From the NCBI GenBank assembly GCA_963702025.1, contig OY969699.1, positions 256,001 to 320,000 of the forward strand: DNA of 64,000 nt, read 5' to 3'. Source of the DNA: an uncultured bacterium (GTDB taxonomy: Bacteria > Babelota > Babeliae > Babelales > Vermiphilaceae). A program made the translations under genes and the position numbers. Positions within the stretch are counted from its first letter, which is position 1. Each line of letters starts with the position of its first letter. The notes below the pieces were generated by a model. The model did no database searches and was not told the origin of the DNA. It saw only the letters and a program-made list of their open reading frames with translations. This document shows, in pieces, positions 1 through 64,000 of the stretch.

Positions 1-2
1 AT

Positions 3-572
3 GGAGGCAATTTAGATGAAGCAACTCGATTAATTCAATCACATATTAAAAGAACTTTCATGGGTTATGCAATTGCTAGAGGAACAATCAATATGATTAA
101 CGCAATTCTTGCCAGCGGATATGATCTGAATGAACCAGTAACCTATGATAGTCCAAGAACTCCTCTCATGTTTGCAGCGGAATCAGAACGGGAAGAAATA
201 GTAGAGATTCTTTTAAAGGCCGGCGCTCAAGTTAATTATCAGAAACCTTTCACCAATGCTACTGCATTGCATCTTGCATGTTGCTCAAAAAATGATGATC
301 CAACAATAACAAATAGATTAATTAAAGCGGGAGCTACCGTGGATGCTCCTGCTAATTTCGGAAAAACCCCATTAATGTGTGCGGTACAACAGGGGCAACT
401 TGCAAAAGTTAAAGCGCTTCTGGCAGAAAAAGCACGTGTAGACCTGAAAGCAATTAATCCTAAAGACAAATCCGAATGGACCGCTTTGGCTTTCGCAAAC
501 AAAAGTAAGATGCCCGAAAATACTCGGACTGAAATAATCAAACTCTTAAAAAAATATGAAGCACATGAGTAA
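3..572 (+). CDS. Ankyrin-repeat protein, 5'-partial (starts before the window)
   Basis: TPLMFAA, TALHLAC and TPLMCAV ankyrin motifs; frame is open from position 3 (GGNLDEATRLIQSHIKRTFM) and aligns with the next two paralogs. Confidence 0.9.
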   Translation, partial: GGNLDEATRLIQSHIKRTFMGYAIARGTINMINAILASGYDLNEPVTYDSPRTPLMFAAESEREEIVEILLKAGAQVNYQKPFTNATALHLACCSKNDDPTITNRLIKAGATVDAPANFGKTPLMCAVQQGQLAKVKALLAEKARVDLKAINPKDKSEWTALAFANKSKMPENTRTEIIKLLKKYEAHE

Positions 573-678
573 TGGAAAATAATAATAATTTTAAAGGAGG
601 TTTACCTATGAATTTAGTAAAATATACCGTAACCTTAGCCCTTTTAGGCTCACTTTCTTCTACTGCCTTTGGCATGGA
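570..678 (+). repeat. Duplicated gene-junction unit (stop, RBS, signal-peptide coding); second copy at about 2021-2124
   Basis: Near-identical aaagga(g/a)gtttacctatgaatttagtaaaatatacc...tctactgcctttggcatg at both junctions. Confidence 0.85.
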
Positions 679-2023
679 GAAAAAACATTCTGGCGATGAT
701 TTAATCCAAAATGAAGAAGGGAAACGTCAACGCGTAGAAATCACCCAAGAGCAAACTGCTGAAAATAAATTAGCAGCAGAAATGATGGCCTTTGCCGAGT
801 TCACCCAGGAGCAATTTTCCAAGGCAAACCGTATCTTGCAAATAATTGGAAATCAACTCAATGGATTGGATAACCGTTTGAATGAGATGGGTCGTGAAAT
901 TGAAACATTGCAACAGCCACCGGTTACCAATGCAGAATTCAAAAAGCCCGCAGCAGCGCCATCACCACTCATTGCGCTGCCTGCAATTGCCCCAAAATCG
1001 GCAACAGCTACGGCATCACCCCTGAAGGCATACGCAGTAACCGCTACGCCGCAGAACACTTATGGAATGCGCCAAAAAGCACCCGCAGCCCAGCAACAAC
1101 TGCCCTCTGTTAATGCAATACCTGCGCAAAAACCTACTGCCCCAATGGGCCCACTCAATTGGCCACCACCTGCCGAACCAGAGCAACAAGAGATTGTGGC
1201 AACTGCCAAAAGAATGCGAAAAACAAAGCAAGCGGCAAAGCCAAAAGCAGTAAAAAGCTCAGAATCTATTCCGGGCATTCAATCAATTGCTTGGCTCTCG
1301 GAAGCTCCGGAAGAAATTATACAAAAAAGTAAAGAAAACAGAGAGGAAATCATCCAGTGGTTTGCAAGCAACATTGTTAAACATAATTCTTTTCCCTTTG
1401 ATTTGGAACACCTTACATTTAACGAAAATACTCAATTGCGCGCTGCATATAATAACAACAAGTTTACTGACATGGCGAGATTAATTGAGTTGCACTGCAA
1501 AAGAGACTTGATGAATAAGGCAATTCGCCACGGTGCTGCAAATCTTGTTACGCAAATCATTGCGCAAGGATTTAATGTTGACGAAGCAATCAACAGCACC
1601 GGATTGAGCCCCCTTATGCTTGCTGCGGAATTAGGACAAGAGATAATAGTTCCAATTCTTCTAAATGCGGGCGCCCAAGCGAACCTCAAAGATCACGCCA
1701 ATTGTAATAAAACGGCACTCCACCATGCTTGTTGTTCAACAAATGATAGCACAGCAATAATAGATAAATTAATGCTGGCCGGCGCAAACGTTGATGCGGC
1801 TTCTTACAACGGCACCACTCCGCTCGCTTATGCAGTACAACATGGACATCTTGCCCAGGCTAAAGTATTGCTTAAGGCCAAAGCAAACGTGCATAAAAAA
1901 ATAATTAACCCTACAGATAAATCTGAAAAAACTGTTTTGGATTGTGCAAAAAAATATCCAATGCCGGATAATATTCGCGCTGCAATAATTAAGCTTTTAA
2001 ATGAATATGGCGCGAACGAATAA
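608..2023 (+). CDS. Secreted ankyrin-repeat protein (signal peptide, coiled coil, Pro/Ala/Gln-rich linker, C-terminal ankyrins)
   Basis: GGAGG RBS before ATG 608; signal peptide ending AFG-MEKK; SPLMLAA, TALHHAC and TPLAYAV repeats. Confidence 0.9.
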   Translation: MNLVKYTVTLALLGSLSSTAFGMEKKHSGDDLIQNEEGKRQRVEITQEQTAENKLAAEMMAFAEFTQEQFSKANRILQIIGNQLNGLDNRLNEMGREIETLQQPPVTNAEFKKPAAAPSPLIALPAIAPKSATATASPLKAYAVTATPQNTYGMRQKAPAAQQQLPSVNAIPAQKPTAPMGPLNWPPPAEPEQQEIVATAKRMRKTKQAAKPKAVKSSESIPGIQSIAWLSEAPEEIIQKSKENREEIIQWFASNIVKHNSFPFDLEHLTFNENTQLRAAYNNNKFTDMARLIELHCKRDLMNKAIRHGAANLVTQIIAQGFNVDEAINSTGLSPLMLAAELGQEIIVPILLNAGAQANLKDHANCNKTALHHACCSTNDSTAIIDKLMLAGANVDAASYNGTTPLAYAVQHGHLAQAKVLLKAKANVHKKIINPTDKSEKTVLDCAKKYPMPDNIRAAIIKLLNEYGANE

Positions 2024-2058
2024 TGAAATATAATAATAATTGTAAAGGAAGTTTACCT

Positions 2059-3468
2059 ATGAATTTAGTAAAATATACCCTAACTTTAGCCCTTTTATGC
2101 TCTCTTTCTACTGCCTTTGGCATGAAACGCGGTGGAGAAGAATTAAACAATAATGAAACACCGTGGAAAAGCCAAAGAACGGACATGCAAGCATTTACTA
2201 CTGAAGACCCCACGGAAGCTGATCCCGATGAGGAGGAGGACCTTTCACTGGCAATCCAAAATTCTTACTCAACAGATATTCCAGGAATTGACACTTCAAG
2301 CAACAATAATGCGCTCCCTCAAAATACTGCTGCAACCCGTACAACCACCTCGGTAACCGTGGCTCAGTTAGCACTCGGCATGGCAACATGTAAGCAAACA
2401 ATTGAAGATCAATTCTCTCAAATACATCAAACGTTAAAGAAAATTATTGATCGATTAAATACAACCGAAAATCGCATACAAGAGATGTCTGCAAAGATCG
2501 CTACGTTAAAATCAACACAACAGCAAGGGCCCCTTGAAAAAATACAGGAACAACAACAACAGCTCTTACAACAACTACAAATGCAGGCAGAAATACGAGC
2601 AATGCATCCACTGTACCCCCTGCTAAGCCCGGTTGCCCCTAAGCCTGCGGCTGTACCCACACTCAAGCCGGTCGCACAACCCGGAACTACTGCTACTATC
2701 GTCAAAGCAGCTGAATTTTCCCCAGGATGTCAACACATTTTTTATGACAGAGAAACTCCGGCAAAAATTTTACAAAAACATGCCCATAACCAACAAGCTT
2801 TCAATACCTGGATTTCAAATAGTAGCAAAGGAAACCAGTCTTTAGGTTTCCAATTGGAACACTTATCAGATGAAGAAAATATACAGCTAATTGATGCATA
2901 TCATTCTAAAAATTTTGGCACAATAACTAATTTAATCAATTTGTATTGCAAAAGAAGTTTGATGGTTAACGCACTCAAAATTGGCAGAATGGATCTTATC
3001 TCTCAACTTATTGCTCAAGGATACAATCTTAATGCAATAATAGTCCCGGATGGGCAAGTAACCCCTCTTGTTTATGCGGCAGCACAAGGGCAGGAGAAAA
3101 TTGTGGGAATTCTTTTAGAGGCCGGTGCTGATGTTAATATAACTACGTCATTCAAGGAGGGTAATACATCTACATGCTTACATATCGCGTGTTTTGCACC
3201 AAATGCTAATCCGGCAATAATAGATAGACTAATTAAAGCGGGAGCTCATATTAATGCCATCACGTCTCATGGCTCAACGCCGCTCATCGTATCAGCAAAA
3301 TGTGGGTTCCCTGCCAAAGTTAAAGCCCTTATTGCAGCAGGCGCGGATGTTAATAAAAAAGATAACACCGGTCTAACTGCGCTCGATTGGGCACAGAAAA
3401 GTAAAATGCCGGAAGAGGTTCGAACTGAAATTATAAATCTCTTAAAAGAGCGGATGGCGCAAAAGTAA
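2059..3468 (+). CDS. Secreted ankyrin-repeat protein with UIM-like motif and coiled coil
   Basis: Paralog of 608-2023; DEEEDLSLAIQNS; TPLVYAA, TCLHIAC and TALDWA. Confidence 0.9.
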   Translation: MNLVKYTLTLALLCSLSTAFGMKRGGEELNNNETPWKSQRTDMQAFTTEDPTEADPDEEEDLSLAIQNSYSTDIPGIDTSSNNNALPQNTAATRTTTSVTVAQLALGMATCKQTIEDQFSQIHQTLKKIIDRLNTTENRIQEMSAKIATLKSTQQQGPLEKIQEQQQQLLQQLQMQAEIRAMHPLYPLLSPVAPKPAAVPTLKPVAQPGTTATIVKAAEFSPGCQHIFYDRETPAKILQKHAHNQQAFNTWISNSSKGNQSLGFQLEHLSDEENIQLIDAYHSKNFGTITNLINLYCKRSLMVNALKIGRMDLISQLIAQGYNLNAIIVPDGQVTPLVYAAAQGQEKIVGILLEAGADVNITTSFKEGNTSTCLHIACFAPNANPAIIDRLIKAGAHINAITSHGSTPLIVSAKCGFPAKVKALIAAGADVNKKDNTGLTALDWAQKSKMPEEVRTEIINLLKERMAQK

Positions 3469-3490
3469 TATAAAATAATGGAGAACTCTC

Positions 3491-4480
3491 ATGAATTTAT
3501 TTGAAAACATTCTCTGCATCACACTCCTTACTTCTTTTTCATGCGCACTACAAGCCATGGAAAAAAAGCGTCCATTTGAAGAACAGGAATTTTTAAATTG
3601 GCTCGCCGATGACGATTTATTAAAACAAATGGATGAAAAAAGTGTGACCGATGAATTTTTACAACAATATTATGATGCGATTTCTCCTTCGGGCGATCAG
3701 CATCCTGGAAAATTCCAAAAAACTGAAGCCCGCAATAATACCGTTGATATTTTTAAAGAAACCATTAATGGGTTTGATAACGGGGCAACTACCAATGCCT
3801 TACCTCCCGAACCATCATATGCTGATTTGCAGGCGCAGCTTACGCAAACCCGTGATCAAGTAACTCAATTAAATGCTATCGTAGCAAGCCATGCCGCAAA
3901 AATTGAACAGCTTGAAAGAATAGTGATAAGATTACATACATCTGGACCATTACAATCTGTTCCCGCTTCGCTGCCCAAACTTCCCCCGCATCTAGCCTGC
4001 ATGCAAATGCCGCCAAAACCAGCACCGCAAGCAAAAAAAATAATAATCCAGGGGCCACCATCATTACTTCAGGCAGCATTTGACGGTAATTTAGATTTAA
4101 CAAGAAAACTATTACAAACGGGAGCGAATGTTAATGAAAAAAATACTGATAGAATAGCGGCAACCCCGCTATATTATGCAATTGTTAAAAAAAAACCAAA
4201 CCTCGAGGTTATAAAATTACTTATCAAAAATGGAGCGGCAATAAATGCACAAACCACAGCAGGTATAACGCCCTTAATGGCAGCTATAAAAATAGGCAAT
4301 ATCGAAATAGTAAAAATACTCCTCAATGAAAAACCAGATCTCACCATAGCCTATGTGAATAATGGGAAAAAATTCACCGCTCTTGATGTGGCACGCATAT
4401 ATGCGAGCAATATGCATCCTGAGATATATGCGCCAATAGTAAAATTACTTGAACAATTTATGGTGGGGGAAAAAAAATGA
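3491..4480 (+). CDS. Secreted ankyrin-repeat protein
   Basis: Signal peptide LQA-MEKKRP; coiled coil; TPLYYAI and TPLMAAI. Confidence 0.9.
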   Translation: MNLFENILCITLLTSFSCALQAMEKKRPFEEQEFLNWLADDDLLKQMDEKSVTDEFLQQYYDAISPSGDQHPGKFQKTEARNNTVDIFKETINGFDNGATTNALPPEPSYADLQAQLTQTRDQVTQLNAIVASHAAKIEQLERIVIRLHTSGPLQSVPASLPKLPPHLACMQMPPKPAPQAKKIIIQGPPSLLQAAFDGNLDLTRKLLQTGANVNEKNTDRIAATPLYYAIVKKKPNLEVIKLLIKNGAAINAQTTAGITPLMAAIKIGNIEIVKILLNEKPDLTIAYVNNGKKFTALDVARIYASNMHPEIYAPIVKLLEQFMVGEKK

Positions 4481-5475
4481 ATATAAATAAAATAATACTC
4501 GGGATAACACTCTTAGCTTCTATTTGCACGATCCAGGCTATGGAGAAAAATGAAAGAAAGCGTGAATATGAAGATGACCAACAGAATATATTTTGGCCTT
4601 TTGATACAGACCAAGAGCTACTTCTCCCGGAGATCCCAATCGATGAAATTCAAAGCCCGTACGATTATCAACCGCACGAAAAATATCAAAAAGTGCAAGA
4701 AGCTGATACGAGCGCAACTACCAATGCGGTGATACAAGAACAACCTAATTTTTCTACACAATTAACAGAAATGCGTAATCTTGCAAATACGTTAAGCACT
4801 GTAGTTGTCCAAAACTGCTCGAGGATCGAAAAACTTGAAGGCATAGCCAGCGAACTACAATCAGCAGTTGAAGAAATAAAAAAATCAATTGCTGCCCAGG
4901 AAAATACTATTCAACGGCTCCTTGCCATTAATAATTACAAACCCACGGCATCGACATCACCCGTTCCAACAGCCCTACCCAAACTCATACCAAAAAATCC
5001 GCCATCACCTATTCTAAAAAAAACATGCATTCAACCGGTCATCTATCAACCTCAAAATAATGGTTACACTCCGCTTATGACTGCAGTATTAAGCAACGAT
5101 GTTCAAAAGGTGAAAGACTTATTAACAGAAGAATCTATCAATGTTAACATTAAAGATGTAAGAAAATCAGCCACGGCATTGCACTATGCTATTGATCAAG
5201 TCAATCCTGAAATAGTAGATCTTTTAATAAAAAAAGGTGCAGACGTTAATGTTTCTATAGGGACCGGCGCAACGCCATTAACTTTAGCAATTGTAAAAAA
5301 AAATATTAATATTATCACTTTGCTCCTTAAGGAACAGGCAAACCCAAATATCAAAATAAAATGCAAGGATGGCAAGGGCTATTGCGCACTTGAACTTGCA
5401 CGATGGATGGAAAAAAAAGAGCCCGACACATTGAAACCAATCATTGATTTACTCATTAAACATGGCGCTCGCTAA
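4477..5475 (+). CDS. Secreted ankyrin-repeat protein
   Basis: Signal peptide IQA-MEK; TPLMTAV, TALHYAI and TPLTLAI; ATGA overlap with previous gene. Confidence 0.9.
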   Translation: MNINKIILGITLLASICTIQAMEKNERKREYEDDQQNIFWPFDTDQELLLPEIPIDEIQSPYDYQPHEKYQKVQEADTSATTNAVIQEQPNFSTQLTEMRNLANTLSTVVVQNCSRIEKLEGIASELQSAVEEIKKSIAAQENTIQRLLAINNYKPTASTSPVPTALPKLIPKNPPSPILKKTCIQPVIYQPQNNGYTPLMTAVLSNDVQKVKDLLTEESINVNIKDVRKSATALHYAIDQVNPEIVDLLIKKGADVNVSIGTGATPLTLAIVKKNINIITLLLKEQANPNIKIKCKDGKGYCALELARWMEKKEPDTLKPIIDLLIKHGAR

Positions 5476-5615
5476 AATTTACCGTATACTATTGAAGCGC
5501 ATAACGGTCTTTTTAAGCCATTGTATCGCGCTGAAATTCCTCGAAGCAAAAAACTATGGTTTTCTTGCGAAGTAGAATAAAAAAGTCCCGGTTAAACATC
5601 AATGAAAGTGGAAAA

Positions 5616-6212
5616 ATGAATTTACTTAGACTCATATTATTTTTAGTGCCCGCAGCATCTTTTATATACCCAATAGACGCAATGAAGCTTACAAACAAAA
5701 AAAAGCGCACGCGTGAAAATGCTCAATTGCGCCAGGAATTAATTTGTGATGATAATAGTTTTCCCAATAAATCTGTTAAAGATTTTTTCTCCGAATCAAA
5801 AAATGAATCCACTAGTTGGCAAGAATTAGAGCAATGGTTATATGAGGATCAACAAGGAGAATATTTTCAAAAATCTTTAGCAGCCTATAACACTACCATT
5901 GATACTCCTACAACTATGCACACCACTCCATCTGAATCACTACACCCAGAGATAGCACTACAAAATGAAAAACTTGTTGAAATTAGTAACTATTTAAGTA
6001 CATTCAACCAGCAGATAAATCAAAATAGTTCACGAATAACCAACCTTGAAAAATTGATTATTGAGGTGCAATTAAAAATGAGTAATTTTGAATCAAAACT
6101 GGCTCAATGTAACAATAACGTTGAGACATTACTCGCTGCATACAGACCAATCTCGCATTCTCGCGAGAATCGTAAGCATCTCGCCGATTATCCGCCAAAG
6201 CCTCCAAAATAA
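5616..6212 (+). CDS. Secreted coiled-coil protein, paralog of 4477-5475 lacking the ankyrin domain
   Basis: Signal peptide; QNSSRITNLEK matches QNCSRIEKLEG of the neighbour; stops at the Pro-rich linker. Confidence 0.65.
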   Translation: MNLLRLILFLVPAASFIYPIDAMKLTNKKKRTRENAQLRQELICDDNSFPNKSVKDFFSESKNESTSWQELEQWLYEDQQGEYFQKSLAAYNTTIDTPTTMHTTPSESLHPEIALQNEKLVEISNYLSTFNQQINQNSSRITNLEKLIIEVQLKMSNFESKLAQCNNNVETLLAAYRPISHSRENRKHLADYPPKPPK

Positions 6213-6379
6213 CTTACCATGATGAAAGAACATATTCGGGCTCCTTGGGCGCAAACCCCAATCTGCGAACAAGACGAAGCGATGGCCTGCGCAGAATGAT
6301 GTTTTAAGGAACCATCTTTACAAAACCTATCTTTAGCTCTAGCTTGAATGATAAGAAATCAAGTATCTCATTTGCGTAA

Positions 6380-7834
<1,455 letters not shown>

Positions 7835-7835
7835 C

Positions 7836-8081
7836 ATGCAACTTATTATCATGACCCCCACCAAAAAAGAGGTACACGAAGTGGAATGGGCGGAATGCAA
7901 TACACCCACGGGCAACTATGTTATTCAACAAGGACATGCGCCCATGATACTTTCTTTATCCGAAAAACAGCCTTTTGTGTATTCTTTCAAAAATGGTAAA
8001 GAAGTGGTGGTGATGGTTTCCAGCGGCATTGTGCAGATAACACGAATGCAGGTTACTGTTTTACTTTCGAATCTTGAATGA
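7836..8081 (+). CDS. atpC: F0F1 ATP synthase subunit epsilon (N-terminal beta-sandwich only)
   Basis: Directly after atpD; MQLIIMTP...GHAPMI...SSG motif. Confidence 0.85.
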   Translation: MQLIIMTPTKKEVHEVEWAECNTPTGNYVIQQGHAPMILSLSEKQPFVYSFKNGKEVVVMVSSGIVQITRMQVTVLLSNLE

Positions 8082-8093
8082 ACCAAATTATTT

Positions 8094-8885
8094 TCAACCA
8101 AAAATCGAGCTCACCAGTGAATTCACCAGCGAAGTACTTTCGACTTTAATAATTATTTTCATTTGCTCAGTGCCACGCGTAAAAAGCAAAGTAACAATGC
8201 CGGCATCAGGAAATTGAAGTTTCCAATCCTGGCAAAGCATATTAACATACTCGCTCAATTCCTGAGAACTTTCTAATATAGTAATACCCCCTGCCTTAGG
8301 ATCATCTAACTTCAAATGCCATGCATCATCTTTTTGCCAAACATAAGTTGGATAAGGTGCCTTGAGCCACGATATGATTCTTACCGATTCACCATTTTTT
8401 ATTAGATAGTAATCATCCCCATAGAGCAAATCGATCTCTTGAGTACCAAAAGGGAATTGCTTTGGCTTTTTCCATTCCATTTTCTGTGCTGTTGGCAATA
8501 CGGCAACATCAATGGCAACTTGTTTGTTATCACGTTGCAATACAATTTGCCCCGATCCGGCTTGTTTTGCGCGCATAAGAATGGTCTGAAATAATTCACC
8601 ACCGCACCCATCAGGAGCCGTTTCATTACTTTTGAGAAATTTTACTGATGGCGGACATGAAACGATTTTCCAATCATCCTTATCCTGCCATTGAAAATTT
8701 GAGGGCATTCCCGGGGGTATTGGAGTAATAGATATTATTTCAAATCGTTCCCCGATTTTTACTTGGATAGCCAGCTCCGATTTTTGTATGTTAATCGATT
8801 GCATTTGAGTATAGGGATTCCAATCGCCACGTAAAAAACTTGAGACGGTTAACATGCTACAAAAAACATATCTATCTATTTTCAT
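8094..8885 (-). CDS. Secreted protein with two tandem Ig-like domains (chagasin/I42 inhibitor-like)
   Basis: Signal peptide; internal duplication GERFEIIS...WQDKDDW and GESVRIIS...WQKDDAW; GCGG...AKQAG resembles the I42 pattern. Confidence 0.4.
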   Translation of the reverse strand: MKIDRYVFCSMLTVSSFLRGDWNPYTQMQSINIQKSELAIQVKIGERFEIISITPIPPGMPSNFQWQDKDDWKIVSCPPSVKFLKSNETAPDGCGGELFQTILMRAKQAGSGQIVLQRDNKQVAIDVAVLPTAQKMEWKKPKQFPFGTQEIDLLYGDDYYLIKNGESVRIISWLKAPYPTYVWQKDDAWHLKLDDPKAGGITILESSQELSEYVNMLCQDWKLQFPDAGIVTLLFTRGTEQMKIIIKVESTSLVNSLVSSIFG

Positions 8886-8988
8886 CTTTATCCTTACTGC
8901 TCATCAATCAAGCGTTTTAGACCAGACAAATAATACACTATCACATCAAAAACAGTAAGCAGCATCGTGAGGAGGAAATCGCAAAAGA

Positions 8989-9156
8989 CTATGGGTGAGG
9001 AATTATTGCAACAATTGAAATAACATGGCGTAGATTTGTTTCCATTAATCGCAAAGCCTTTACAATATCTTTTAATATTCTATGTTTTGATGGATCACTT
9101 TTAAGCTCATGTAATTGATCTTTAGCTTCTTGCGTATACTTTAATTCAAATGCGAT
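8989..9156 (-). pseudogene. Decayed RelE/ParE-superfamily toxin (ATC in place of start codon, internal in-frame deletion)
   Basis: Reads (I)AFELKYTQEAKDQLHELKSDPSKHRILKDIVKALRLMETNLRH-VISIVAIIPHP*; lies directly downstream of an AbrB-type antitoxin. Confidence 0.7.
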
Positions 9157-9159
9157 TGC

Positions 9160-9432
9160 TTATTCTGTGTCGAAGGAACTTAAATCGATATTTTTATTAG
9201 CTTTTTGCTTGAGAGCCTTTTTAAGCTTTTCAACTATGGCTTTATTTTTAGGATCAAAGAGCCAACGTTCTTCGGCAGAGATCTCTTGCACAGGCTCAAG
9301 AATAATTTTTCCATTTTTTTCATATATCTTATAAAGATGCGGAAGTCCCTTCCCATGAATTATCCCCTTAGGAATAGTTACTCTATTACGAGAATCGACT
9401 TTAACATATTGATTTTCTGTTTCTTTTTTCAT
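9160..9432 (-). CDS. AbrB/MazE/SpoVT-family antitoxin
   Basis: KVDSRNRVTIPK...KIILEPV swapped-hairpin signature; ERWLFDP tail. Confidence 0.85.
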   Translation of the reverse strand: MKKETENQYVKVDSRNRVTIPKGIIHGKGLPHLYKIYEKNGKIILEPVQEISAEERWLFDPKNKAIVEKLKKALKQKANKNIDLSSFDTE

Positions 9433-9629
9433 TGTTCACCTCTTTTTTTACTCTATCATAAATGGGAAAATGGGTATAGCCCATTGATAAAAAGTGGCAC
9501 ATTTTGCCCTAAAACAAAGGAATTATTAGCATAATCTTCTTGATATTTGCTCTTCAACATTCAAAGATGATATAATTTCAATTAGAATATAATAAGTAGG
9601 GTTTCATATGAAATAGAGGATTTATAGCT

Positions 9630-11324
9630 ATGAAAATACGTTACATTGCGATACTTGCTGCTCTGATCGGCCACTTTTTTGCCTTTGCAATGGAAAAACC
9701 AACCTCTGCAACACAAGTTAAGGAGAAATCGGCAGATCTTGTTATTCTTGCCGATTCATCTACGAAAGAAATTCCTGATGTCACTGCTGATTTTTTTAGT
9801 GATGCAATCCATGCCAATATTCCGATCATAGTAAGCAGCCATTTACCATTTCTAATTAACGAGTTTGATCCAGCATTAAAAGAAAAAAACATGAGGGAAA
9901 TTCAAAAACTCCAGGAATATATGATAAAATTTCGCATGTCAGATATAAGCCCAAAAGCAACAAAATATCAGGGGGCAAAGAAAGAATTCTCTGATACTAG
10001 TAAGTGGGCCATCTATAGCAACCCCCAAAAAGATTGGGCCGTTTTTTTGCCTCAACAATATGGCAAATCATTAGAAGAATTGGGATTGAATAGCAAAGAG
10101 TTATTATTAGTAACTCCAGATAAAATAAATACAGAATTTTCAAATACGCCAAATAATATTGATATTGAAAATTTAAAGAGAGTATTCAATGGAAACTCAG
10201 ATATAAAAAAACGAATCATACTGGCCGGACATGGAACTCAAGAAAAGCCAGATCGTCCGGCAGTAATGGCAGCATTACAAAGCAAACAATATCAAGAATT
10301 ATTAACCTTTTTAAATCGGTTTACTGATATTCTTTTTATTATTTCCTGTTATTCGGGTGGCGTAAATTTAGATACTTTTAACAATCTATTAACCGATACT
10401 TTAAAAGAAACATTCAAAATACGGGACATAAATTTTCCTATTATTGTCAGTTCATCAACTGATGCGATTACCACACAATTTAGTGAAAAAGCACTCGCAA
10501 ATTTTTTCCCACATATAAATAATTTTTTAAAGACCGGCGATAAAAAAGAATTAAAAGAAGCATTAAGCCTTTTTTATAACCAAGATATTAATAACATTCC
10601 TTCAATTCGATTTCCGGGATCTAATTCATTCTTTAGACCAATAGAATTTGATAATTTATATGAAATTATTACTGCAACCGGCCTCAAAAAGCACAATTTA
10701 CAGTACATGATGCAAAAAAAGGAAATTCCTCCTTATGAAATTAATAATAAAAGAGCAATTTTATTATATCCGGCGGTAATCACCACCCCGCTAAAAATTA
10801 TTTTTGACCCCAAGAATTCAACGATAGGAAGCTTTGATAAACCTTATCCAATTTTTATTTCACGTATCGGAGGCCCAGCGCAGCATATTCTGAGCAAAGT
10901 TGAAGTGCCAGAACTTTCATTAAAAGAAACAATTAAGATGTTTTTGGATTTGAGCAAAGATAGTAAGGCACATTTAATAAAAGAATTAGTAACTTCTGAT
11001 GGCACGTATAAGAACTTTGCTTTACTAGCTTCAAATGGTGGATTGGTTGGTACCGCGATAATGCAGAGTTTCCATCCTCAACCTTTTATGATGATGGGTG
11101 GAGGTTGGATAAACCCGGGTGATTGGGTACTGGCATACTTTGATTTTGACTCATTGGTCAGATATAAAATAACAGCACAGGAATATTTAACGTATATCCA
11201 AAAGATTTTAAGTAAATCAGTGCCAAGTGATATGGCAATTCAAAATGCAACAGGTGGCCAACAAAATAAAGAATTGCTCGATGGTGCCATAAAAGAATTT
11301 TTAAACGATATACCAATAAAATAA
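9630..11324 (+). CDS. Secreted protein with putative clan CD (caspase-like) peptidase dyad
   Basis: Signal peptide AFA-MEK; IILAGHG and FIISCYSGG. Confidence 0.55.
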   Translation: MKIRYIAILAALIGHFFAFAMEKPTSATQVKEKSADLVILADSSTKEIPDVTADFFSDAIHANIPIIVSSHLPFLINEFDPALKEKNMREIQKLQEYMIKFRMSDISPKATKYQGAKKEFSDTSKWAIYSNPQKDWAVFLPQQYGKSLEELGLNSKELLLVTPDKINTEFSNTPNNIDIENLKRVFNGNSDIKKRIILAGHGTQEKPDRPAVMAALQSKQYQELLTFLNRFTDILFIISCYSGGVNLDTFNNLLTDTLKETFKIRDINFPIIVSSSTDAITTQFSEKALANFFPHINNFLKTGDKKELKEALSLFYNQDINNIPSIRFPGSNSFFRPIEFDNLYEIITATGLKKHNLQYMMQKKEIPPYEINNKRAILLYPAVITTPLKIIFDPKNSTIGSFDKPYPIFISRIGGPAQHILSKVEVPELSLKETIKMFLDLSKDSKAHLIKELVTSDGTYKNFALLASNGGLVGTAIMQSFHPQPFMMMGGGWINPGDWVLAYFDFDSLVRYKITAQEYLTYIQKILSKSVPSDMAIQNATGGQQNKELLDGAIKEFLNDIPIK

Positions 11325-11332
11325 GGTGTTTC

Positions 11333-12040
11333 ATGAAAATCAATTATTTAATCATCGCCATGTTAGCCTGTGGCTTTGATGCCTTTTCAATGGAATTACC
11401 CGCAAAAAAACAAAAAGTAGAAACCGCGAAAGCCACCTCAATTGCCTATTATCTCATCAATCAACCGCAGCTCATTCAGCAAAGAAGAAAAGGAAAGATC
11501 CTCGATCTTTCAAACCTTAATCTTACCAGCCTTACCGGCCTAGAATTATTACCCGATCGCACAACCATAGAAGAGCTCAACCTTTCTGATAATAATCTCA
11601 CTCGCATAGAAAATAATGCGTTTGCGGGCATGAATAATATAACAACCATCGATCTTTCGCATAACCAAATAACCACACTGGATCCGCTAGCATTTAAAGG
11701 ATTACCTAAACTAATAAAAATCGATTTAGATAACAATAAATTGAAAAGGATTGATATTGCATTTGCACATCTGCACAGCCTCGAGCATTTATACCTTGAA
11801 GAAAACGATATAGCATATATCGCCCCTAATGCGTTTCGTGATTTAAAAAATTTAAAAAAGCTGTGGCTCGGACACAATAAATTAACAACAATCGAGCCGA
11901 CTGCCTTAATAGATCGAGAAAATTCTCACGGCCTGTTACGCGCAACCATGATTAATCTTGAAGATAACCCATTGGCAGATCAAAAAGGAGAACGAGAAAA
12001 AATTAATGAATTAATGGGAGATACTCTTGTTGTTTACTGA
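11333..12040 (+). CDS. Secreted leucine-rich-repeat protein
   Basis: LxLxxNxL repeats with AFxGL; signal peptide then MELPAKKQK. Confidence 0.95.
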   Translation: MKINYLIIAMLACGFDAFSMELPAKKQKVETAKATSIAYYLINQPQLIQQRRKGKILDLSNLNLTSLTGLELLPDRTTIEELNLSDNNLTRIENNAFAGMNNITTIDLSHNQITTLDPLAFKGLPKLIKIDLDNNKLKRIDIAFAHLHSLEHLYLEENDIAYIAPNAFRDLKNLKKLWLGHNKLTTIEPTALIDRENSHGLLRATMINLEDNPLADQKGEREKINELMGDTLVVY

Positions 12041-12067
12041 ACAAACTTTTAAAGAAGGCTATTATCC

Positions 12068-12772
12068 ATGAAGATCCGTTACATTTTCATTATCGCAGCG
12101 ATCACCTGGGCTTACTGCTTCTTTGCCATGGAACTGCCTGGCAAAAAGCAAAAAAGAGAACCAACGCAGGAAGTTTCTATTACTAATTATCTTCAAAAGC
12201 AGCCACAACTTATTAACCAAAGACGAAAAGGGAATAGGCTGGATCTTTCAAAACTGAATCTTACTAGCCTGGAAGGATTACATTTCTTACCCGATTATGC
12301 CGCCATTAAGCATCTTAATCTTACCGATAATGAGCTGACAACCATAAAAAACAATGCTCTTTATGGCATGAACAGTTTAGAAACATTGGATTTACTTAAC
12401 AATAAAATAAAAACGCTCGAGCCATTAGCATTTAATGGGTTAAAAAATCTTAAAAAAATCAACTTGAACGGTAACAACATTAAAAGAATTGATATTGCAT
12501 TCGCACGGCTGCCTGAACTTGAGGAATTGTATCTTGAACTTAATAAGATAGAGTATATAGCGCCCTATGCATTTCGCGATTTAAAAAACTTAAAGAAATT
12601 ATGGCTGGGGAATAATAACTTGCAAACAATCGATGCAAGAGCGCTGAAGGGTGCGCAAGAGCAATCCTTGCCGGCACTTGAAATACTTGATTTAGAAAAC
12701 AATCCACTCAGCCAAGAGGAACAGGATAAAATTGAGAATGTGGTTTCGCCAACTATCACTCTTATATTTTAA
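12068..12772 (+). CDS. Secreted leucine-rich-repeat protein (tandem paralog)
   Basis: Same LRR pattern; MELPGKKQKR. Confidence 0.95.
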   Translation: MKIRYIFIIAAITWAYCFFAMELPGKKQKREPTQEVSITNYLQKQPQLINQRRKGNRLDLSKLNLTSLEGLHFLPDYAAIKHLNLTDNELTTIKNNALYGMNSLETLDLLNNKIKTLEPLAFNGLKNLKKINLNGNNIKRIDIAFARLPELEELYLELNKIEYIAPYAFRDLKNLKKLWLGNNNLQTIDARALKGAQEQSLPALEILDLENNPLSQEEQDKIENVVSPTITLIF

Positions 12773-13602
12773 AGACACCGCAATGCAATCACCGTCATTT
12801 GCCTGCCCGCATTTTCACCCTGACGGCGATGAGAAAAAAAGCGATCATCACACATGGTGCAAAAATTATAACTAGTATCAATTGCAGAGGCTGGAATACC
12901 TAACTTTTGCAATTGCAGGCTATTAAGAAGCGGAACGTCTAAATACCATTTATTATCGCGCGAGAAAAGAGCTTTATTTACAAAATCTATATTTAGGGAT
13001 TTATTTGCATGGTTCGATCCAGCCTTCGCCAACAGGCTTCGGCGGACAGGTACGCTCACCACGAACGGACTGCCGGCACCGCCATCTTGTAAGCCAATGG
13101 TTGATCTAGCCACAGCGCAAAAATCCTGTTTCACTTCATAGCAACACGGCAGAGCGCTCGGGCCAAAAAAAAGCTGTAAATCTTGGGTATGAGAATTATA
13201 CATTTCCTGCATTTTCATAATCGCCGCAGGTGCCACACCTGCAATGCTGCCTCGCCAGCCTGCATGCACGATTGCTGCTACGTGATGTTGCATATCATAG
13301 ATTGCAATCGGCAAACAGTCGGCAGCCATCACACCAATGCCAAGATTTTTTTTGGTGGTAATTAAAAAATCGCCATCAATATCAAATGCAGGAATTTGAT
13401 CGTTAACAAGAAATCCCTGCGTGCTGTGGGTTTGATTAAGAAAGCAGATATTTTTAAGAGCAAGATTATGCACTATCGGCTTAAACCGTTCATGTAAAAG
13501 AAGCGGCGCAGATGCCGGAACACAATGCGCCGCTTTGTAAATTTGATCAGTTTGGTCACCAAAATAAATGGTGAACCGTTGATTGTTATAAATTATTCCC
13601 AT
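12769..13602 (-). CDS. pgeF: PgeF/YfiH-family protein carrying an in-frame repeat insertion
   Basis: QTHS, ADCLP, HAGWRG, GPS...CCYEV, CT...FFSHRR. Confidence 0.93.
   Translation of the reverse strand: MGIIYNNQRFTIYFGDQTDQIYKAAHCVPASAPLLLHERFKPIVHNLALKNICFLNQTHSTQGFLVNDQIPAFDIDGDFLITTKKNLGIGVMAADCLPIAIYDMQHHVAAIVHAGWRGSIAGVAPAAIMKMQEMYNSHTQDLQLFFGPSALPCCYEVKQDFCAVARSTIGLQDGGAGSPFVVSVPVRRSLLAKAGSNHANKSLNIDFVNKALFSRDNKWYLDVPLLNSLQLQKLGIPASAIDTSYNFCTMCDDRFFSHRRQGENAGRQMTVIALRCL
13008..13068 (-). repeat. Nested palindromic REP-like element inside pgeF
   Basis: Minus strand ccgttcgtggtgagcgta-cctgtccgccgaagcctgttggcgaaggctgg-atcgaaccatg; encodes PFVVSVPVRRSLLAKAGSNH. Confidence 0.85.
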
Positions 13603-14870
13603 ACCGCGAATGGGGCCGTTGGTGGCTGCGCATAATAGACCGGTTGATTTTGCGCAGGAGCTTCAACATACACGTGCACTTCCGTGGCTGGTGGCGGATT
13701 AATTGCATTGATTACCGTCTGCACACCAATTAATGCATTACGCTCTTTCTCCACTTGAATCTGATGCGCATGCAATTGATTTTGTTTTTGCAATTCCCAC
13801 ACTTGCTGTTGCATTGCGCATGCTTGTGCATGAGCAGCAGCCGCTTGCGCATGAGCAGCAGCCGCTTTACTTTTTTCCGCTTCGATGCGCTGCTTTTCTA
13901 ATTGCGCGCGCTCATAGTCGCGCAACTCTTGGCGATACGCATCTTCGGTGAGAATCATACGATAGATTGCGCGTAAGTTGGCGGCCAATTGACTTGCCGC
14001 ATTAAATCGGTTGGCATAGGCAAGAGTGAGCATTTCTAATGCGCGTTCTAATTGTCGGCAATCAGAGTCACATTTTTCAATATACCGCATATACGGATAT
14101 AAACTGCCGGTAGTGGCCGCGCCACTCATAATCGCAGAGCGGATCGCTTCGCGCACCATTGCGGGATTCTTTGCATAATTTGAGAGCGCGTGCATTTCAA
14201 CTTCATAGACATGCAGCAATCGGCTTTCCAGTTCAAAGGTGGTAAAATAAGCCTCATTTGTTTGTAAATATTCTGCCATAAAGCTTAGTTTTTCAAGAAG
14301 AAGACCAGCCTCGATAGAAAGATCTTCCATCTGCACCAAAACATGCATATATTCTTTGCGTTTGCTGCGCAAGCTTTGTAGCCTGCTATTTACTTCATCA
14401 CTTGTTGCACGCAATTGATTAATGGTATTTTGCGTCGGACGTAACAATGAACTTGCTGATTGCTTATGAATAAGTTCTAAATTATACAAAAATTGTTCAT
14501 CATTATGAAAAAGGATCTGTTTTCTTTCCGAATGATTTCCCGGGAACCCAAGCTGTTGCTCAAACATCTCTATGCAAGCATCATACCGTTGATGAACACC
14601 ATCAACGCACTTTGCCGCATCTTTAATTATTGCCTCATTTGATTTACTAAAGAGCCAATCGCAGAGTTTATACAGCCCGTATCCAATGCCACCAATAATG
14701 GCAATTCCAGCGACAGCCTTTCCGGCTTCTATGGCTACCGCATCATCTACAACGCCATATCGTGGCACATGTTTGCGAGAATAATAGGTGGGCTTCATAG
14801 AATGAAGGGGTTGCGCGATGAGAGAAAAGACGATTAAAATGGGAAGAGTTGTTTTTGAAACAAACACCAT
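13593..14870 (-). CDS. Secreted helical/coiled-coil hypothetical protein with one hydrophobic segment
   Basis: Long ORF with signal peptide LHS-MKP; Ala/Gln-rich C-terminal helix; start uncertain (14870 or 14906). Confidence 0.7.
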   Translation of the reverse strand: MVFVSKTTLPILIVFSLIAQPLHSMKPTYYSRKHVPRYGVVDDAVAIEAGKAVAGIAIIGGIGYGLYKLCDWLFSKSNEAIIKDAAKCVDGVHQRYDACIEMFEQQLGFPGNHSERKQILFHNDEQFLYNLELIHKQSASSLLRPTQNTINQLRATSDEVNSRLQSLRSKRKEYMHVLVQMEDLSIEAGLLLEKLSFMAEYLQTNEAYFTTFELESRLLHVYEVEMHALSNYAKNPAMVREAIRSAIMSGAATTGSLYPYMRYIEKCDSDCRQLERALEMLTLAYANRFNAASQLAANLRAIYRMILTEDAYRQELRDYERAQLEKQRIEAEKSKAAAAHAQAAAAHAQACAMQQQVWELQKQNQLHAHQIQVEKERNALIGVQTVINAINPPPATEVHVYVEAPAQNQPVYYAQPPTAPFAVWE

Positions 14871-14964
14871 AAGAAAACCTCGTAGTAATAAGATGTTTAG
14901 AATCATTTAAGAAGATATGTTGATGGTACACTAAATATAGTAAAAAGTAAAAGAGCCTACGAAT

Positions 14965-15486
14965 ATGAAGCAATTTATTCTAATAGCCAATATAATCTGC
15001 ATAACCGCCTCCGCACAACCGGAAATCGCCTTCTTTGAGTATTCACATGATTTTGAAACAGTAACAAAGCTTTGCCAACAAGAATGGCACAATCTTTTTA
15101 CCATACCTTTTAATCCTTCGATGCTTCATAGAATGTTTGTTCTGCGTAAATCCGGAGATGTTACACAGAGTGATAAGCAACTATTGATTAATGTGCTCAA
15201 GGATAACAATCAGGTAATTGGATTTGTCACCTATTTTATGAAGAATCCAAAAACGGTTCATGTGGAACTATTGGCAATAGCTAAAGCCCATCAAGGCAAA
15301 GGGTATGGCACCCAACTCATCAATCATGTTGTTCAGCAGGGGATTAAGAAAGGCGCACACAATTTACAGCTCTTTGTCTTAAACCACAATAAACGCGGCT
15401 TTGATTTTTATTATCGCCGAGGCTTTGGCACTCTTCAAACATACCCCGGATATGTGCTCTTGAGCAAAAAACTTACCGCTCATTGA
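14965..15486 (+). CDS. GNAT-family N-acetyltransferase with signal peptide
   Basis: LAIAKAHQGKGYGTQL motif A; NKRGFDFYYRRGF motif B. Confidence 0.9.
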   Translation: MKQFILIANIICITASAQPEIAFFEYSHDFETVTKLCQQEWHNLFTIPFNPSMLHRMFVLRKSGDVTQSDKQLLINVLKDNNQVIGFVTYFMKNPKTVHVELLAIAKAHQGKGYGTQLINHVVQQGIKKGAHNLQLFVLNHNKRGFDFYYRRGFGTLQTYPGYVLLSKKLTAH

Positions 15487-16018
15487 AGACTACAATATCC
15501 GCCGTTTGCTTTTTGTGGCAGATCCCAGATACACACGGCGGTGACCCCGTTGGTGCACACTTTTTGACGCAGATCCCACAACTTTAATGTTTTATCATCA
15601 GATCCGGATGCAAGTTGATTCGGATCGACCGAATTAAAGTTCACCGCATAAACATCTTGAGTGTGTCCTTGAAGGCTCGCTATTTGTTCCCCGGTTTTCG
15701 GAGCCAACACCGCAACTTTTTTACCGTCAGGAAATGTTAATTGCTGATTGTTATTTTTGGAAAGTGAACTATTCCAAAATGGGGAAATCCGGCACTTTTA
15801 AAACTTGCAACACATTTATAGGGGCTCTTTGCTTCATACATTTGAATTTCGCTGGCAGAAAAATTGGCAGCAATAATACTTTTTTCATCATCAGAGTATA
15901 AAAGGGTGGATATACTTCCTTGCACATTCGGGCCCTGATAAGGAATCGGTTTTTCCATTGCAATACTTTGTGACAACAGATAAGAAATTCCTACAAAAAG
16001 ATACCATCTATTTTTCAT
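15480..16018 (-). pseudogene. Frameshifted, internally deleted WD40 paralog of 16055-17068
   Basis: N-terminus MEKPIPYQGP matches MEKIIPFKGP; frameshift at the G run near 15781-15785; LQGHT...DPNQLASGSDDKTLKLWD then jumps to VCIWDL...CSLQ*. Confidence 0.8.
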
Positions 16019-16054
16019 ACTAAGACTCCTTGCTATCATTTTAAAATCCAACAA

Positions 16055-17068
16055 TCACTGTATGATACACCAACCCTTACTTGTTGAAAGATCCCAAACA
16101 CAAACACTTGATCCATTTACCTCAGTACTTGAACCGGTTAATAAACAAGCACCATCATTGCTAAATTCTCCAGACAAAAGATACTTTGCAGGAATATAAA
16201 AAGTTTTTGTTTCATCTTCGAGCGATGCAATGGTGGTTTGCGGCCCACTGGTGCCAATCATGAGCTGTGATCCATCGGGGCTATATGCCAAGGCCATGGT
16301 ATCGGGAAGGCCTTTTGGTTTAACGGCATCTTCCCCATCGCCAATAGCTTTGCCGCGACTGGTAATTTTTTTAATAACATTACCGGTTACCGGATCACAA
16401 ATTAGAATACGTGCATCTTGCCCCAATGCAATCTGGGAACCATTTTTGTTATACGCTAAATACTCGGCCACCGGAAGAACTGCAAGCTCTTTAAGCTGAG
16501 CAACATCAAAAATCTTGCTGACTTGCGCACGATTTCCAAAGGCAATTTTTGTGCCATCCGGACTGAACTGAACCGGCGCAACCATATCCGGCGTCGTTAT
16601 ACTCCTAACTCCTTTTTGTTCACGAACATCCCAAAAGCATAACGTTTTATCATCCGAACCGGATGCCAATTGATTAGGATCTTTGGGGTTAAAACTAACC
16701 CCATCAACAGCAGCGGCATGGCCTTGCAACACCACTATTTGCTTGAGCGTCTCCAAATCCCATACAATTACATTATTATTTGATGCACTCGCTAATTGCT
16801 TTGCGCTGTTTTGAGTTAACCCGTTGTTCCAATAAAAGGGAAATGCTCCTCCGTTTTGCCCTTGCGCAACAGATTGAAATGGACTGGTTGCTTGATAAAT
16901 TTGAACTTCTTTGGTCGTAAGATTGGCAACAATAATCTTTGTTCCATCATCCGAATAAAGAACGGTTGGTATGCAACCATTCACACTCGGTCCTTTAAAG
17001 GGAATTATTTTTTCCATCGCAACTGCTACAAAAGTAAAACACAACAGAGAGAAAAATAGATAACGCAT
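16055..17068 (-). CDS. Secreted WD40-repeat protein with C-terminal CaaX-like motif
   Basis: LQGH...LASGSDDKTLCFWD, FSPDG and YSPDG; ends CIIQ*. Confidence 0.92.
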   Translation of the reverse strand: MRYLFFSLLCFTFVAVAMEKIIPFKGPSVNGCIPTVLYSDDGTKIIVANLTTKEVQIYQATSPFQSVAQGQNGGAFPFYWNNGLTQNSAKQLASASNNNVIVWDLETLKQIVVLQGHAAAVDGVSFNPKDPNQLASGSDDKTLCFWDVREQKGVRSITTPDMVAPVQFSPDGTKIAFGNRAQVSKIFDVAQLKELAVLPVAEYLAYNKNGSQIALGQDARILICDPVTGNVIKKITSRGKAIGDGEDAVKPKGLPDTMALAYSPDGSQLMIGTSGPQTTIASLEDETKTFYIPAKYLLSGEFSNDGACLLTGSSTEVNGSSVCVWDLSTSKGWCIIQ

Positions 17069-17124
17069 ACTTATTCCTCAAAATAGACATTGAATTGCGG
17101 TCACTCTACTATGAATACTTATAG

Positions 17125-17499
17125 ATGGTCAAGATGGATATTATAAAAAACATAAGTTCTGGGAATCATGAAAAAAACAAAAAAAAGCTTAGAAACTATT
17201 ATGATGAATGGCTCATAGAAAGCCTACAAGATCCGAAAGAAGCACACTTGTATTTAAAAGCTGCTTTTGAAGAATATGAAAAAGATCGAGATTTGGATAT
17301 ATTAATACATTCTATTTGGGCATATGCAAAAGCTCAGGGCGTTTCTGATTTAGCAAAAAAATCAAAAATAAACAGGCAAAATCTTTATAGAATTTTTTCG
17401 GGCGAAAGAAATCCTCGATTTAAAACCCTGGAATCTATTATTAGAGGTGTGGGATTTGAACTTTCCTTCCAACCGTATACACACTCATCGAGAAAATAG
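17125..17499 (+). CDS. Addiction-module antidote (HTH antitoxin), no adjacent toxin
   Basis: LIESLQDP...AKAQGVSDLAKKSKINRQNLYRIFSGERNPRFKTL; start uncertain. Confidence 0.88.
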   Translation: MVKMDIIKNISSGNHEKNKKKLRNYYDEWLIESLQDPKEAHLYLKAAFEEYEKDRDLDILIHSIWAYAKAQGVSDLAKKSKINRQNLYRIFSGERNPRFKTLESIIRGVGFELSFQPYTHSSRK

Positions 17500-17534
17500 A
17501 GCGTGTTCCGGCAAATGTTTATTGATCAGTGGGC

Positions 17535-17556
17535 AGGGGGCAATTTCTTGCCCCCT
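17535..17556. terminator. Hairpin between convergent antidote gene and ftsZ
   Basis: agggggcaa-tttc-ttgccccct. Confidence 0.7.
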
Positions 17557-17562
17557 TATTAG

Positions 17563-18768
17563 TTAGCTATTTTCTAATTCAGATTTTTCTGATTTTCTCA
17601 TAAAAGCAGGAACATCTAAGCTTTCATCACCGAGTAATAATTCTCGTGGGCGTGCTGCTTCGGGAGATTTTTTAAGATGGGATAACACTGAAGCAATCGG
17701 CTTCTTTTCCTCTAGGTGCTCCGGTTTTTTTTCCTGCGGAATTTCGCAAACCGCACCGATATCAAGCACCGTTGCTTTTACCTTAATTTCTTCCTTTTCT
17801 TGTGCGCTTTCAAAACCGGTTGCAATGATGGTCACCTGCACTTGATCGCCCAAACTTTCATCAATAACCGAACCCAAAATAATTTGCGCATCCGGGTCAG
17901 CCTGTTCATAAATAACCGATGCCGCTTGGCTTATTTCATGCAAGCTTAAATTTTTGCTGCCGGTAATATTAAGTAAAACGCTTTGCGATCCTTTCATGTT
18001 CATATTTTCAAGCAATGGTGAAGAAATAGCGGATAATGTTGCCTCCAGGGCACGGTCAGGACCGGTTGCCTGCGCCGTTCCCATAATGGCAAGCCCGCGA
18101 TCTTTCATAATCGTGCGCACATCAGCAAAATCCACATTGATGTGGCCCGGCTTGGTTATAATATCAGATATACTTTTAACTGATTGACCAAGCACCGCAT
18201 TAATCATGCCAAAGGCATCGATCATTGAAGTTGTAGCGTCAACAACACTGAGTAATTTTTGGTTGGGGATCACAATCAATGTGTCGACGATTTTTTTAAG
18301 TTCGCTGATCACACTTTCTGCGATTGCCATGCGTTTTTTGCCTTCAAAATCGAAAGGTTTGGTAACCACCGCGATAGTGAGAATGCCCCGTTCTTTGAGT
18401 GCGCGCGCAATAACCGGCAACGCCCCTGAACCGGTGCCGCCACCCATGCCGGCGGTGAGAAACACTATATCCGCATCTTCCAAATATTCCATAATCTCGT
18501 TGAGTGTTTCTTCAGCCGCGCGCTTGCCTGCTTCTGGATTTGCACCGGCGCCCAATCCTTTTGCCGATCGAGCACCAAGTCTTATTTTTATTGATGCCTT
18601 GGAGTTTTCAAGTGCTTGAGAATCGGTATTTACTACCACATATTCAATTCCTTGATAACCGGATTCGATGATACTATTTACGGTGTTGCCACCTGCACCC
18701 CCAATACCTATTACTGTTATTTTTGCTGTATTTTCTCGTGCTAATTCTGCACTGTCAAATTCAATCAT
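17563..18768 (-). CDS. ftsZ: Cell division protein FtsZ
   Basis: GGAGGN, GMGGGTGSG, INVDFADV and C-terminal LDVPAFMRK. Confidence 0.99.
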   Translation of the reverse strand: MIEFDSAELARENTAKITVIGIGGAGGNTVNSIIESGYQGIEYVVVNTDSQALENSKASIKIRLGARSAKGLGAGANPEAGKRAAEETLNEIMEYLEDADIVFLTAGMGGGTGSGALPVIARALKERGILTIAVVTKPFDFEGKKRMAIAESVISELKKIVDTLIVIPNQKLLSVVDATTSMIDAFGMINAVLGQSVKSISDIITKPGHINVDFADVRTIMKDRGLAIMGTAQATGPDRALEATLSAISSPLLENMNMKGSQSVLLNITGSKNLSLHEISQAASVIYEQADPDAQIILGSVIDESLGDQVQVTIIATGFESAQEKEEIKVKATVLDIGAVCEIPQEKKPEHLEEKKPIASVLSHLKKSPEAARPRELLLGDESLDVPAFMRKSEKSELENS

Positions 18769-18789
18769 TTTCCTGCTCCCTAAAAGAAA

Positions 18790-20022
18790 TTAAAAGAAAT
18801 CCATAACCCACGATTTCATCCGTGTAAAAATGCGTGCCACTGCTGGACCGTCTAAGGTATCAAGCGCAAAGTTTTGTTGTTTAATTACTTGCTTTAATAA
18901 TCCATATCCGGTTGCATAAATGGGGCTTTGTAGTGATTCGGGCAAATCATTGCCAATACGAACCATGCCCAGGCGGACCGGCATACCAAAAATTTCTTGG
19001 GCCAACTCTTTCATACCCGGTAAAAGTGCGCCACCACCGGTTAATACTAACCCGGAAGGCATCATGCTCTGTAATTTGTGGTGCACTATTTCTTGGAAAA
19101 TTAAGGAAAGCAATTCCTGCGCCCGCGGCTCGAGAATGCACATAAGATCAGAAATAGAAACTATCTGCGTTTGATCACCTTCCACCGTCTCAATTTCAAG
19201 GGCAAGATCATGCTCCAATAATGCCCCATGCGCCAACCCATATTCGCGTTTGATACGTTCAGCATCTTTTATAGTAGTATGAAGTCCAACGGCAAGATCA
19301 TTGGTAAAATGGTTCCCCGCAACGGGTAAAACATACGTATGTCTGATATTGCCATTTTGATAGATAGCCAAATCAGAGGTGCCGCCACCAATATCCAACA
19401 TTGCAACACCAAGCTCACGTTCATCATCAGAGAGTACTGCATCGGCAGAAGCAAGCTGCTCTAAAATGATATCCGTTACCTTAACGCTCGCCATCTCACA
19501 ACATTTAACTAGATTTTGTACCGATGCTATGGCCCCCATAATAATATGCGCCTGCACTTCTAATCGAATACCATGCATGCCAAGAGGATTTTGAATCTTT
19601 TCATGCGAATCTATGATAAAAAATTGGGGAAGCACATGCAATATTTGCATCCCTTCAGGCACTGCAAAAGCGCGAGCCGCATTGAGGACATGACTAATAT
19701 CCGACTGTTTTACCTCCCCCTGTTTAATCGCCACCATGCCATGGGAATTGGTTGACTGAATATGGCCACCGGATATGCCAATTGCCGCTGAATTAATAGT
19801 CATATTCGACATTAATTCAGCCTCTTTGACCGCCGCTTTAATGGAAGCAATAGTTTTTTGTACATCAACTACCACTCCTTTGCGCAGACCATCCGAAGGG
19901 GCTTTTCCGACTCCCACAATTTCAATATGATCTTTATCAAGTACATGGGCAACCAACACACAAATTTTGGTGGTTCCCACATCAATAGAAACAACAACCC
20001 GGTCCGCAAAAACCTTAGCCAT
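18790..20022 (-). CDS. ftsA: Cell division protein FtsA
   Basis: IDVGTTKI, LDIGGGTSD and LTGGGA; start MAKVFAD after a G-rich RBS. Confidence 0.98.
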   Translation of the reverse strand: MAKVFADRVVVSIDVGTTKICVLVAHVLDKDHIEIVGVGKAPSDGLRKGVVVDVQKTIASIKAAVKEAELMSNMTINSAAIGISGGHIQSTNSHGMVAIKQGEVKQSDISHVLNAARAFAVPEGMQILHVLPQFFIIDSHEKIQNPLGMHGIRLEVQAHIIMGAIASVQNLVKCCEMASVKVTDIILEQLASADAVLSDDERELGVAMLDIGGGTSDLAIYQNGNIRHTYVLPVAGNHFTNDLAVGLHTTIKDAERIKREYGLAHGALLEHDLALEIETVEGDQTQIVSISDLMCILEPRAQELLSLIFQEIVHHKLQSMMPSGLVLTGGGALLPGMKELAQEIFGMPVRLGMVRIGNDLPESLQSPIYATGYGLLKQVIKQQNFALDTLDGPAVARIFTRMKSWVMDFF

Positions 20023-20743
20023 TACGTGCCCCCCCTTTTTGCGAGCAAAGAACAATTTGTTTTTCAAAACGTATGTCTGCGACACAGCACAGTGCGCGGG
20101 CCGTCCCTTGCCCACCCATCTGCTTTTCACTAATAATGCACTCGCATACGCGCCTCATTTCATCATTAAAATCTTTGACCACACTCGTAAGTATTATGCA
20201 ATTAGGATCATTATTATTGGTTAGATAAATGCTATAGTCATCACCCAATGCAATGTGATAGTGTTTAAAAACGTCAGGATTGAGTGATAACAGCCAGTTG
20301 GCAAGTTCAGGCGAAATGGTATCGCAAGCACCCTCTTTTTGTGCGCGAACACACGGAATATGCGCAATAACTTCACGGGTATAACAGCCGGCATCCACCA
20401 CCGCACCGGATGGTAACAATGCTAATTTGTTTTCAAAAGAAACAACCGGTTGCGCCGCTTTGCAAGAAAAATATTGCACATTATTAGCAAGCCGTTCAAT
20501 TGCTATAGTTTCAAGCGCCGGGCAAATTGTAAATACCGTCTGCGCAATCGATGAAAATGAACCATCAGTTTCAGTGAGCGCCCGTTCAATGTTTGTCCGC
20601 ATGGCATTTGATAGATGCGGATCCAGAAAAAAATGGTATTCTTGTACAGAAAAAAGTTTCTTTTCCAATTGATAGGCAAGTCCAACAATGACAGCAAGCG
20701 CAAAAAATACCGTTAGTCTTTTTTTGGTAACCACTTTTTTCAT
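20015..20743 (-). CDS. Divergent FtsQ/DivIB-like protein
   Basis: Basic N-terminus, single TM helix, C-terminal ADIRFEKQIV, position upstream of ftsA. Confidence 0.65.
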   Translation of the reverse strand: MKKVVTKKRLTVFFALAVIVGLAYQLEKKLFSVQEYHFFLDPHLSNAMRTNIERALTETDGSFSSIAQTVFTICPALETIAIERLANNVQYFSCKAAQPVVSFENKLALLPSGAVVDAGCYTREVIAHIPCVRAQKEGACDTISPELANWLLSLNPDVFKHYHIALGDDYSIYLTNNNDPNCIILTSVVKDFNDEMRRVCECIISEKQMGGQGTARALCCVADIRFEKQIVLCSQKGGARNG

Positions 20744-20855
20744 CCCTATTCCCCTGTGATTACCATTATTTCTAACTTTTTCTTGACAGACTAGTCAACA
20801 ATTTGTGTATTTTGTATCTACTTTATTGGTTTTCTTGCGAAGTAGAAGTAAAAAA

Positions 20856-21281
20856 ATGACTCGAACAAAAATATTCTTTTTGATTTTGTTATTTTTTATT
20901 CAGCAATTTTTTATAGTTAGCGCAGATAATGAAAAACAAAAAATAGCTAAGCTTTTAAAGCACTTGCAAGCGAAACATTACGTTGAAAAAAATACCGCAT
21001 ACCATGCACTGGCAAAAGGATTCTTGGGGACCGCCGGGTTAATGACGGTAACAAAAGTAGCCCAAAATCTTTTGTGCCAATTCCCACCGTCGCCGCTTAA
21101 AAACTATGTGGCCAAGCACTGTCGCCGCCAGGTGGTTTGGGGAATTATTGGTTCATTTTTTTTGGGATTAAGTTATTATTCTTTAAGCAATTATTATAAG
21201 GGCTTAAAACATTTGTTAAGACCCGATAACCCAAACTCACTAGAAGTGGTCCAACAATGGTTACAAAAAGAAACAGACTAA
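20856..21281 (+). CDS. Hypothetical membrane/secreted protein
   Basis: Signal peptide plus two hydrophobic segments. Confidence 0.6.
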   Translation: MTRTKIFFLILLFFIQQFFIVSADNEKQKIAKLLKHLQAKHYVEKNTAYHALAKGFLGTAGLMTVTKVAQNLLCQFPPSPLKNYVAKHCRRQVVWGIIGSFFLGLSYYSLSNYYKGLKHLLRPDNPNSLEVVQQWLQKETD

Positions 21282-21658
21282 AATATGCGCTCTTGTTTTT
21301 ACTAATTAATGGTTCATTGGCATCAGCACAGATGCCGGATCCAGCATCTGAAAAAATAAACTATGAAATAGCGCTTGAACAGCACAAAAAATCCCGTGAA
21401 GAAAATTTAGCACAGGCAAAAACCGCATTTAGGCGCACCGCGATATATGCTGGGGCTGTGGCAACAGCCTGGATTGTGGGTGATTTCTGCGTTTTCCCAT
21501 ACACTCATAAAATGCGCAAAAAAATACGATTCTTAAAGGCATCGCCACATGAAATACTGTTTACAACGTCTCTTACCGGAGGAGCAGTTCTTACTATTTT
21601 GGCGCTCAAGAATGCTGCAAAAGGCGCTATAGAATTGGTCAAATATCATCTTGGTTAG
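21257..21658 (+). CDS. Hypothetical membrane/secreted protein
   Basis: Signal peptide plus two hydrophobic segments; overlaps previous gene. Confidence 0.6.
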   Translation: MVTKRNRLKYALLFLLINGSLASAQMPDPASEKINYEIALEQHKKSREENLAQAKTAFRRTAIYAGAVATAWIVGDFCVFPYTHKMRKKIRFLKASPHEILFTTSLTGGAVLTILALKNAAKGAIELVKYHLG

Positions 21659-21660
21659 CT

Positions 21661-22221
21661 ATGAAGTATGGACAAATATGCATAATCATTTTTGTCTATT
21701 TGCATCAAAGCGTACTCTCAGAAGAACATAAACAATCTCCTTCAAGATGGTACCACAAAGTTATGGGCGCAGGATGTATCAGCGCCGGCATTTTTTGTGG
21801 CACACTTTCAGTATATTTGGACCGTGAGATTGAAAGAAGAAAAACAAATCTGGGCATTCACGCTTTATATCCCCTTTCATATTTATTGATTGGAATCGGG
21901 GTAGAAAAAATAATTAACCAATCAGTTATGTTCGGCAATGAAAAAAAACCAATACATAAGCCAACAGTCTCGCTACAAGAGCTGAGCAAACAAGAATCAT
22001 GCAAAGCATTGCTTACAAAAATAACCGGTTACACTTTAGGCGCACTCTGTTTGCGACGATTATTCTCGCGCACAGAAAACAAGATTCCCCTTGTCTTGAG
22101 CTTAGCAACCGGTTCGGTGGCGCTCTTATACGCATCGCGCAAGCATACACTCAAGGCGGAAAAATATCAGCATGAGCACCAAGAAGAATTGATACAACAA
22201 TTGGCATGTGCATCGTATTGA
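21661..22221 (+). CDS. Hypothetical membrane protein
   Basis: Signal peptide, about four hydrophobic segments, ends CASY*. Confidence 0.6.
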   Translation: MKYGQICIIIFVYLHQSVLSEEHKQSPSRWYHKVMGAGCISAGIFCGTLSVYLDREIERRKTNLGIHALYPLSYLLIGIGVEKIINQSVMFGNEKKPIHKPTVSLQELSKQESCKALLTKITGYTLGALCLRRLFSRTENKIPLVLSLATGSVALLYASRKHTLKAEKYQHEHQEELIQQLACASY

Positions 22222-22318
22222 TACGAGTGTGAGAAAATCGTAGAAAAGTTAAAAAATCTTCCCTACTCAATAAAGAGAACTGTATTATGATGGAGTACTA
22301 AAAAAAGGAGAAAGTACC

Positions 22319-23113
22319 ATGAAAATATTCGGCAAAATTCTCTTGTGTATCATTTTTAGCTCAGTAATAAATGTAAGTGCAGGCGAAAAAATATATAACC
22401 CGCTTAGTTTAAAAGAGACAGCCATACAATCAATTACCAAAGAAATAGTTGCCCATATAAACAAATTAGCAATCAAAGATCCGACAGCTTTTAATAGAGA
22501 AACAGAATCGATTGTTAAAAAGTTACTTTCATTGCCTGTAGACCTTCAAATGGAGATTTCGACAACAATAATAAAAGATATGCCGGGTAAAGAATGGAAT
22601 TTGCCTGGTAAAGTGAGCGCTCAAGCCTTATCTGCTACCAGACATCTTAGAGCAGATAATCTTCTCGATCTTCTACGAACTTTTATAGATAGAACAATGA
22701 GTGGTTACAACAAAACCCAATTAATAAAGTTTGTGGTTGAGCATAACACGCAACTATTTCATGCTTTTCCATTCTTAGTTTTAAGGGCAGACTTAGATAA
22801 GACAAAAGAAGAAAATTGGATACTCCAATTGCTTCCTTATGCAAACGATTTAGACAAATTTACGGCACTCTATTATTTAGCTAACAGTTTTGTACCCAAT
22901 AGCGATAGACAGAAGGGATTAGAATTTTTGTTAAAAAGCGGCGTTAATCCAAACATTCCTTATCGCGGCAGAACATTACTCTCATACCTTAAGGAAAAAC
23001 AAAAAGGATATGCCGTAGCGCCAGAGCCTGATGCGGCAAATATTTATAAAAAGTACTATGACAATTACGAAGCTGCAATTAAGCTCTTAGAAACGTATAA
23101 GGCAACCGAATAA
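22319..23113 (+). CDS. Secreted protein with BC-box/F-box-like motifs and a degenerate ankyrin C-terminus
   Basis: AGGAG RBS; PLSLKETAIQSI; LLSLPVDLQMEI; LLKSGVNPN...GRTLL. Confidence 0.6.
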   Translation: MKIFGKILLCIIFSSVINVSAGEKIYNPLSLKETAIQSITKEIVAHINKLAIKDPTAFNRETESIVKKLLSLPVDLQMEISTTIIKDMPGKEWNLPGKVSAQALSATRHLRADNLLDLLRTFIDRTMSGYNKTQLIKFVVEHNTQLFHAFPFLVLRADLDKTKEENWILQLLPYANDLDKFTALYYLANSFVPNSDRQKGLEFLLKSGVNPNIPYRGRTLLSYLKEKQKGYAVAPEPDAANIYKKYYDNYEAAIKLLETYKATE

Positions 23114-23114
23114 C

Positions 23115-23849
23115 TTATATCACCTTCTGCTTTGTGCCGATCAAAAAGAGCAAAATCCCAGCGGCAACTGACGCATTATACGAAATATCAGCTGTTTTTT
23201 GGGGCAGGGTAACATGAGTACCCATTTTGAGCACCGAGGGCATAATTCCTTCACCTTCAGAACCTATCACCAAGCACAGGGGAGATTGATAAGGAACTTC
23301 AAGTGCATTCTGTCCGCCAAAGGCCGCAAGATAAAGATTGTATCCGGTACTTTTAAGCGCTTGTGCTGCCACAGGAGTCGATTGAGCAACCATAATTTCA
23401 AGGTGTTCTGCCAACCCAGCTGAGGATTTGAGTGCAACCGCGTTGAGTGGTGCAGCAAATTTTTCCACTAAAACAACACCATCTGCACCAGTACAAAATG
23501 CGGAACGCAAAATGGCGCCAACATTGCGCGGATCCTGAATGCCATCAAGCAAGACCAAGAATTTCTGTTTTTGCGGGTCGAATGGCTTACTGCGAAAAGG
23601 AAAATGTTGCACCCATGCAACCACCCCTTGATGATCACCAGTTTTTGCCATATTGGTGAGCACATCCCGCGAAACATACTGAATCGGAATGGCCCGCTCA
23701 GGCAACAATTTTTCTATTTTTGACCATGCTTTAGGAACAGGGCGGGTGGTATAAATTGAGATTACTTTACGTCGTTTTGCCTTGAGAACTTCAATAAGTG
23801 GATGAATTCCATAAATGAGTTCTCCGGGCGCTTTATTCTTTTTATCCAT
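23115..23849 (-). CDS. rlmB: 23S rRNA methyltransferase, SpoU/TrmH family
   Basis: LDGIQDPRNVGAILRSA, GSEGEG and SYNASVA. Confidence 0.92.
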   Translation of the reverse strand: MDKKNKAPGELIYGIHPLIEVLKAKRRKVISIYTTRPVPKAWSKIEKLLPERAIPIQYVSRDVLTNMAKTGDHQGVVAWVQHFPFRSKPFDPQKQKFLVLLDGIQDPRNVGAILRSAFCTGADGVVLVEKFAAPLNAVALKSSAGLAEHLEIMVAQSTPVAAQALKSTGYNLYLAAFGGQNALEVPYQSPLCLVIGSEGEGIMPSVLKMGTHVTLPQKTADISYNASVAAGILLFLIGTKQKVI

Positions 23850-24085
23850 CTGGAACTTTTAAAATAAGGTTCGGTATGCTCGTCTATAATTTCAAAGATA
23901 CCGATATACGCTGAAAAAACCAGCACTTATTTGCACAAATAGCTAAGTTCGGTTACGTTTATCAATGAAATGGTTCATATTGATCTTGAAATAGTTAAAA
24001 GCCTAATCTTCATTTTGATTTTTGCTCATTTTCAATCGACTCATTACTTTATAGTGCACAGTGTATCTCACGTGGAGTTTTTTTC

Positions 24086-25774
24086 ATGAAAAAAAAATAT
24101 TTTTTACATCTTCTACCGTTAGTTTTTGGCGCGCAGGCAATCGTTTTAGAAATTCCTGAGCAGCAAGATCTTCAACTTTTGAGGACCTATCAGCAAGGAC
24201 CGGGACTCATTAGTAAAATCAAGCGGACCTCTACAAAGCTCGGTTTGGAATATTTAACCAAACAAGTCACCAATCCTCTCGCAGACATCGTCGCGCTTAA
24301 GGCGCGCCAAGAATGGACCAAGCAGATTATGAGCGATCCGGCCCTGCAACAATCGTTGGAAGAGCACCTCAAAGTATTTGCTTGCGCTGAATCTTCCTTA
24401 AATATTGGCTGCGCCACCGACGATATATGCCAAAGCGTAATTAGTAATTTTTATTTTAAAAATAAATATTTGCGATGGCTCAACAACTATCCGGCCGGGC
24501 TTGAACTTGGTCAGCTGGCAACTATTGCAAATCTTTCAGCGCCGCTTATTGAGCATGCCATTATTCATTTTTTCATCAGCAAAGAGCTTCATGAACGGTT
24601 GGGCATTTGTGGGCATCCTCATGCCTGCAACGATCCTCATCATCATGCATCCTTTGGCGCACAACTGGCCTATAATAGCTATAACATTGCACACACCGGC
24701 ATCCATTTGATTGGTGCTAAAGGGGTTTATGATCACGTAAAGCAACAAGCAGATATCATCAAATCAATGCAATCGGAACTCATTAAATTACGCCATGCAA
24801 TAGAAAGTGCGCGCACCCTAGTGTCTCTTATTGATACGCTTGCCATTGACCATGTAAGATTTCCCGACACTCAAGAACCGAACATTTTTCATAGCGATAC
24901 CAATTCCGCCCAGCTCACGGAACTTTTAGATCTTCTTTCTCATGCCACCTTCGATGACCAACCATCATTTTTATCGCGGCCGGGAAATATTTTACGCGCG
25001 TACGCATTGGCCCAAATGGTGCATCATGAATTGCGCAGTGGATTGGCCATAATCGGTGCTATAGATTTTCAGGTTAGCTGTGCGCGCTTGATGCACGAAA
25101 GCAAGCAGGCTTTTGTTTTTGCCGATTTTATACAAGCGGCAGAACCACTCTTGCAGATTAAAGGATTTTGGAACCCGCTTGTTGCTGATATGCAACCAAT
25201 TGATAATGAGCTTATTTTGGGCGACTCGCACCCTCACATTGCACTAGTCACTGGGCCTAATAAAGCAGGAAAATCAACCGGGCTTGGCGCCTTGAGCACC
25301 GCCATTATTCTGGCGCAAAGTCTGGGCATAGTGCCGGCTCAATACTGCGCGATTACGCCATTTTCTCACATCAAAACCGGATTTAATATGACCAACCGGG
25401 TGAATCATGGCCAATCATTGTTTAGCACATCACTTGATTTTGCACGCGAAACAATTGCGTATGCCAAAAATAATCCCCACCATTTTGTTTTTATTGCCAC
25501 CGATGAATTATTTAATAGCACCGAATATTCTCAAGGATTAGAAATTGCCGCGGACTACATTCGTGAACTTGCTGAATGCAGCAATTGTATTGCGCTCATG
25601 GCAACCCATTTTGCCCCACTCACGGCCTTAGAAGAAGAAAATCCTGCGGTAATTAAAAATTATAAAGCGGAACTGACAACTACCAATGGCACACTCCGCT
25701 ATTGCATCGAACCGGGCATTAGTGAGCCGGGGAACACACTGCGGCTAGTGCAGCAGGATTTGTTGAAGAAGTAG
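24086..25774 (+). CDS. MutS-related ATPase (domain V) with N-terminal signal peptide
   Basis: TGPNKAGKST, SLFS, TDELFNST and ATHF. Confidence 0.85.
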   Translation: MKKKYFLHLLPLVFGAQAIVLEIPEQQDLQLLRTYQQGPGLISKIKRTSTKLGLEYLTKQVTNPLADIVALKARQEWTKQIMSDPALQQSLEEHLKVFACAESSLNIGCATDDICQSVISNFYFKNKYLRWLNNYPAGLELGQLATIANLSAPLIEHAIIHFFISKELHERLGICGHPHACNDPHHHASFGAQLAYNSYNIAHTGIHLIGAKGVYDHVKQQADIIKSMQSELIKLRHAIESARTLVSLIDTLAIDHVRFPDTQEPNIFHSDTNSAQLTELLDLLSHATFDDQPSFLSRPGNILRAYALAQMVHHELRSGLAIIGAIDFQVSCARLMHESKQAFVFADFIQAAEPLLQIKGFWNPLVADMQPIDNELILGDSHPHIALVTGPNKAGKSTGLGALSTAIILAQSLGIVPAQYCAITPFSHIKTGFNMTNRVNHGQSLFSTSLDFARETIAYAKNNPHHFVFIATDELFNSTEYSQGLEIAADYIRELAECSNCIALMATHFAPLTALEEENPAVIKNYKAELTTTNGTLRYCIEPGISEPGNTLRLVQQDLLKK

Positions 25775-25779
25775 GTATT

Positions 25780-26868
25780 TTAAACTGTTCTTCCGGCCAC
25801 TTTGCCCGTGACCGCAACATAACAAATGCTGACCAATACACATGCCAAATTTACCGAACTTGCCACGGTTTGTATCACCAAGCTATTTTCTTTGAGCCAT
25901 TCTTTAATATTGAACCATCTCTTCGATTGTAAAACATCAGAACTCAATACAAATTTTTGGTAAGCACTTTCCAAATTCTCTTCTCTCAAAAAACTTAACG
26001 GCAAGCCGGCCAAAAAAACCTCTTGATAAGCTGCTTTAATAAGAAGCTCAAGCTGGCGAGGCGAAAACCCATCAGTTTTCTTGGCAAGCTTCCTTAAATA
26101 AGCAAAGCTACACAGATCACTATGTTTTTCAAGATAATGCTCAATAATTCTTAAGCGATCATTCCAGCTACTTTTCTTAATTTCAACAATGTTACCCTCA
26201 AACCGATCCTTTAGTTGTGGCGGTAATTTGGTGACATCATTTGCCGTACCAATAACCAAAATATTGGGGTTATTCACATATTTATCCAGCAATAGCCAAA
26301 GTGCAGACCCGCAACCAATATCTTCGCCCATTATATTCGATTTGCGTTCAACAAAAACATTAAGCTCATCAAGAATAATCACACATTTCCTCTTGCTTTT
26401 CTCCGCAATCTCAAAAAAACGGGCTAAATTAGCAATTTCAGAATTTTTATATTCATTACCAAGAACCGGCATTAAGACAAAGTAGCAATCGCGCTTGAGT
26501 TTATATGCAACAATTGCTGCCAACGTTGATTTGCCACAGCCGGGAGGACCAACCAATAAAATTCTGTTGGGCAAAAGAAATTTGGTGCTCTTATCATATT
26601 TATTTTCATCGAACATTTTATTTATGAGATTAACATAATCTTTAAGGGCCTCGGGAGCATTGTCATAAATATATTCAGCGGTTGCCTCACTCTCCGGAAG
26701 AGATCCCTTTCTCATAGCAGCAAACATCGTCTCAAAAACATACTTCTCATGGTCTGTCGGCTCTTGTTTTTTTGGCTGATCCTGATTGGTCGGCGGATTC
26801 TCTTGATCAGCGAATGCGCCCATAGTAAGAAGCAATAAAAAAACGGCAAGAAGATTCTTTTGATTCAT
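25780..26868 (-). CDS. AAA+ ATPase with signal peptide and C-terminal hydrophobic helix
   Basis: GPPGCGKS, IILDE, IGTAN...LKDRF and TDGFSPRQL. Confidence 0.9.
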   Translation of the reverse strand: MNQKNLLAVFLLLLTMGAFADQENPPTNQDQPKKQEPTDHEKYVFETMFAAMRKGSLPESEATAEYIYDNAPEALKDYVNLINKMFDENKYDKSTKFLLPNRILLVGPPGCGKSTLAAIVAYKLKRDCYFVLMPVLGNEYKNSEIANLARFFEIAEKSKRKCVIILDELNVFVERKSNIMGEDIGCGSALWLLLDKYVNNPNILVIGTANDVTKLPPQLKDRFEGNIVEIKKSSWNDRLRIIEHYLEKHSDLCSFAYLRKLAKKTDGFSPRQLELLIKAAYQEVFLAGLPLSFLREENLESAYQKFVLSSDVLQSKRWFNIKEWLKENSLVIQTVASSVNLACVLVSICYVAVTGKVAGRTV

Positions 26869-27012
26869 GGTGTCCCTAAAAAGCATCATTAGTAGATTCG
26901 TAGCTTTACAATTCTTGCTTAATTACTTCTGCCCCATCATTGAGAACATGATATTTTTAGGTAAGTATAACTTTTTTCAGCTAAAACTTCATCTATTACC
27001 TGCAGAAATTTT

Positions 27013-27420
27013 TCAATCTACAAATGTAACTGTTGGTTCATAAGAAGCAGCTAAATCCAAAATCTCATCATCAGTTATAATGCTAAAATGAATAACTTTA
27101 TATGAATCTGATATTCCATGAGATTGTTCAGACAACCATTTTAAATATTCAGAATTTTCAACTTTAAAAAAAGTCCAGTCACCATAAAATTTAGGGGCAT
27201 AGTTTTCATCAAGATAACCTATCGTTAACAATCTAAAAGTTTCATCAGTATTTCTAAAAGCATGGACAGAATGAGGAAATAATACCGATACTTTCTTTGA
27301 TTCTTTTTGCGCATCGACAAGCAGAATTTTAAATCCGTCAATGCTTACCGAGATCGATTCTATATAATATCTATCTGCCAGGTTATCCAAAGGCTTCCAT
27401 TGAGACCATTTTTCTTGCAT
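27013..27420 (-). CDS. Probable orphan immunity protein
   Basis: Small acidic, aromatic-rich ORF (FRNTDE, FFKVENSEYLKWL, HFSIITDDEILD) in an array downstream of a toxin-like gene. Confidence 0.55.
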   Translation of the reverse strand: MQEKWSQWKPLDNLADRYYIESISVSIDGFKILLVDAQKESKKVSVLFPHSVHAFRNTDETFRLLTIGYLDENYAPKFYGDWTFFKVENSEYLKWLSEQSHGISDSYKVIHFSIITDDEILDLAASYEPTVTFVD

Positions 27421-27466
27421 TTTTTTCCTATCGCGTACGTACTTTGATGCTTTTCACAATTGATTA

Positions 27467-27772
27467 TTAGCCTTCCCAACTAATATCCTGGGGATATTCA
27501 TTCTTCGTAAGAGTGCGTAATGATTTTAATATTACTCTATAGTTAATTAATGGTAATATTCGATCATCCTTTTTTTCAAAACAATCATCTTTTTGACTAT
27601 AAATACAGGCAGGATTCTCAAAATTTTTAGATTCAAAAAAATAGATTTTTTTCTGCAATGAATCAAGGCCAATATAATAAACTACATCCGTATCATCATT
27701 ATCTTTATATACTGAATAGTAATGTATATTATTTTTTTCAGAAGCTTTTCTTATGTCAATCACATATCTCAT
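27467..27772 (-). CDS. Probable immunity protein, paralog of 27778-28083
   Basis: NNIHYYSVYK and PQDISWEG shared with the neighbour. Confidence 0.6.
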   Translation of the reverse strand: MRYVIDIRKASEKNNIHYYSVYKDNDDTDVVYYIGLDSLQKKIYFFESKNFENPACIYSQKDDCFEKKDDRILPLINYRVILKSLRTLTKNEYPQDISWEG

Positions 27773-27777
27773 ATTGC

Positions 27778-28083
27778 TTAACTTTCCCAGCTTATACTCT
27801 CTGGAAACACATTATTTTTAATGGCATTTATACCTTTAATTATAGGACAAGCATTAATTTGAGGTTTTAAAGCTAAATCTTCTTTTACAAAACAATCTAA
27901 TTCAATATCATAAATGCAGTCTGGTGCGGTAAATTCCAAAGTCTTGTAAAACAAAATTTTTTTTGTTAACGGATTTAACCCCATATAATAACTGATTTCA
28001 TCAAGAGAATCATTTTTATATACTGCATAATAGTGAATATTATTTTCCATACCAATTTTTCTAATAAGTATTAGACGACCCAT
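27778..28083 (-). CDS. Probable cognate immunity protein of 28094-30277
   Basis: Starts 10 nt after the toxin stop with an AAGGA RBS; NNIHYYAVYK...PESISWES. Confidence 0.6.
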   Translation of the reverse strand: MGRLILIRKIGMENNIHYYAVYKNDSLDEISYYMGLNPLTKKILFYKTLEFTAPDCIYDIELDCFVKEDLALKPQINACPIIKGINAIKNNVFPESISWES

Positions 28084-28093
28084 ATGATTCCTT

Positions 28094-30277
28094 TCAATGG
28101 AAAAGCTCGCATCTCCAATTATGAATACCATCGACATAAGTATGCAATTCTCTGTTTGTTAGCTCTGGAAAATTCTCAGTTAATTTACTTTCAGCAAATT
28201 CATGCATAAACCATTCCAAATCACCTTTCCCAAAAGAATTATTAACCAGCCTTTCCCAACTTTCAGCAATATTTTTATCAGGAGCAAACCGATTTAATCC
28301 TTCATCTAAGTTATGCTTATTGTAAAATACGTGTTCCTTAACTCTTTCCACCCATTTTTTTTCGATTCTAAGGTTTTCAGATACTTTTTCAATATCAACT
28401 TTATCAGCTCGAACTTGTTCATAAAGTTGGCTGGCCTCTCTATCTAATGCTTGAATATCTGCATCAATATTAATATGATCCTTTACTTTTAAATCCGGCA
28501 CCTCTTTTTTTATTTCCTTAATTCTTTCCAGACAATCCATATAATCTTTATCCTGCGTTAGCTGACCCTCAAACTTTTTGGTTATCTCAGGCTCGGCTAA
28601 TTTTTCAGAATTCTTATTCTTTTCAGGATCTTCCGGATTTAAACCACCGGACCCTTGAGAACCGGTAATTTGATTATTATTTACCGAATTTTGTTGCTCC
28701 GAACTATCTGCTTTATTTGCAATATCAATGATTACTTGTTCAGGAGCATCTAAAAATTCTTTAATTTCCGCAGTAATATCTATTTTAACTTCTTCATTTA
28801 AAACTGCATTATTATTTTCTTCAAACTGGTTAGAGATGGTATCGTTAGAAGCACTATTCTCAACTGCCACCGGATCATTTTTATTAAGCTGAGCTTCTGC
28901 TGCTTGCGCAGCTTTCTCCAATGATTTATTTAAACTAGCATCATAGACATTCAGTAAGACTTTATATTTTGACTCAAGATCAATTTTTTCATCATAATCT
29001 AACTTCTTATATGAATCCTTAAATGCCTCAATAAAAGCAAGCGCTTCGGAGAATTTACCTTCTCTGCAAAGTATTTCTACTTTTTTTAAATTTAGAATAA
29101 ACGGACAATTGTTTATTTTTTCAGGCATATTTTGTTCTGGTTCTAAGCCATATAATAGCTTATTGGTTGCAGAATAAATCCATGAACCAGCGTCAAAAAA
29201 TCTATCTTGAAAATCGGCTTCACCAGTCTCATAATCATGCGCCAGATGATAGCCAGGCAATGCTCTTTTAGCATACAAATAATCTAAATAAGCTTTTTGA
29301 TTCCCTCCAAAAGTTGCCTTAATCGCTGGGGATAGAATATTAAAAAGTTCTTCCCGCTTATCGCTGCTATTGATTATATTAAAATCTTTATTAGCATAAA
29401 AAAAATTTTTGAACTCAGTTCGAATTTTACCTCGTAAATCCGGATCAGAAATACTTGCCCAAATTCCAGTAACATCTGGAGAATTTGATAGAGCTTTTAA
29501 TTGAATGGCCAATGCCTTGAGATTATTGCTTGGGGACATCAGTTGTTCAAAAATAGTCAACGCTACTTGTTGTGTCAAAGGTTCGCTCATTCCAGAGGCT
29601 CTTTTTTGTGCATAATCATCTGGCATTCTGCTAACAGCATCATAATCAACACTATCAGGATAAGCTGGATAATCGACCGCATGGCTATCATTGTTGTATA
29701 CATTTTCATATGAAAAATTAAAATCCCGATTCGTTGATTCGATACCACTCACTTCCACCGGTGAAGATAGGGGCTCGGATACCGGTGCAACTAAATCATT
29801 AATTTCAGCAGCAAGGATAGTTGTTTCATTCTGCGCCACAATTGATGAAGATACTCCATAGTCACTTGTTGCATTCATTGTTTCTGTGCTATGCGGCGAA
29901 TAACTTACTGAACTTGTTTCTATATCTGTTGCACTGATGTTTGAAGGCTTGTCGTGCAACATTTTTTCAACTATTTGATCTGTATAACTATTTGGATTCT
30001 CAAAAATGCGGCCAGTACTCAAATTGTTATGGTCATCCACCAGACGAATGCTTTGATAATCAACGTAACTTGTGTTCGTAGAATCATTTGTTGGATAATC
30101 CGGCGCATTATCCAAAATCGACTTAAATCCCAGCACAGCATAAGCTGCTTCAACTGCCTTCTCGACATACGGCTCGGCTTGCCAGAGCAAATTTGCCATT
30201 GGAAAAGAAGATAAACAAGAAAAAACTAATATTAAAGCCTGATATTTTAAAATAAATATATAACGATTAATAACCAT
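28094..30277 (-). CDS. Secreted polymorphic toxin-like protein
   Basis: Signal peptide; low-complexity stalk; GSGGLNPEDPEK linker; C-terminal domain VKEHVF...RFAPD...SWERL...HEFAE...H. Confidence 0.65.
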   Translation of the reverse strand: MVINRYIFILKYQALILVFSCLSSFPMANLLWQAEPYVEKAVEAAYAVLGFKSILDNAPDYPTNDSTNTSYVDYQSIRLVDDHNNLSTGRIFENPNSYTDQIVEKMLHDKPSNISATDIETSSVSYSPHSTETMNATSDYGVSSSIVAQNETTILAAEINDLVAPVSEPLSSPVEVSGIESTNRDFNFSYENVYNNDSHAVDYPAYPDSVDYDAVSRMPDDYAQKRASGMSEPLTQQVALTIFEQLMSPSNNLKALAIQLKALSNSPDVTGIWASISDPDLRGKIRTEFKNFFYANKDFNIINSSDKREELFNILSPAIKATFGGNQKAYLDYLYAKRALPGYHLAHDYETGEADFQDRFFDAGSWIYSATNKLLYGLEPEQNMPEKINNCPFILNLKKVEILCREGKFSEALAFIEAFKDSYKKLDYDEKIDLESKYKVLLNVYDASLNKSLEKAAQAAEAQLNKNDPVAVENSASNDTISNQFEENNNAVLNEEVKIDITAEIKEFLDAPEQVIIDIANKADSSEQQNSVNNNQITGSQGSGGLNPEDPEKNKNSEKLAEPEITKKFEGQLTQDKDYMDCLERIKEIKKEVPDLKVKDHINIDADIQALDREASQLYEQVRADKVDIEKVSENLRIEKKWVERVKEHVFYNKHNLDEGLNRFAPDKNIAESWERLVNNSFGKGDLEWFMHEFAESKLTENFPELTNRELHTYVDGIHNWRCELFH

Positions 30278-30295
30278 AATTTCACCCTCTTTGTT

Positions 30296-31903
30296 TTACA
30301 ACCATCCCAATAATGCCAATACCTTTGGCAGATATGGCAGCAAGGCTACCCCCAAATTAAGCAATTGAATATTTCGGCTTTCTTCAGAGCGTCCATCTGC
30401 TTGTACTGCTGTATCTTTTGACAACCCCATAGACTCACGCTGCAAACTCTGGCTTTCCAATGCTCTCAGATTTGAATTTTCAGCGCTTTCTTTACTTACC
30501 ACCAAACCTTCTTTGGCAACTGTTAAAGATTCGAGAGATCTGGTATCGGCTTTCGCGGCGATATCTTTTGATGACTGTAAAGACTCGCGCTGTAAAGCCT
30601 GACTCTCGAGTGCCCGCAAATTTGATTTTTCAGCACTTTCTTTGTTTACTAATAAACCCTCTTTTGCAACTTTTAAAGATTCAACTGATCTAGCATCGGC
30701 GTTCGCGGCAATTTCTTTTTGCACAGCAATGCTTTGAGCAGAAACATCCTTTGATAATTGAATGGACTCACGTTGCAAAACCTGGCTTTCAACCGCCCTT
30801 AAATCTACCTTCGCAGCGCTTTCTTTGCTTAGTCTGATCCCTTCTCTTGCCAATCTTAAAGATTCAAGGCCATTCTTGATAGAAAATATAGTATTAATAA
30901 TGCCAACGATATTTGCTATTGCACCAATTGTTTGAACGGTGTACGTAAAGACTTCTTTTTTATCCCATTCTGTTTTTTCTGTTAACTTTTCATCTTTTTT
31001 TAATTCGTTAAGAGCCTTCATAAAATCAGCGAGCGTTATTACTGGAGTATCAACATTTCTATCCCCTGCCCATCCAAGAGCAAGAACAACAAGCTTGTTA
31101 ATATCCCTATTAGAACGCCCCTTAACATGAGTAATTAATTTTTGAATTGTTTTTTGAGAATCAACTTGTTCTCCCTGTAAACAAGTTAAAATGATGCTAT
31201 TTATTGCATCGGGATTTTTCAAGTATGGAATTTCAAAAATTGACCCTTTTATTCTTGATTGTAATGGCACAGGCATTCCGGTTATTTCATTTGATGTACC
31301 GATAAACAATAATTTATTCTTTATCAGCACATCTAACATTTCCCATAAAGCTGACGGAGTCTCATCTTCAGCTTGATTTTCAGATTTTTTGCTTTTTTTT
31401 CTTGCAAGTTTATCAACTTCATCGACTACGAGATTTGCCTTAGCTCTTGCTGCAATATTTCCGATTCGGCGCAAGCTAGATTTGCCCGAATTTGCATATT
31501 CACTTTCCAACTGGCTACCTTTAACTACCATGAAAGGCATATCCATCTGCTGTAGGACAACATGGGCCAAAGTGCTTTTTCCACTCCCGGTAGGACCATA
31601 AAAAATCATACAATCGGGCAACGCTCGCGTACGTGCACGTCTTCGAGGATCAATTAATCGTTCAACACGCTCCTTAACATCTCCAGGTAAATTAGAAATT
31701 ACCTGATCACAGTATTCTTTAGGAATTTTTTCCAAATCTGTTGAATACGTGACTGCTGCCAAACTCTCTCTTTCTAAATCAAATAAACTAGTTTGTCCGG
31801 ATCTCGATGAACCCATTCCATTCGGCATGGGCCTTTCTGGTTTCTCCTGAGCGGCAATAGAAATAAAAAAACAAAATGAAATGAATGCACATAGCTTGTT
31901 CAT
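30296..31903 (-). CDS. AAA+ ATPase with signal peptide and C-terminal helical repeats
   Basis: GPTGSGKS, VVDEVD and IGTSN; three LRA(V/L)ESQxLQRES repeats. Confidence 0.88.
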   Translation of the reverse strand: MNKLCAFISFCFFISIAAQEKPERPMPNGMGSSRSGQTSLFDLERESLAAVTYSTDLEKIPKEYCDQVISNLPGDVKERVERLIDPRRRARTRALPDCMIFYGPTGSGKSTLAHVVLQQMDMPFMVVKGSQLESEYANSGKSSLRRIGNIAARAKANLVVDEVDKLARKKSKKSENQAEDETPSALWEMLDVLIKNKLLFIGTSNEITGMPVPLQSRIKGSIFEIPYLKNPDAINSIILTCLQGEQVDSQKTIQKLITHVKGRSNRDINKLVVLALGWAGDRNVDTPVITLADFMKALNELKKDEKLTEKTEWDKKEVFTYTVQTIGAIANIVGIINTIFSIKNGLESLRLAREGIRLSKESAAKVDLRAVESQVLQRESIQLSKDVSAQSIAVQKEIAANADARSVESLKVAKEGLLVNKESAEKSNLRALESQALQRESLQSSKDIAAKADTRSLESLTVAKEGLVVSKESAENSNLRALESQSLQRESMGLSKDTAVQADGRSEESRNIQLLNLGVALLPYLPKVLALLGWL

Positions 31904-31999
31904 GATGCTCTTTCGATGCAAAATGTTTAGATATATTGGGAAAATTATCAAAATTTATGTGAGTATTTTTTGAATTTTAAAAAAGTTTTAAACTGTAGC

Positions 32000-32116
32000 C
32001 TATTGTGAGCTTGCCAATGGCTCAATTCCATTTGGCTCAAGCCTTTCTAAACTTTTTTCCATTGCGGTTACAGAAATAATAAAACTGAGTGATAAAAAGA
32101 CACATTGTTTATGCAT
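32000..32116 (-). pseudogene. 38-aa truncated duplicate of the 5' end of the AAA ATPase gene
   Basis: MHKQCVFLSLSFIISVTAMEKSLERLEPNG resembles MNKLCAFISFCFFISIAAQEKPERPMPNG; upstream tttcgatgcaaaatg is also duplicated. Confidence 0.65.
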
Positions 32117-32335
32117 GGTGCACTTTCGATGCAAAATGGTTGGACATATAAATTAGACATAAATTGATCCAATCATAAAGGAATGGATTACTATCGTCAA
32201 ATGTTTTTTAATTATTGGATGAAGCTTTAGATACGAATAGAAAACTAGACTCTGCATAATTCTAGAAACATCAAATCTTCACAATGTTTTTTACAGCTTT
32301 AAAAGTAAAAGACAATAGAAGTTTTGCCCAGATAA

Positions 32336-32893
32336 TTACTCCTTAGCGCCATATTTTTGCAGCATTTGGGTTATTTCCTTTTTCTCTTCGGCAGAAAGAT
32401 AGTTAAGAACACTCTCCTCATTTATCATGGCCAAAGGGGCTTTGCCAAAAAGGTTTTTGATATTCGGATCAGCTTTTGCTTCCAGAAGTAGTTTAATTAT
32501 CTCTTTATACCACTGATTAAATTCATCATTACGACAAGTAATCATACAAGTTGCATGGGTCAATGGAGTTCCGACTTTATCTTGAAGATTTGGGTTTGCA
32601 TTATGGGCCAAAAGTGTTTCAACAAGAGGCTTAATGCCGGAAGTAGCAAAAACTGAGAGTGCCGTTTGCCCATATTCATTACGTGCATCAACATTTGCTC
32701 CATTTGCAAGTATTATTTTTAACATGTCATTTCGATTATTTATTTCTTGTGGACGAAGAGGTGATAAGTAGGCCGGTCCATCGTTTATTAGTTTGACTAA
32801 CAGCGTATCCTGGTCTCCTTTTCCATTCATTGCATCGCATTTAGCAAAAAGATATACCGTTGTAATTAAAAAAAAGAATACAAATTTTCTCAT
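32336..32893 (-). CDS. Secreted ankyrin-repeat protein
   Basis: GANVDARNEYGQTAL, ANPNLQD and ADPNIKN. Confidence 0.9.
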   Translation of the reverse strand: MRKFVFFFLITTVYLFAKCDAMNGKGDQDTLLVKLINDGPAYLSPLRPQEINNRNDMLKIILANGANVDARNEYGQTALSVFATSGIKPLVETLLAHNANPNLQDKVGTPLTHATCMITCRNDEFNQWYKEIIKLLLEAKADPNIKNLFGKAPLAMINEESVLNYLSAEEKKEITQMLQKYGAKE

Positions 32894-33053
32894 AAAAATC
32901 CTAATTCAAATGTTAATAGTTGATTAATATATATTATCGTTCAAGGATATATTTTTTTTAAATTAATTACATATATTTCGACACAAAACCGGGCAAATAA
33001 TTATTGTTTCACGAAGTTAGTTTTTGTTAGTGTGAAAAAAAAAGGGGACAAAA

Positions 33054-33578
33054 ATGAAATTCTTTACAATTCAACTTCTACTCAGCATCACACTCGCATC
33101 ACTTTCTGCTTATGGGCAAATAACACCGAATTTTGAATTATGGAACAAACATATTCAGCCGGTTTATTACGCCATCGGCACATCAAAGGAAGAGGCAAGT
33201 AAAAAGCCAATGCAAGAAATACGCCCGGGCACCTTTCTTGCAGAAACAAGAGACCTAACAAAGCTAACAAGTATCGCACTCGCAGTCGGCAAAAAACCGG
33301 AAGCGGGGCAGCGAATTGATGTTTTTACGATGCTTCCCAATAAAAATCTCTACTTGCGCGTTGGCCTGCCTTCTGAAAAAGAAAAATTGAAAGAGACTGT
33401 AAAAACAATCATGGGACGCAAATCATTAGAACTTACTGATTACATTTTTGGCCCGCAAACCGGTCCACTTCTTGGCTTTAAAGGAGTTACTGAACGCGGA
33501 TATCCGCTTAAAAATAACATCACGCAGGATGACATTACCAGAAGTTGGGGCATCTACCTTCCGGCCAAGGAAAACTAA
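33054..33578 (+). CDS. Secreted hypothetical protein
   Basis: Signal peptide; clean ORF with G-rich RBS. Confidence 0.7.
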   Translation: MKFFTIQLLLSITLASLSAYGQITPNFELWNKHIQPVYYAIGTSKEEASKKPMQEIRPGTFLAETRDLTKLTSIALAVGKKPEAGQRIDVFTMLPNKNLYLRVGLPSEKEKLKETVKTIMGRKSLELTDYIFGPQTGPLLGFKGVTERGYPLKNNITQDDITRSWGIYLPAKEN

Positions 33579-33579
33579 T

Positions 33580-34869
33580 ATGCCAGAAAAAAAACGGTTG
33601 AAAGTCGGCATCATTGGCGCCGGCGCTGCCGGATTAACCACTGCATGGCTCCTTGATAATGATTATGATATCACCGTATTTGAAAAAAATGACTATTTAG
33701 GCGGCAGCATATGTACCGTGCATGTTCCTATAAATGGCAAAATTGTTCCGGTTGAAGCAGGCGCAGAGTTTTTTTCCGACATGATGTTTCCCCATTTTAA
33801 TCGGCTCCTTTCATTGTTGCAGGTCCCCGTAACCAGATATCCACTTGGATACACTTTTTACAACACCAAAACACAAGAAGCAATCATTTTGCCGCCCATT
33901 AGCGATGGCCAGATTTCCTGGCATTCATTAACCCCGCATACGATTTTTGATTTGGTTCAATTTAATCATTTTATTGAGAGTGGCCACACCATTATTGGCA
34001 TGAAAGATACTGACATTACCTTGGAAGAATATTGCGACGAGCTTAACATCACCCATTCATTTAAAAATGACTTTATCTACCCATTTTTTGCCGCATCATG
34101 GGGATGCACGCCTCAGGATGCAAAAAAGTATTCTGCCTACGATATGCTCGAATGGATGATTCCTCATCAACCGGCAGGCATTTCTATACCGCATTGGAAT
34201 GAAATAAAAGGTGGCATGAGCATTTATATACATGCACTTGCGGCACGGTTGCGCCACACCACGATTCATACTGAGTCACATATCACCAATATTACCTTTG
34301 CACAGGGCGTTTATACTATTTACAACAATAATCAGCCGGTTGTTTGCGTGGATCATCTTATTATTGCAACGGGCGAAAATGAAGCAGCTGAATTACTCAA
34401 AACCGTTCCCCATGCCGCTCAACTGGTCGCAATACTTAATACCATTGAATTTTTCCATACCACGATCGCCATCCATGGTGATCGCCGTTTAATGCCGGCA
34501 CAAGAAGCTGATTGGTCGATTGCCAATATTCTGTATGATGGGAAAAACAGCGCGCTTACCATTTGCAAGCCCCATATGAGAGAATTTCCCCTTTTTAGAA
34601 GTTGGATTACCTATAATTTAGGGCTTCCCGAAAGCAATCCACTCCCGGAACCGTTATATGCCCTCAAATATTTTTACCACAGCAAAGTAAATAAAGCCTA
34701 TTTTGATATGCAAAAAAATATTGCGCCATTACAAGGGAAAAACAACCTCTGGTTGGCCGGTTTTTATACCGCCGGGCCAGACTCACACAATAGTGCCATA
34801 GTTTCTGCTATGAATATCGCGCGACATCTTGCTCCTGCCAGCGAAAGGCTCGCAGCACTAAGCTCTTGA
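33580..34869 (+). CDS. FAD-dependent oxidoreductase (amine oxidase family)
   Basis: IIGAGAAGL...FEK...LGG Rossmann motif; LQGKNNLWLAG. Confidence 0.9.
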   Translation: MPEKKRLKVGIIGAGAAGLTTAWLLDNDYDITVFEKNDYLGGSICTVHVPINGKIVPVEAGAEFFSDMMFPHFNRLLSLLQVPVTRYPLGYTFYNTKTQEAIILPPISDGQISWHSLTPHTIFDLVQFNHFIESGHTIIGMKDTDITLEEYCDELNITHSFKNDFIYPFFAASWGCTPQDAKKYSAYDMLEWMIPHQPAGISIPHWNEIKGGMSIYIHALAARLRHTTIHTESHITNITFAQGVYTIYNNNQPVVCVDHLIIATGENEAAELLKTVPHAAQLVAILNTIEFFHTTIAIHGDRRLMPAQEADWSIANILYDGKNSALTICKPHMREFPLFRSWITYNLGLPESNPLPEPLYALKYFYHSKVNKAYFDMQKNIAPLQGKNNLWLAGFYTAGPDSHNSAIVSAMNIARHLAPASERLAALSS

Positions 34870-34939
34870 ATTTTTAAAAAAAATCTATTACTTATATTAA
34901 TAGGATACAGTATCAAAACCTTTTATAGGAGGCATTATT

Positions 34940-35569
34940 ATGCGTATTACCAGTAAACAGTTGATGCTTTCTGTGTTCTACAGTTTAGCATTAGTAACAT
35001 CATCTCTCTGTGCAAAAACATTGTTTGATGAGATGATTGAAGAAATAAATGAGATGCAAGCACTTTTTGAACGACGCTTAAACCGCATCAATGAACATAT
35101 CAAGAGCGGTTTTCCCCACCACACTGATTTAGTTGAAAGCGCTACAATACACATGAGTGAAAACAAAACAACAAATGGCATGGATGTTGTAGTAAGTCCG
35201 CTTCTTTTTACCGATAAAATTGTTGAAGCAACTATGGAACAAGATGCCAATATACTCACAGTAACTACACCTGCAGGCACATTGACAATCCAAGTGGACC
35301 GTCGCCTAATTTCAGCGCAATTCAATCAACGGCTCAAGCAAGAGGTTGACAGTAAAAATGGCGCAAAGCAGCAGTTTTCTCTGAGCAGCCTGAGCCAAAG
35401 CGCCCATTATGTGGACCATGAAATGGCGCTGGAAGAATCACGGATTGAATATGATCAAACAGAAAAAAAATTAACGGTCTCTATTCCGGTGCGCAAGAAA
35501 GCGATTACCAAAATCCCGGTAACGGTCAAAGAGAGTCCCAAAGAAAGCGCAAAAGCTGAAGAAAAATAG
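34940..35569 (+). CDS. Hsp20/alpha-crystallin-like protein with signal peptide
   Basis: C-terminal YD...LTVSIP...KIPV; helical N-terminus. Confidence 0.55.
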   Translation: MRITSKQLMLSVFYSLALVTSSLCAKTLFDEMIEEINEMQALFERRLNRINEHIKSGFPHHTDLVESATIHMSENKTTNGMDVVVSPLLFTDKIVEATMEQDANILTVTTPAGTLTIQVDRRLISAQFNQRLKQEVDSKNGAKQQFSLSSLSQSAHYVDHEMALEESRIEYDQTEKKLTVSIPVRKKAITKIPVTVKESPKESAKAEEK

Positions 35570-35586
35570 TTTTTAGCTTTAATCAC

Positions 35587-35623
35587 AAAGCCGTTTGTTA
35601 TTTTAACAAACGGCTTTTTTTTT
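35587..35623 (+). terminator. Rho-independent terminator
   Basis: aaagccgtttgtta-tt-ttaacaaacggcttt followed by a T run. Confidence 0.9.
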
Positions 35624-35686
35624 GCGACACTTCTTTTATACTTAACAAAAAATCAATTATTTCACTTATATAAAGACATACTAATC

Positions 35687-36823
35687 ATGATTCAAACACC
35701 GCATACGTGGATAGAAATTAGCAAACAGGCATTATTGCATAATCTTGCCATGTATAAAAAAGCAATCGGTAACCGCGCTTTGGGCGTGGTGATTAAAAGT
35801 AATGCATATGGTCATGGCATCCTCGAAACCGCAACCATTTGCCAAGAAAGCGAGCATGCAGATTGGCTCATAACTGGCAATTTAAATGAAGCGCTGCACT
35901 GTCGAGCCGCCGGCATTACCAAACCGATATTAATCGTTTATTTTATTGATAATGATCCTCAGTTGCTCGCCCACCATGATATTGACGTTATGGTCGCTGA
36001 TAGTGATCTTTTGAATGAGTTAAATGGCGTTGGCATTAAAAATGGTAAAAAAATAAATATACACTTAAAATTTGATACCGGGATGTCACGGTTTGGTTTC
36101 ATGCCCCATGAAGCAGTGACTATTGCTAAAAAAGCGTTCTCAATGCCTGGCGTATCAGTGCGGGGCATTTATAGTCATCTTGCCCAAGCCGCAAATCCGG
36201 ATCAAACATTTACCAAAGAACAGGAACGCTCTTTTATGGAGATTTTGGCGGCTCTTGAACAGGAAAACATACATATACCCCTTATTCATTTAACCAATAG
36301 TGCGGGCACAACAACAGTACTCAATTCCAAAATTAATCTTGTTCGTATTGGTCTTGGAATCTATGGCTGGTGGCCCTCACAATCAAATAAAGAGCTCACC
36401 CGAGCGCAAAATCCTGATTTTGAGTTAAAACCGGTCCTTACCTTTAAAACACGAATTTTTCAGGTTCGGCACCTCGATGCAAATCAATTTGTAGGCTATG
36501 ATCGCACCTATAAAACTGCCGGCCCTACCAAAATAGCGATTTTACCAGTGGGGTATTATGATGGCTATGACCGCCGATTGAGCAGCAAAGGAATTCTCTT
36601 TATAAGAGGGCATTATGCCCCTGTTATAGGCATTATCGCTATGACCACCACTATCGTTGATATTACTCATATACCCGGCGCTCAGGTTGGCGATGAGGCC
36701 ATTTTAATGGGTAATTATGAAAAAATTACCCCTACACAGCTTGCCAATGTGATAGGGAGCTTCAATGCCCGGGAAATGATGACCCGCCTCAATCCAACCA
36801 TCCCTCGTCTTATAGTACCCTAA
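35687..36823 (+). CDS. alr: Alanine racemase
   Basis: VIKSNAYGHG, HLKFDTGMSRFG, NSAG and GYYDG. Confidence 0.97.
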   Translation: MIQTPHTWIEISKQALLHNLAMYKKAIGNRALGVVIKSNAYGHGILETATICQESEHADWLITGNLNEALHCRAAGITKPILIVYFIDNDPQLLAHHDIDVMVADSDLLNELNGVGIKNGKKINIHLKFDTGMSRFGFMPHEAVTIAKKAFSMPGVSVRGIYSHLAQAANPDQTFTKEQERSFMEILAALEQENIHIPLIHLTNSAGTTTVLNSKINLVRIGLGIYGWWPSQSNKELTRAQNPDFELKPVLTFKTRIFQVRHLDANQFVGYDRTYKTAGPTKIAILPVGYYDGYDRRLSSKGILFIRGHYAPVIGIIAMTTTIVDITHIPGAQVGDEAILMGNYEKITPTQLANVIGSFNAREMMTRLNPTIPRLIVP

Positions 36824-36870
36824 AAAGCCAAAAAATGGGGTTTCAGGTTCAGTTTTACGCCCTTTCATTA

Positions 36871-36898
36871 TTGACAAATAGGATATTTTTGGTAAAGT
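36871..36898 (+). promoter_or_regulatory. Sigma70-type promoter for the zinc-finger cluster
   Basis: TTGACA-16 nt-TAAAGT upstream of GGAGG RBS. Confidence 0.55.
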
Positions 36899-36933
36899 AA
36901 AGATATAAGTACTAATATTTAATGGAGGAATAT

Positions 36934-37662
36934 ATGAAATATATCAAATATGCAAGTTTATCGTTATTGGCCCTTATCTGCCTACCAGCCTTTTCTATGG
37001 AAAAAAAGAGACCCCTTGAAACAAAGAGAGATCCTCTTGCTAAGGCTCCTAAAGTAGATGACAATAGTGATGAGAACATTATTAATCTTGTAGAAGATGA
37101 TGAGATCATTGAAGAAGATCCTGAGTTAGCCGCACTCCTTGAACTAGAATTTGCACAACAAATTCCTGATGAGGAACCGGCGCATACCAATGCGCTGCAA
37201 AAAGATGAAACCACTATTGCCGATGATGAATCCACATTAATAGATAAAGAACCCCAAAAGTGCCCGGTTCCCGGTTGCAAATCGGGACCTCAAAAAAATC
37301 TTAAAGAACACATCAAAAACTATCATCATGGCAAAGGGGCAGAGCTGACTACCTGCCATATATGCCAAAAACAAATATTTAGAAGTGATATGAACTTCCA
37401 TCTATTTCATAAGCATGAAGTGGGCTTTCGGACACGTTTAGAAAAAGTAGCATGTGACAAATGCGGAAAAGTAATTTCAAAACAATATCTGGAGAGCCAT
37501 CTAAAGACACTACACGAAATGAGCAAGCAAGATTATTATACCTGCAAATCATGCCCGACTGTGTTTACCGGCTCTTCCTCAATTATAAATCACTTAAAAA
37601 AGAAACATCAGATAAAAGAAAAATTCGTAGATCATTATAAAAAAGAAACACGTGATGTGTAA
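36934..37662 (+). CDS. Secreted C2H2 zinc-finger protein
   Basis: Signal peptide, MEKKRP, acidic tract and four CxxC...HxxxxH fingers. Confidence 0.9.
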   Translation: MKYIKYASLSLLALICLPAFSMEKKRPLETKRDPLAKAPKVDDNSDENIINLVEDDEIIEEDPELAALLELEFAQQIPDEEPAHTNALQKDETTIADDESTLIDKEPQKCPVPGCKSGPQKNLKEHIKNYHHGKGAELTTCHICQKQIFRSDMNFHLFHKHEVGFRTRLEKVACDKCGKVISKQYLESHLKTLHEMSKQDYYTCKSCPTVFTGSSSIINHLKKKHQIKEKFVDHYKKETRDV

Positions 37663-37677
37663 TGGAGTGAGGAATAT

Positions 37678-38466
37678 ATGAAATATATCAAATATATAAG
37701 TTTATCGTTATTGGCCCTTATCTGCTTGCCTGCCTTTTCTATGGAAAAGAAAAGACCCCTTGAAACAAAGGAGAATCCTCTTGCTAAGGCTCCTAAAGTA
37801 GATGACAATAGTGATGATATTAATGAAATTGCAGAACAAGAAGATCCCGAATTAGCCGCACTACTTGAACTGGAATTTGCGCAACCAATTACTAATGAGA
37901 AACCGGCACATACCAATGCGCTGCAAAAAGATGAAACCACTATTGCTGATGAAGAAACAGTTGCGGCCGATGATGAATCCACACTAATGGATAAAGAACC
38001 TCAAAAGTGCATATTTCCCGGTTGCAACGCGAAACCTCAAAAAGATCTTTCTAAACACATGTGGAACTATCATGGCAGAGGAGCTCAAGAAATAACGTGC
38101 ACTGAGTGTAATAAAAAAATTTTCCAAAGAATTCTGAAAGACCATACTTGGAGATTTCATGGTGGAGGTGCAAAAGAGACAATTTGCGAGGAATGTAATA
38201 AACAAGTATTAAAAAGAGATCTGCAAAACCATAAAGCACTCCACCCAAAAACAACTTGTGAAATTTGCAAGCAAGAATTTTTATCAGCATGCTTCAACAG
38301 GCATCTAAAAACGCATGCCATGGATAAACAAGATTATTTTATCTGCAAACTATGCACAAAAACTGAGTTTACCAATCGCCATTCAATTCTACGACATTTA
38401 AAAAAAGCACATGAAATAAAAGCAGAATTCAAAAATAACTATAAAAAAGAAACACGCGATGTGTAA
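37678..38466 (+). CDS. Secreted C2H2 zinc-finger protein (paralog)
   Basis: Near-identical N-terminus; five fingers; same YKKETRDV end. Confidence 0.9.
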   Translation: MKYIKYISLSLLALICLPAFSMEKKRPLETKENPLAKAPKVDDNSDDINEIAEQEDPELAALLELEFAQPITNEKPAHTNALQKDETTIADEETVAADDESTLMDKEPQKCIFPGCNAKPQKDLSKHMWNYHGRGAQEITCTECNKKIFQRILKDHTWRFHGGGAKETICEECNKQVLKRDLQNHKALHPKTTCEICKQEFLSACFNRHLKTHAMDKQDYFICKLCTKTEFTNRHSILRHLKKAHEIKAEFKNNYKKETRDV

Positions 38467-38476
38467 TGGAGTGAAT

Positions 38477-39331
38477 ATGAAATATATTAATTACTTAGCT
38501 TTATCGTTATCGGCCCTTATCTACCTACCAGCCATTTCTATGGAAAAAAAGAGACCCCTTGAAACAAAGGGAAATCTACTCACAAAGGCACCTAAAATAG
38601 TAGATTACAAAAGCGATCAGAACATTATTAATCTCGTGGGAGCAAAAGAAGAAGATGATGAACTAGCGGCCGTACTTAAATATTCGAAACAAATTGCTGA
38701 TGAAGAACCGGCTCATACAAATGCTTTGCAAAATGAACAAGACAATTTCATCAATTTGACAAATGATGATAAGCAAGCAAAAGAAGATCAAGAACTAGCC
38801 GAACTGCTTGAATTTACGCAACAAATTTCCGATGATGAACCAGGGCATACAAATGCTTTGCAAAACGAACAAGACAACATCATCAATTTGACAAATGACG
38901 AAAGCAAAGTAAAAGAAGATGAAGAACTAGCCGAACTGCTTAAATTTACGCAACAAATTGGCGAGGAACCGACGCAGGCAAGTACTCCCCAAAATAATGA
39001 AACCATTGTTGATTTTTATGAAGAAACTTCCGCACCTAATGAAGAATCTGCATTGATAGCTCAAGGAAATTGCACGGATCCGAAGTGCAAAGCTGGGTTG
39101 CAAAAAGATGCTATGCATATCTGGAAATTTCATGGTAATGGAGCACAGGAGATCAGGTGTCCAGAATGTGATGAAACAATGGCAATAAGAGACCTGAGCG
39201 CTCATTCGTTTTCGATTCATAATAAGCGCATAGCAAAAAAGGTCAAATGCACTCACTGCGATAAGAGCATGTTACGAAGCAATATTTTCAAACATAAGGC
39301 GAAATTTCATAATGAAGAAGAACCACAGTAA
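38477..39331 (+). CDS. Secreted C2H2 zinc-finger protein with 44-aa internal duplication
   Basis: Same leader; repeated HTNALQNEQDN.INLTND...ELAELL.FTQQI; three fingers. Confidence 0.88.
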   Translation: MKYINYLALSLSALIYLPAISMEKKRPLETKGNLLTKAPKIVDYKSDQNIINLVGAKEEDDELAAVLKYSKQIADEEPAHTNALQNEQDNFINLTNDDKQAKEDQELAELLEFTQQISDDEPGHTNALQNEQDNIINLTNDESKVKEDEELAELLKFTQQIGEEPTQASTPQNNETIVDFYEETSAPNEESALIAQGNCTDPKCKAGLQKDAMHIWKFHGNGAQEIRCPECDETMAIRDLSAHSFSIHNKRIAKKVKCTHCDKSMLRSNIFKHKAKFHNEEEPQ

Positions 39332-39404
39332 AAAATAGTTCACGAACAATATAAAAACCTCTAGACTAGTTTTGTACTTTCAAAATTAATTTAGAGGTTT
39401 TCTC

Positions 39405-40304
39405 ATGTTCACTATACACCGTTCTTTGATCACACATCTATTATGTTTGCTTGCCGTAAGCACTATCAATTCAATGAGCACTCCTCAAAAACAGGATTTT
39501 CAGGGTGTTCTGTTTCAAAAAGATGACACTGCTACTCAGTCATTAAGCAAGCTCCTGGTTGCATTTAACATTCTTGCAAACACTCAGGACCAAATCGTAA
39601 AAGCAACACAAGAAGCGTGGTTGCGCCCGGCTCATAAAGAACGCTGGGAGTCACCTAACCCCCATGGCAATCGCAAAGAAGAATTAATGCCTTTATTTAA
39701 AGAGATAGGCCTTGTTTGCCAAGTAAAGCCCTCTCAAAAAGAATATGACTTTCTTTTAATCATGGGTGCTCTTCACAAACGGGCACAAATGCGCATAGAT
39801 TATGCGGTTAAACTTTGGAAAGAAGGATATAGATTTAAAAAAATTGTGGTACTTGGCTCAGAGCGGCCACTCGATGCAGAGCAAGAGCCAGCACACGAAT
39901 TTAACACTGATGAAAAACCCCACAATGAATTTGGTATGCTAAAGTATTGTTGCAATAACAGTATGCCGGCGGAAATGCTCACATCAAAAAATATTATCTT
40001 TATCGATACGCCAAATACCATTGATGCGCACGGAAAAATAAAACGCGCGACGACCGGAGACACTATAAATGAATGGCTTAAAACCGAGAATCCAAAACCG
40101 GGCAGCTGCTTAGTTGTTTCTAATCAGCCGCATATTGGATACCAAGAAACAGTGGTCAAAAATCTCGTTCCTCAAACTTTTAGCGTTGAAGGAACCGGCG
40201 ATCAACAATCGCCTGATACTCCGGTTAGTGATATTCTTGACGCATTGGCTCGATGGATTTATAACGAGAATCAATTACGCAAAAAATATGCAACCGCTCA
40301 CTAA
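39405..40304 (+). CDS. Conserved hypothetical protein (possibly DUF218/ElyC-like fold), secreted
   Basis: WLRP..KERW, LIMGA, RATTGDT, SNQPH and LDALARW. Confidence 0.6.
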   Translation: MFTIHRSLITHLLCLLAVSTINSMSTPQKQDFQGVLFQKDDTATQSLSKLLVAFNILANTQDQIVKATQEAWLRPAHKERWESPNPHGNRKEELMPLFKEIGLVCQVKPSQKEYDFLLIMGALHKRAQMRIDYAVKLWKEGYRFKKIVVLGSERPLDAEQEPAHEFNTDEKPHNEFGMLKYCCNNSMPAEMLTSKNIIFIDTPNTIDAHGKIKRATTGDTINEWLKTENPKPGSCLVVSNQPHIGYQETVVKNLVPQTFSVEGTGDQQSPDTPVSDILDALARWIYNENQLRKKYATAH

Positions 40305-41136
40305 CTTTTCCTATTCTCTTCTTACAAAAGATGATAAACCCACCCAGAATCTCCAGAATATTTTAACTTTTTTTGGAATACAGCCGACTCTGTCACTTAC
40401 TGAGCTCATTCAAGAAACTCAAAAAAAATGGCTTCGCCCATCCGATAATGAACGCTGGCATTTATCTGAAACATTGTCTGCAGCGCAAAGAAATAATGCT
40501 CACCGGCTATTTGAAAAAATCGGCATGGTATACCCAATAACACCATCACAAAAGAAATATTGCTACCTTCTTTTTATGGGCGGTGATATTCACGGCATGC
40601 ATGAAAGGCTCACTGAATTGGCCATGCTGTTGCATAAAGGCGTTAGCATATCACAGATTATATTTCTCACCGCGCAACGCGAACTTGATCCCAATCATGA
40701 ATCGATAGAAAAAATTTGCTCAATTTTGGGCAAGGAGAACAAAATTCAATGCGAGCGGGCCGCCTACAATCTCAAAACAGAATATGATTTGCTCAAATAT
40801 ATGTGGCACGAGTCGCCACTCGCCTTTCAAGTAAAAACCTCTCCCTCTTTTATTAATACTCCCAACAAACTCAAAAATGGAAAATTGATCCGCGCCACAA
40901 CGCCCGATACGATTATTGAATGGCTCAAACAAAAACCAAAACCCGGCTCATGTTTAATACTCAGCAGCCAACCACTCATCGGCTATCAAGAAGCAGTGGC
41001 TAGAACATTGCTGTCACATAATTTTCCCATCGATTCATATGGCCCTGCATCATCCACCACAGTAACCACTGCCGAGTATCTTGACACTCTTGCACGCTGG
41101 TTGTATCAAGAAGGTATACTCAGAAAAATCATATAA
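40288..41136 (+). CDS. Tandem paralog of 39405-40304 without signal peptide
   Basis: WLRP..NERW, RATTPDT, SSQP and LDTLARW. Confidence 0.65.
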   Translation: MQPLTNFSYSLLTKDDKPTQNLQNILTFFGIQPTLSLTELIQETQKKWLRPSDNERWHLSETLSAAQRNNAHRLFEKIGMVYPITPSQKKYCYLLFMGGDIHGMHERLTELAMLLHKGVSISQIIFLTAQRELDPNHESIEKICSILGKENKIQCERAAYNLKTEYDLLKYMWHESPLAFQVKTSPSFINTPNKLKNGKLIRATTPDTIIEWLKQKPKPGSCLILSSQPLIGYQEAVARTLLSHNFPIDSYGPASSTTVTTAEYLDTLARWLYQEGILRKII

Positions 41137-41157
41137 CCTAATTTTCAAAAGGGCAGA

Positions 41158-42117
41158 ATGAAGATAGTAATTTTTACTCTTGTCCTATTGGCACCATCGC
41201 CTCTTTATCCCTGTTTTGCCCCGCTCACCTGCGTTAGAAAAATAATAGATCATGGAGCAACGTGTCCGTGCCTCAATCTTGACAATATGCAACGAATTAT
41301 AGATCATCATCATGAAAAAATAATAGATTTTATTAATAAAAAAATTCACACCGAATCCGACATGTTAAAACCTCTACCTATTACAGGATTTCACGCACCA
41401 GCTATTTTTAGTCTCGCCTATAACAATAAAAATAAAGATTTAATAGCACTGCTCCTCAAAAAACGGCCAAAATTAACCAATCTCGTTGAACCGGAAACTG
41501 GCAATACCATTTTTCACACCGCCGCTGAACAAGGTACAAACAAGATTTTGGCAAAATTACTCATCTATGCAAAAGAAAGCAATATACCACTCAATATTCT
41601 TGAAAAAGAAAATAATAATAAACAAACCCCGCTCATGCTTGCCGCCTATTACTCAAGAACGAAATGTGTGAAAGATTTACTCTCCCATGGGGCATCAATC
41701 AATAGTCCTCCCAGCCCGTTACACCGGGCTGCCGTTGGCTTTTTTCGCAGTGAAAATAAACAAAATACAATTATTCTCATGCTCTGCCAAGCAGGAGCAA
41801 ATCTCGATACAAAAAATGAAGATGACTTACAGGCCAATGAACAGCAAAATTGTTCTGCAAATGCTAAAAATTTAATTGCCGAGTATCGCTCTTATCGAGA
41901 CTATAAAAAACTACAAGCACTCGATCTGCCGCCAAAAAAAAGCCGCTTCAGCCGGCTACCATTAGAAATACAGTGTTTGATAAAAGAGTATGTGATTGGT
42001 AAAAAGTATAAACCAGATGAATGGCAAAAACATCGATTTGATTCATTATTGTCATCTGATATTTCATTAAGTGCCAAATTGATCGCAACACTTAATTCAT
42101 TGGAGGAAAAAAAGTAA
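41158..42117 (+). CDS. Secreted ankyrin-repeat protein with C-terminal F-box-like motif
   Basis: TIFHTAA, TPLMLAA and SPLHRAA; FSRLPLEIQCLIKEYV. Confidence 0.85.
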   Translation: MKIVIFTLVLLAPSPLYPCFAPLTCVRKIIDHGATCPCLNLDNMQRIIDHHHEKIIDFINKKIHTESDMLKPLPITGFHAPAIFSLAYNNKNKDLIALLLKKRPKLTNLVEPETGNTIFHTAAEQGTNKILAKLLIYAKESNIPLNILEKENNNKQTPLMLAAYYSRTKCVKDLLSHGASINSPPSPLHRAAVGFFRSENKQNTIILMLCQAGANLDTKNEDDLQANEQQNCSANAKNLIAEYRSYRDYKKLQALDLPPKKSRFSRLPLEIQCLIKEYVIGKKYKPDEWQKHRFDSLLSSDISLSAKLIATLNSLEEKK

Positions 42118-42119
42118 TT

Positions 42120-42629
42120 CTAAAATGCTTTTTTAATTAACCGCTCAATAGCATCCCTTGAAAATCTGCCTTCTATACGGCCAATTTCAACCCGTTTGTC
42201 AACTAAAAGCACCGTGGGATATTCATCAATCTGCGCCTCTTTGCAAATTGTAGGAAACTTTTCCTCTTCAACCAAAACAATTTTGAGGCGATCTGCATAT
42301 TCGACCGCAAGCTCGCGCAAAAGAGTCCGTTCGGTAACATCTTTTTGATAAAAATAAATAAGAACGGGCAGCGTGCAATTAAGCACCTCCGATTCAAAAG
42401 CAATCTGCGCAGGACTAAAATTATTTATCAAAAAATCAAGATCAGCCGGATCAGAATTTTCCAAAATCTTGCTCAATGAATTTGATTGTAGCAAAGTGCG
42501 TATAATGGTAACCGAATCAGCAAAATCGAAAAGAGGATCGTTGGCCTTTTGAACATTTGAGCTGCAAGAACCAAACGGCAACAAAAATGAAAAATTCAAA
42601 AATAGCCAAAGGTAACTTTTTTTAAACAT
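42120..42629 (-). CDS. Thioredoxin-fold protein lacking CxxC
   Basis: PVLIYFY...LAVEYADRLKIV.V...IDEYPTVLLV...GRIEG. Confidence 0.75.
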   Translation of the reverse strand: MFKKSYLWLFLNFSFLLPFGSCSSNVQKANDPLFDFADSVTIIRTLLQSNSLSKILENSDPADLDFLINNFSPAQIAFESEVLNCTLPVLIYFYQKDVTERTLLRELAVEYADRLKIVLVEEEKFPTICKEAQIDEYPTVLLVDKRVEIGRIEGRFSRDAIERLIKKAF

Positions 42630-42678
42630 TATTATCCTAAATCTTAATACAATCTTGACTTACGAAATCAGATTTACA

Positions 42679-42804
42679 CATCCTGAGTAGAAATCGTCCT
42701 TCGAGATGCAGCTACGCTGCTCCTCAGGATGATCGGAATGATGATGGCGGACATGGCAGCCCGGAGTTTATCCTGAGTTTTTATCGAAGGGGGCTACTCG
42801 CCAT
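42679..42804. repeat. Cluster of nested REP-like palindromes
   Basis: ccttcgagat-gcagc-tac-gctgc-tcctcaggatg; ggagtttatcctgagtttttatcgaaggg lies inside an atggc...gcagcc / ggctactcgccat stem. Confidence 0.75.
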
Positions 42805-42839
42805 GTGTGAAAAAAAAATAACACTTATAAAAGGATACT

Positions 42840-43457
42840 ATGAATACCTATAAAAGATTATCTAAAGACCATGCAGCGGTGCTATTCATTGATCATCAAG
42901 CAGGATTAAACACTCTAGTACGAGATTTTTCGCCAGTAGAATTTCGGCAAAATGTACACGCACTGATAGATTTAGCAAAATATTTTAAGCTGCCGGTTGT
43001 TTTAACAACCAGCTTTGAAGATGGCCCTAACGGCCCTCTCATGCCAGAAATTAAAGCAGCATTTCCTGATGCACCTTATATCGCACGACCTGGCCAGATC
43101 AATGCCTGGGACAATGAAGACTTTGTAGTGGCAGTAAAAAAAACCAGCCGCAAACAACTTATTATCGCAGGAATTACCACCGATGTCTGTGTCACCTTTC
43201 CCACACTCTCGGCACTTGAAGCTGGTTATGAGGTATTTGTGGATGTGGGCGCATCAGGCACCTATAGCGATATCGCACGCAATGCCGCATGGACCCGTAT
43301 GGTGAGTGCAGGCGCTCAAATGATGACCTGGTTTAGTATGGGCAGTGAATTACAACGTGATTGGCGCAATGATGCCAAAGGATTTGGTAAATTAATGGCA
43401 GAAAATCAACCCGCATACCAGTATCTAATGACAAGTTTCAACGCTCAGAAAAAATGA
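42840..43457 (+). CDS. ycaC: Isochorismatase-family hydrolase (YcaC-like)
   Basis: IDHQAGL, TTSFEDGPNGPL, RPGQINAWDNEDF and DVCVTFP. Confidence 0.93.
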   Translation: MNTYKRLSKDHAAVLFIDHQAGLNTLVRDFSPVEFRQNVHALIDLAKYFKLPVVLTTSFEDGPNGPLMPEIKAAFPDAPYIARPGQINAWDNEDFVVAVKKTSRKQLIIAGITTDVCVTFPTLSALEAGYEVFVDVGASGTYSDIARNAAWTRMVSAGAQMMTWFSMGSELQRDWRNDAKGFGKLMAENQPAYQYLMTSFNAQKK

Positions 43458-43466
43458 TTGTTCTTC

Positions 43467-44654
43467 TCACTTAATTTTATAAATACGATGCTTGCCTACC
43501 TTTATAACTGATCCGGGTTTTGGGTGCACCGTTGCTTTAAACTCGGTGATGGCAACACCATCAATGTGCACTGCTCCCGATTCAATCAACCGCTTGCCTT
43601 CAGATGAACTAGGAATTGCTTTGAGTAGTTTTAAAAGATCAATTATCCACAGCGGCTCATAGTTTGCCAGAGGAACTTCTTGGGCCTGTGAATAATCTTT
43701 CTTTTGAAACAATGCCTCAAAATTAGCTTGAGCTTCACCAGCTTCTTTTGGTGACCAAAAACGGGCAATAATGGCATGAGCCATATTCTTTTTGAGATCC
43801 ATGGGATGCATGGATCCTTCGTGCACATTTTTTTTAAATGCTTGAATGTCATCGTTCGTCTTATACAATAAAATGTGCATATAGTGCCACATCAAATCAT
43901 CGGAAACCGACATTAATTTACCATAGGCTTGAGCAGCAGGCTCAGCAAGGCCAATCGCATTGCCCAAAGATTTGGACATTTTTGGCCCACCATCAAGACC
44001 TTCCAAAAGCGGTGTGGTAACAATTACTTGCGGCTCTTGATTGTAATGCTCTTGCAAATAACGGCCCATGAGCAAATTAAATGTTTGATCGGTGCCGCCC
44101 AACTCAATATCCGCTTTTAAGGCAACTGAATCATATCCCTGAAATAATGGATACAGCAATTCATGAAAACTGATCGGTTGATTTTGTTCCATACGGTTTG
44201 CAAAATCTTCCCGTTCTATCAAACGCGCAAGCGTAACCTGCGCGCAAAGCTTGATCATATCTTTGATGCTCAGCGCATTGAGCCACTCAGAATTATAGAC
44301 CACGGTTAACTTTTTAGGATCCAAAATTTTTGAAACCTGATCAAAATAGGTTCTCGTATTTTTTTCAATTTCAATTTCCGTAAGTGGTGGCCGCGTTTTT
44401 GATTTACCGGTTGGATCACCAATACGCGCAGTAAAATCACCGATAAGAAAAATTACATCGTGGCCCAAATCTTGCAGTTGCTTCATCTTTGAAAGAACCA
44501 CCGCATGCCCTAAATGCAAATCAGGAGCCGTTGGATCCATGCCGAGTTTGATGCGGAGCGGTATGCCTCGTTCTAATTTTTTTATCAAATCGGCTTCAGG
44601 AATCACCGCGGTAGTGCTTGATTTGATGATCTCTAATTGTTTTTTAATTTCCAT
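43467..44654 (-). CDS. tyrS: Tyrosine-tRNA ligase
   Basis: [21 protein letters not shown] and C-terminal S4 domain. Confidence 0.98.
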
Positions 44655-44741
44655 TATCGGTGGCTCACTTTTTGTTTAGTTCATTCAAATTCTTTCTAGA
44701 ACCGCAAGGCTTCGCAAGCCAGAAAAGCATAAATAGTTATT

Positions 44742-45311
44742 TTATGGCTTGCAAACATGTTTTATTCTTTCTTGCAAAGGAATATAAGGATCATTTTTTT
44801 CATGAAGTTCTAAGGCAAGAGCTTTTTTTATGTCTTCCGGACTACCTGTGAGCCATTGCGTTTTATAGAAATTTCGCATTGCTAAATACCCCTTTATCCG
44901 ATCTAGTATATAGGTATGCGCCAGTTGACCGGGAACGTTAAAATCATCACCAACTACAAACTCGCTATAAGATACGAGCTGCATGTAGAATTTATCCCGC
45001 TGCGTTAATTGGGATGCGTCAGGCAATTTAGCTTTCGCTTCCATAACCTCATTAAATTCGTTCTTTCTGAATACTTCCATTGTTATTTTATCAGCATCAA
45101 TCAATATTCCACGCGCTTTTTCAAGGGATAGCTGATGTTTTTTATCCGGTGTTTCATAATTTTGCACGATGACATTTTTATTAATTTCAATAAATTCTGC
45201 TGCCATATAGCATTCAAGAAAAGAAGTTTTTTCTTCATATTCTTTTTCGGGCACTTCCATACCAATACAATTTATGCTGATTACAACAAAGAGTGAAAAA
45301 AGTTTCTGCAT
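44742..45311 (-). CDS. Secreted hypothetical protein
   Basis: Signal peptide CIG-MEVP. Confidence 0.65.
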   Translation of the reverse strand: MQKLFSLFVVISINCIGMEVPEKEYEEKTSFLECYMAAEFIEINKNVIVQNYETPDKKHQLSLEKARGILIDADKITMEVFRKNEFNEVMEAKAKLPDASQLTQRDKFYMQLVSYSEFVVGDDFNVPGQLAHTYILDRIKGYLAMRNFYKTQWLTGSPEDIKKALALELHEKNDPYIPLQERIKHVCKP

Positions 45312-45318
45312 GAATTCC

Positions 45319-45996
45319 TTACAAAAGATGTAATAGGGTTGCAAGTAAATAACCACCTTGATGGATTACATTATAAACAAAGTTTAAGAGCACACTTCCA
45401 AAAATAAAATAGAATAATAATGGCACCAGTACCATAATAATATTCGTATAATGCAAATAACTAGGATTTTTTTCGGCCAGATACATAATACCAAGCCCAC
45501 ACATATTCACCAAAAATGAAACCACGGCGAGCATAATATTTACGCCAAACATGGCAATAAGAATAAAGGCAATCGCAAGAGTATACGAAGAACTTTCAGG
45601 AAATGCAGTAAGAATGGAGCCTGCGGCAAAAATACGAGCGCCAAATAGAGCAATTAATGCGAGTAAAGAAAGAATTCCCAAAATTAAAAACCAAAATGTT
45701 TCGGTTAAATAGGCAATCAGAATTTTAACAATGCGGAATCTTCCATGCATATTTAATGGATTAATCGGCACAAATCGTGACCAGCCAAATCTATAGAGCA
45801 TCAAAAACAATGTACCCAAAGGATCCACATGGGCCAATGGATTGAGGGTTAAAAAGCCTTCTTGCTCGGGGGTATCATCCCCCAACTTCAGCGCCACCCA
45901 GGCAGTAAAAAAGCCGGCAAAAGTGATAGAGATAACATAGGCAATAAGGTATGCCATTTTACTAATAATAAATTCGGCTGTAGGGACATTAAGCAT
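45319..45996 (-). CDS. Site-2 protease (M50)-like membrane protein lacking catalytic motifs
   Basis: AWVALKLGDDTP..EG.LTLNPLAHVDPLG...FGW...VPINP; no HExxH. Confidence 0.8.
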   Translation of the reverse strand: MLNVPTAEFIISKMAYLIAYVISITFAGFFTAWVALKLGDDTPEQEGFLTLNPLAHVDPLGTLFLMLYRFGWSRFVPINPLNMHGRFRIVKILIAYLTETFWFLILGILSLLALIALFGARIFAAGSILTAFPESSSYTLAIAFILIAMFGVNIMLAVVSFLVNMCGLGIMYLAEKNPSYLHYTNIIMVLVPLLFYFIFGSVLLNFVYNVIHQGGYLLATLLHLL

Positions 45997-46156
45997 GGAG
46001 TTTTCCTTTATAGCTAATACAGCTAGTGTAAAAGAAATGATCTGGTGGGTCAAATGGGCTTTTTCGGGTATTTTGACCCAAAAGAACTAAAAGATTACAA
46101 TAGAATAAAAGCCTAAAATCTTAAATCAAAAATTCACACCTTAAAAAAAGCACATT

Positions 46157-48619
46157 ATGGATAAACAGTATAATCATCAGATCGCCCAGCAGGATGCCCG
46201 CATCAAATGGCACAAAGAAAAGATCTATAGCACTGCCAATAATCCCGGACAACTCTATAGCATCGACACGCCCCCTCCCACAGTCTCGGGCAATCTGCAT
46301 ATTGGCCATATTTTTTCCTACACCCAAACCGATATTTTAGCCCGTTTTGCGCGCATGAGCGGCTACAGTGTTTTTTACCCTTTTGGCTTTGATGATAATG
46401 GATTGCCAACCGAACGCTACGTAGAAAAGAAATTGGATGTTCGCGCGCATACCATGCTCCGCTCAGAATTTATAAAACTGTGCCTTAAAGAAACACAGGC
46501 AGTTGAAGAAGAATTTAAAGATCTTTGGCAACGCATGGGCCTTTCTGCCGATTGGGATCATTGCTATTCAACTATTTCCGATTCTACCCGCAAAATATCC
46601 CAAGAATCATTTTTGATTTTATTAAAAAAGGGATACGCCTATCGCAAAAATGAGCCGGCCCTTTATTGCACCACCTGCCGCACCAGTGTGGCCCAAGCCG
46701 AACTTGATGACATTGAAAAACCATCTTTATTTAGTGATATTATTTTTAAAGATGCACAGGGCAACAATTTGCTTATTGGTACCACACGGCCTGAATTGCT
46801 ACCTGCCGTTAATGCCCTCTTATTCAATCCGGCAGATGAGCGCTATAAACATTTAAAGGGTACTCATGCCACTGTGCCGCTCTTTGGCCAAAAGGTTCCT
46901 ATTTTAGAAGATGATAAAGTGCTTATTGATAAAGGAACCGGTCTTGCGATGACCAGTACGTTTGGTGATAAAACGGACGTTGAATGGTTTAAAAAGCATC
47001 AGCTTGAATACCGCCCCATGATCGGCCTTGATGGCAAAATGGTAGAAAAAGCGGGAATTTTAGCCGGCCTTACCGTTGCGCAGGCCCGCGCCAAAGCGCT
47101 TGAGGAATTAAACAAGGCGGGATTGTTAGTATCTCAAAAATCGATAACTCATGCGGTTAACGTTCATGAGCGCTGTAAAAAAGAGATTGAATATGTGATG
47201 CTTCCGCAATGGTTTTTAAATATCATTGATCATAAACAGAAATTTATCGAGCTTGCTGATAAAATTAATTGGTATCCGGCTCATATGAAGCATAGATATG
47301 TTAACTGGGTAGAAAATATCGGGTGGGATTGGTGTTTGTCGCGTCAGCGATTCTACGGCATCCCCTTCCCGGTCTGGCATTGCAAAAACTGCAATTATGT
47401 TATTACTCCCTCAATAGATCAACTGCCAATTGATCCACAAGAAACTCCGTATAAAGGCAGCTGCCCCGAGTGTAAAAGCACCGATATTGTTCCGGATACT
47501 GATGTTATGGACACCTGGAATACATCATCATTAACGCCTTATATTTGTTATGCGGAATATAATAAGAACGCAAAATCCGTGTTCGAGTCCTCTGAATTCT
47601 TCCCCATGTCCATGCGTCCGCAAGCGCATGACATTATCCGCACTTGGGCATTTGATACGATTGTAAAATCATGGATGCATCAGAATGACATTCCATGGCA
47701 CAACATTGTTATTTCCGGCCATGTGCTTTCGGATGCAAAAGAAAAATTATCCAAATCCAAAGAAAATGCCTCAACGTCCCCTCAAGGTTTGTTGGAACGC
47801 TATCCGGCTGATGTTATTAGATATTGGACAGCATCGGGCGGCCTGGGCAATGATATAGCATTTTCTGAAGCACAACTTAAAATTGGTCTGCGATTGGTTA
47901 CCAAAATTTGGAACGCCTTTCGCTTTATTCATGAGCATGTGAGCATCGTTGCCGTTGAGCAACCCTCAACGCCATTAGGCGTCACCAATGAATGGCTCTT
48001 GCACTCGGCAACGCAAGCATTTAACCGGTACACTACGTATCTCAATCAAAATGAATTCAGTCTTGCTCTTGATGCTGTGGAAAAATTCTTCTGGCACAAT
48101 TTTTGCGACAATTATTTGGAATTAATCAAGGATCAATTATTCAATCCGGATAAGTATACCGAATTTGAATTAAAGGCAACCCGCTGGACGCTCTACCATG
48201 TTGGCTTGCGCATTCTGCAAATGTACGCGCCTTATTTGCCCTTCATCACCGAAAATATCTATGGCATAATCTATCATAAGCAAACAGGCATTTCATCATT
48301 GCATCAAACAAAATATGCAAATATCCAACAAAATTATTTGTTTGAAGAAAGTGCAGCGCTCATGGAAACAATTATTGAGATAATTGCACAGGTACGCAAA
48401 TTAAAAACAGAAAAACAACTTTCGCTTAAGGTGCCGCTGGCAAGTTTGACTATTTCCAGCAGTGATGAGCATCTGTTGCACAAAATAGAAAATCAAATTC
48501 CGCTGTTGCGCGGCGTTGCTCATGCAGAAAAATTTGTGTTTAAAACACAAAAAAGTGTCAGTGCGATTCAAGAAATTGAAGCTACCTGGCACATGCAGGT
48601 GCATATAGGAAAAGAATGA
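46157..48619 (+). CDS. valS: Valine-tRNA ligase (archaeal/type-2-like)
   Basis: DTPPPTVSGNLHIGH, DWCLSRQR, RPQAHDIIRTW and KLSKS. Confidence 0.97.
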   Translation: MDKQYNHQIAQQDARIKWHKEKIYSTANNPGQLYSIDTPPPTVSGNLHIGHIFSYTQTDILARFARMSGYSVFYPFGFDDNGLPTERYVEKKLDVRAHTMLRSEFIKLCLKETQAVEEEFKDLWQRMGLSADWDHCYSTISDSTRKISQESFLILLKKGYAYRKNEPALYCTTCRTSVAQAELDDIEKPSLFSDIIFKDAQGNNLLIGTTRPELLPAVNALLFNPADERYKHLKGTHATVPLFGQKVPILEDDKVLIDKGTGLAMTSTFGDKTDVEWFKKHQLEYRPMIGLDGKMVEKAGILAGLTVAQARAKALEELNKAGLLVSQKSITHAVNVHERCKKEIEYVMLPQWFLNIIDHKQKFIELADKINWYPAHMKHRYVNWVENIGWDWCLSRQRFYGIPFPVWHCKNCNYVITPSIDQLPIDPQETPYKGSCPECKSTDIVPDTDVMDTWNTSSLTPYICYAEYNKNAKSVFESSEFFPMSMRPQAHDIIRTWAFDTIVKSWMHQNDIPWHNIVISGHVLSDAKEKLSKSKENASTSPQGLLERYPADVIRYWTASGGLGNDIAFSEAQLKIGLRLVTKIWNAFRFIHEHVSIVAVEQPSTPLGVTNEWLLHSATQAFNRYTTYLNQNEFSLALDAVEKFFWHNFCDNYLELIKDQLFNPDKYTEFELKATRWTLYHVGLRILQMYAPYLPFITENIYGIIYHKQTGISSLHQTKYANIQQNYLFEESAALMETIIEIIAQVRKLKTEKQLSLKVPLASLTISSSDEHLLHKIENQIPLLRGVAHAEKFVFKTQKSVSAIQEIEATWHMQVHIGKE

Positions 48620-49068
48620 TCAGTATCCGCACTACGCAAAGAAAAATAAAAGTAAATATTGCGCAGCTTAAAAAAGATGCGCAATATATTCTTGATGCAT
48701 TGGGGTATTCTGATTTTGATCTGGGCATCTGGCTGGCCAGCAACAAAACCATTCACCGTTACAATAAAGAATATCGGCACCAAAATAAACCGACCGATGT
48801 ACTTTCATTTCCCTATCACACAGATCTCAAGGCCGGACAAAAAATCACGGTAAAAAGTGATGAAGATAAAAATCTGGGCGATCTTATTATTGCGCCGGAA
48901 TATGTGATGAACGATTTGCCCAAGTGGAACACAACCTTTGAAAAACATCTGCAACGGCTCCTGGTTCACGGTATCTGCCATTTACTTGGTTACGATCATA
49001 TTGAAGACGAAGATTATAAAGTTATGCACAAAAAAGAAATGTTTTTGTTGAAAAAAATACAAAAATAA
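48616..49068 (+). CDS. ybeY: rRNA maturation endoribonuclease YbeY
   Basis: PTDVLSF and HGICHLLGYDH. Confidence 0.97.
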   Translation: MISIRTTQRKIKVNIAQLKKDAQYILDALGYSDFDLGIWLASNKTIHRYNKEYRHQNKPTDVLSFPYHTDLKAGQKITVKSDEDKNLGDLIIAPEYVMNDLPKWNTTFEKHLQRLLVHGICHLLGYDHIEDEDYKVMHKKEMFLLKKIQK

Positions 49069-49132
49069 TGCATAACTATACTAATTCTTTTGACTCTCTC
49101 AACATTTGCTTTGTAAATAAGGGACTATATTA

Positions 49133-50020
49133 ATGTTGAAATTAAATTACGTTTCCTCTCTGGGCGTAGCACTAAGTATTTATTCTTTGAGCTATACAAT
49201 GGAAGTACCGCGGATTAAGGGGCAACGCCAAATGCATCTTCAAGAAATATTGAATAATGATGCAATGAGGAGTTTTGAGAGATTTCCAAACTATAGTTAT
49301 TTTGCTCTTCCTTTAAATATCGATCAAAATGCTCTTTCAAAAATTATACAAAGTAAGAACAAAAAATCTGAGGATATAACTTATTCTACACAAATCGCGC
49401 AAGGCAAAACCGTTAATGATGAGTTAAAAGCACAAACAAATAATCCTGGTGAATTTGTTGCGCCATTTGGCTCAGCAAGCCCTGTAGCTGTGATTACAAT
49501 TTCTACATATGGTATTTGCCGGCACAAAGTTTTCATGCCACTTACTGATTCCGTCGACCTAACTAAAAAAGCTCTTGATACTCAACTTGGTAGAAGATTT
49601 TCCTACATTGAAGATAAGTCAAAAAATGTTAAAGAAGAACTATATGCGCAATATGGCGACCAAGTTAAAAAAAATTTAGAGAGCTTTAAATCAATGCTCT
49701 ACCTCAAAGTGTTACCATCGGTCGCGTATTCAGTGGCCCAACATATTACTAAAGATATAGTTACCGGCGCAGCAGAGTTTCTCAGTTATCCAAAAATACC
49801 TACCTCTCACCCGGTGTCTGCGCAAGAAAAAGAGAAACAAATTACTTCAATCCGGGCCATGAAAGATGTAGCGATTGCTACAAGTAACTTAAAGAGACTT
49901 AAAGCCTTGAAAAAAAATGATAACCCACAAATTAAAATTCTTGAAAAAAAATTTGAAAGTAATTTTTGTCAAACTTTTGAAAAATATATTCACACTCAAT
50001 ACAGTAGCAGGAACATATGA
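49133..50020 (+). CDS. Secreted hypothetical protein
   Basis: Signal peptide SYT-MEVP. Confidence 0.7.
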   Translation: MLKLNYVSSLGVALSIYSLSYTMEVPRIKGQRQMHLQEILNNDAMRSFERFPNYSYFALPLNIDQNALSKIIQSKNKKSEDITYSTQIAQGKTVNDELKAQTNNPGEFVAPFGSASPVAVITISTYGICRHKVFMPLTDSVDLTKKALDTQLGRRFSYIEDKSKNVKEELYAQYGDQVKKNLESFKSMLYLKVLPSVAYSVAQHITKDIVTGAAEFLSYPKIPTSHPVSAQEKEKQITSIRAMKDVAIATSNLKRLKALKKNDNPQIKILEKKFESNFCQTFEKYIHTQYSSRNI

Positions 50021-50610
50021 ATACTATTAAATATTTTATCTTAGCAGCATGTTTGGCTCAAAGCTCCATCAGCACATGTGTGCAAAATGAGGCAGAACTG
50101 CATCAAAAAATTGCCGAGCACATTCTGCGCGGACAAATCAAAGAAGCTTTACTCATGGCGGGTGTGTCAGTTGGCATTGGAGTGACTACCGGCGTTGCTT
50201 CATTTTTAGCAATCGAAGCATATAAAGCAACAAAAAATCTAGGGCACCGTCTCATCTATGGTCCAAGCTTACAAGATCAAATCATTGAACTACAGATGGA
50301 TAAAAACCGTCAAGCATATGAAGAAAAAGAAATTGCGCTAGCCTTTGCCCGGTTAAAATTAGAAAAAGAAGGCATTGCAACCTATGTATCTACGATGAAA
50401 ACAAATATTCAAGAAGCATCTCCGGAAGAGAAAGCTAGCATAGAAAAAAAATTGGTAGAAAATCTTAAATTGATGGCTGAAGCTCAGCGCAATCGAGTTT
50501 TGGGAGCACATCGAGGTGCCACGCCAATGGCTCCTTCATCAAATAATGTCACACAAGAAGAACAAGAAATAGTAGATGGCAGATCTCGTTTGTTGCAATC
50601 AGCCGCTTAA
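50017..50610 (+). CDS. Secreted or membrane-anchored coiled-coil protein
   Basis: Signal peptide, Gly-rich hydrophobic segment, coiled coil. Confidence 0.7.
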   Translation: MNTIKYFILAACLAQSSISTCVQNEAELHQKIAEHILRGQIKEALLMAGVSVGIGVTTGVASFLAIEAYKATKNLGHRLIYGPSLQDQIIELQMDKNRQAYEEKEIALAFARLKLEKEGIATYVSTMKTNIQEASPEEKASIEKKLVENLKLMAEAQRNRVLGAHRGATPMAPSSNNVTQEEQEIVDGRSRLLQSAA

Positions 50611-50620
50611 AAAAATATTT

Positions 50621-51223
50621 TTAAGAAGTCCGTTTGGCTAAAAATGCGAGCGCTTGACGCACGAGTTGGTCAAATGCTACGGAACTTTGTGGATATTGTT
50701 CATTAATATGATTCATGGCGGCAGCAATTTCTTGGCGCGAATAATTGAGAGATTTGAGCACCTGAGAAATTTCATGCCGCTTTTCTAGCGTTGGCGACGA
50801 GCCAATATCTGCACCACTTTCAATCAGTTTTGCAACTTTATGTTTGAGCTGCACAATAATCTGTTCAGCTTTTTTTGCACCAATACCGCTCACGCTGCTC
50901 AATGCATCTTCATTGCCCGTTTGTACCGCGTCCAAAAATTCTGATGCTCCTAGTTGACCCAAAACAGCCATCGCCAATTTTGGCCCGAGCCCAGAACAGC
51001 TGGTGATCATAAGGAACACCGATTTTTCTAAACTTGTTTTAAATCCAAATAATGCCGGACCATTTTCTTGGTTCCAATGCATATGGACCAACAGTTCAAC
51101 TTTTTGTCCAAGAGAGAATAAAGAAGGTTGCGGAACTTGGAGGGCAAATCCTATGCCACTATTTTCCACTGTCAGCATTGATTCTTGAATGTCTTTAATG
51201 GTGCCGGCAAGAGTATTGATCAT
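50621..51223 (-). CDS. ruvA: Holliday junction branch migration protein RuvA
   Basis: LFGF, SGLGPKLA and VSGIGAKKAEQIIVQLK. Confidence 0.96.
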   Translation of the reverse strand: MINTLAGTIKDIQESMLTVENSGIGFALQVPQPSLFSLGQKVELLVHMHWNQENGPALFGFKTSLEKSVFLMITSCSGLGPKLAMAVLGQLGASEFLDAVQTGNEDALSSVSGIGAKKAEQIIVQLKHKVAKLIESGADIGSSPTLEKRHEISQVLKSLNYSRQEIAAAMNHINEQYPQSSVAFDQLVRQALAFLAKRTS

Positions 51224-51318
51224 TTTTAATTCCTGTTAACAAACTTTTTTTCAGTAAACCTTAATTGGGCCCTAAAGACAAGATCTTGGCAATATTTAAC
51301 CTGAGCACAGGTTCTTTA

Positions 51319-51347
51319 TTGACAAAAGCCTATCTCATGGATACATT
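51319..51347 (+). promoter_or_regulatory. Sigma70 promoter of tRNA-Gly
   Basis: TTGACA-17 nt-TACATT. Confidence 0.7.
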
Positions 51348-51369
51348 TGGACTGTTACTCTTGAAATAC

Positions 51370-51445
51370 GCGGGAATAGCTCAATTGGTAGAGCGTTGCC
51401 TTGCCAAGGCAAAGGTCGCGGGTTCGAGTCCCGTTTCCCGCTCCA
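51370..51445 (+). tRNA. tRNA-Gly (GCC)
   Basis: gcgggaa acceptor stem, anticodon arm tgcc-ttGCCaa-ggca, GGTTCGAGTCCC T-arm, encoded CCA; 76 nt. Confidence 0.98.
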
Positions 51446-51612
51446 GTCTACGCCTACGCTGGTTAGACTTCGAAGTATAAACACGGCTACGCCTGGCTTT
51501 GCCAGTTTTTTAAAGGAAATACCTATAAAGTTTAAGAGTGGGCTAGACTGTACACCCTCGGATACATCTATGAGACATAACAACATATTTAGACAGGAGC
51601 AACAGGTAAGTT

Positions 51613-51697
51613 CCGTTCGTGCTGCCCCTTCGGCGAGCTCAGGAGTAAACGCCGAGCCTGCCCGCCGAAGCTTTAGCGAAGGCTGGGTCGAAGCATC
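51613..51697 (+). repeat. Triple-nested REP-like element
   Basis: ccgttcgtgctg[ccccttcggcgagctcaggagtaaacgcc]gag[cctgcccgccgaagctttagcgaaggctgg]gtcgaagcatc; empty form at 52720-52747. Confidence 0.85.
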
Positions 51698-51876
51698 ATA
51701 TCGAATATCTCAATAGCCAACAGCAAAATGGCTCTCAGGAACATCTTATTTGGCAACAATAAAAATTCTTGATAAGGTCAAAATAAAATCCCCGTTCATA
51801 GTGCAAAAAAATGACTTCTCAACGAATTATTTCAGCATAAGTGCATAAATAAAAAAACCATAAGGTTAGAAAAAAT

Positions 51877-52707
51877 ATGAAATCAATAATGGAAGAAGCA
51901 TCAACAGTAAGCAAAGCAATAGAGCAAGCCTGGCAACGTGCAGGCCAACCTCAGGAATTTTCAATTAAAGTTCTTGAGCTCCCTAAAACATCATTTTTTG
52001 GTCTTAAAACATCAAAATCAGCAAAAATTGCCTTCTTTTTTAATGAGGCAACAGTAAAAATTCGAGAACCTCAAGCAGCGACCCAAAAGCAGATTCGCCC
52101 TCTGGCTCCCCGCCCTCAGCAAGGCGGCCGCCCTGAGCAATCAGAGCAAAGAACTGGTCAACGCCGTCCTCAGCATGCGCCTCGTGACCAACAGCGCCCT
52201 GAACGCCGAGAACAGACTGAGCGCACCGACATTCAACGACGAGTAACACAACCAAGCCGCCCGGAGCAATCCGAAAAGCGGCACGAAGAGCGGCGGCATC
52301 GTTCGGATGAAAGAGGCGGATACAGAGATGGTTCACCAGCCCCGGCGGGAGATGAAAGACCATATCAGCGCCAAGAGTATCGCTCATCAGAACCGCGTGA
52401 AATGTGGACCCCAGAAATGATCGATGCGGCACGTGACTGGGTAAAAGAAACATTGGTGATGATGGGACATCATGACATTAACGTCAGTTCAACTGTGTCA
52501 CATAATTATCTAAAGCTTAATTTGAGCCAACCTGTTTTAGATGATCCACGCGCTGAAGAAACGCAACTTAAAAGTTGGGGCAGTTTAGCAATGGAAGCAG
52601 TACGCGATAAAGCACAAAAACCTTTGCGTAGCTTGCGAGTTATTTTAGAAAGCAGCCCTTCGAGACCCGACTACGCCAAGACTTCGTCGGGCAGGCGCAC
52701 AGAATAA
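51877..52707 (+). CDS. jag: Jag/EloR N-terminal-domain protein with Arg/Gln/Pro-rich linker
   Basis: EASTVSKAIEQA...IKVLE...SFFGL Jag_N pattern; position before mnmE. Confidence 0.75.
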   Translation: MKSIMEEASTVSKAIEQAWQRAGQPQEFSIKVLELPKTSFFGLKTSKSAKIAFFFNEATVKIREPQAATQKQIRPLAPRPQQGGRPEQSEQRTGQRRPQHAPRDQQRPERREQTERTDIQRRVTQPSRPEQSEKRHEERRHRSDERGGYRDGSPAPAGDERPYQRQEYRSSEPREMWTPEMIDAARDWVKETLVMMGHHDINVSSTVSHNYLKLNLSQPVLDDPRAEETQLKSWGSLAMEAVRDKAQKPLRSLRVILESSPSRPDYAKTSSGRRTE

Positions 52708-52747
52708 TAGTATAGAAAGCCGTTCGTGCTGAGCCTGTCGAAGCATC
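52656..52747. repeat. REP-like pair at the jag 3' end and jag-mnmE gap
   Basis: cccttcgaga[cccgactacgccaagacttcgtcgggcagg]...; ccgttcgtgctgagcctgtcgaagcatc. Confidence 0.8.
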
Positions 52748-52767
52748 CCTGAATAGAGGTTATTTAC

Positions 52768-54297
52768 ATGTTCTGCCCCGATGAACAAACAATCATTGCA
52801 CAATGTACGCCCCGCGCAAGCGGGGCAATTGCCTTACTGCGTATCAGTGGAAATGGAGCAATTCCGATCGCTGATGCGATAAGTTCTTTGGCTTCTGGCA
52901 AGAAACTTGCTCAATCGCCATCCCATACCATTCATTATGGTTCGGTCAAGAAAATGACTCCAATAACCAATCACGATCCTTCGATACGCGCCTATGGCGC
53001 TACTCAGGACGAACGGAGGAATGAATCCGTTCGTGGTGAGTGTCTCGCGAAGCGAGATGTATCGAACCATTCCCAAGAAGCTGCAACTATTGATAATGTC
53101 CTTTTTCTCCTCATGCGAGCACCCAAAACATTCACCGGGCAAGATACGGTGGAAATTACCTGCCACAACAACCAATTTATTATCGAAGAGATTATTGCGC
53201 TTGCCATCGGCGCCGGCGCGCGCCTGGCGCAAGAAGGTGAGTTCACCAAACGCGCGGTCCTGAGTGGCAAAATTGATCTGATACAAGCGGAAGCAATTAA
53301 TGAATTGATTCACGCTCAAACACAATTGGCACTCAAGCAATCGCTTGCCCAACTTGATGGGAGCTTTTCACAGTGGTTGCAAATGCTGGAAAAAGATTTA
53401 CTCAAAGCGCTCGCATTATCTGAAGCAAGTTTTGAATTTCTTGATGAAGAGATGGAATTTGCGCCGCAAATCAGCACTTTGATAGAAACCACACAAAACA
53501 ATATTGGTATCATTAAAAAAACATTTAATCAGCAACAAACGATTCGCCAAGGAATCCGTGTTGCCATAATCGGCTCGGTGAATGCCGGCAAATCATCCTT
53601 ATTTAATGCGTTGCTCAATCAAAATAGAGCGATTGTAAATGCACAGGCAGGCACCACAAGAGATTCTATTGAGGCAGGTCTTTATAAAAATGGCAATTTT
53701 TGGACCTTGGTGGACACCGCCGGATTGCGCCAAACGGATGATACCATTGAACAAGAGGGCATTAAACGTTCTTTTGAAGAAGCTCACAAAGCAGACATTA
53801 TCATTCTTGCATATGATGGTTCGCGAGAAATAAGTGCGCAAGAAAAGACGGTTTATGATGGCATTGTGGAAAAATATCCGAATAAAATTATTACGGTATT
53901 TACCAAGGTGGATCAGGTACAATCCAAGGAACCGTTCGTGGTGAGTGCGAATGAAATTCGCGTATCGAACCATGCAGTTGAAAATCCCATCTTTCTCTCA
54001 AGCAAAACCAAAACAAACATAGACCTTCTTGAAAAACAGATCGAACAAAAAATAACCGGCTTATTTGCTCAAATCGAATCACCGTTTTTACTTAATCAGC
54101 GTCATTACAATATCTTACTGACACTTGAAAATAAACTGCACGAAATTCAACAGATGCTCGCATGCAAAAAAGTTGCCTATGAATTACTTTCCGTGCATAT
54201 TAATGATGCCATTGCTAATCTTGCAGAACTTTCGGGTAAATCTATCAGCGAGGCAGGAATGGACATGGTGTTTAGAGAATTCTGTATTGGAAAATGA
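52768..54297 (+). CDS. mnmE: tRNA modification GTPase MnmE with two in-frame repeat insertions
   Basis: GEFTKRA, DLIQAEA, GSVNAGKSS, GTTRD, DTAG and FCIGK. Confidence 0.98.
   Translation: MFCPDEQTIIAQCTPRASGAIALLRISGNGAIPIADAISSLASGKKLAQSPSHTIHYGSVKKMTPITNHDPSIRAYGATQDERRNESVRGECLAKRDVSNHSQEAATIDNVLFLLMRAPKTFTGQDTVEITCHNNQFIIEEIIALAIGAGARLAQEGEFTKRAVLSGKIDLIQAEAINELIHAQTQLALKQSLAQLDGSFSQWLQMLEKDLLKALALSEASFEFLDEEMEFAPQISTLIETTQNNIGIIKKTFNQQQTIRQGIRVAIIGSVNAGKSSLFNALLNQNRAIVNAQAGTTRDSIEAGLYKNGNFWTLVDTAGLRQTDDTIEQEGIKRSFEEAHKADIIILAYDGSREISAQEKTVYDGIVEKYPNKIITVFTKVDQVQSKEPFVVSANEIRVSNHAVENPIFLSSKTKTNIDLLEKQIEQKITGLFAQIESPFLLNQRHYNILLTLENKLHEIQQMLACKKVAYELLSVHINDAIANLAELSGKSISEAGMDMVFREFCIGK
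52975..53070. repeat. Inverted REP doublet (REPIN-like) inside mnmE
   Basis: ccttcgatac-gcgcctatggcgc-tactcaggacgaacgg ... ccgttcgtggtgagtg-tctcgcgaagcgaga-tgtatcgaaccat. Confidence 0.88.
53932..53974 (+). repeat. Single REP-like element inside mnmE
   Basis: ccgttcgtggtgagt-gcgaatgaaattcgc-gtatcgaaccatg; encodes PFVVSANEIRVSNH. Confidence 0.88.
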
Positions 54298-54372
54298 GAC
54301 TACTTAAATATAGACGCAGAGGCGTAAAGCCATTAATACAATAAGATAATCTGCTTCATTACTATATCTCAT

Positions 54373-55341
54373 TTATGCATGAGCCGCTTGTGCTTGTGGC
54401 GCATATTTATTATAAGAAGCCACAATCTTATCAACTTTCTTTTGACCGGCGACGATTGCCAATTGCTGCGCAGCCGTTTGGCATGCAACAGGAATTCCCG
54501 ATGCTGTTTTTGCAGCAGAAGAAGCATTTTTTATTAAAGCATGCTTAAATTCCATCTCTTTTTGTACTTTTTCTGTCTCTGCTTTAAATTTAGCGGCTTT
54601 CAATTTTTCTTTTAGATCATTTGCCTTTTGAGCCTCGGTCGGGAAAAAGTATCGATAAATCTCACGGCCTTTATAATACACTATAACACCCACAACCACT
54701 CCTCCCACAACAATGCAGGTTGCAACCGGATGTGCTACCGCAACAGCGGCAACGGTTGATCCGGCAGATTTTATTGCAGCGCCGGTGGTTTTTATGGCAG
54801 CCCCTACGGTATTTAATGCGCCGACACCAACATTTGCGCCTGCATTTGGCGCAGCCTTAGCAAGAGCGATACATGCTTGCTTAATCTCTCCCGATGATTT
54901 TTCAATAACCGGAGCAAGAACTTTGGCTGCTTCAATGCCACCATTTGCCAGAGCCGGCTCAGCAGTTTTTAATGCTTCAGCAAATTTTTCAAGGGCCGGG
55001 ACAGTTTTTGCGGTGATAAAAATACCTGTTTTAGATAGTGTATTCACTGTTTGATTAACAACCGGAATCGCGGTTTTAACAGTTTGTAATCCAACCTCAG
55101 AGCCGGCTGCAGGAAGCGTTGCTAGCAATTCTTTAAGATGTGGCGATAACTCTTTAACGGCTTCAATACCTAATTCTTTAGCAGCTTCATTCATTTTTTG
55201 CGAAGCATCTCGGAGTGCAGGTGCCATAATTTTTGCAGCATTTAAGCCTATATCACATCCCATTCCATTGTCCGCTAAAATGCAATGGAACAATTGGAAA
55301 AGAAAAAGTTGATAAAATACCATCTTTTTTATGTTGTTCAT
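54373..55341 (-). CDS. Secreted Ala-rich amphipathic-repeat protein with a long hydrophobic segment
   Basis: Signal peptide; GIEAVKELSP and GIEAAKVLAP repeats; VAAVAVAHPVATCIVVGGVVVGVIVYY. Confidence 0.7.
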   Translation of the reverse strand: MNNIKKMVFYQLFLFQLFHCILADNGMGCDIGLNAAKIMAPALRDASQKMNEAAKELGIEAVKELSPHLKELLATLPAAGSEVGLQTVKTAIPVVNQTVNTLSKTGIFITAKTVPALEKFAEALKTAEPALANGGIEAAKVLAPVIEKSSGEIKQACIALAKAAPNAGANVGVGALNTVGAAIKTTGAAIKSAGSTVAAVAVAHPVATCIVVGGVVVGVIVYYKGREIYRYFFPTEAQKANDLKEKLKAAKFKAETEKVQKEMEFKHALIKNASSAAKTASGIPVACQTAAQQLAIVAGQKKVDKIVASYNKYAPQAQAAHA

Positions 55342-55363
55342 AATCTTTTACCTTTTTTAATTT

Positions 55364-55864
55364 CTACTGATTAAAAGCGATCAATTTTTGATTAATTTCA
55401 CGACGTTCTTGCTCAAGAACTTCATATCTTTGGATTAAAGTCTTTATAAGTCGATACTCATTAACAATTATTAGAAGAAAAAACTTTATTGCGTCAAAAT
55501 TTTCTTCTATTTGGTCATTTTCAGATTTTCGGAAAAGTTCTTTAATCAAAAAATTATTAACATTTTTTTCATTATTTAAAGTTCTGATAAATGCGACAAG
55601 ATTTTCGTCTACCGCGCGACCGAACTCGCCTCTTTCTTGCTCGTTAAGGTTCTTTTTTTCTAGTTCTGCTCTCAAAATATTGATAGCTTCTTTCCAAGTC
55701 GAACGCGTATACAAATACCTTTCAGCAATTGTCTTGCCCAATTCGGAAAGTTCCATTTCTTTTTTAAATTTAAGCTCTGCTAATTGTGCTTGTGCGTCTG
55801 TTTCATTACCCAAAAGAGTAAGCGGCATTAAAAGAACGGCTAGTAATATATTTTTGTAAGTCAT
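55364..55864 (-). CDS. Secreted helical protein (cassette 1, gene 3)
   Basis: MTYKNILLAVLLMPLTLLGN; paralog of 58631-59140. Confidence 0.8.
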   Translation of the reverse strand: MTYKNILLAVLLMPLTLLGNETDAQAQLAELKFKKEMELSELGKTIAERYLYTRSTWKEAINILRAELEKKNLNEQERGEFGRAVDENLVAFIRTLNNEKNVNNFLIKELFRKSENDQIEENFDAIKFFLLIIVNEYRLIKTLIQRYEVLEQERREINQKLIAFNQ

Positions 55865-55946
55865 AAAAATTCCTTAAAATAATTGAAAAATTTATTCACA
55901 ATGGGGCATAATCCCGAAAATAGTTTTTAATCTTGTCTCAATAAAT

Positions 55947-55969
55947 CCCCCCATGGAAGAACCATGGGG
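55947..55969 (-). terminator. Hairpin after the cassette 1 membrane gene (equivalent at about 59229-59251)
   Basis: ccccatgg-aagaa-ccatgggg, conserved in both cassettes. Confidence 0.6.
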
Positions 55970-56010
55970 AGGCCAATGTTAATCTTTGGAATAATGTATC
56001 TCACGCATCG

Positions 56011-56355
56011 CTAATCCGATTCAGCCCGTTTATACTTATAATGATAGACACACCAAATCAACGTTATGCTAAATGCAATTCGGATAATCGGCGCCATATA
56101 AGGGCTAATCTGATACAATGGTTGCCACAGTCCATAGCGTGGAATTTGATAATACCATGCCAGCCATGGGCATCCTATGAACCATACAATAATCATATAG
56201 GTCAAGAAGAAGGGATTTCTGAACGGAGAATTTTCATCGATAATTCTATACCATCGCTCTCGTTCTCCTCCAATTATCATGCTCAAAAGCACTATAACTG
56301 CACCATATAACGTATTTTCAAGTTGGATTAGGCAGGAGTACCAAAATGTAATCAT
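56011..56355 (-). CDS. Small three-TM membrane protein, putative immunity (cassette 1, gene 2)
   Basis: Three hydrophobic segments; starts 9 nt after gene 1; distant paralog of 59258-59593 (Y.IV.WF...W..WY.Q.PR.G.W). Confidence 0.65.
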   Translation of the reverse strand: MITFWYSCLIQLENTLYGAVIVLLSMIIGGERERWYRIIDENSPFRNPFFLTYMIIVWFIGCPWLAWYYQIPRYGLWQPLYQISPYMAPIIRIAFSITLIWCVYHYKYKRAESD

Positions 56356-56364
56356 ATGTTCTCT

Positions 56365-56856
56365 TTATGGAGTCGGCAAGAGAGTTCCAGCAACCTCCAC
56401 GGTCAATGCTGATGCTTCAATAGCCTCATGAACAAGATGCGCTTCTGCAAGAACTTCTGGATGAAAAATGGCCGCAACTGCATAGCCGCCATAACCCACT
56501 GCACGTACTGTCCATCCGGCAATTTTTCCTGTAATCCAACCGCCGCCATTGCCACGAACCTTTGCCACAAGAGCATATTTCCCTTCTTCAAATTTATTGA
56601 TGCGGATATACCCGTTACCAACAAATTCATTCAAGACTTTATGTTGCGAAACATCTCTGAGCAATGGATTAATATTATGCTTTTCAACAAAATGTTTTCC
56701 ATTCTCATCTTCGACGTAGAAATCTCTCTGATTTGAATACAGCTTAAGATCATTTGCCGATGATACAGCGCTCTGCTCTACCAATTCCATTGCATGAACT
56801 AATGATGAAATACTGAATAAAAATAATGATAAAGAAGTGATGTTACGTATCTTCAC
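56365..56856 (-). CDS. Secreted precursor: conserved pro-domain, GNGGG, variable hydrophobic peptide (cassette 1, gene 1)
   Basis: GTG start; first ~107 aa nearly identical to 59596-60090, then diverged. Confidence 0.8.
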   Translation of the reverse strand: MKIRNITSLSLFLFSISSLVHAMELVEQSAVSSANDLKLYSNQRDFYVEDENGKHFVEKHNINPLLRDVSQHKVLNEFVGNGYIRINKFEEGKYALVAKVRGNGGGWITGKIAGWTVRAVGYGGYAVAAIFHPEVLAEAHLVHEAIEASALTVEVAGTLLPTP

Positions 56857-56942
56857 GTATTCTTCCTAGCGTTATGTTGTTAATAAATATATACACTGGC
56901 TTGTTCGACATCGCTGCAGCTGAAACCGAAACGCATTACTAC
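56857..56942 (-). repeat. Leader sequence identical to 60091-60176
   Basis: gtattcttcctagcgttatg...gctgcagctgaaaccgaaacgcattactac present in both cassettes. Confidence 0.9.
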
Positions 56943-56996
56943 TATGGGTCGGGCAATATAATAGAACAATTTTTTTCAAATGAAAAGCATTATTTT

Positions 56997-58226
56997 CTGA
57001 AGTTCGGACATAAATAGAAGAGACTCCTGTTCTGGTGTATTTTTAAAAAAAACAAAGAAACACCAAAAACAGGAGAATCATGATTGCCAAAAAAGATATC
57101 ATAAAAATGATTAATTCGCTAAAAGTATTTAACATTCATGTTGCCGACTTCATCGGATCGATGATTTGGGGGTTCCAACAAGCAAAAAAGCTTAGAATTT
57201 CCAGCATTTCTGCTGCATCACCCGGCAAGTATGAATCTAACTATAAAAACATCACAAGATCTCTAAATAAATTAGAAGTTTCTCAGCTTTCAGAAGCTCT
57301 TTTGTCATTTCAGGACCAAGCGAGTGATATCCTATTGCTCGATTTTACTGAGATGACTCGAAAAAATGCTAAACGCACTGCTTATATTGGATATTTAAAA
57401 GATGGAGAAACACTTGGCTACAGCATATTGGCACTGAGTGTACCATTCAAAGGAAGATCTAAAATAATATTTGCTGATGTAATATCTTCTTCAATCATTG
57501 CTGAGAGCGCAACTGGAAAGTGGAAGCTTATTCAAGAAGCTTTACGCCCATTAATTCCTTTGCTTCAGAGTAAGATAATTGTCATTGATCGTGAACTTTG
57601 CAATGAGGAGATGATCAAGTTCTTTCATAAACATCAAATTCATTATTCAATACGCTTAAAAATAAGTGCTGGAAAAAACCAAATTATTATTACTGACAAA
57701 AAAGGCAGCAGGATTAACATTTCTATTACTCGCGGCTCAAAGAAAAATTGGAAAGGGGTTTATTATAAAGGGAAAATCAAAGTAAATATTGCTGCTGAAT
57801 GGCAAAGCAATATGCCTGAGCCAATGTATATAATTACAGATTGTCAGCCAAGTGAAGGTTTAAAATACTATAAAAAACGCATGAAAATAGAGGAAAGTTT
57901 CAAAGATATAAAAGATAAATTGGGCTTTACAAAAATCATGAATAAAACTTTAGGCAATCTCCTTAAAATGCTCCTCATTGGATTAATTGCCTACAATCTA
58001 TTGATTTTGATAGGCGAAATGCTGCGATTACAAGTGCTCACGAAGCGCGAAAGGCTTAAGTTCAGCGGTTTGCATTTATTGCTTAATATGATTTATTCAT
58101 ATTCTCGATCCAAACTTCGGAAAGCACTACGTCAAGTTGAATTCCATCTGCTTGAAAATAATTCAGATGATGTTGTTTGGTTAAGAGCCTTTAGGAATTG
58201 TTAAAATGAAATTGTCCGAACTTAAG
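56997..58226 (+). mobile_element. IS4-superfamily insertion sequence, about 1230 bp, apparently intact
   Basis: Terminal inverted repeats CTGAAGTTCGGACA and TGTCCGAACTTAAG; flanking direct repeat TTATTTT (56990-56996, 58227-58233). Confidence 0.88.
57080..58204 (+). CDS. DDE transposase (IS4 superfamily)
   Basis: LLLDFT, IVIDREL and YKKRMKIEESFKDIK (YREK motif). Confidence 0.93.
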   Translation: MIAKKDIIKMINSLKVFNIHVADFIGSMIWGFQQAKKLRISSISAASPGKYESNYKNITRSLNKLEVSQLSEALLSFQDQASDILLLDFTEMTRKNAKRTAYIGYLKDGETLGYSILALSVPFKGRSKIIFADVISSSIIAESATGKWKLIQEALRPLIPLLQSKIIVIDRELCNEEMIKFFHKHQIHYSIRLKISAGKNQIIITDKKGSRINISITRGSKKNWKGVYYKGKIKVNIAAEWQSNMPEPMYIITDCQPSEGLKYYKKRMKIEESFKDIKDKLGFTKIMNKTLGNLLKMLLIGLIAYNLLILIGEMLRLQVLTKRERLKFSGLHLLLNMIYSYSRSKLRKALRQVEFHLLENNSDDVVWLRAFRNC

Positions 58227-58382
58227 TTATTTTTCACCGCAAGGCCAATAGATTAAGCAGGAGGAAATCAAAGAACTTGATAAAGCCCTATTAGTTATGT
58301 TTTATTTGTTCAGCGATTGGCATATAAAAGAAGAAGCGATATAGTTATTTAGAATATTAGTTATGAATTATCAGGATTTCAG

Positions 58383-58628
58383 ATGTCATCTAGATTGCCG
58401 CTCGATTTAAGTACTTTTTCTTTATTGCGCAAATCGGGCTATCTCTATGTGGATAAAACCGAATATGCATACAATCTTATCACGCAGGGACGCAGATACT
58501 TTCTTTCTCGCCCCCGTAGATTTGGCAAATCATTGTTCGTTTCGACGTTGAAAGAAATCTTACATGGCAATAAATCATTATTTAATGGTTTTGGATCGGG
58601 AAAAGTGACTATGAATGGCATTCTCAAA
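58383..58628 (+). pseudogene. Truncated AAA-ATPase-like (PD-(D/E)XK-associated family) gene
   Basis: YLYVDKT and FLSRPRRFGKSL; frameshift near 58590 into WIGKSDYEW; ends against cassette 2. Confidence 0.85.
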
Positions 58629-58630
58629 TT

Positions 58631-59140
58631 TTATGCATGTGAAGAGCCTCCGTTGTTTTGTTTTTTTAGATTTTCAATTTTTTGATCTATCGCTACCATT
58701 TCAGACAAAATTTGTTCATATTCTTCAAACATATTTTTCCAAATAATTCGCTCAATTATGATCCTCATTTGGGCTGATTTTATTTTGCCAAGCCCAAAAT
58801 CATTCTTTTTATTCTCAAAGAGTTCTTGCTTAAGAAAGTTATTAAAAGTTCTTTCGCCTTTAAAAATTTGATTTAATCGATTTAAAAATACATCTATCTC
58901 ATCATTAAATACTTTTTTTTCATCCTCATTCAAAGTTGAAAGTATATCTTGCCAGATGACAGATGCTTTATAAATCATATCTTCAATCAATTCTTCTTGC
59001 CGAGCGATTTTCTTGCCATACTCAGAAGCTTTTAGAATTTGCTCTTTTAAATCGTTTGTTAGTTGGGCTATTTGCTCGCTGTTACCCAAAAGAGAAAGTG
59101 GCATTAAAAGAATAGCCAATAATAGATTTTTGTAAGTCAT
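58631..59140 (-). CDS. Secreted helical protein (cassette 2, gene 3)
   Basis: MTYKNLLLAILLMPLSLLGN; SEYGKKIA and NNFLKQELF shared with 55364-55864. Confidence 0.8.
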   Translation of the reverse strand: MTYKNLLLAILLMPLSLLGNSEQIAQLTNDLKEQILKASEYGKKIARQEELIEDMIYKASVIWQDILSTLNEDEKKVFNDEIDVFLNRLNQIFKGERTFNNFLKQELFENKKNDFGLGKIKSAQMRIIIERIIWKNMFEEYEQILSEMVAIDQKIENLKKQNNGGSSHA

Positions 59141-59257
59141 CGAAAATATCCTTAAAATAATTGAAAGTTTTATTCAAAATGCGGCATAAGCTCTGAAAAT
59201 AGTTTTTTTTAGTCTTGTCTCAATTTATCCCCCATGTAAGAACCATGGGGGCATATA

Positions 59258-59593
59258 TTAATCTTTGGAATAATAATATCTATCCATTACAATCATAATG
59301 ACATTTGATATGATCACTACTCCTAATGCAGCCCATCCAAGTATTGGATTATGTCCAAAAAGTAAACTCCAGATGCCCCATCGAGGCTTTTGAATATACC
59401 AAGTGAGCCAGGTAAAAAAACCAAACCACATAACAATTAAGTATGCTAAGAAATACCCGTTACAAAAGTAATCAGGAAATAGTTCTGCGATTTTTGTTTT
59501 ATCACCAATTATGATATGACGAAAGCATAACAGCGTTATACCAATTAATAGGATCTCAACTTGTCCAAGAAAGGCTTGCAAAATGGTGACCAT
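59258..59593 (-). CDS. Small three-TM membrane protein, putative immunity (cassette 2, gene 2)
   Basis: Three hydrophobic segments; starts 2 nt after the gene 1 stop. Confidence 0.65.
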   Translation of the reverse strand: MVTILQAFLGQVEILLIGITLLCFRHIIIGDKTKIAELFPDYFCNGYFLAYLIVMWFGFFTWLTWYIQKPRWGIWSLLFGHNPILGWAALGVVIISNVIMIVMDRYYYSKD

Positions 59594-59595
59594 AA

Positions 59596-60090
59596 TTATG
59601 GTAATGGGGAAAGGGTTGCAGCAAGTCCCAGTGTATTTGCTGCCGCTTCAATGCCATGCATATATTCAGCCGAGTGCATTAGCATTTCGCCATGACTTGC
59701 CCATACTAATGCCGCAAAGGTACCCCATCCTGCAAGTCGCGTCCCCCACAATGCACACGCGCCAGCAACTGGGCCACCGCCATTGCCACGAACCTTTGCC
59801 ACAAGAGCATACTTGCCATCTTTAAATTTATTGATGCGGATATACCCGTTACCAATAAATTTTTCCAAGGCTTTATGTTGCGCGACAGCTTTGAGTAATG
59901 GATTAATATTATGCTTTTCGACAAAATGTTTTCCATTCTCATCTTCAACATAGAAATCTCTGTGGTTTGTATACAGTTTAAGATCATTTGCCGATGATAC
60001 AGCACTCCGATCTACCAGCTCCATTGCGTGGACTAATGATAAGGTACTGAATAAAAATAATGATAAAGAAGTGATGTTACGTATCTTCAC
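59596..60090 (-). CDS. Secreted precursor: conserved pro-domain, GNGGG, variable hydrophobic peptide (cassette 2, gene 1)
   Basis: Paralog of 56365-56856 with a different C-terminal ~57 aa. Confidence 0.8.
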   Translation of the reverse strand: MKIRNITSLSLFLFSTLSLVHAMELVDRSAVSSANDLKLYTNHRDFYVEDENGKHFVEKHNINPLLKAVAQHKALEKFIGNGYIRINKFKDGKYALVAKVRGNGGGPVAGACALWGTRLAGWGTFAALVWASHGEMLMHSAEYMHGIEAAANTLGLAATLSPLP

Positions 60091-60464
60091 GTATTCTTCC
60101 TAGCGTTATGTTGTTAATAAATATATACACTGGCTTGTTCGACATCGCTGCAGCTGAAACCGAAACGCATTACTACAACCCTTTGTTCGTAGCTCAATCT
60201 TTTCTTGGAACCGAGTAGAAAAGAGCGAAGCAGAATGGGTCGGCGAATATCATAGACAAATATTTTTCAAAAGAAAAGCAATTTTTTGCTGTATCTTCCG
60301 GATAAAGCAGGAAAAAATCAAAAAACATTATTATTTATGCTTTATTTGTTCAGCGATTACCGTTACAAAAGACTGAAAGATAGAACTTATTTAAAGAAAT
60401 TTAGTAAATATCATTGTTTCATGTATACTTTAAACTAATTTTTTATTGAAAGTATAGGTGTTTT

Positions 60465-61175
60465 ATGAAAAAATTGTTGTTTCTTTTACTGGTATCTTCT
60501 TCTAACGTATTTTCCATGGAAAACTTAAAAAGTGAAGATGAATTTAACAATATTTTTTGTGCTCTGAATAGCAATCTGAAACCAAAAGTGGTCGCACGCT
60601 TGGCGACTAGTATCGAAAAAGATTCAGAAGCTAAAAAGGATATCAGTCAGTTGTATGATCTTAAAAACGCTCTTTATGCACTTACTGAAAGCGATGATTA
60701 TATTAGTGCCACAAAAAAAGTTTTAGAATCACTTGAATTACAACCCAACCTAAGTGCGTTGAATGGATTGATCCATCTAGCTGCAGATAATTTTGCAGTA
60801 GAAACAGTAAAAGCTCTTCTTAAATATGGTATACCTGCTGATGAATATGAATATATAAAAGTGCCCGGAGCAGAGTATAAAAAAACACCGCTTTATAAAA
60901 GTTGCACGATTCCCTACAGAATTGATGACACAGGTTTAATACCTAAAAGGATTGCTATTGTACAAGCTTTATTGGAAAATAAAGCTGATGCTAATGCATT
61001 AAATGGCGCTGATCAGGTAGGGTATAGCACTCAAACTGCGTTGTTCCGCTTGCTTGTAACAGAATGTCGGCTCAATCCACAGATTCTTGCCCATCGAAAA
61101 TCTATTATCGATCTTTTAGTAAAGGCAGGTCTTGATATTGAAATAAGAAACTCAATAAACCAAAACTGCTGTTGA
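60465..61175 (+). CDS. Secreted ankyrin-repeat protein, probably frameshifted near its 3' end
   Basis: LIHLAA, TPLYKSC and TALFRL; ankyrin TAVEYA continues in another frame after about 61162. Confidence 0.75.
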   Translation: MKKLLFLLLVSSSNVFSMENLKSEDEFNNIFCALNSNLKPKVVARLATSIEKDSEAKKDISQLYDLKNALYALTESDDYISATKKVLESLELQPNLSALNGLIHLAADNFAVETVKALLKYGIPADEYEYIKVPGAEYKKTPLYKSCTIPYRIDDTGLIPKRIAIVQALLENKADANALNGADQVGYSTQTALFRLLVTECRLNPQILAHRKSIIDLLVKAGLDIEIRNSINQNCC

Positions 61176-61329
61176 GTATGCATATGCTAAATCTTCCATT
61201 AAAGATCAATGTGCCAAGATTTGGTGAATCACGTACTACAACGCGCCAATGAAAGATCCAATAATTAAACCTTTTTTTATTGCATCTTAATGCTCTTTCT
61301 ATTTACCTTAAGTTAAAAAAAGGAAAAAT

Positions 61330-61980
61330 ATGAAATATAAAGCATTTTTATCCCTGATAGTTGCCACTTCACATGCCATGGAAATTAATGATCCATGGAT
61401 CCTCCATAAAACAGTTAAAAAGTTTGATATAGAAAAAGTGAATGAGTTACTTGCGGCAAAAAAAGTCTCCGTTAATGCAACAAACAGTAATCGTGAAACG
61501 CCGCTCCATGTAATCTGTTCCGTTGAATGTGATGCGGTGGTGCCCGAAATTGGGGAAAAACGGGTGGCAATCTGCAAAAATCTTATTGCCAATGGCGCGG
61601 AAGTAAACAGTGTTGATCGGCATGGTGAAACACCATTTTTTAATGTTTTTTGTTATGGACCAAAGATTATTAATCCTCGTGAGCAGAATGGTGGCCATGA
61701 AGAGGAAGTTCTTACTTGCTTTCTTGAACAACGAAAAGAAATCATATCACTGTTAGTTGTAAACCAATGTAATACCGAACACACAAACAGCACTGGCCTC
61801 ACTGCCTTTTATAAGGCGTGTCAAAAAAATGATGCCTTCTTAAAAAAATTGATCGCCTATGCAAAGAGCATGGAGTTAAAGGGCATTGAGAAAATAGATG
61901 ATCCCAGACAACCGCTATTCGGATTAGGAGCTCTTCAATCAGATGGTAACATTTGTTACGAATTTTGCTCAATATCATAA
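61330..61980 (+). CDS. Secreted ankyrin-repeat protein with C-terminal CaaX-like motif
   Basis: ETPLHVIC and GAEVNSVDRHGETP; ends CSIS*. Confidence 0.88.
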   Translation: MKYKAFLSLIVATSHAMEINDPWILHKTVKKFDIEKVNELLAAKKVSVNATNSNRETPLHVICSVECDAVVPEIGEKRVAICKNLIANGAEVNSVDRHGETPFFNVFCYGPKIINPREQNGGHEEEVLTCFLEQRKEIISLLVVNQCNTEHTNSTGLTAFYKACQKNDAFLKKLIAYAKSMELKGIEKIDDPRQPLFGLGALQSDGNICYEFCSIS

Positions 61981-62096
61981 CAATTTTTATCAGCGCTTTG
62001 GTGCCGGCATTAAACGGTGGTCGCAATGGACAAAAACGGCCAAAAGTTCTACCTTTGTACTCACATTTTTAATTATACCAAAAAAAGGTGAACAGC

Positions 62097-62984
62097 ATGA
62101 AAAAGACTCTCTTAACCATCGTGGCATTTTCTGTACAAAATTCCGATACGATGACAAAAGATATTTCAACGTACATGAAAAATGGAGAAAAAATTGATCA
62201 TCTCTTTTCTCCCGGCGATCTTGATAATCCTCTCTTTAAATTTGCCGCGGGCGATGAGTATCTTCCAATAACCACAAAAATATTGGATTATGGCGTTAGC
62301 GTTGAAGGGTATAGCGGACATTCGCCGCTCCATGTTGCCGTTGATAAAGGTGCTTTGCTAACCGTTACGAAACTTCTTGCGCACAACATTGATCCCAATA
62401 CAAGGAGCGATAAATTGCAGGCTACCCCGATCGAACTTGCGTGCCAAGTATTAAACCGTCCAACAAGTAACTATGGGGAACCCGCACCATTCCGTACAAC
62501 TTGCTTTGAAAAAACTTTGAGAAATATAGAAATTATTCGAGCGCTTCTCGATAAAAAAGCCAACCCGAAATCAATGTTATTTTTTCTGATGACGCATTGG
62601 CTAGCTCTACCAAAGTTTACCGGTCCCCAGCAAGAGACTTTGATTTTCATAAATAAAGAAATAATTGGCAGTGCATTCAAAAATGGTCTTAATATTTGGC
62701 TCAAAAATAATGAAAATAAAACAGCATTGGAAAATGCTGCAGGCCAACATGGCGCCAACCCAAGCCAAATCTCTTTAGTAAATTATGTATACGAACTTGA
62801 ACGCCAAAAAGTCTTAAAAGTTGTGCGGTACACAGTAAACGGCCCAAAGGCACGTTCACCATTTAAGCTCTTGCCAAAAGAGATATGCGAAATGATTATT
62901 AAGCTTGCATATCCGGTAATCGTCTTACCATCTGATGAGATTCATGAAATTAATGCGCAAACATTTCTTCATGGATTAGCTTAA
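62097..62984 (+). CDS. Secreted ankyrin-repeat protein with C-terminal F-box-like motif
   Basis: SPLHVAV, TPIELAC and KTALENA; PFKLLPKEICEMIIKL. Confidence 0.85.
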   Translation: MKKTLLTIVAFSVQNSDTMTKDISTYMKNGEKIDHLFSPGDLDNPLFKFAAGDEYLPITTKILDYGVSVEGYSGHSPLHVAVDKGALLTVTKLLAHNIDPNTRSDKLQATPIELACQVLNRPTSNYGEPAPFRTTCFEKTLRNIEIIRALLDKKANPKSMLFFLMTHWLALPKFTGPQQETLIFINKEIIGSAFKNGLNIWLKNNENKTALENAAGQHGANPSQISLVNYVYELERQKVLKVVRYTVNGPKARSPFKLLPKEICEMIIKLAYPVIVLPSDEIHEINAQTFLHGLA

Positions 62985-63025
62985 ATGATGTAAAAAAATT
63001 TCATTCAGATAGAGGAAAAACATTT

Positions 63026-63817
63026 ATGAAAACAAAATATCTTGCAATGCTTTTGCTATTTATTCCCTCATTAAATTTTTGCATGGAAGATGAGGGCTTT
63101 TTCTACCTTATGGAATCTGAATCGGAGGCCAAAGATAGAAAAGAACAACTCATAAATATCATCAATGAACGGCTAGAAAAAAACCTGGATTTGAATGCGA
63201 AAATGGGGTTTCCCTTTGCGAATCAAAAGCCATTACATCGGGCAATACATCATGATCGAACTGGCCAAATAGCCCTAAAATTGCTTAGCGCCGGAGCCGA
63301 TCCAAATGTTAATAATGGCTGGGGGGAAACCCCTTTACATTGGGCATGTAGACCACGTATATCTCTTGAAAATATAAAAATACTGCTAGCATATAACGCA
63401 AACCCAAATATTTATGATACTGCAGGATTATATCTAATTCCCACATCTTATGAAACCCCTCTGCATAATTTGTGTGCAGCATCCCATAGCGCCGATAAAC
63501 AGATTGCTCTCAAACTTTTACTTGCGCACGGCGCAAATTTTTCTTTAGAAAAAAATGGGTATGGCAAAACATGCTTAGAATTATTGTCGGAGACGGATCC
63601 AAATTTGGGCCAAATAGCCAGGCGCATTTACCATCATAAAATTGCTGCCTATATTTTGTTGCTGAGAGGAAAAGAAACAAATGAGTCTTTATTCAGACGC
63701 CTGCCAAAAGATTTGCTCAAATTGATTCTGGGTAGCATTTTCCCCAATTTTCCATGGCCAGGAGAAATTTTGAATTCCGCCAAACTTCTTGCTCTTTTGA
63801 AACCGGAGCCGAAATAG
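63026..63817 (+). CDS. Secreted ankyrin-repeat protein with C-terminal F-box-like motif
   Basis: GETPLHWAC and ETPLHNLC; LFRRLPKDLLKLILGSI. Confidence 0.88.
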   Translation: MKTKYLAMLLLFIPSLNFCMEDEGFFYLMESESEAKDRKEQLINIINERLEKNLDLNAKMGFPFANQKPLHRAIHHDRTGQIALKLLSAGADPNVNNGWGETPLHWACRPRISLENIKILLAYNANPNIYDTAGLYLIPTSYETPLHNLCAASHSADKQIALKLLLAHGANFSLEKNGYGKTCLELLSETDPNLGQIARRIYHHKIAAYILLLRGKETNESLFRRLPKDLLKLILGSIFPNFPWPGEILNSAKLLALLKPEPK

Positions 63818-63900
63818 TACATTTGCTGTTTTTTTTGGCACAATGGTGAAAAGCAATTGAGTAAAAAAATTTTAATAATTCTTGTATTTGGAAATAGAGC

Positions 63901-64000
63901 ATGAAAACAAAATATCTTGCAACGCTATTACTATTCGTCCCTTTTTTAAATTTTTGTATGGCCGATTGGGATTCGATTTCCCGAATAAGGGCTAAATCAA
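63901..64000 (+). CDS. 3'-partial paralog of 63026-63817
   Basis: MKTKYLATLLLFVPFLNFCM matches MKTKYLAMLLLFIPSLNFCM. Confidence 0.75.
   Translation, partial: MKTKYLATLLLFVPFLNFCMADWDSISRIRAKS

Follow-up and report, generated by a model that had tools for sequence, protein, structure and literature searches.

Palindromic repeats lying in frame within protein-coding genes were described in Rickettsia, where the Rickettsia palindromic elements (RPEs) are carried as inserts by housekeeping genes and are predicted to be compatible with the fold of the host protein (PMC10969869 and PMC3733652, summarising Ogata et al. 2000, 2002). Outside Rickettsia, repetitive palindromes of the GTAG and CGTC REP families also form in-frame intragenic inserts, including double insertions, and the CGTC REPs have been reported without a dedicated transposase (Di Nocera et al. 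2013, PMC3733652). The nuclease SsnA binds its own dispersed hairpin in single-stranded form and cleaves the DNA a few bases to the 5' side; cutting, not insertion, has been demonstrated (Chenal et al. 2025, PMC11893778). The route by which RPE-like palindromes enter genes has been an open question since their description. Literature searches, for which subscription journals lay mostly outside coverage, found nothing on palindromic-element insertion in Dependentiae or on in-frame palindromic repeats in housekeeping genes of Patescibacteria, nor, in full text, on UPF0213 together with GIY-YIG. The available text of the TM6 comparative genomics paper (PMC4776705) contains no mention of 'palindrom'.

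Here, a hairpin repeat is described that occurs three times within the mnmE gene of a member of the Babelales, at two loops that are variously filled in many relatives. The reading favoured, to which a probability of roughly 0.6 is given, is that this dispersed repeat is likely selfish, is likely spread by a small GIY-YIG single-strand nuclease, and is likely kept in mnmE only because the two loops tolerate additional residues. It is the recurrent two-loop hot spot in MnmE that is new, as in-frame palindromes as such are already known.

An mnmE gene with three in-frame repeat units

The window, i.e. the whole stretch of 64,000 nucleotides that was analysed, belongs to a 1.596-Mb single-contig genome (G000, contig C1), referred to below as the home genome. 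The product of its mnmE gene scored 319 bits against TIGR00450 (cut-off 253), which identifies it as MnmE/TrmE, and passed the Pfam cut-offs for MnmE_helical and TrmE_N; its score against NF003661 was 309, under the cut-off of 380. TrmE_N, helical, and G domains are all present, the predicted fold matches the solved structures 3GEI, 1XZQ, and 9HIP, and the named homologues come from Candidatus Babeliales/Dependentiae. Motifs G1, G2, G3, and G5 and the C-terminal FCIGK motif (following PMC12397908) are unbroken. The sequence-only reading of this DNA had taken all GTPase motifs to be intact, which holds with the qualification that G4 is the variant TKVD, not NKxD; the T at that position is common to insert-free relatives.

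Three repeat units were found within the gene, all in frame, without a stop, and at two predicted loops (Table 1), as had been proposed when two extra peptides in the 509-residue protein were traced to one repeat. The nearest orthologues without the inserts, here called empty, are 452–453 residues long and have short loops at both sites. The site-1 segment measures 17–18 residues in these orthologues versus 58 in the window protein, and its extra length includes 10 residues (KKMTPITNHD) to the left of the doublet that are not repeat-derived. Site 2 is about 16 residues longer than in the nearest empty orthologues. Both intergenic copies proposed earlier were also found, the one at 51613 being a composite, and the earlier inventory had overlooked a fourth coding copy, in pgeF, and a palindrome at the C-terminal end of jag. 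The jag genes of two related loci, L101 and L102, end earlier than that of the window.

Table 1. Repeat units and associated features of the window
Feature	Position	Strand	Remarks
mnmE	52768..54297	+	tRNA-modification GTPase MnmE, 509 aa; single copy, intact motifs
Site-1 insert	52951..53079	+	aa 62–104, about 41 aa net; beta-hairpin of N-terminal domain
Site-1 doublet, reverse repeat unit	52976..53016	-	Encodes DPSIRAYGATQDER
Site-1 doublet, forward repeat unit	53027..53070	+	Encodes SVRGECLAKRDVSNH; 10-nt spacer from reverse unit
Site-2 repeat unit	53932..53973	+	PFVVSANEIRVSNH; between G4 (TKVD) and G5 (SSK) of G domain
Short-loop repeat unit between jag and mnmE	52720..52747	+	Intergenic; absent from L101 and L102
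Composite intergenic unit	51613..51697	+	Second-family hairpin nested inside
pgeF repeat unit	13009..13068	-	In frame, inside ORF 12769–13602 (minus strand)
Second-family palindrome at jag 3' end	52640..52700	+	Stop displaced (52640–52707), about 15 residues added; Jag_N

In the AlphaFold model, site 1 is coil with pLDDT mostly below 50, between the strands at residues 54–61 and 107–116, and site 2, in the G4–G5 interval, is also coil. Alignment of an empty orthologue with the sequences of solved MnmE proteins leaves gaps at both positions, i.e. they fall in length-variable loops, and neither is among the MnmG-contacting MnmE segments named in the available text of PMC12397908. The insert peptides are predicted to be disordered passengers. 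At the nucleic acid level, the site-1 doublet folds at z = -5.7, and single units fold no better than shuffled sequences.

The core of the gene is under purifying selection as judged from its dN/dS of 0.082, calculated over 435 codons against the orthologue at L101. This value and the intact mnmG gene of the home genome are indirect, sequence-level signs of GTPase and tRNA modification activity, and the insert-bearing enzyme likely still works. The mnmE frames are broken in the assemblies of two related genomes (G005 and G007), and 2 of 130 mnmE loci examined are without an intact G-domain frame.

The hairpin repeat and its copies

The repeat unit is an oriented hairpin of the form CCGYTC-RYSS-TGAG-[inner hairpin]-TCGAA-SSR, 26–45 nt long, with an outer stem of 3–4 bp, a TGAG/TCGAA internal loop, and a variable inner hairpin. 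The outer stem co-varies, with pairs 1–3 being Watson-Crick in 109, 106, and 109 of 121 units, respectively, and GG/CC, GC/GC, and CC/GG swaps being seen. By a strict definition, 153 units are present in the home genome and none in any of three Markov controls. A wider definition yields 170 units, of which 79 are singles; there are also 19 back-to-back doublets and 28 facing pairs, a few of the latter being neighbours by chance. In the window, the repeat 14-mer has 6 matches against 0.17 expected, and an Rfam search returned only a tRNA at 51370–51442, with no match over the repeats. The pattern could be found in 34 of 61 related genomes, at 1 to 112 copies.

A candidate GIY-YIG mobiliser

Eight GIY-YIG matches were found in the home genome, one of which is UvrC. 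The gene for a 95-residue GIY-YIG protein (P0121) lies at C1:1201845 between inverted repeat units. Among loci encoding P0121 homologues, the inward-pointing motif flanks the gene on both sides in 18 of 26 from relatives and in 16 of 24 from the genome collection, and on at least one side in 23 and 22, respectively, against 3 of 111 control windows; the two locus sets may overlap. They include records from Allosphingosinicella, an alphaproteobacterium, and from Dehalococcoidia. The sequence-only reading had suggested an independent case of selfish DNA adding protein sequence in this lineage, and its restriction to the lineage was overstated, as repeat and nuclease are found together in those records.

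The catalytic-type residues Y7, Y17, R27, H31, and E64 are invariant in 19 P0121 homologues. Matches in the PDB were to UPF0213 proteins only, and searches of the ESM Atlas returned only generic GIY-YIG clusters. The protein is also 37% identical to a protein of a relative that we take to be Ssn-like, going by a pattern and by the different hairpins that accompany it. The cassette DNA had no match when compared with plasmids, and RAYT transposases, searched for with PF01797, gave 0 matches in the home genome, which is 95% complete. The number of repeats and the presence of the nuclease are not always matched: three repeat-rich genomes (G021, 21 copies; G013, 23; G014, 11) are without a close nuclease match, and three others (G041, G050, and G022) contain a nuclease match and no match to the repeat pattern. 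By analogy with SsnA, we infer that the nuclease mobilises the repeat.

Other small GIY-YIG genes are also accompanied by hairpins. At C1:490420–490632, a second UPF0213-like nuclease gene lies between paired hairpins of a variant type (CCGTTCGCCTCGATGGAG...), which also occurs in the MnmE inserts of P0017 and P0031. Another small GIY-YIG type, at C1:1567658, 1568458, and 1019370, adjoins tRNA genes or second-family hairpins (GCCGAAGCTTTAGCGAAGGC-like) and may be the partner of the second repeat family.

Miniature elements and the spread of the repeat

Part of the spread of the repeat is accounted for by transposase hitch-hiking. Eleven inverted-repeat-bounded miniature elements of one type (217–274 bp) enclose unit pairs, several of them with target duplications of 6–7 bp, and the ends of a second miniature-element type are also those of an intact DDE element (C1:1029308). 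Internally deleted copies of the nuclease cassette are present at about ten loci of the home genome, within outer inverted repeats. Because of the outer inverted repeats and target duplications around these cassette derivatives, a DDE transposase is held to have spread at least those copies, and for the same reason the deletion derivatives were weakened as proof of nuclease-driven mobility. A search with PF13612 for the transposase of the type-A outer ends gave one match, under the cut-off and unlinked, and no matching transposase. Back-to-back doublets were also considered as cassette circle junctions, an origin that was rejected because the 19 spacers (6–27 nt) are unlike the cassette flanks.

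These elements could mean that the repeats travel mainly as passengers of DDE-driven miniature elements, or by recombination or gene conversion, with the GIY-YIG nuclease doing no more than bind them, as it might when restricting incoming DNA; the demonstrated role of SsnA is the restriction of transforming DNA (PMC11893778). This explanation is considered unlikely. The inserts in mnmE, pgeF, holB, argS, grpE, uvrC, and the transketolase gene are without outer inverted repeats, and 79 of the 170 units are singles. Moreover, the same outer ends hold other hairpin pairs in G007, G032, G033, and G015, the one in G015 being of another hairpin type, and the occurrence of one shell around different hairpin pairs suggests independent entry of hairpin cassettes into the shell. 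Mobilisation by the nuclease, with hitch-hiking as a contribution, is preferred.

Miniature elements with the outer ends TAACGYGAAYTCGASCTAAGAA, duplications of 6–7 bp, and hairpin pairs inside are located in the home genome at C1:140116–140376, 207593–207840, 763969–764205, 972225–972442, and 1525123–1525373, among others, and also at loci L242–L248. Two copies of a 374-residue DDE transposase with the same printed sequence are found at 57080–58204 of the window and at C1:852317–853441, the latter copy having inserted immediately within the end of a miniature element, apparently with a 9-bp duplication. In the window, a duplicated block encoding three small proteins, probably secreted or membrane-bound, flanks the transposase at 55364–56856 and 58631–60090.

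Inserts in other genes and depletion of coding copies

ORFs of at least 100 residues contain 23 of the 153 strict units of the home genome. To identify in-frame inserts, the home genome was compared with the repeat-poor genome G009 (contig 1, 579 reciprocal best matches), and 9 of the 579 orthologue pairs had in-frame palindrome inserts on the home-genome side. The genes are mnmE, pgeF, uvrC, holB, argS, grpE, and those for transketolase, an S41 protease, in which the unit is degenerate, and a polyA-polymerase-family nucleotidyltransferase, in which the insert belongs to the second hairpin family. On the G009 side there were 97 insertions, all of them without the repeat motif. A stricter motif was used for the home-genome counts because of false positives with a looser one (2 of 97 and 3 of 92 on the G009 side, including the LeuS editing domain). 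The confirmed genes hold 11 strict units, about 7% of the copies, and ORFs of at least 150 residues cover 84% of the genome; by simple arithmetic, the density of units in coding sequence is 30–70-fold below that in intergenic sequence.

In the repeat-rich genome G006, about ten genes with inserts were identified using the looser motif and inspection by eye, mostly other genes than in the home genome: those for CysS, MetG, PheT, Zwf, UvrD, RecD2, MutL, a secretin, and a metallo-beta-lactamase-fold protein. A GrpE loop with an insert is common to both genomes. The LeuS of G006 (concatenated position 707830) is without about 170 residues found in the other two genomes, a part that we take to be the editing domain.

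A two-loop hot spot across MnmE homologues

To compare the insertion sites across species, 248 MnmE sequences were aligned, 215 of them with distinct cores of at least 400 residues; removal of six near-duplicates left 209. These homologues contain 59 internal inserts of at least 8 residues, 11 at site 1, 47 at site 2, and only 1 elsewhere, counts that are not population estimates because the set is biased, being made up of intact proteins ranked by their similarity to a query that itself carries inserts. A FastTree phylogeny was constructed without the two loops, and the number of state changes that it requires, in which gain and loss are indistinguishable, was compared with shuffled states. 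Site 1 needs 9 changes (shuffled mean 10.8) and site 2 needs 29 (shuffled mean 42.6, minimum 36), so that site 2 clusters by descent but has still changed many times.

The inserts vary in frame, orientation, family, length (up to 107 residues), and offset from G4. When compared with six-frame peptides of the repeat, 30 of 58 inserts beat all 40 shuffles and 28 do not; in a control set of short loops, 4 of 60 beat all shuffles, three of these resembling small remnants of the repeat on visual inspection. At one locus (L023, the mnmE of G029), site 1 is lengthened by a tandem DDHNNY repeat with no palindrome, showing that this loop tolerates other kinds of expansion.

With 58 of 59 inserts in two loops, it could be argued that the insertion machinery targets these loops, through their sequence or DNA structure, and that the pattern does not come from selection acting on a broad spectrum of insertions. 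A resident unit could also attract more events, as is suggested by composite inserts of up to 107 residues. Targeting of this kind is nevertheless very unlikely, as start points after G4 differ by several codons, frame, orientation, and family differ, and the empty-site DNA at site 1 is unconserved. Both loops are also length-variable among solved MnmE proteins. Given the 30–70-fold depletion of coding copies genome-wide, the MnmE hot spots most likely reflect selection.

Comparison with the closest orthologue

The closest MnmE orthologue (P0002, locus L101) is 86% identical to the window protein and represents four contigs from three sources. It has the same site-2 insert, identical at 41 of 45 nt; of the four differences, one is synonymous and three are non-synonymous, and two of the changes lie in the inner stem. 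Across the core of the gene, 93 of 292 synonymous sites differ, a synonymous distance of 0.42. By this measure the site-2 insert has diverged less than neutral drift predicts, for which weak constraint or conversion from other copies are possible causes. Site 1 of L101 holds a different doublet, with short loops and another spacer, so that this site was either hit twice or rewritten in place.

The retention of insert 2 in two species at such a distance, with drift below that of neutral sites, might also point to co-option of the insert peptides, or of the hairpins in their mRNA, for regulating the translation, activity, or partners of MnmE. We regard this as very unlikely, since most of the changes in insert 2 (three of four) are non-synonymous, two of the four lie in the inner stem, the sites of sister lineages are empty or hold unrelated inserts, and site 1 is predicted to be disordered. 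Lastly, that the inserts are assembly artefacts or that mnmE is a decaying pseudogene is scarcely tenable: although repeats are able to cause misassembly and no contig among those listed bridges the left junction of insert 1, contigs of run X1 (possibly the source sample) match 52988–53236 and 53902–54481 with 0 differences, contigs about 90% identical from two runs of other studies (X6 and X8) cross site 2 gap-free, P0002 is likewise drawn from other data sets, mnmE is single copy with a low dN/dS beside an intact mnmG, and purifying selection with an insert 2 common to relatives from other samples thus indicates neither artefact nor pseudogene.

Proposed mechanism

In most loci, inverted units bracket the 95-residue GIY-YIG gene. 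By analogy with SsnA, the nuclease would bind the hairpin in single-stranded DNA and cut just 5' of it, and repair would then put units at new sites or beside old ones, or swap them, giving rise to singles and back-to-back doublets. Selection would remove inserts that cause a frameshift, introduce a stop codon, or land in the folded core, as the depletion of coding copies suggests. Those that survive accumulate in the same loops, where they are replaced or remodelled in place, presumably because the loops are permissive.

A wider proposal is put forward tentatively, namely that UPF0213-type GIY-YIG proteins form a second class of hairpin-specific single-strand nucleases, which mobilise their own hairpins and cut beside resident copies. 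Permissive loops holding a unit would then act as self-renewing sources of new peptide sequence, and the MnmE loops of the Babeliales would record dozens of independent events. If true, this would provide a substrate for the uncharacterised UPF0213-like nuclease group and a natural map of the places in MnmE that accept insertions. This system offers a repeat family with its candidate enzyme, alleles with and without the inserts, and, within a single conserved protein, natural replicates by the dozen, so both the spreading mechanism and the selection filter can be tested directly, in vitro and in E. coli.

Comparison with known systems

The sequence-only reading had likened the inserts to RPEs, a comparison that stands for the way of working but not for membership, as size and coding fraction differ and the sequence apparently does too. 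Common to both are in-frame palindromes in unrelated housekeeping genes of a host-dependent bacterium. The present units are 26–45 nt long, whereas RPEs are about 150 bp; about 7% of the present copies lie in confirmed genes, compared with nearly half of the first-described RPEs; the present peptides use several frames, whereas RPEs encode one conserved peptide, as far as the available texts describe them; and here one pair of loops has been recolonised across a clade. The sequence comparison was made by profile scans, and a scan of 14 proteins against NCBIfam, a library that presumably contains the RPE models, listed none of them.

With the GTAG and CGTC REPs the repeat shares intragenic singles and dimers, additions of 20–30 residues from dimers, double insertions in a gene, and a host-gene set in which many members are DNA-repair or tRNA-related. 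It differs in having no terminal GTAG or CGTC tag and in its outer stem of 3–4 bp, compared with the 8–9-bp stem and 4–5-nt loop given for CGTC families in their text description. Unlike REP/RAYT systems, no RAYT was found in the home genome.

Among solved structures, the best matches of the nuclease are the UPF0213 proteins BH0048 (1ZG2, E = 4e-17) and EF2693 (1YWL, E = 8e-14), both of which differ in having been deposited as hypothetical proteins. We know of no flanking repeat for either of them. These UPF0213 matches, and an identity of only 37% to the Ssn-like protein, argue against the placement of P0121 in CDD cd10448.

The resemblance to Ssn extends to the arrangement of the locus. In both, a single-domain GIY-YIG gene of about 95 residues lies between inverted, oriented, dispersed hairpins of many copies, and the catalytic Tyr, Tyr, and Glu have the same spacing. 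However, 0 of the 153 units fit the published pattern of the Ssn-related motif (SRM), NTS copies are 2% intragenic, and in-frame peptides are not a subject of the available text of that study (PMC11893778). Given the closeness of the nuclease to UPF0213 and the absence of SRM matches, P0121 and its repeat are probably a sister system of Ssn.

Follow-up and report, generated by a model that had tools for sequence, protein, structure and literature searches.

A duplicated gene pair with exchanged tails and co-varying membrane partners as a candidate polymorphic toxin-immunity module in Dependentiae

Two paralogous cassettes at one locus

The window, a stretch of 64,000 nucleotides of contig OY969699.1, contains two minus-strand cassettes (55364-56944 and 58631-60178) in which gene 1, gene 2, a stem-loop and gene 3 follow one another in the same order (Table 1). 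The open reading frames bear out the two copies of one layout that the earlier note had described. The gap between gene 1 and gene 2 is 9 nt in cassette A and 2 nt in cassette B. The leaders of the two cassettes are 100% identical over ~95 nt and ~80% identical to the leader of a third genomic copy; the leader was not conserved in other genomes and had no match in Rfam. The stem-loops, with folding energies of −19.5 (A) and −13 kcal/mol (B), were found as two matches against zero expected by chance. The IS element upstream of cassette A has five identical copies in the genome and TTATTTT on both flanks; contig ends fall at 56996/58226, and it is an insertion outside the cassette system. The AAA-ATPase_like remnant forms the downstream boundary of cassette B, and secreted ankyrin-repeat genes flank the whole locus.

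Table 1. Features of the cassette locus (positions are those of the window)
Feature	Position	Strand	Description
Gene 4	54373-55341	−	322 aa; signal peptide, Ala/Gly-rich helical region, one TM, charged tail
Gene 3 copy A	55364-55864	−	166 aa; signal peptide and coiled-coil-like helical protein
Stem-loop, cassette A	55948-55969	−	between gene 2 and gene 3; GC-rich, terminator-like, poor T-run
Gene 2 copy A	56011-56355	−	114 aa, three predicted TM segments; partner of A-type tail
Gene 1 copy A	56365-56856	−	163 aa; open reading frame; family profile match E 8.5e-60
5' leader, cassette A	56857-56944	−	from sliding DNA identity
IS element, DDE transposase 374 aa	56997-58226	+	upstream of cassette A; PF01609 E 2.7e-12
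Truncated AAA-ATPase_like remnant	58383-58685	+	PF09820 positions 2-66 of 201, E 2.3e-23
Gene 3 copy B	58631-59140	−	169 aa
Stem-loop, cassette B	59229-59250	−	conserved
Gene 2 copy B	59258-59593	−	111 aa, three predicted TM segments; partner of B-type tail
Gene 1 copy B	59596-60090	−	164 aa; signal, head and GNGGG hinge as in copy A; helical tail of B type
5' leader, cassette B	60091-60178	−	from sliding DNA identity

Cassettes A and B are paralogous copies of one two-gene module made of gene 1 and gene 2. The two gene 1 proteins share 68% identity overall (111/164, E 3e-79), split between an 84-aa head at 85% and the C-terminal 57/58 aa at 36%. Their N-termini had been called nearly identical; the similarity holds, but 16 differences fall within the first 106 residues and the wording is slightly overstated. 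Sliding DNA identity runs at 85-93% through the signal peptide and head up to the GGG codons (~56540 in A, ~59800 in B), drops exactly at the GNGGG codons (about 56539-56553 in copy A) to 40-55% across the tail and gene 2, recovers to 75-85% over the stem-loop, the intergenic region and the gene-3 signal peptide, and stands at ~45% over the remainder of gene 3. Synonymous divergence jumps as well, from a dS of 0.33 in the head to saturated sites just past GGG (pS 0.82). This synonymous jump indicates that the break reflects different histories and not protein constraint alone, and the abrupt switch at GGG that the earlier note had seen is confirmed. Gene 2 is 36% identical between the copies (32/90, E 5e-15) and, with its short gaps and three predicted TM segments, matches the description of a strongly diverged three-TM gene tightly following gene 1. 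Gene 3 shows 35% identity (E 7e-11). The A and B tails are themselves homologous, with a common motif and the same predicted helical hairpin, and are not unrelated peptides.

Genes 3 and 4 are frequent neighbours and not obligatory parts of the module. Gene 3 has four paralogues in this genome and adjoins the module in several genomes but is separable from it: on the sister contig L027 it is convergent to gene 1 and gene 2, and the pair moves there independently of genes 3 and 4. Gene 4 is found with gene 3 at this locus, at the third one and in relatives.

The gene 1 family and its partner

The gene 1 family has no matches in Pfam, NCBIfam, PADLOC, PHROGs or PDB sequences and its members are unnamed or 'hypothetical protein' in their sources, which agrees with the proposal that the system is undescribed. 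It comprises proteins of 160-340 aa and is represented by 644 clusters in metagenomes. In Dependentiae (Babeliales) the module is common but patchy: we found the family in 84 of the 261 genomes searched (61 of the 189 high-quality ones), at 1-10 copies each, with tandem arrays and pseudogenes. Of 98 distinct sequences of gene 1, 82 have GGG where head and tail join, and G104-G106 are conserved at 90% or more in 70 sequences. A conserved Pro stands right after GGG in 61/98, and it looks like a helix-start or hinge motif.

The break at GGG recurs among the homologues, as had been predicted. When 2211 gene-1 pairs were compared, 46 had similar heads (at least 0.6) and dissimilar tails (<0.25), 6 showed the reverse and 4 were high in both. 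The A-type tail is 59-63% identical across proteins whose heads share only 35-62%, a result at odds with tails that are arbitrary, different peptides. The tails are instead classes of a single domain, ancient and conserved, that have been recombined with different heads across the family.

Tail and partner are exchanged as a block. A small TM ORF lies directly downstream of 70 of the 98 gene-1 copies, whereas applying this rule to ORFs of matching size in this genome gives a background of 250/1084 (23%); no partner was detected for the remaining 28. Gene-2 distances follow tail distances once head distances are controlled for (partial Mantel r 0.40, reached by 0 of 2000 permutations, in which kin share labels and are not independent), and the correlation between head and gene 2 is 0.10 by the Mantel test. 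Each gene-2 family sits behind a single tail class. The predicted co-variation of the TM gene with the tail is therefore borne out, with the same limit of related, non-independent members. Homologues of gene 2 copy A are 54-69% identical to it and unnamed.

Displaced and decayed copies were also present. At L031 a 5'-truncated A-type tail, headless and without a start codon, directly precedes an intact A-type gene 2, and lone gene-2 copies occur in L032 and L028. In L016 and L019 a single gene 1 is followed by an array of small TM paralogues, two or three in number, and in L011 gene 1 is frameshifted beside an intact partner. Sister contig L027, whose trmE and enolase are 90% and 95% identical to those of this genome, differs from copy B by far more at the module (head 76%, tail 45%, partner 47% identical). 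The third cassette, 99-100% identical between this genome and the sister contig, is more conserved between the two than housekeeping genes are. Its conservation fits recent transfer, and also strong purifying selection on a structural function.

Predicted structure of the gene 1 protein

Copy A consists of a Sec signal (1-22), a beta-rich head (23-103), the GNGGG hinge (102-106) and the tail (107-163). Its AlphaFold2 model has a pLDDT of 91 and places two helices in the tail (107-131 and 133-159), a hairpin predicted with confidence (pLDDT 93-98 over 111-160). Residues 101-110, the GGG stretch, are the least confident (pLDDT 77 against 93-98 on either side). The predicted order in the head is four strands, two helices and two strands, unlike a beta-grasp.

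Fold searches with the head gave no Foldseek match at E <= 0.001. The best matches to the head alone, whose separate model has a pLDDT of 75.8, were PAXX (Z 4.5) and SAS-6 (Z 4.1), none reaching 5, and XRCC4/SAS-6/PAXX-like heads, beta-sandwiches that have an inserted helix-turn-helix and precede a long helix, made up the top VIA-align matches, all weak (Z 3.4-4.5, rmsd 3.0-3.8, 69-73 residues). Among the matches listed, for the whole model or for the head alone (pLDDT 75.8), there was no ubiquitin-like chain; neither this nor the order of strands and helices supports the ubiquitin-like, beta-grasp head that had been suggested. With the whole model, the F-type ATP synthase c subunit (2x2v_A) was among the tied best matches (Z 6.1, rmsd 3.8, 64 residues). 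Both have a hairpin whose first helix is rich in Gly and whose second bears a conserved carboxylate, but such a Z is generic for helical hairpins, and neither the sequences nor the additional head and the genetic context are related; on the predicted model the c subunit is a structural analogue only.

Tails of the family are 25% Ala, 15% Gly, 11% Thr and 11% Val, with <5% charged residues, and 66/97 contain a hydrophobic window of TM grade. The tails of A and B had been described as hydrophobic, but they are amphipathic and not strongly hydrophobic: their best 19-aa Kyte-Doolittle windows score 1.08 and 1.11, where the median of the family is 1.68, and their second helix carries 3-5 acidic residues and 2-3 His. 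Given this moderate hydrophobicity and such a helix 2, simple TM insertion is not assured. GxxxG motifs are few (one in A, none in B), and in nine gene-1 members, two from the window and seven from other loci, no Pfam glycine-zipper or bacteriocin family (Gly-zipper, Rick_17kDa_Anti, Bacteriocin_IIc) matched at E up to 1.

Possible roles of the module

Polymorphic toxin systems combine a constant N-terminal delivery part, a swappable C-terminal toxin, a downstream immunity gene and orphan modules. The present module shares with them the sharp break between a conserved 5' and a variable 3' part, the exchange of tail and partner as a block, the co-varying downstream gene, the truncated orphan tail, the partner arrays and the patchy multi-copy spread. 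It differs in that its tails are classes of one helical domain instead of unrelated enzymatic toxins, and in that its small proteins carry a recognisable Sec signal only and lack any delivery part of the T5/T6/T7, Rhs or filamentous kind. In class II bacteriocins and microcins a short double-glycine leader, with no Sec signal, is removed in the cytoplasm by an ABC exporter that carries a C39 peptidase. The likeness lies in a Gly-Gly before a Gly-rich membrane-active part and in an adjacent small membrane immunity protein; the module differs by its Sec signal and 84-aa folded domain and by a genome without a C39 domain. Pore-forming colicins likewise have an N-terminal delivery part, a helical inserting C-terminus with a hydrophobic hairpin and a three-TM immunity protein of ~110 aa. 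Their pore domain is a ten-helix bundle of ~200 aa, produced with no Sec signal and with SOS-regulated lysis genes, and their immunity proteins have 3-4 TM segments; we found no fold or sequence match to them.

Halvorsen et al. (2024, PMC11630599) describe CDI ionophore toxins with a helical membrane-spanning C-terminal domain after a variable entry domain, and small, cognate-specific CdiI immunity proteins that are ~30% identical within a group. Comparable values are seen here, where the A and B tails and their partners are each 36% identical. The CDI toxins, however, are tips of huge, contact-delivered CdiA proteins with predicted five-helix bundles (PMC11630599), in contrast to a small Sec-exported protein with a two-helix or longer Gly/Ala-rich tail, and no sequence similarity was found between them and the module proteins. 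According to Garcia-Bayona et al. (2017, PMC5380434), CdzC and CdzD are small, very Gly/Ala-rich hydrophobic bacteriocins that act on membranes and are encoded beside CdzI, a small transmembrane immunity protein; the module resembles them in pairing Gly/Ala-rich small proteins with a small TM gene. Cdz proteins have 84-86 aa, a type I secretion leader and a dedicated CdzAB exporter (PMC5380434), while gene 1 has a Sec signal, an extra folded head, no exporter genes alongside and few GxxxG motifs.

From its genetic signature (the sharp head-tail junction, the co-varying downstream gene, and the orphan tails and lone partners), we consider that the module is somewhat better than evenly likely to be a polymorphic toxin-immunity system; lone partners, tail swaps, co-variation and patchy multi-copy spread all count for this reading. 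Several observations count against it: one conserved tail domain with classes is unlike the classical unrelated toxin domains, bacterial competitors are less obvious for an organism that lives only inside cells, the cassette contains no dedicated exporter, lysis gene or protease, 28 of the 98 gene-1 copies lack a detected partner, and the conservation of the third cassette would also suit a structural function. A non-toxic envelope complex is an alternative that we regard as possible but doubtful. A periplasmic head would be anchored or docked at the inner membrane by the C-terminal helices, and gene 2 would be the membrane protein specific to it, serving as anchor, insertase helper or co-subunit. 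The pair would have a structural or signalling function in the Dependentiae envelope, perhaps together with genes 3 and 4, and the co-variation would be the ordinary co-evolution of contacting subunits. The age and conservation of the tail classes, a third cassette nearly invariant between genomes with 95% identical enolase, the recurrence of exported or membrane genes 3 and 4 beside the module, the weak likeness of the head to oligomerising heads that precede a long helix (PAXX, SAS-6) and a cassette without any sign of release from the cell are consistent with such a complex. The patchy distribution with varying copy number, arrays and pseudogenes, the lone partners and the truncated tail retained beside an intact one, the tails swapped behind near-identical heads and the allele-like divergence at one locus between sister genomes would be unusual for a core structural complex.

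The relatives of this organism are Babeliales, intracellular parasites of protists, and the locus among secreted ankyrin-repeat genes would also fit a host-directed role, which we judge rather unlikely. Gene 1 would be released, for instance via a secretin, and insert into the membrane of a host vacuole or organelle, perhaps triggered by acid pH; gene 2 would only protect or chaperone it in the producer, and the polymorphism would mirror an arms race with the protist host instead of rival bacteria. Helices that insert into membranes upon acidification are rich in Glu and His, as is the second helix in the tails of A and B, and the genome has two secretin genes, one in a group ~2.5 kb from the third cassette. 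Lone partners and arrays of partner paralogues are best explained by bacterium-against-bacterium protection from others' tails. Improbable, in our estimate, is the processing proposed in the earlier note, in which the head is a pro-domain and cleavage at Gly-Gly, whether by a bacterial peptidase or by a deubiquitinase-like enzyme of the host, frees a membrane-active peptide of ~56 aa. In its favour, no element of the family is better conserved than GGG, which falls where the model is least confident, between two well-folded parts, and coincides with the recombination break. Class II bacteriocins and microcins, however, are processed behind a double-glycine leader, where gene 1 has a Sec signal and an 84-aa folded domain, and the C39 peptidase domain (PF03412) gave 0 matches in this single-contig, 95%-complete genome (7 of 14 reference genomes in the control search). 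The Pro after GGG, the lack of any ubiquitin-like fold among the top matches of four fold searches and a cassette without a protease gene also argue against this mechanism, as does the part after GGG, which at about 100-270 aa in most members (median 98) is no peptide. Some other protease may cut at GGG; that a host deubiquitinase cleaves gene 1 is pure conjecture.

As a polymorphic toxin-immunity module, the pair would work as follows. Sec would export gene 1, with its lineage-specific beta-rich head, near-invariant GGG(P) hinge and Gly/Ala-rich C-terminal helical hairpin, replaced in other members by longer Ala/Gly/Thr/Val-rich helices; the two secretins suggest that it may travel beyond the periplasm. 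The tail would be the active part, associating with or inserting into a membrane and perturbing it. Gene 2, a putative small polytopic inner-membrane protein with an aromatic loop placed on the periplasmic side, would recognise only its cognate tail class and shield the producer's own membrane. Units of tail and partner are swapped together, downstream of a conserved first half of gene 1 that encodes the head and ends in the break at the GGG codons, and gene conversion may keep the heads of paralogues alike within one genome. We infer membrane insertion, toxicity and protection by gene 2 from this arrangement, and the target would be a rival bacterium in the same protist host, or a membrane of the host itself.

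Layout of the cassettes and the break between copies A and B

The window covers positions 256001-320000 of a single-contig genome of 1.6 Mb. The ORF map confirmed that the window holds two minus-strand cassettes of the same layout, as the earlier note had described. Each consists of gene 1 (Sec signal, head, GGG hinge and tail), gene 2 (a small membrane gene, here called the partner), a stem-loop and gene 3.

Features of cassettes A and B and their surroundings (window positions)
Feature	Position	Strand	Basis or remark
Gene 4	54373-55341	minus	ORF map; fourth related gene, after cassette A
Gene 3, cassette A	55364-55864	minus	ORF map
Stem-loop, cassette A	55948-55969		
Gene 2, cassette A	56011-56355	minus	ORF map
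Gene 1, cassette A	56365-56856	minus	ORF map
5' leader of gene 1, cassette A	56857-56944		
IS element	56997-58226		1230 bp, DDE transposase, terminal inverted repeats; between the cassettes, unrelated to them
AAA-ATPase_like (PF09820) remnant	58383-58685		truncated; profile positions 2-66 of 201 only; also between the cassettes and unrelated to them
Gene 3, cassette B	58631-59140	minus	ORF map
Stem-loop, cassette B	59229-59250		
Gene 2, cassette B	59258-59593	minus	ORF map
Gene 1, cassette B	59596-60090	minus	ORF map
5' leader of gene 1, cassette B	60091-60178		

The IS element has been recently active, since five 100% identical copies are found in the genome and TTATTTT stands on both flanks at the window site. 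At its place of insertion it has the region upstream of cassette A on one side and the AAA-ATPase_like remnant on the other. The remnant and the 3' end of gene 3B overlap on opposite strands; it is probably the scar of the rearrangement that brought cassette B to its site. To place the IS ends we used contigs identical to the window from five soil metagenomes (DNA runs) that carry its sequence at small shares; no RNA sequencing run was listed among the runs containing window sequence. The cassettes are accompanied at 60465-63817 by four successive plus-strand genes (236, 216, 298 and 263 aa) with signal-like N-termini, the first with confirmed ankyrin repeats, and this stretch looks like a secreted-effector island. 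The adjoining trmE/mnmE gene encodes 509 aa in the window (52768-54297) and 490 aa in a sister contig (L027:582-2054), with the segment after the G-domain-proximal 'HYGSV' motif replaced.

The gene 1 proteins of A and B are 68% identical overall, with the identity spread very unevenly: the heads share 85% and the tails 36%. In a sliding DNA comparison the leader (~95 nt) was 100% identical and the signal peptide and head 85-93%; identity dropped to 40-55% at the GNGGG codons and stayed there over the tail and the whole of gene 2, returned to 75-85% over the stem-loop, the intergenic region and the gene 3 signal peptide, and was ~45% in the remainder of gene 3. The head showed a dS of 0.33 and a dN of 0.074, while synonymous sites directly past GGG were saturated (pS 0.82), which means that the two parts of the gene differ in their history. 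A comparison of the heads also indicates that gene conversion has acted between A and B, because the patch 'ENGKHF' is limited to these two, 'ENAAYR' standing at the same place in the third genomic copy and in all close relatives. The leader, invariant between the cassettes although the adjoining coding synonymous sites differ, is ~80% identical in the third copy and was not found conserved in other genomes. Either constraint on a promoter or regulatory RNA or a very recent tract of conversion could account for the identity between the cassettes; since the leader is not conserved outside the source genome, we gave up the idea of a shared riboswitch-like element. An Rfam search of 54000-61000 gave no credible RNA family, its sole match lying far under its threshold.

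A gene family with exchanged tails and a co-varying partner

None of the libraries searched has a name for the gene 1 family, although its genetic logic is clear and testable. Genes 1-4 and nine more proteins, from the family or its neighbourhood, gave no match above noise in Pfam, NCBIfam, PADLOC or PHROGs; with a sequence profile against the PDB there were 0 matches at E <= 1, and the best feature score in the ESM Atlas (0.77) was to an unnamed cluster. Full-text literature searches found no description of the family and, among the papers listed, none joining a Dependentiae/Babeliales term with a bacteriocin, pore-forming or immunity term. A word-indexed search recovered only 6 close relatives of gene 1 and a narrow-alignment search of collections for related loci gave 2 genome and 3 metagenome loci. 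When 1.84 billion representatives were searched with a profile, 644 clusters (at 50% identity) matched at E <= 0.001; the number was 245 at <= 1e-10 and 14 at <= 1e-30. The nearest named relatives are 'Candidatus Babeliales' metagenome-assembled genomes. We found the family in 15 of 41 close-relative genomes and in 84 of 261 genomes of the phylum (61 of the 189 high-quality ones), at 1-10 copies per genome, frequently in tandem arrays and in some cases with in-frame stops; the source genome has three copies.

The architecture is constant: a Sec-type signal, a head of ~75-85 aa, a G-x-G-G-G hinge and a helical tail, with GGG at the aligned junction in 82/98 sequences. The first tail helix follows the consensus P-h-x-G-x-h-A-Y-W-x-T-K-x-h-C/G-Y-G, an Ala/Gly/Thr/Val-rich insert of highly variable length stands between the helices, and the last helix carries a conserved Glu (I/V-E-x-A-S/A) and is followed by a C-terminal P-x-L/T-P. 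In the 127 of 153 retrieved proteins in which the GGG motif and tail could be parsed, tail length ranged from 46 to 273 aa (median 98), the A and B tails falling in the shortest class (40-60 aa, 27/127). A few members carry a tandem pair of heads ahead of the hinge (L016:1492-2268(-) and L020:1381-2262(-), two of the collected loci), so the head is a repeatable module.

Heads and tails were compared, as normalised scores, across 67 gene-1/gene-2 pairs from many genomes (2211 pairwise comparisons). Similar heads (>= 0.6) went with dissimilar tails (< 0.25) in 46 comparisons, the reverse occurred in 6, and both were high in 4; among the head-alike loci, L015/L048 scored 0.96 for heads vs 0.11 for tails and L017/L024 1.0 vs 0.11. 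Moreover, the A-type tail is 59-63% identical to tails borne on heads only 35-62% identical to the A head. The break at GGG, which the earlier note had proposed to check across homologues, therefore characterises the whole family and is not peculiar to the window locus, and the tails represent old classes that have been reshuffled among the heads.

We scored as partner any same-strand ORF of 40-230 aa with at least one hydrophobic segment and a start -40 to +200 nt downstream. Such an ORF follows 70 of the 98 distinct full-length gene 1 copies in the collected loci, against a background of 250/1084 (23%) for ORFs of 120-340 aa in the source genome; with a narrower window (up to +160 nt) the first 25 copies gave 19/25 against 140/702. 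The partners belong to several unrelated small families, each behind one tail class, and the three-TM family of ~110 aa present in the window is confined to the short A and B tails and is rare (7 of 261 phylum genomes). The suggested co-variation of the C-terminus with the downstream TM gene was upheld: partner similarity followed tail similarity with a Mantel r of 0.41 and a partial r of 0.40 given the head (0/2000 permutations; shared descent not fully removed), while its correlation with head similarity was 0.10. These values are based on the 67 pairs from the 261 genomes.

Several loci hold the parts of the module separately or in decay. A genome of the same genus as the source (L031) has a 53-codon A-type tail, lacking head and start codon, directly behind the stop codon of an unrelated gene and followed by an intact A-type partner gene. 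A B-like partner stands alone in L032, an A-like partner lies behind a long-tailed gene 1 already paired with its own small TM ORF in L028, and two or three small TM paralogues follow gene 1 in a row in L016 and L019. Gene 1 is frameshifted with its partner intact in L011, and decayed copies with stops occur in genomes G136 and G253.

One sister metagenome contig carries both orthologous loci, the trmE locus (L027) and that of the third cassette (L029), and is 90% (trmE) and 95% (enolase) identical to the source genome in housekeeping genes. Its trmE locus has a single gene-1/gene-2 pair, of B type, with head, tail and partner 76%, 45% and 47% identical to those of copy B. This pair faces the sister's genes 4 and 3 in convergent orientation (these are 74% and 68% identical to window gene 4 and gene 3A), so that gene 1 and gene 2 together form the mobile unit, from which the neighbouring genes 3 and 4 can be separated. 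The third cassette (L003 in the source genome, compared with L029) is 99% identical in gene 1 and 99-100% in the small TM ORFs, above enolase and trmE, which points to recent transfer or unusually strong constraint.

Genes 3 and 4, both encoding exported or membrane proteins, form small families of their own (4 and 3 paralogues in the source genome). They recur near gene 1 in the window (54373-55864), at the third locus (G000:C1:360160-363528; order gene 1, small TM ORFs, gene 4, gene 3, gene 4) and in the relatives L009, L010, L015 and L025, and gene 4 has a conserved Y-x-Y-F/Y-P-T-x-E motif right behind its TM segment. Two secretin genes (open frames of 856 and 883 aa; G000:C1:366024-371191) lie about 3-8 kb from the third cassette, and on the sister contig the end of a secretin gene lies about 2 kb from the cassette.

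Predicted structure and the hinge

An AlphaFold2 model of copy A (70 sequences; mean pLDDT 91, pTM 0.64) predicts a head with strands at 38-41, 46-50 and 53-56, two short helices at 64-81 and strands at 82-88 and 94-100, then a hinge of lower confidence and a helical hairpin (107-131 and 133-159). Against the PDB, Foldseek found nothing for the whole model at E <= 0.001, and VIA-align returned only generic helical hairpins, including ATP synthase c subunits (Z <= 6.8). For the head modelled alone with 23 sequences (pLDDT 75.8), Foldseek found nothing and the best VIA-align matches were weak (PAXX, SAS-6, XRCC4 and XLF head domains, Z 3.4-4.5, none at 5 or more). A complex prediction of the gene 1A tail (residues 100-163) with gene 2A gave no answer in either direction (score 0.00), the fold of the partner itself being uncertain.

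The earlier note had likened the Gly-Gly to the cleavage site of bacteriocin precursors or of ubiquitin precursors cut by a deubiquitinase-like host enzyme. Our results support neither: the genome is without a C39 peptidase domain, a Sec signal and a folded domain precede the Gly-Gly, Pro follows GGG in 61/98 sequences, the part after GGG is ~100 aa or longer in most members, and no whole-model or head-alone search (Foldseek, VIA-align) listed a ubiquitin-like fold. Some other protease may process the protein at the hinge, since this is its most conserved and least rigid element. Among other identities, a GlyGly-CTERM/rhombosortase, PEP-CTERM or LPXTG sorting signal was rejected on length (46-273 aa after GGG vs ~25 aa) and on the missing basic tail, a Flp/type IV prepilin on the absence of a G/XXXXEY-type site, and a Chaplin-like amyloid on a tail predicted helical at high confidence; a T-pilin was also considered and dropped.

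A proposed membrane toxin with its protector, or a possible structural complex

The module joins a conserved half on the delivery side to an exchangeable half on the effector side, has a tightly linked, co-varying gene for a small membrane protein, occurs in orphan form and is patchily distributed. Taken together, such features are what genetically defines a polymorphic toxin-immunity system. In function the closest analogues are toxins that act on membranes and come with small polytopic immunity proteins: CDI ionophores with CdiI (PMC11630599) and Cdz glycine-zipper bacteriocins with CdzI (PMC5380434). Pore-forming colicins and class II bacteriocins are further toxins of this kind. Because the loci show these features and their closest analogues are of this kind, we lean slightly, from sequence and analogy, towards a product of gene 1 that is exported and perturbs membranes, and a product of gene 2 that protects against it as its cognate partner. 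The positive-inside rule would place the conserved aromatic loop of gene 2 (W-x-Y-x3-P-R-x-G-x-W) on the periplasmic side, to which the Sec-exported tail would come.

Tail classes conserved over long distances and a cassette nearly invariant between genomes, both seen here, would also be expected of a structural complex of the two proteins and speak against the toxin reading. As to the target, lone partners and partner arrays point to conflict of bacterium against bacterium; a role at host membranes is also conceivable, given the secreted ankyrin-repeat genes around the cassettes and the abundance of Glu and His in the second helix of the A and B tails. Weighing against a toxin are the moderate hydrophobicity of these tails (best 19-aa Kyte-Doolittle window 1.08 and 1.11 vs a family median of 1.68; 66/97 family tails reach 1.6), the 28/98 gene 1 copies for which no partner was detected and the cassette itself, in which no exporter, protease or lysis gene was found. 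If the module turns out to be structural, it would present an unusual example of a membrane anchor and its partner being exchanged as one block.

Within the toxin-protector reading, which we prefer, a more specific proposal is tentative and, in our judgement, somewhat short of an even chance: the family may be a class of its own in Dependentiae, hitherto unrecognised: Sec-dependent polymorphic membrane toxins in which a lineage-specific head and a GGG(P) hinge carry an exchangeable Gly/Ala-rich helical tail that would form an oligomeric pore or ionophore, each with a tail-specific membrane immunity protein. These obligate intracellular parasites would aim such toxins at rival strains co-infecting the same protist cell or, with the Glu/His-rich short tails of the window, might instead breach the acidified host vacuole. 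If so, the phylum would gain its first described system of inter-bacterial antagonism, and the toxin family would be one without relative in current domain libraries.

Dependentiae are a widespread, nearly uncultured phylum of protist parasites, in which most exported proteins are without an assigned function. A toxin-immunity pair would bring a new small membrane-active protein fold with natural specificity variants built in, in a simple Sec-dependent delivery format as against the large polymorphic toxins bound to secretion systems, and it would mean that these intracellular parasites compete with one another within host cells.
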